Of a stretch of 12,778 nt of DNA, positions 1-12,778 are shown piece after piece. The DNA lies in the NCBI GenBank assembly GCA_048882045.1, contig JBHLRZ010000058.1:1-12778 (forward strand). The letters are read 5' to 3'. The notes below the pieces were generated by a model. That model was not told the origin of the DNA and did no database searches. It saw only the letters and a list, made by a program, of their open reading frames with translations. A program made the position numbers and the translations under genes. How positions within the stretch are numbered: position 1 is the stretch's first letter; every line of letters begins with the position of its first letter. The DNA is from Candidatus Thorarchaeota archaeon. Its GTDB lineage: Archaea > Asgardarchaeota > Thorarchaeia > Thorarchaeales > Thorarchaeaceae.

Positions 1-527
1 TAAGAACTGTCATTGTACTCGTTATAGTAGAAGGAGGAGTAGATGAATACCTCATCACCAGTGAGTGCTCCTCCTTCGGGCATCCAATATATGCTCCATA
101 GATCATTGATATCACCCCGACTAGCCATCCATGCCATGTATGAAGCATCAGGATCGAGAAGGATAACAACGAGGAGATGAGAGAAGGCCCAAGAAGAGGA
201 CCAGTTGTAATAACTATTCTCAGATATGGTATAGTTATTTCCAAAGATGTCTTCAACATAGTATACAGTGAGGAATTCGGTTCCTCTCTCTGTGATATTC
301 GTGTCAGTATAATATCCTGGATCTATTGGAACTGAATAATCACTTCCGGACTGATTCCACCATTCCCATGCAACATACACTCCAGGTTGCATCTCGTTAA
401 AAGGAGTTACAATCTGATTCGACGTGAATGAGTTTCCTTGAACAAGAGGGAGTTGCATCCCGATTCCTGTCATTAACAGACTGGTCAGCAACGCCATAAC
501 AACGAATTGAATTATTTTGCCTTTCAT
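1..527 (-). CDS. Secreted / cell-surface (glyco)protein, 5' part only; runs off the left edge
   Basis: Not in the ORF track; translated by hand. ATG at 527, open for 175 codons to the window edge: MKGKIIQFVVMALLTSLLMTGIGMQLPLVQGNSFTSNQ...YYNEYNDSS. Basic N-terminus plus hydrophobic stretch suggests a signal peptide. Rich in Y/W/S/T/N, with sequons NQS, NIT, NYT, NWS, NDS. Confidence 0.85.
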   Translation of the reverse strand, partial: MKGKIIQFVVMALLTSLLMTGIGMQLPLVQGNSFTSNQIVTPFNEMQPGVYVAWEWWNQSGSDYSVPIDPGYYTDTNITERGTEFLTVYYVEDIFGNNYTISENSYYNWSSSWAFSHLLVVILLDPDASYMAWMASRGDINDLWSIYWMPEGGALTGDEVFIYSSFYYNEYNDSS

Positions 528-576
528 CCTAATATCAGCTCGAACTTCAAAGTATAGGAAAGGACAGCGATACATA

Positions 577-687
577 GTATAATAGCAGTTTTCTGTGAAC
601 CGTTCAATCTTTGATTGAAAAGAGCGTTATGAGGCCTTATTTCTGGATTTACGTGATCAAGACAGCATATGACCGTTCGATACGGTC
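577..687 (-). promoter_or_regulatory. Putative promoter of the surface-protein gene with clustered inverted repeats
   Basis: Minus-strand TATTATAC at 577-584. Inverted repeats TGAAC-C-GTTCA (596-606), TTCAATC-TTT-GATTGAA (603-619) and GACCGT-N5-ACGGTC (671-687). Confidence 0.4.
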
Positions 688-689
688 TA

Positions 690-1178
690 TCAACGTGTCA
701 CTTTCTGTTCTAAGACGACGATTTTTGTCCGTCCACTCTCGACTCTGCTCACTAGACTCTTCCTTTCAAGTGTTGAGAGAGTGACACTCAGGGTGGACTT
801 GCTCAGTCCTGTTGCCCGACGCAGTTCATCTTGAGTCATCTGACCTCCATTTTCCTCGAGTCGATTTATGACTCTGCGCTCAGTGTTGGTCAGAGTGACG
901 ACAACTACTTTCTCAGGAAACGACGAATCAGTGTCGACAGTGGTCATCATGTCTTCAAGCTGTGAAACTCTCCTCTGAAGTCTGATGACGACAAGAATTG
1001 CTACATTGACAATGAGAACGAGTGATATAACAAGAGCAATAGTCGCAGCAAGAAAGACAATCTCACGAGCAATATCCAGAGCAGATATCCAAATCCATAA
1101 TGAGAATGACAAAGTCACCAGAGAAACTATGACTAGAATGATATCCAGTCGTTTTATCCGGTCTCTGGCGCGCGTCAT
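690..1178 (-). CDS. Membrane-anchored winged-helix (MarR/COG2512-like) protein
   Basis: Two N-terminal TM segments, a short coil (RLQRRVSQLEDM) and a C-terminal wHTH (LTNTERRVINRL...QDELRRATGLSKSTLSVTLSTLERKSLVSR...GRTKIV). Start placed at MTRARD (1178) rather than 1208. Confidence 0.85.
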   Translation of the reverse strand: MTRARDRIKRLDIILVIVSLVTLSFSLWIWISALDIAREIVFLAATIALVISLVLIVNVAILVVIRLQRRVSQLEDMMTTVDTDSSFPEKVVVVTLTNTERRVINRLEENGGQMTQDELRRATGLSKSTLSVTLSTLERKSLVSRVESGRTKIVVLEQKVTR

Positions 1179-1297
1179 GGAAACACACAGACCGTACGGG
1201 AACATCAAGACTTATGAATTCAACTCCAGTAGTAGTGCAATTCGTATCGTTCCAAAAGTAGTATAACAGCTGAATATCCAAAGATAGTGGTGGAAAA

Positions 1298-1660
1298 ATG
1301 TCTAAGACTCTCACTGGACAACTCACGGAAAAGGAACTGAGAGAACTTCGGAGATTAAAGATAGTCCGCGAAGCCCTTGATAGATTGAAGAGCAAAGGAA
1401 TCTCAGCAGATCTTCCAATATGTCCGGTCTGCAAGAGCCCAAGATTGGTAGATCTTACATCTGCTCATGATCTTGGAATATTCCCTGGATCATTCCAACC
1501 TGCTTTCTATTGTATTGACTGTGGATGGTATGGCCGAATAGCACCTGTCATGTCAAACCGACCGCAAAAGGATGCAGTTTTGGAGGACCTACAGGGAGCT
1601 TTTGCACCTCTCATGGATCCCGATGAGGATCCCTTTGGTGATATCATAGAGGATGCATGA
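1298..1660 (+). CDS. Zn-ribbon hypothetical protein
   Basis: CPVC ... CIDC pairs (ICPVCKS; FYCIDCGWYG), N-terminal charged helix and acidic C-tail. Confidence 0.8.
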   Translation: MSKTLTGQLTEKELRELRRLKIVREALDRLKSKGISADLPICPVCKSPRLVDLTSAHDLGIFPGSFQPAFYCIDCGWYGRIAPVMSNRPQKDAVLEDLQGAFAPLMDPDEDPFGDIIEDA

Positions 1661-1661
1661 T

Positions 1662-1955
1662 TCATTCTCGAGGAACACGATGTAGTTCGTACATCAAAGG
1701 ATTGAACCCGTCAGGACAGGCGTGTGTTGCTACACACTGATCATCCAACCACGGGAAGCTAGCATTGTACATCATTGCATAGACCTTTGGCAACAAGGAA
1801 TACATAGCGCTGATACAGATTTTGCCTTGGACTTCTTCACCAGTGAATAGCACCTCATCTCCCACCTTGTGACCAGCGGCACATTTTCCCTCTTGTTTCA
1901 CGACTCGGCAGAGTATCTGCCAGGGTTCTTTGCGGATGCATTTGTCATTTGTCAT
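1662..1955 (-). CDS. TIGR04076-like small Cys protein
   Basis: GKCAAGHKVGD ... ICISAMYSLLP ... ACPD matches the family pattern as I recall it. Confidence 0.75.
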   Translation of the reverse strand: MTNDKCIRKEPWQILCRVVKQEGKCAAGHKVGDEVLFTGEEVQGKICISAMYSLLPKVYAMMYNASFPWLDDQCVATHACPDGFNPLMYELHRVPRE

Positions 1956-1997
1956 ATTATCGAGTAGAGGTAGAAGTAGTTCTTAAGCTGTTGGGAT

Positions 1998-3395
1998 TCA
2001 GGGATCCAATTCTTCATCGTTCTCGACTTCTAAATCATCTTCGTCAATGCTGACTGTGTCATTATTTCTATCAGCTAGGTCAGACAATGTCACAACGTGA
2101 GGTTCGAAAGCATCATGGTCCTCTGGTAATTCACCTGCTGCACGAAGACTGACCTTAACAGACAAAGGTCCAATTATTTCTAGAATCATGGTCGAAACTG
2201 CAACAACTCCTAGAATCAGAAGACCCATGGCTTGAGCATCAGGGGACCCGGTCAATTGAATAAAGGTCTCTTCAATTATAAAGGACAGACCTAGGGCAAC
2301 TCCTGCTTGACACAGGAGACATCCTCCTAGGTACTTCTGGATTGCTGGTACCTCATGAACAATGCGCCCACCTAAGTTTGCACCGAAGTATTTGGCAAGT
2401 GTTCTTCCAATGAGATAAAGAGCAGCAATAATCCCTATCAAAAGAAGGGTTTCAGAGGAAGTCAGAAGCTGAGCCATTCGTCCTCCTACCATCACAAAGA
2501 AGATCATTACTATGGGAGACATCACTCGCTCTAGCAGTTCAGGCACCTGTTCTTTATCTTGGTCAATTCGGGAGCTCACCAAGTACCCGAACACCATTGC
2601 TGCAAATATGTCACTGATTTGAATCAAAGACCCCTGAGAGGCAAGAAATCCGTTGAGAGTTTCTATCAAGCCAATCAGAAGGACAACCATACCAATCTCT
2701 AGCTCCAGTAACTTCCCACGATCCTTCTCTCTGTTCACTGGATACAAGTAAATCACACCGAAAACAGCACCCAGTACTACTGACCCAATGATACCTATCA
2801 CAGGTTCAATCATGACTGCTGCGAAGCTGATTGTCCCAGGAACAAAGACCCAGAGTGCAAAGGCAATGGCAGAGTTCGTGAGAATCACCGCAGCTATATC
2901 ATCAGCCGCGAGCACGAACATGAGAGAAGATGTAACAGGTCCTTCACAATCACATTCCCAGACCACATCAGCAGTTGCAGCAGGAGCAGTAGCACTTGCA
3001 ACAGCCCCAAAGAGGATAGCAGTAGGTAGAGGGTTTGGAAAACTGATAGATGAGAGGAGATAATAGATCAGAAAAGCCACGACTGCAAAGGCTGCTGTAG
3101 CTTCGATGAGGACTATGAGGAGTAGCCTCCGTATTCGACCACCTGTAAGATTGGGACTGCTCAACTCATGCCCGATATTGTATCCAATCAATCCCAGAGC
3201 CAAAGCTACAAAGAAACGGAGATCATGAATTCCCTGTTCTGTCATGACGTTCGTGAGTCCTAGGATTACACCTGCAAGCATGAATCCGAGTGTCTGAGGA
3301 ATACCGAGTCTTTTGAGTAACCATGCTCCAACGTATGCCAAGACTAATGCGGCTCCAATTGTCAGCAGGAAGTACTCCAAAGACATAGACTCCAT
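1998..3395 (-). CDS. Cation:proton antiporter (Na+/H+ exchanger, CPA2-like)
   Basis: About 12-13 hydrophobic segments, motifs ASATAPAAT, LAADD, FFVMVG, GRTLAK and QAGVALGL, plus an acidic C-tail. Start is more likely 3395 or 3386 than 3458. Confidence 0.92.
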   Translation of the reverse strand: MESMSLEYFLLTIGAALVLAYVGAWLLKRLGIPQTLGFMLAGVILGLTNVMTEQGIHDLRFFVALALGLIGYNIGHELSSPNLTGGRIRRLLLIVLIEATAAFAVVAFLIYYLLSSISFPNPLPTAILFGAVASATAPAATADVVWECDCEGPVTSSLMFVLAADDIAAVILTNSAIAFALWVFVPGTISFAAVMIEPVIGIIGSVVLGAVFGVIYLYPVNREKDRGKLLELEIGMVVLLIGLIETLNGFLASQGSLIQISDIFAAMVFGYLVSSRIDQDKEQVPELLERVMSPIVMIFFVMVGGRMAQLLTSSETLLLIGIIAALYLIGRTLAKYFGANLGGRIVHEVPAIQKYLGGCLLCQAGVALGLSFIIEETFIQLTGSPDAQAMGLLILGVVAVSTMILEIIGPLSVKVSLRAAGELPEDHDAFEPHVVTLSDLADRNNDTVSIDEDDLEVENDEELDP

Positions 3396-3488
3396 AGTTT
3401 GTATAGATGGTTGTCGATTGAAAAAACAGAAGCATTTGAAGGTATTGCTAGAGACCATCTTGAAATGATTTTCTAAGCGCTCTAAAGT

Positions 3489-4172
3489 TCATTTGAGTGA
3501 GGAGTAGTAATCGCAGAGATGGCTTAAGAAGCATTCATCGCATTTTGGTTTCTGAGCCTTGCATACTTCTCGTCCATGACGGACCAGATTCTTATTCAAC
3601 GAGGGGATGCAACTTTGTGGCATGTATCTTTCCAGAAGTACATGAGCTTTCTCTCTCGAAACCTTCATCCCAATTAATCCTAATCGTTTAGTGACACGCC
3701 AGACATGTGTATCAACTGGAAGTACTGGCCGCTCAAAGGAGAAGAGTAAAACAATCGCAGCGGTCTTTGGTCCAACTCCATGAAGGGATGTAAGCCATCT
3801 CTTCGCCTCTTCAATTTCCATTGTTTCAAGTAATGAAAGGTCCAGTTTTCCAACTCGTTCATGGATCTCCCTAAGGGCTGTCTGGATACGTTTTGCTTTG
3901 AGATTATACATTCCTGATGATTTGATGAATTGTGCCACTTCTTCTAATGGGGCATCAAGTACTTCCTCCCATGTAGGAAACCTCTCCTTGAGAGCCTCAA
4001 AGGCACGAAGCATGTTTACATCATTTGTATGTTGACTGAGAATGGTCATAACAAGCTCATCGAGGGGAAGGAGCTTTCTAGAACTCACTGCTTTTCCATA
4101 GTAACGAATTAGGATGTTACAGATTTTCTTGGCCTTCAATCGAATCTGGACTGGGATTTCTGAGTCACTCAT
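3489..4172 (-). CDS. nth: Endonuclease III-family DNA glycosylase (HhH-GPD, 4Fe-4S)
   Basis: ILSQHTND, HhH motif LHGVGPKTA, PVDTHVWR and C-x6-C-x2-C-x5-C (CKAQKPKCDECFLSHLC). Confidence 0.93.
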   Translation of the reverse strand: MSDSEIPVQIRLKAKKICNILIRYYGKAVSSRKLLPLDELVMTILSQHTNDVNMLRAFEALKERFPTWEEVLDAPLEEVAQFIKSSGMYNLKAKRIQTALREIHERVGKLDLSLLETMEIEEAKRWLTSLHGVGPKTAAIVLLFSFERPVLPVDTHVWRVTKRLGLIGMKVSREKAHVLLERYMPQSCIPSLNKNLVRHGREVCKAQKPKCDECFLSHLCDYYSSLK

Positions 4173-4275
4173 ACGTATCCTCTATCAATACATCATGCCT
4201 TATCTACCAAGTGGTTCTAACATCCCTTTTCGATAGTCTTTTGTTTGAACCTATTAATCAACATCGGGAAACGCA

Positions 4276-4695
4276 ATGAAAGTCATGATCATTTGGGAAA
4301 GCACTAGAGGCCGTACAAAAGCTATGGCTGAGGCAATTTGCGAAGGAGTAAACTCAGCAGGGGGCGAAGGAGTTCTAGTAGACGCCAAGGATTTCTCTGG
4401 AGTTGGAGATGCATGTGCAATTGCCGTGGGTAGTTCTACACGAATGAAAAAAGTTCTCCCTATGGTGAAGAGGTCTCTCTCTGAGCTTCCCTCATTGCAG
4501 GGACTTGCTGGAGCGAGCTTTGGTTCCTATGGATGGAGTGGTGAAGCCCCAGATGAGATAGCGGGGAAGTTGATGGAACTGGGTGCTAACCTAGTGATTG
4601 AGAATCCCATCAAGGCGAAGGACTATCCGAGTGAGTCAATTCTCGAAGAATGTAGAAAGCTAGGAATCCTTCTTGTTGAGAATTGCAAGAAATAG
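4276..4695 (+). CDS. Flavodoxin-like protein (resembles the FprA C-terminal domain)
   Basis: IIWESTRGRTKAMAEAI phosphate loop, AVGSST, and SFGSYGWSGEA. Confidence 0.88.
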   Translation: MKVMIIWESTRGRTKAMAEAICEGVNSAGGEGVLVDAKDFSGVGDACAIAVGSSTRMKKVLPMVKRSLSELPSLQGLAGASFGSYGWSGEAPDEIAGKLMELGANLVIENPIKAKDYPSESILEECRKLGILLVENCKK

Positions 4696-4766
4696 AAACA
4701 GCGGTTTAGATGTGTTGCAAAAGTCTTATCATCTTCTGGCTTTCCGACCTGAATGGAGTTGAATGA

Positions 4767-6695
4767 ATGGGCCATATCAAAAGGCTGATTGGATACTCAC
4801 TAAGGCATAAGAGGATTCTATTTGGTTTCCTCCTCTGTGCAGGAATTGGCACATTGTTCAATCTCATGGCTCCACTCGTACTGATTCATATCATTGACAA
4901 CGTTATTCTTCTTGACAATCTAGACGAGCTTCTTCCTTACACTATGGTCTATGTATCTCTAGGTCTCCTCTACGCAATATTCGACACTATAGGTCGCTAT
5001 GGAGCAGCAATTTCCTCTCAGAGAGTGATCTATGATCTCAGAAAGGACATCTATGAGAGTCTCATGGAGAAAGATTTAGCATTCTATGATCAGAATGAAA
5101 CAGGACAGCTGTTGGCCCGAGCAACAACTGATGTCACAACAATGAGGGAGTTTCTATACTGGGGGCTTCGAGTTATGTTCATCGGACTTGCGATGCTCAT
5201 TGGTACTTTCTTTGTGATGTACACAGTAAGCCCAGACCTTACAGTCTACATGTTTGTTCTCATCCCAGTCATTATTGGGTTCATCTATGTATTTGCCAAG
5301 AAAGTCAGACCAGTATTCTATGCGGCAAGGAAACAGTATGGTATGCTGAGCTCAGTCTTAGCGGAGAACGTCTACGGTCACAAGGTTGTCAGATCATACG
5401 CACAGGAAGAAAAAGAAGCAGAGAGAGTTGAAACCGAGAATCGCGGATTCCTTGAGCTTCGAGTGGAGGCGAGCAGACTTCTTTCGTTCTATCATCCTAT
5501 GCTGCCAGCATTGTTCGGTGGTGTTATAGGATTCCTGATCTATATTGGTGGAGATCTTGTAAACCAAGTTCCTGCACCTCTGACACTGGGAGAGTTTGTA
5601 GGATTTGTTTCTCTCGTGGGAATGCTGATGTTACCAGCAAGATTTCTCAGCTGGGGAGTCGGGATGTACCAGCGAGCATCTGCTGCAGGAGAACGAACGT
5701 TCTACATTCTTGATGCTGCTGAGGCGGTAAAGAATCCTGAAAGCCCCATCGCAGTCAAAGACTTTGTGGGATCTGTTGATTTTGATAATGTCTTCTTCAG
5801 TTACTCACAAGACAATTTCATACTACGTGACATATCGATGAGTGTCAAACCAGGACAGATTGTTGCATTGCTAGGCGGAACAGGCTCGGGGAAAACTAGT
5901 CTAGTTAATCTGATTCCGAGATTCTACGATGTTGACAACAAAGGTACAGTGACCTATAATGGGAAGACTTATCGTGTAAATGGGGAGGAATCAGTAAAGA
6001 TTGGAGAGAAGGAGTATACTGCAGACGGGGATGTTATTGTTATAGAGGGAGAATCGGTAAGGATTGAACCTCCAGGAACAGTCTGCGTAAACGGTGTAGA
6101 TGTTAGACTCTATGCTGTAGAGGACCTTAGAAAGCGGATTGGTATGGTCCATCAAGATCCATTCCTGTTCTCAGCAACAATTCGTGAGAACATCGCCTTT
6201 GGAAGACCGAATGCAACATTGGAAGAGGTCGAAGAAGCTGCAAAAGCATCAATGATTCATGATTTCATCATGACTCTTGAGAATGGATATGACACAGAGA
6301 TTGGAGAAAGAGGGGTCACACTAAGTGGTGGACAGAAGCAGAGAATTGCCATTGCCCGTGCGTTGCTGGCAGACCCAGCCATCCTTATTCTCGATGACTC
6401 AACAAGCTCAGTCGATGCAAAGACTGAGATGCTTATCCAGAAAGCACTAGAGAACTTGATGAAAGATAGAACAACTTTCATCATAACGCACCGATTAAGT
6501 ACAGTACGGAATGCTGATTTGATAGTCATGCTTGAAAGAGGGCGAATCGTAGAGATTGGATCCCATCAGGAGTTAGTAGAGGCAGATGGTCTATACAGCG
6601 GGATTTACCAAACTCTTACTGAGATGGAGCTCGCTGCAGTAATTTCACAAGAGTCAGGCGCAGAAGCCAGTATCCGAGGAGGGGACAGACAATGA
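4767..6695 (+). CDS. Type IV ABC exporter half-transporter, subunit 1 (MdlA/TM287-like)
   Basis: N-terminal TMD, Walker A GGTGSGKT, Q-loop VHQD, signature LSGGQ, degenerate Walker B ILILDD, ITHR. Confidence 0.95.
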   Translation: MGHIKRLIGYSLRHKRILFGFLLCAGIGTLFNLMAPLVLIHIIDNVILLDNLDELLPYTMVYVSLGLLYAIFDTIGRYGAAISSQRVIYDLRKDIYESLMEKDLAFYDQNETGQLLARATTDVTTMREFLYWGLRVMFIGLAMLIGTFFVMYTVSPDLTVYMFVLIPVIIGFIYVFAKKVRPVFYAARKQYGMLSSVLAENVYGHKVVRSYAQEEKEAERVETENRGFLELRVEASRLLSFYHPMLPALFGGVIGFLIYIGGDLVNQVPAPLTLGEFVGFVSLVGMLMLPARFLSWGVGMYQRASAAGERTFYILDAAEAVKNPESPIAVKDFVGSVDFDNVFFSYSQDNFILRDISMSVKPGQIVALLGGTGSGKTSLVNLIPRFYDVDNKGTVTYNGKTYRVNGEESVKIGEKEYTADGDVIVIEGESVRIEPPGTVCVNGVDVRLYAVEDLRKRIGMVHQDPFLFSATIRENIAFGRPNATLEEVEEAAKASMIHDFIMTLENGYDTEIGERGVTLSGGQKQRIAIARALLADPAILILDDSTSSVDAKTEMLIQKALENLMKDRTTFIITHRLSTVRNADLIVMLERGRIVEIGSHQELVEADGLYSGIYQTLTEMELAAVISQESGAEASIRGGDRQ

Positions 6696-8494
6696 GTCTG
6701 GACAGAGAAGACGATCCAGATGCAAGGACATACAAGTACTCCGATAGTACACTACTCTGGCGGATGGTGAAGTATCTCCTTGCTTATAGGAAGCTGTTCG
6801 CCTCGGTGGTCATACTAACAGCATTTGGAATCATTATCAGCGTATGGACACCATTTATCATGAGGCAGGCAATTGACGTGGACTTTCCTAGTGGAAATCT
6901 ACAGGCAATCCTCTTCACAGCTTTGTTCTACACTGTTTTGCAGTTTTTTGCATGGGTTACAGCGTATGGTCAAGAATATCTCATGGCCATGATGGGACAG
7001 CAGGCTGTGTATGACATCAGGCAGGATCTCTATACTCATGTCCAAGATATGTCTGAGGAGTTTCATGATCGCTCTTCAGCAGGAAGAGTCATCTCCAGAC
7101 TAACGAACGATGTTGATAGGATGAGTGAGTTACTCAGTGGTGGGCTCATCAGTACTTTTGCTCAAATCTTTGTTGTATTCGCGATTGGTGCGGTCATCTT
7201 CACTGTCGACACAAGACTGGCCATAGCATCTCTCTCGGTCGTACCTGTGCTTCTCATAACTACAATCTATTTCAGGAAAAGACTTAGAGAAGCGTATAGG
7301 ACGACTAGAAAGACCATCTCAGGGGTTACAGCTAACTACGCAGAGAGTATCTCTGGAGCTAAAGTAACCAAGAGCTTTGCCAGAGAGAGGATAAGTGCTG
7401 AGATATTTGATGAGGTGAACAAAACAGATTATGCAGCGAATGTGGATGCAGGGAAAGCACAGGCCACTTTCTTTCCTGTTATCAGGTTCATCAGCGGTCT
7501 CGGTATAGCTGTTGTGCTTCTTGTGGGTGGTTTGTTGTACATCCAAGATCCACTCTCAATGACTTTGGGAACCATTGTGCTGTTTCTTCAGTTCAATGAC
7601 CGATTTTTTAGGCCTATTCTAATCATAGCCAACTTCTACACATCTGTTCAGAGTGCATTCGCAGGAGGTGAACGAGTGTTCACTGTTATTGACACCGAGC
7701 CCGCAGTAGTTGACAGGCCGGATGCTTCACCTATGCCCGAAATCCAAGGACTGATTCAATTTGACATTGATGAATTTCGTTACGGTGATGGACCTGTTGT
7801 GTTGGAAAATTTGCATCTTGAGATACGACCGGGTGAAACTATCGCCCTTGTTGGAGATACTGGAGCTGGAAAAACTACAGTTGTGAGTCTGCTGAATCGG
7901 TTCTATGAAGTGATCGATGGAGCAATCAAGATTGATGGTATCGACATCCGATCTGTAACTCAGAAATCACTCAATGCGAAAATTGGACTCGTTCTTCAGG
8001 ACGCATTCCTCTTCATGGGGACAATCAAAGAGAACATCAGATATGGTAGACCTGAAGCCACAGATGAGGAGATTATCACAGCAACTGAGGCAATCGGAGC
8101 TCGAAGGATTTTCGAAAATTTGCAAGATGGTTTCGATACTGAGGTTGGAGAAAGAGGCAGTCGACTGTCGGAGGGAGAACGCCAGCTTGTGAGTTTTGCA
8201 AGAGCTCTTCTGGCAAACCCGAAGATTCTCGTTCTGGACGAGGCTACAAGTTCAGTTGACGTCTATACAGAGCATGCAATCCAAAAAGGAATGAAAGCGT
8301 TGCTCGCTGGTAGGACATCGATTGTAATTGCACACCGTCTGTCTACCATTGTTAATGCGGATAGAATCATAGTCATTGAAAACGGTAGAATTGTAGAAAT
8401 GGGAAGACACTCAGATCTCATGCAACGTAGAGGAAAGTACTATTCCCTCTATGAGCTCCAGATTAGACCAAGAGCAATCAGGGCATCATCCTAA
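6692..8494 (+). CDS. Type IV ABC exporter half-transporter, subunit 2 (MdlB/TM288-like)
   Basis: ATGA overlap with the upstream gene, preceded by GGAGG. TMD, Walker A GDTGAGKT, degenerate signature LSEGE, Walker B ILVLDE, IAHR. Confidence 0.95.
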   Translation: MSLDREDDPDARTYKYSDSTLLWRMVKYLLAYRKLFASVVILTAFGIIISVWTPFIMRQAIDVDFPSGNLQAILFTALFYTVLQFFAWVTAYGQEYLMAMMGQQAVYDIRQDLYTHVQDMSEEFHDRSSAGRVISRLTNDVDRMSELLSGGLISTFAQIFVVFAIGAVIFTVDTRLAIASLSVVPVLLITTIYFRKRLREAYRTTRKTISGVTANYAESISGAKVTKSFARERISAEIFDEVNKTDYAANVDAGKAQATFFPVIRFISGLGIAVVLLVGGLLYIQDPLSMTLGTIVLFLQFNDRFFRPILIIANFYTSVQSAFAGGERVFTVIDTEPAVVDRPDASPMPEIQGLIQFDIDEFRYGDGPVVLENLHLEIRPGETIALVGDTGAGKTTVVSLLNRFYEVIDGAIKIDGIDIRSVTQKSLNAKIGLVLQDAFLFMGTIKENIRYGRPEATDEEIITATEAIGARRIFENLQDGFDTEVGERGSRLSEGERQLVSFARALLANPKILVLDEATSSVDVYTEHAIQKGMKALLAGRTSIVIAHRLSTIVNADRIIVIENGRIVEMGRHSDLMQRRGKYYSLYELQIRPRAIRASS

Positions 8495-8533
8495 AAAGAA
8501 GGGTGGGGTCCCAGAAGAAGAGAGGGGGACCCC
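8493..8533 (-). terminator. GC-rich hairpin plus U-tract, probable terminator of the minus-strand operon
   Basis: GGGGTCCC (8505-8512) pairs with GGGACCCC (8526-8533). On the minus strand it is followed by ACCCTTCTTTTT. Lies between convergent genes. Confidence 0.6.
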
Positions 8534-8558
8534 GGAACATGCTTTCTGCTAGTGTTTC

Positions 8559-8677
8559 GTGAATCAGTCAGGAAGACTGATGTCACCATGATGTTTGGTA
8601 GTGCTTTCAGACGAGATTCTGATTAAATAGTGAACAGTCTGCGTTTCAGTTCTTGTGACTGATTTGTGTCTGTTCAC
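8559..8677. repeat. Three TCAG-N8/9-CTGA inverted-repeat units
   Basis: TCAG..CTGA at 8564-8580, 8607-8622 and 8646-8662. The first extends to an 11-bp stem with one bulge (8559-8586). The third is enclosed by GTGAACAG/CTGTTCAC (8630-8677). Confidence 0.6.
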
Positions 8678-8682
8678 CCAAC

Positions 8683-9453
8683 TCAGTCCTCCCAGTCGAA
8701 GTCATCAACAGAATCGTATACTCCTCTAGTGTAAGGATGCCATGTCTTGATGGACTTGAGACCCTTCAGTCCTTTCAGACCACGCATAGCACCAGCTACA
8801 GATCTAGTGACTATCGGTGCAATGTCTACACAGTGGTCCAAACCAGCGATGCCGTCCTTGTTGACAATGAGCTGCTTGCCATCAGCGTTTGAGATGACAA
8901 CTCCGGATTCACTCACTGATACGAGATTGTCTTCACCAACAACATGAACCATCTTGCCATAGATGAAGACAAGACCTTTCTTCTCACTCATGACCAGCAA
9001 CACCTTCGTTTCGGAATTGTCCTTCCCGAAGAAGACCCAATTGTCCTTCTTATTGTCAAAGCGGGTCTTAGAGTCTTCTCCATGGACCATGTCCTCTATT
9101 GTAGACTCAACTGAACGGATGAAAGAGTCCGAATCACCGTAATCTTGTTTCTGAAGATCAGAAATATCAGCTTTCTTGGATATGTTCTCTAAGGAAGTTA
9201 GACCTATGAATAGCTGGACCCCCTTCAGGACACCAGATACTGATTTGCCCATTGCTCCCATCTCAGTCTCAGCAATGGCATCCACTGCGAACCGAGATGG
9301 ACCAGAGAATGCTACTCCGATCCTGATTCCATCTTCAAGTAGGTAGGACCAGATGCATCCTGAATCTAGTCTCACGTAGGCTTTCTCATGGGAGATTATC
9401 TCAATCTCCTGTGTTGTAACCATCACATTGCTATCAGGTGTAAATCGCGTCAT
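8683..9453 (-). CDS. Hypothetical beta-rich protein ending in DDFDWED
   Basis: Long ORF with GGAGGA 7 nt upstream of the ATG at 9453, directly after the stop of the upstream gene, which suggests an operon. No family recognised. Confidence 0.85.
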   Translation of the reverse strand: MTRFTPDSNVMVTTQEIEIISHEKAYVRLDSGCIWSYLLEDGIRIGVAFSGPSRFAVDAIAETEMGAMGKSVSGVLKGVQLFIGLTSLENISKKADISDLQKQDYGDSDSFIRSVESTIEDMVHGEDSKTRFDNKKDNWVFFGKDNSETKVLLVMSEKKGLVFIYGKMVHVVGEDNLVSVSESGVVISNADGKQLIVNKDGIAGLDHCVDIAPIVTRSVAGAMRGLKGLKGLKSIKTWHPYTRGVYDSVDDFDWED

Positions 9454-9466
9454 TCTCAAATCCTCC

Positions 9467-10426
9467 TTAGTCTTCCCAATCTAGCGCATCTAGATCGTCA
9501 ATTTCATCTTCGAGCTCCTCTTCCTCCTCAAGCTCCGCCTCTTGAGCCTCTTCGAGTGCTTCACGTGCTTCCTCGAGCTCGTCCTGATGTGACTCGACTT
9601 CATTGGCTGCTTCTTCCAAATCTTCAGCCAGAGACGCGAGGTGTTCCTCAGCTTTCTCAAGGTCAGTGTCTAGTCCTGCATCTTCGAACTCGACATCAAC
9701 AGACTCACCATTGTTCCCTCTTCGCTCTCGTTGTTTCTCAACCCTGTGAGTCAACCATTGGGAGAGTCGGTAGGCTAGCCGTCCTTCCACCGTGACATAG
9801 TAGGTTCCGCGGACTTCGCCTTTTACAACATACCCAGCATCAATCAAGGGATTGAGGTGATGCGTCAATGAACTCCCTGTCTTACCAGTGAACTCCTCAA
9901 TTTCATTGAAACTCTTACCACCAGTCTTGAGATAGTCAAGAATCTTCAAACGCTCCTCATTACCTAGAGGAGCAACAATTTGTGCCACTCTCTCAGGAGG
10001 TATTGACTCAATCATGGATTGCTGTTCTTTTCTCTTCTTGGTCCTACGACGACCCTTTTGAATTCGAATTCCTGGAATCTTCAGTCCTTCGATGTTCCGG
10101 AGACTCATTTCGATTGATTGACCCAGTCCATCCATCATGTTCTCGAGGGAGTCTGTCAAGTCTTCGAGATCAAAATCAAGTCTAGCTACTCGTGGAGCTC
10201 TAGGTGGCTTTGGGGGTTTAATCGGTTTGACTGGTTTTACCCTCTCTGCACGTCTTACCTCAGCCCTACGTCTACGAGCCTCTTCTCTCAGGCGTTGTAC
10301 ATCTTCTCTGCGTCGACGTACATCCTCTTTCTCAAGACGTACATCGTCGACTTCTCGCCGTAGCTCCTCCTTAAGCCTACGGACTTCTTCAAGTTCTTTG
10401 CGAATTTTGTCTATATCGTCACTCAT
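9467..10426 (-). CDS. ArsR-type wHTH regulator with N-terminal charged coiled coil, Pro-rich linker and acidic C-terminal tail ending in LDWED
   Basis: VAPLGNEERLKILDYL...SFNEIEEFTGKTGSSLTHHLNPLIDAGYV...GTYYVTVEG fits ArsR-like wHTH. Start placed at MSDDID (10426; 319 aa) because the 44 upstream codons are AT-rich promoter-like sequence. Confidence 0.88.
   Translation of the reverse strand: MSDDIDKIRKELEEVRRLKEELRREVDDVRLEKEDVRRRREDVQRLREEARRRRAEVRRAERVKPVKPIKPPKPPRAPRVARLDFDLEDLTDSLENMMDGLGQSIEMSLRNIEGLKIPGIRIQKGRRRTKKRKEQQSMIESIPPERVAQIVAPLGNEERLKILDYLKTGGKSFNEIEEFTGKTGSSLTHHLNPLIDAGYVVKGEVRGTYYVTVEGRLAYRLSQWLTHRVEKQRERRGNNGESVDVEFEDAGLDTDLEKAEEHLASLAEDLEEAANEVESHQDELEEAREALEEAQEAELEEEEELEDEIDDLDALDWED
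10247..10372 (-). repeat. Degenerate 21-bp (heptad) tandem repeat within the coding sequence
   Basis: KEELRRE VDDVRLE KEDVRRR REDVQRL REEARRR RAEVRRA. GATGTAC recurs three times at 21-nt spacing. Confidence 0.7.
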
Positions 10427-10440
10427 TGTATTTGTTCGCC

Positions 10441-10470
10441 AACTGTAATAATGTACAGTTTTCATATAAA
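10441..10470 (-). promoter_or_regulatory. TATA-like box and adjacent operator-like inverted repeat of the ArsR operon
   Basis: Minus-strand TTTATAT (10470-10464), followed 3 nt later by AACTGTA-N6-TACAGTT (10441-10460), upstream of the ATG at 10426. Confidence 0.6.
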
Positions 10471-10584
10471 TGTATGGGATGTAGTAAGTTACATTTTGGG
10501 CTGCGTACATAGTTTGCGTCAAAAAAGCATGAAATCGAGCTGCCGGCTTCTGGACCACACAGAACGCGTTTCTACAACATATCC

Positions 10585-10670
10585 TTATTAACTAGTCAAT
10601 TGACTAATTTTGCACCTGCCGCTAGGGGGAACACTAGATAATCCTCCTGGTGACTTGTAATTGTAGAGGT
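10585..10670 (+). promoter_or_regulatory. Histone gene promoter, palindrome, leader and SD
   Basis: TTATTAA (10585-10591), perfect 14-bp palindrome TAGTCAATTGACTA (10593-10606), and GAGGT (10666-10670) 8 nt before the ATG. Confidence 0.55.
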
Positions 10671-10678
10671 AACAAATA

Positions 10679-10879
10679 ATGTCTAAGAAGAAAGCGAAAG
10701 CTCCAAAGTATACCTTCTTTGTGAAGAAAGCCATTCAAGACTTTGCCAAGGAGAATGGAATGATGGTCGGTAGCGACGCATATGATGCTGTCAATGCTGC
10801 TGTCAATGCCGCCCTTTCTGATGCAGCTGATCGCTGCAAGAAGAATGGTCGTAAGACACTGAAGGCATACGACTTCTAG
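10679..10879 (+). CDS. Archaeal histone-fold protein, alpha3-truncated (face-to-face-like), with a short Lys-rich N-terminal extension
   Basis: 66 aa: alpha1 KKAIQDFAKEN, L1 GMMVGSD, Ala-rich alpha2, then NGRKTLKAYDF-stop (RxTxxxxD histone motif). Has an SD and a downstream terminator. Confidence 0.9.
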   Translation: MSKKKAKAPKYTFFVKKAIQDFAKENGMMVGSDAYDAVNAAVNAALSDAADRCKKNGRKTLKAYDF

Positions 10880-10894
10880 GTTACTTAGTACAAA

Positions 10895-10950
10895 AACGGG
10901 AGGGCAGTCTAGGCTGCCCAACACCCCGTTCTCTTGCTCTTTTTGTTTCT
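10895..10950 (+). terminator. Extended hairpin plus U-rich tract after the histone gene
   Basis: AACGGG/CCCGTT (10895-10930) encloses GGGCAG/CTGCCC (10902-10919), followed by CTCTTGCTCTTTTTGTTTCT. Confidence 0.65.
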
Positions 10951-11002
10951 GGTCCAAAGCGTAGACCAAAGTCTATATCCGATGTTTTGTGGATAGTAAT
11001 GG

Positions 11003-11293
11003 ATGGTGAGCTTCATGGGACGGCCTGGTGTCAACACAGAAAGATCGTACGGGTTTTACGTAACCGGCTTTGTGATCATTTGCCTGATTGCAGGTATCTT
11101 TCTATGGCCCCTCACATTCTCACCCATTATCTCAGTGATGGACTTGCCTTCCATAATCGTCTTCATCTCGATCATGATGATTACACTTCTTGGTTGCGGG
11201 TTGCCAGACAGAGGAAGACCGCACTTTCAGTTCCACTATCACGGAGAAGAGTTTCCAGTGATGGATGAGATGAGAGAAGAGATCATGGACTGA
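11003..11293 (+). CDS. Small two-TM membrane protein
   Basis: Two hydrophobic segments and an acidic tail. No family recognised; start uncertain. Confidence 0.7.
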   Translation: MVSFMGRPGVNTERSYGFYVTGFVIICLIAGIFLWPLTFSPIISVMDLPSIIVFISIMMITLLGCGLPDRGRPHFQFHYHGEEFPVMDEMREEIMD

Positions 11294-11385
11294 GGTGACG
11301 AAAAGTGGTGGCTCGCGTTAGTATGGAGCAAAAGGGATAAGAGTAAACGAATTCAACATTTTGGAAATTTCTTTTGGTGAATAAG

Positions 11386-11859
11386 ATGACACAAAACACA
11401 ATGAGCGCGAGGAGATTCTTGTTGTTCATCCTTGTGGCAGCTTTAATCGCTCCACACACATTTGAAATCTCAGGTCGAATGATCCCTGACGGTTCTTTTA
11501 CGAGGTATAGTTTGATCTTGGTATTACTGACTCTATTCTATGAATCAGGCGCCACTATCGCTGGCCCATACAGTATGGTATTCATTCTTCCTCCCACATC
11601 AGCAATTCTATTGAATGTGCTGACTTTGATAATCAATATTTCAATAATAATGAGTCAATGGCTGTACACGAAAGGTTCAATGTCAAGAAAGAATGTCTTC
11701 TACGTAATTGGCCTTGCTTTGTGTGTACATGTACTTCTACTGATCGGCTTCTTCTCATACCAGTTGGACGCAACAGCAAGCGTGTTATCAATCCCTCTGC
11801 CCATTTTCCCTATAATTAGTGCCCTAGTGGTCCTTCGAGGCAAAATTCCAAGTCCATAA
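11386..11859 (+). CDS. Hypothetical multi-pass membrane protein
   Basis: Four to five hydrophobic segments, with PLPIFPI before the last one. Start could be 11374, 11386 or 11401. Confidence 0.75.
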   Translation: MTQNTMSARRFLLFILVAALIAPHTFEISGRMIPDGSFTRYSLILVLLTLFYESGATIAGPYSMVFILPPTSAILLNVLTLIINISIIMSQWLYTKGSMSRKNVFYVIGLALCVHVLLLIGFFSYQLDATASVLSIPLPIFPIISALVVLRGKIPSP

Positions 11860-11864
11860 GCAAA

Positions 11865-11903
11865 AGGATGAAGATAGGGGCCCAACCCCTAATCCTTCAT
11901 CCT
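11865..11903. terminator. Long hairpin between convergent genes
   Basis: AGGATGAAG/CTTCATCCT outer stem with an inner TAGGGG/CCCCTA stem, starting 5 nt after the stop at 11859. Confidence 0.6.
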
Positions 11904-11953
11904 GAATCTTCTTCACGGTATCGATGACCTCCAACCCGCATTCAGATAGTCAG

Positions 11954-12604
11954 CTATTCTAGGGCTTGTCGAAGTGCATCCCATTCTTCGTTGGAGAGTG
12001 CCTTCTGGGCAATCTGGATTGCTTCCTTAAACACAGTTGCTGGCATGAGGGATTTCATTCCGGACATTATGCCGACTCGTTCCATAGGATTGGTTGCTTG
12101 GACCAGATATGGTAGAAAATACTGGGAAACTTCTGGAGCTGGCTTCATTGACATTTTCCCTATTATCTCAACTATCTGATTATCCTTCAGCACCTCCCAG
12201 AGAATTGGCATTGCTGTCTTCTCTTCGACCTGCATGTGTTCAGAGTATTTGACGACGAAGTCATTGAAGGCTTGCACAACTTCATTACCTTTCATTATTC
12301 GCTCTTCATCAACAATAAGAGCCTCCACCTGCTGTTCAATGGAATCCATTATAGGAGTAAATGTTTGGTGGTCACGGTTCAACCGATCAAATAGGTTTGG
12401 ATTCTTTTCTTCAATATTGGGAAACACAAACTCTTCTTCTGCTGCGGCATGAACATGTAGCACCTCAAAAGATCGTCTAACTTCATCACGTTGAGATTTG
12501 ACATTTTCCAATACACGGAGATCTAGCTGGCCCAATTGCAACACTCTGGTGTTCAATAAGTGTCGAAGTCCTTTATGAATCGGTCCGAACAATCGCATAC
12601 GCAT
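11954..12604 (-). CDS. Hemerythrin-like (HHE cation-binding) protein
   Basis: IHKGLR, HAAAEE, DH and HMQVEE give the H...HxxxE...H...HxxxE di-iron pattern, followed by a helical C-terminal extension. Confidence 0.88.
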   Translation of the reverse strand: MRMRLFGPIHKGLRHLLNTRVLQLGQLDLRVLENVKSQRDEVRRSFEVLHVHAAAEEEFVFPNIEEKNPNLFDRLNRDHQTFTPIMDSIEQQVEALIVDEERIMKGNEVVQAFNDFVVKYSEHMQVEEKTAMPILWEVLKDNQIVEIIGKMSMKPAPEVSQYFLPYLVQATNPMERVGIMSGMKSLMPATVFKEAIQIAQKALSNEEWDALRQALE

Positions 12605-12778
12605 GACAAAACCTCAACATAGGTCAGAGGGCTATCTAAGATAAAGGTTGCATTACAGTCTTTCTTTCTGCAAGAGCGAGGAAATTCTGCGGCCTAAAAG
12701 ATTGGCTACGATGATGTCACTGCTTGACACTCTCGCGAGGATTATTCCGTTCTAAACTTTCGGATGGTTTTCACACTC

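Follow-up and report, generated by a model that had tools for sequence, protein, structure and literature searches.

Introduction

Docking networks in which several unrelated proteins carry the same short peptide are considered a hallmark of regulation in eukaryotes, and to our knowledge, apart from the tails of SSB and FtsZ, few have been described in prokaryotes. The TPR domain of the kinesin light chain (KLC) reads the W-acidic cargo motif [LM]-[DE]-W-[DE] within an acidic stretch, and we know of kinesin-1 only from eukaryotes. The acidic (A) motif of the WASP family binds Arp2/3. SSB (DDDIPF) and the phage T7 proteins gp2.5 and gp4 have acidic tails that end in an aromatic residue and share one basic polymerase site. 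Switches in which transcription regulators are sequestered at the membrane are known from PspA-PspF-PspBC, Mlc-PtsG, and MalT-MalK. The shuffled ATG8-interacting motif (sAIM) of C53/CDK5RAP3, with the consensus IDWG/D, binds UFM1 and ATG8 competitively, and C53, UFM1, and ATG8 have been reported in eukaryotes only (PMC10183829). The signal read by the CIA targeting complex is [LIM]-[DES]-[WF]-COOH (bioRxiv 10.1101/2023.05.19.541488).

Here, we describe a Trp-acidic tail that occurs in the archaeal lineage closest to eukaryotes. The window, by which we mean the whole analyzed stretch of 12,778 nucleotides from a Thorarchaeota genome, encodes two of its bearers, and a third is encoded elsewhere in the genome. 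The tail is sharply defined and under strong selection; its bearers are a transcription regulator, the protein that is its obligatory partner, and a membrane protein, and its sequence resembles several eukaryotic Trp-acidic motifs. Full-text literature searches returned no description of the motif or of its protein families.

Sequence, rarity, and conservation of the tail

Two neighboring genes on the minus strand end in D-W-E-D and a stop codon. The regulator (9467 to 10426, 319 amino acids) has the C-terminus ...DDLDALDWED, with gat tgg gaa gac taa at 9481-9467, and the second protein (8683 to 9453, 256 amino acids) has the C-terminus ...DSVDDFDWED, with gac tgg gag gac tga at 8697-8683. The two tails use different codons at D(-3) and E(-1) as well as different stops, and they are therefore not a copied piece of DNA. 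The full motif is an octapeptide, hydrophobic(-7)-[DE]-x-hydrophobic(-4)-D-W(-2)-x-[DE](0)-COOH, of which the regulator carries one copy (L-D-A-L-D-W-E-D and stop, 9467 to 9493, minus strand) and the second protein another (V-D-D-F-D-W-E-D and stop, 8683 to 8709, minus strand).

Both copies are present in 20/20 orthologues of the genus. The regulator tail keeps [LIM](-7), D(-6), [LM](-4), D(-3), W(-2), and D, E, or N at position 0, with up to six synonymous codons per position. In the second protein, the orthologues show no change at V(-7), F(-4), D(-3), W(-2), and D(0), and each of these residues is encoded by two to four synonymous codons. Over the tails of the genus, V(-7) is written with four codons, L with six, and D and F with two each, and all three stop codons occur. 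Since the residues are kept while the synonymous codons vary, purifying selection acts on the peptide and not on the DNA. The linkers ahead of the motif vary in both length and sequence. Among database homologues of the second protein, 120/120 end in FDWx[DE].

The tail is also rare. In the 4,595 open reading frames (ORFs) of at least 100 amino acids in this genome, [LFMIV]DW.[DE] C-termini were found three times versus 0.10 expected from the position-specific C-terminal composition (Poisson P for at least three, 1.7e-4), and 0/300 shuffles of the last 30 residues gave three such ends. The three ORFs are the regulator, the adjacent second gene, and an unlinked ten-helix membrane protein on another contig; the chance of two of the three being adjacent is about 1.3e-3. 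The tail observation is correct and far from chance. A preliminary description of this DNA had reported the two D-W-E-D ends, argued from their synonymous codons against a recent duplication, and proposed an orthologue comparison and a proteome-wide count as checks; the coordinates and codons are confirmed here, the terminal Trp motif is kept in the homologues of the second protein and at the genus loci of both genes, and the count makes the motif almost unique.

With relaxed C-terminal patterns, only two more proteins of this genome came up, a DUF438/hemerythrin-type protein that ends in LLDWD and a TPR protein whose acidic tail contains Phe; neither was convincing. A scan for Trp in acidic surroundings gave scattered internal sites only, and in a DNA scan for D-W-x-D-stop in five genomes of other genera, the real ORFs were the membrane and partner genes only, the rest being short random frames.

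The simplest alternative would be that acidic tails have converged by chance or composition and have no function in common. Several proteins in the window do have acidic C-termini without Trp, as the preliminary description had pointed out, and D or E stands at 15% of the last positions in this genome. The probability of this reading is nevertheless practically negligible, as it is already contradicted by the conservation data: besides the excess of observed over expected ends, it would have to accommodate a peptide that is strictly conserved in 20 species while its synonymous codons change freely, and a tail that unrelated proteins have or lack together from genus to genus.

The regulator and its partner

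The start codon of the regulator is the ATG at 10426, as for all homologues in a 34-sequence alignment, and an assignment of the start to the GTG at 10558 was corrected because the homologues all start at the equivalent of the ATG. Its stop codon lies at 9469-9467. From the N-terminus, the protein has a charged helix, an Arg/Pro-rich linker, a conserved amphipathic helix, the basic patch KGRRRTKKRK, and an ArsR-type winged helix, which is followed by a long acidic coiled coil of variable length and the terminal tail. The Pfam model PF01022 (HTH_5) matches with 30.6 bits against a curated cut-off of 22 (residues 201-244 of the long ORF), which places the domain with the ArsR/SmtB-type winged helices, and NCBIfam HTH_metalloreg reaches 31.3 bits, under its cut-off of 55. 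A Cys/His metal-sensing site was not found. Since the 319 residues include no Cys, the regulator is a DNA binder with an ArsR fold that does not belong to the classical thiolate metal sensors.

For the second gene, the ATG at 9453 is the most likely start codon and would give 256 amino acids; this ATG stands 7 nt after a GGAGGA that trails the regulator stop, and an identical database protein also has 256 amino acids. The spacer between the two genes is 13 nt long (9454 to 9466, minus strand) and contains the GGAGGA at 9466-9461. It leaves no room for a promoter or a terminator, and the regulator and the second gene are therefore cotranscribed. The two are probably also translationally coupled. 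In other genera, the regulator stop and the partner start overlap, and the pair is found overlapping or near-abutting in 71/76 genomes of the family as well as in three other families.

The second protein, referred to here as the partner, has a two-lobed core rich in beta structure (about residues 1-205), which is followed by the basic linker GLKGLKGLK, a spacer that varies, and the tail. In its AF2 model, residues 1-175 are mostly confident and the tail is disordered. The database holds 206 homologues, and all of the named ones belong to Thorarchaeota or other Asgard archaea. No usable match to the family was found in Pfam, in NCBIfam, or by PDB profile search, and none to the fold by Foldseek against the PDB or in the ESM Atlas (shape and features). 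A wide VIA-align search ranked the LptD N-terminal domain (Z 5.4) and the CPAP TCP sheet (Z 4.5) highest, but neither Z score reaches a meaningful level. Full-length cofolding of the regulator and the partner gave scores of 0.00, 0.44, and 0.00 versus a mark of 0.32, in runs made without control runs, and we take these scores as evidence neither of binding nor of its absence.

A membrane protein as the third bearer

The third [LFMIV]DW.[DE] end in the genome belongs to a membrane protein of five two-helix hairpins, encoded on the minus strand of another contig (C7, 51798-52895). Its AF2 model has ten helices, and a Foldseek search against the PDB found no match to the fold. The protein ends in RDFEAMDWDD; RDFE[AS][ML]DW[DEKT]D is kept in 19/19 orthologues of the genus, and in ten further genera, the orthologues have the conserved pattern [DE]-hydrophobic-[DE]-x-[LMF]-D-[WF]-x-[DE]. 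The tail follows helix 10 and the helices are flanked by basic residues, and therefore the tail faces the cytoplasm.

At the level of the family Thorarchaeaceae, it is the membrane protein and the beta-rich partner that carry the tail, and the two lack it in the same genera, in a comparison in which the genera are not phylogenetically independent. Both tails are present in g1, g15, g17, g18, g23, g25, g26, g27, g28, and g29 and both are degenerate in g21 and g24. None of the three proteins is tailed in g20, and in g22 nothing follows the last helix of the membrane protein, and the partner and the regulator are without the motif. The membrane family was not found in g19 (0/5 genomes) or g16, and the partner tail there is noncanonical. 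The tree of the partner protein lacks resolution in its backbone, and its well-supported branches are compatible with a tail that arose once. Independent loss was tried as a reading and not retained, as the backbone leaves room for that single origin.

The regulator behaves differently. In other genera, it has another acidic tail, ...[DE]3-[WF]-COOH, or one without an aromatic residue; the exact copy occurs in this genus only and is therefore convergent. The module of two proteins that was originally proposed is thus in need of revision: the pair is real, but an unlinked membrane protein has the same tail and the exact copy on the regulator is genus specific.

A proposed shared docking motif

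The explanation that we favor, and consider reasonably probable, is that the octapeptide is a short linear docking motif and that the three proteins share or compete for one acceptor. The motif would bind a protein, to judge from its conservation, and all three copies would use the same site. Each tail tips a flexible or extended tether, and the three bearers are unrelated proteins that face the cytoplasm, namely, a polytopic membrane protein, the beta-rich partner, which is always co-encoded with an ArsR-type regulator, and, in this genus only, the regulator itself. If the three tips fit one acceptor site, the proteins would either gather on the acceptor or compete for it. Since the regulator tail is different in most other genera, a three-way competition could hold in this genus only.

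There are only three clients per genome, and the partner tail closely tracks the tailed membrane protein, which makes a general hub less likely than an acceptor within the trio or a dedicated low-copy partner. Searches by gene neighborhood, by pocket decay in g22, and among eukaryote-type reader families did not yield the acceptor. In the tail-less g22, the conserved core residues of the partner are not relaxed (only W256 itself changes), and the same is true of the membrane protein, so that there is no sign of a tail-dedicated pocket in either core. As for docking in cis, neither AF2 monomer puts the tail on its own protein, with a pLDDT of about 25 for the partner tail and 50-69 for the membrane-protein tail.

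Distant homologues have one to three extra acidic residues after the motif, and P0129 has ten (ALDWDDDDEGSLSY); FDWDD, FDWDDDE, LDWDDEE, and LDWHDDE are among the other ends seen. Because residues trail the motif in this way, a fixed free carboxylate is not what is read, and the fixed register to the free alpha-carboxylate that is typical of PDZ and TPR-clamp ligands is lacking. The same observation bears on the possibility that the tail is a C-terminal degron or processing tag, read by a protease, an unfoldase, or a tagging system so that the three proteins turn over together. The motif does lie at or beside the C-terminus in nearly all bearers, and the very small client set is what a dedicated signal for regulatory proteolysis would be expected to have. 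However, the distance to the carboxylate is not fixed and no protease gene is linked to either locus, and we find a degron distinctly unlikely.

The claims of the preliminary description about function fared unevenly. It had held that both proteins dock on or compete for one partner, of which a conserved signal for docking or competition is well supported while no partner was identified. Of its terminal D-W-E-D-COOH, the conserved Trp motif stands and the fixed carboxylate does not. Nothing was found that points to Arp2/3, a kinesin-type TPR protein, or a cytoskeletal factor, all of which it had brought up, and CIA, ATG8, and UFM1 likewise gained no support as receptors.

Acidic-aromatic tails and basic patches

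The tails of SSB and the T7 proteins resemble the archaeal case in that the same acidic-aromatic tip is found on unrelated proteins of one system; those tails compete for one site and can fold back on the protein that carries them. They differ in that their aromatic residue is the last one and their context is replication, whereas the archaeal Trp is at -2 and is carried by a regulator, its partner, and a membrane protein. An electrostatic reading, modeled on how those tails work, would have the archaeal tails act as mimics or in autoinhibition by binding to basic patches with affinity for nucleic acid or membranes, in the first place the regulator's own winged helix and basic patch. The acceptor would then be the regulator, and the partner tail would serve as an antirepressor. 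Each of the three proteins has a strongly basic stretch in addition to its acidic tail (KGRRRTKKRK, GLKGLKGLKSIK, and RGRRGRRRSKGK), the basic patch and an acidic tail are combined in all regulators of the family, and the tail-less distant relative L045 has a weak basic patch. We still regard this reading as unlikely, since more than charge is conserved: in all three families, the spacing of the Trp at -2 and the hydrophobic residues at -7 and -4 is constant, which is better explained by a shaped pocket than by a diffuse basic surface. Moreover, about 13 residues separate the tail of the membrane protein from the bilayer, and it is not obvious why this tail would mimic DNA. Nor does the count of basic residues follow the tail from genus to genus.

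Comparison with eukaryotic readers

A different alternative is that a eukaryote-type reader recognizes the tail, such as an ancestor of the Arp2/3 acidic site, a KLC-like TPR groove, the CIA complex, or an ATG8/UFM1-like fold that reads a shuffled-AIM-like I-D-W-D. The host is an Asgard archaeon with six ThiS/MoaD-type beta-grasp genes in its genome, and the tail resembles several of the motifs that such readers bind. The core of the KLC motif is present as L-D-W-E in the regulator and as M-D-W-D in the membrane protein, again in an acidic unstructured context and on unrelated proteins, which in the KLC case have one common reader. In contrast to the KLC motif, the archaeal one is longer, has fixed hydrophobic residues at -7 and -4, and is C-terminal, and the partner, with FDWE, does not fit at the first position. 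The genome does encode TPR proteins, none of which was linked to the tail motif.

With the WASP A motif, the archaeal tail shares its acidic character and a conserved Trp third from the end. It differs from that motif in its two fixed hydrophobic positions, and there is no WH2 or connector element as in a VCA region; the tails are preceded by an acidic coiled coil in the regulator, a basic GLK-repeat linker in the partner, and a transmembrane helix in the membrane protein. PF05856 (ARPC4) had no match in the genome but none in the control genomes either.

In the C53 sAIM, too, an aliphatic residue precedes D, W, and an acidic residue, and the surrounding region is disordered and acidic; MDWD fits its IDWG/D consensus while LDWE and FDWE are near matches (PMC10183829). 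The C53 motifs are internal and repeated, however, and the archaeal tails are terminal. PF02991 (ATG8) and PF03671 (UFM1) had no match in the genome in a search whose control set contained no eukaryote, and neither did the ubiquitin family, for which no positive control was able to match.

The tripeptide [LFM]-D-W matches the core of the CIA signal [LIM]-[DES]-[WF] (bioRxiv 10.1101/2023.05.19.541488), and like that signal, it ends a variable-length tail on unrelated proteins (clients and adaptors in the CIA case). CIA nevertheless requires the aromatic residue to be the last, whereas two residues follow the Trp in all three proteins and up to ten do so in distant homologues. Also unlike CIA clients, the tail bearers are not Fe-S proteins, and the regulator has no Cys. 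Cia2/MIP18 (DUF59, PF01883) had no match in this 93%-complete genome, while the same search matched 13/14 control genomes. Taken with the missing WH2 and connector elements and with the negative ARPC4, ATG8, UFM1, and ubiquitin searches, none of which had a positive control able to match, this makes a eukaryote-type reader exceedingly unlikely.

It is very unlikely, too, that the octapeptide is the ligand of an Asgard-specific module ancestral to a eukaryotic Trp-acidic reader, be it beta-grasp (ATG8/UFM1-like), WD40, or TPR. If this were true, Thorarchaeota would already run a small linear-motif network from a membrane protein to transcription, a prokaryotic forerunner of eukaryotic wiring. 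In any case, finding the reader would give a function to three families that now have none. A reader within the trio would make a compact new type of partner switch, and a fourth protein with a eukaryotic counterpart would bear on the origin of motif-based wiring.

Probable coupling to the membrane protein, and the regulator promoter

Under the docking reading that we favor, the regulator pair is probably coupled to the membrane protein by the shared tail. The most likely outcome would be a sequestration-type partner switch with a logic like that of PspA/PspF/PspBC or Mlc/PtsG, in which the state of the membrane protein would decide whether the regulator and the partner are free to act on the regulator's own promoter. 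The likeness to the Psp, Mlc, and MalT switches would lie in this proposed logic, with a regulator or cofactor alternating between DNA and a membrane protein. There is no relation in sequence or fold, their contacts are made via folded surfaces and not by a shared terminal peptide, and the archaeal switch is one that we infer. No common neighbor of the membrane gene was found in 19 loci from 12 genera, and the palindrome of the regulator promoter does not occur upstream of it; the lack of a common neighbor or a regulator operator at this gene counts against the coupling model.

The regulator promoter (10442 to 10470, minus strand) has a TATA-like TTTATAT at 10470-10464, directly followed by the palindrome ACTGTA-N6-TACAGT at 10459-10442. 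The element follows the TATA box in most loci of the genus, and with the exact N6 spacing, it occurs once in the 3.6-Mb genome. Its position and conservation suggest that it is likely the auto-operator of the regulator. The only other near-exact copy of the palindrome lies inside a tRNA gene.

Results

The regulator and partner genes lie next to each other on the minus strand of contig C58, which the window covers in its entirety (12.8 kb of a 3.6-Mb genome that is 93% complete), and the closest database matches of the proteins encoded there are named Thorarchaeota, of the Asgard lineage. The regulator gene (9467 to 10426) starts with an ATG at 10426, as set by alignment with 33 homologues, and encodes 319 aa with an ArsR-type winged helix (Pfam HTH_5, 30.6 bits; cutoff, 22). 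At the N terminus, a conserved charged helix is joined by an Arg/Pro-rich linker to an amphipathic helix, which is also conserved; a basic patch and the winged helix come next, and then an acidic coiled coil, variable in length through repeat expansion, leads to the tail DDLDALDWED. The regulator stop codon is followed by GGAGGA and, 7 nt beyond, by the ATG at 9453 of the partner gene (8683 to 9453), whose product of 256 aa ends in DSVDDFDWED and belongs to no Pfam or NCBIfam family. Residues 1 to 175 of its AF2 model are confident and beta-rich, the last 70 are disordered, and fold searches gave no convincing match. Both D-W-E-D ends agree in coordinates and codons with the preliminary description.

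The coiled coil before the regulator tail (9494 to 9700) ranges within the genus from ~30 to ~110 residues in LEEAREALEE-like repeat units in our 34-sequence alignment, and the tether length of the tail is evidently free to vary. In one genome of the genus (L014, G005:C10), the regulator is split into ORFs of 219 and 102 aa, the second still ending in LDELDWDD, which reflects a frameshift or a misassembly. Gene order around the operon is conserved, with a flavodoxin and two ABC exporter genes convergent (4276 to 8494) and a small histone-fold gene divergent from the regulator (10679 to 10879); by tblastn, the ABC gene was found at 50 and the histone gene at 34 of 58 related loci, in many genera, including tail-less ones.

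Among the 4,595 ORFs of at least 100 aa in the genome, three end in [LFMIV]-D-W-x-[DE], versus 0.10 expected from C-terminal composition, and none of 300 shuffles reached three; lowering the limit to 40 aa (22,637 ORFs) added no further such end. The third bearer, on contig C7 (51798 to 52895, minus strand), is a membrane protein of 365 aa that matches no known family. It has an acidic stretch followed by poly-Arg at its N terminus, five tandem two-helix hairpins, or ten helices, in its AF2 model, and the end ...QWKKYRDFEAMDWDD, ~13 residues past the last helix. No neighbor gene is conserved at its loci. Two other proteins of this genome, neither a convincing bearer, have acidic aromatic ends: a hemerythrin/PAS-like protein of 465 aa (C25, 45983 to 47380) ends in LLDWD, which lacks one residue of the motif, and a TPR protein of 292 aa (C9, 5613 to 6491) ends in the acidic Phe tail DDDFDEDLLEFQDED.

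Conservation of the terminal Trp motif in orthologues, on which the earlier docking proposal depended, is borne out: all 120 listed partner homologues end in FDWx[DE], both operon genes keep the tail in 20/20 species-level genomes of the genus, and RDFE[AS][ML]DW[DEKT]D is kept in all 19 membrane protein orthologues. Under the fixed tail residues, we found four codons for V(-7), six for L(-7/-4), and two each for F and D, and all three stop codons occur; since the amino acids are fixed while the codons vary, these data show that selection acts on the tail peptide and not on the DNA. The tails of all three families fit one register of eight residues: hydrophobic(-7), [DE], x, hydrophobic(-4), D, W(-2), x, [DE](0). 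The sequence upstream of it is variable in each family, as expected for a tethered peptide.

The regulator-partner pair was present in 71 of the 76 sampled Thorarchaeaceae genomes, usually with overlapping genes; three more families of the phylum have a divergent version of it. The membrane family occurs in 57 of the 76 and is essentially restricted to Thorarchaeaceae. Its tail is kept in eleven genera, and the partner tail, [FL]-D-W-x-D, at times with one to three additional acidic residues, in ten; the remaining partner tails are His/Cys-rich, Trp-rich, or absent. In genus g22, the membrane protein stops directly after the last helix, the motif is missing from the partner and the regulator, and conserved core residues of the partner and membrane protein are not relaxed; in g20 all three proteins are without the tail. 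The membrane family was not found in g19 (0/5 genomes) or g16, where the partner tail is noncanonical; g21 and g24 have degenerate forms of both tails. None of the genera compared, which are not independent observations of tail presence, was discordant between the membrane and partner tails. The partner-protein tree places g22 inside a large clade with tailed genera, its backbone being unresolved, and would be compatible with a single origin of the tail.

Two membrane genes stand apart. One g18 genome has a second copy beside the first (L087, G109:C87:16020-16400) that ends in LDRDD, with Trp replaced by Arg, and looks like a decaying paralogue. In a genome of another family, f5 (G166:C77:33045-34127), the protein is nearly as profile-similar as the genus orthologues (E = 2e-160) and no partner-protein match was found; a misbinned contig or a transfer is possible.

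The octapeptide occurs on the regulator in the host genus only, at the end of the inserted acidic coiled coil. Regulators elsewhere end in ...[DE]3-W-COOH (g19, g23, and g25), in ...EE-F-COOH (g26, g28, and g29), or without an aromatic residue. This confinement indicates that the membrane protein and the partner had the motif first and that the regulator gained a look-alike later, by convergence, which is what would be expected if a reader of the motif was already in the cell. The tail type with the aromatic residue last (L046-L048, L052-L055, L059, L060, L070, L078, and L079) may be a signal of its own; it is present even in g19, in which no member of the membrane family was found.

Between 10442 and 10470, the TATA-like box of the regulator is followed immediately by the palindrome ACTGTA-N6-TACAGT. 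At this spacing, the palindrome is unique in the 3.6-Mb genome, and most loci of the genus keep it, often with a further ACTGTA half-site upstream of the TATA box. The palindrome is likely the regulator's own operator, and autorepression by the regulator is very likely. No copy was found at the membrane gene. The only other near-exact pair of half-sites (C11:78634, 7-nt spacing) lies within an apparent intron-containing tRNA gene and is therefore not regulatory.

Discussion

The tail common to the three unrelated proteins is a genuine peptide of docking type, under strong selection and specific to the lineage; how it works is inferred. We interpret the octapeptide as a motif by which its bearers would dock on a single acceptor. 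In the host genome it has three clients, and in five genomes of other genera, the real ORFs recovered by a D-W-x-D-stop scan were the membrane and partner genes only. This tiny set, together with the partner tail tracking the tailed membrane protein, makes a general hub less likely than a dedicated partner or an acceptor that belongs to the trio. AF2 monomer models of the partner and membrane protein do not show docking of their own tails. The most economical model is a putative sequestration-type partner switch that would couple the membrane protein to the autoregulated operon.

The suggested eukaryotic resemblance holds in part: the core fits Trp-acidic patterns, but membership in each class either fails or is not established. 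By pattern, the core matches the kinesin light chain W-acidic motif, the shuffled AIM of C53, IDWG/D (PMC10183829), and the WASP acidic motif, which requires upstream V and C elements, and these the archaeal tails lack. The CIA targeting signal requires a terminal aromatic residue (bioRxiv 10.1101/2023.05.19.541488); its tripeptide matches by pattern, whereas the archaeal aromatic residue is not terminal. DUF59, the CIA reader, was not found in the host genome with working controls, and the ARPC4, ATG8, UFM1, and ubiquitin families gave no match there in searches without usable controls. Distant homologues differ in how many residues follow the Trp, which speaks against readers that clamp the free carboxylate. 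The closest precedents in logic among prokaryotes are SSB and T7 gp2.5 and gp4 with their shared acidic-aromatic tails, and the archaeal peptide would be a variant of a known principle that is amenable to direct peptide tests.

Distant relatives of the partner have His/Cys-rich instead of acidic-Trp tails (L043, L044, L061, L062, and L072; P0143 and P0152), for example HHHRHHHEW...CC and HGHHDHHGHGSHHGGHCGGH, which look like metal-binding tails and hint at a possible metal- or redox-related role for the module in these lineages.
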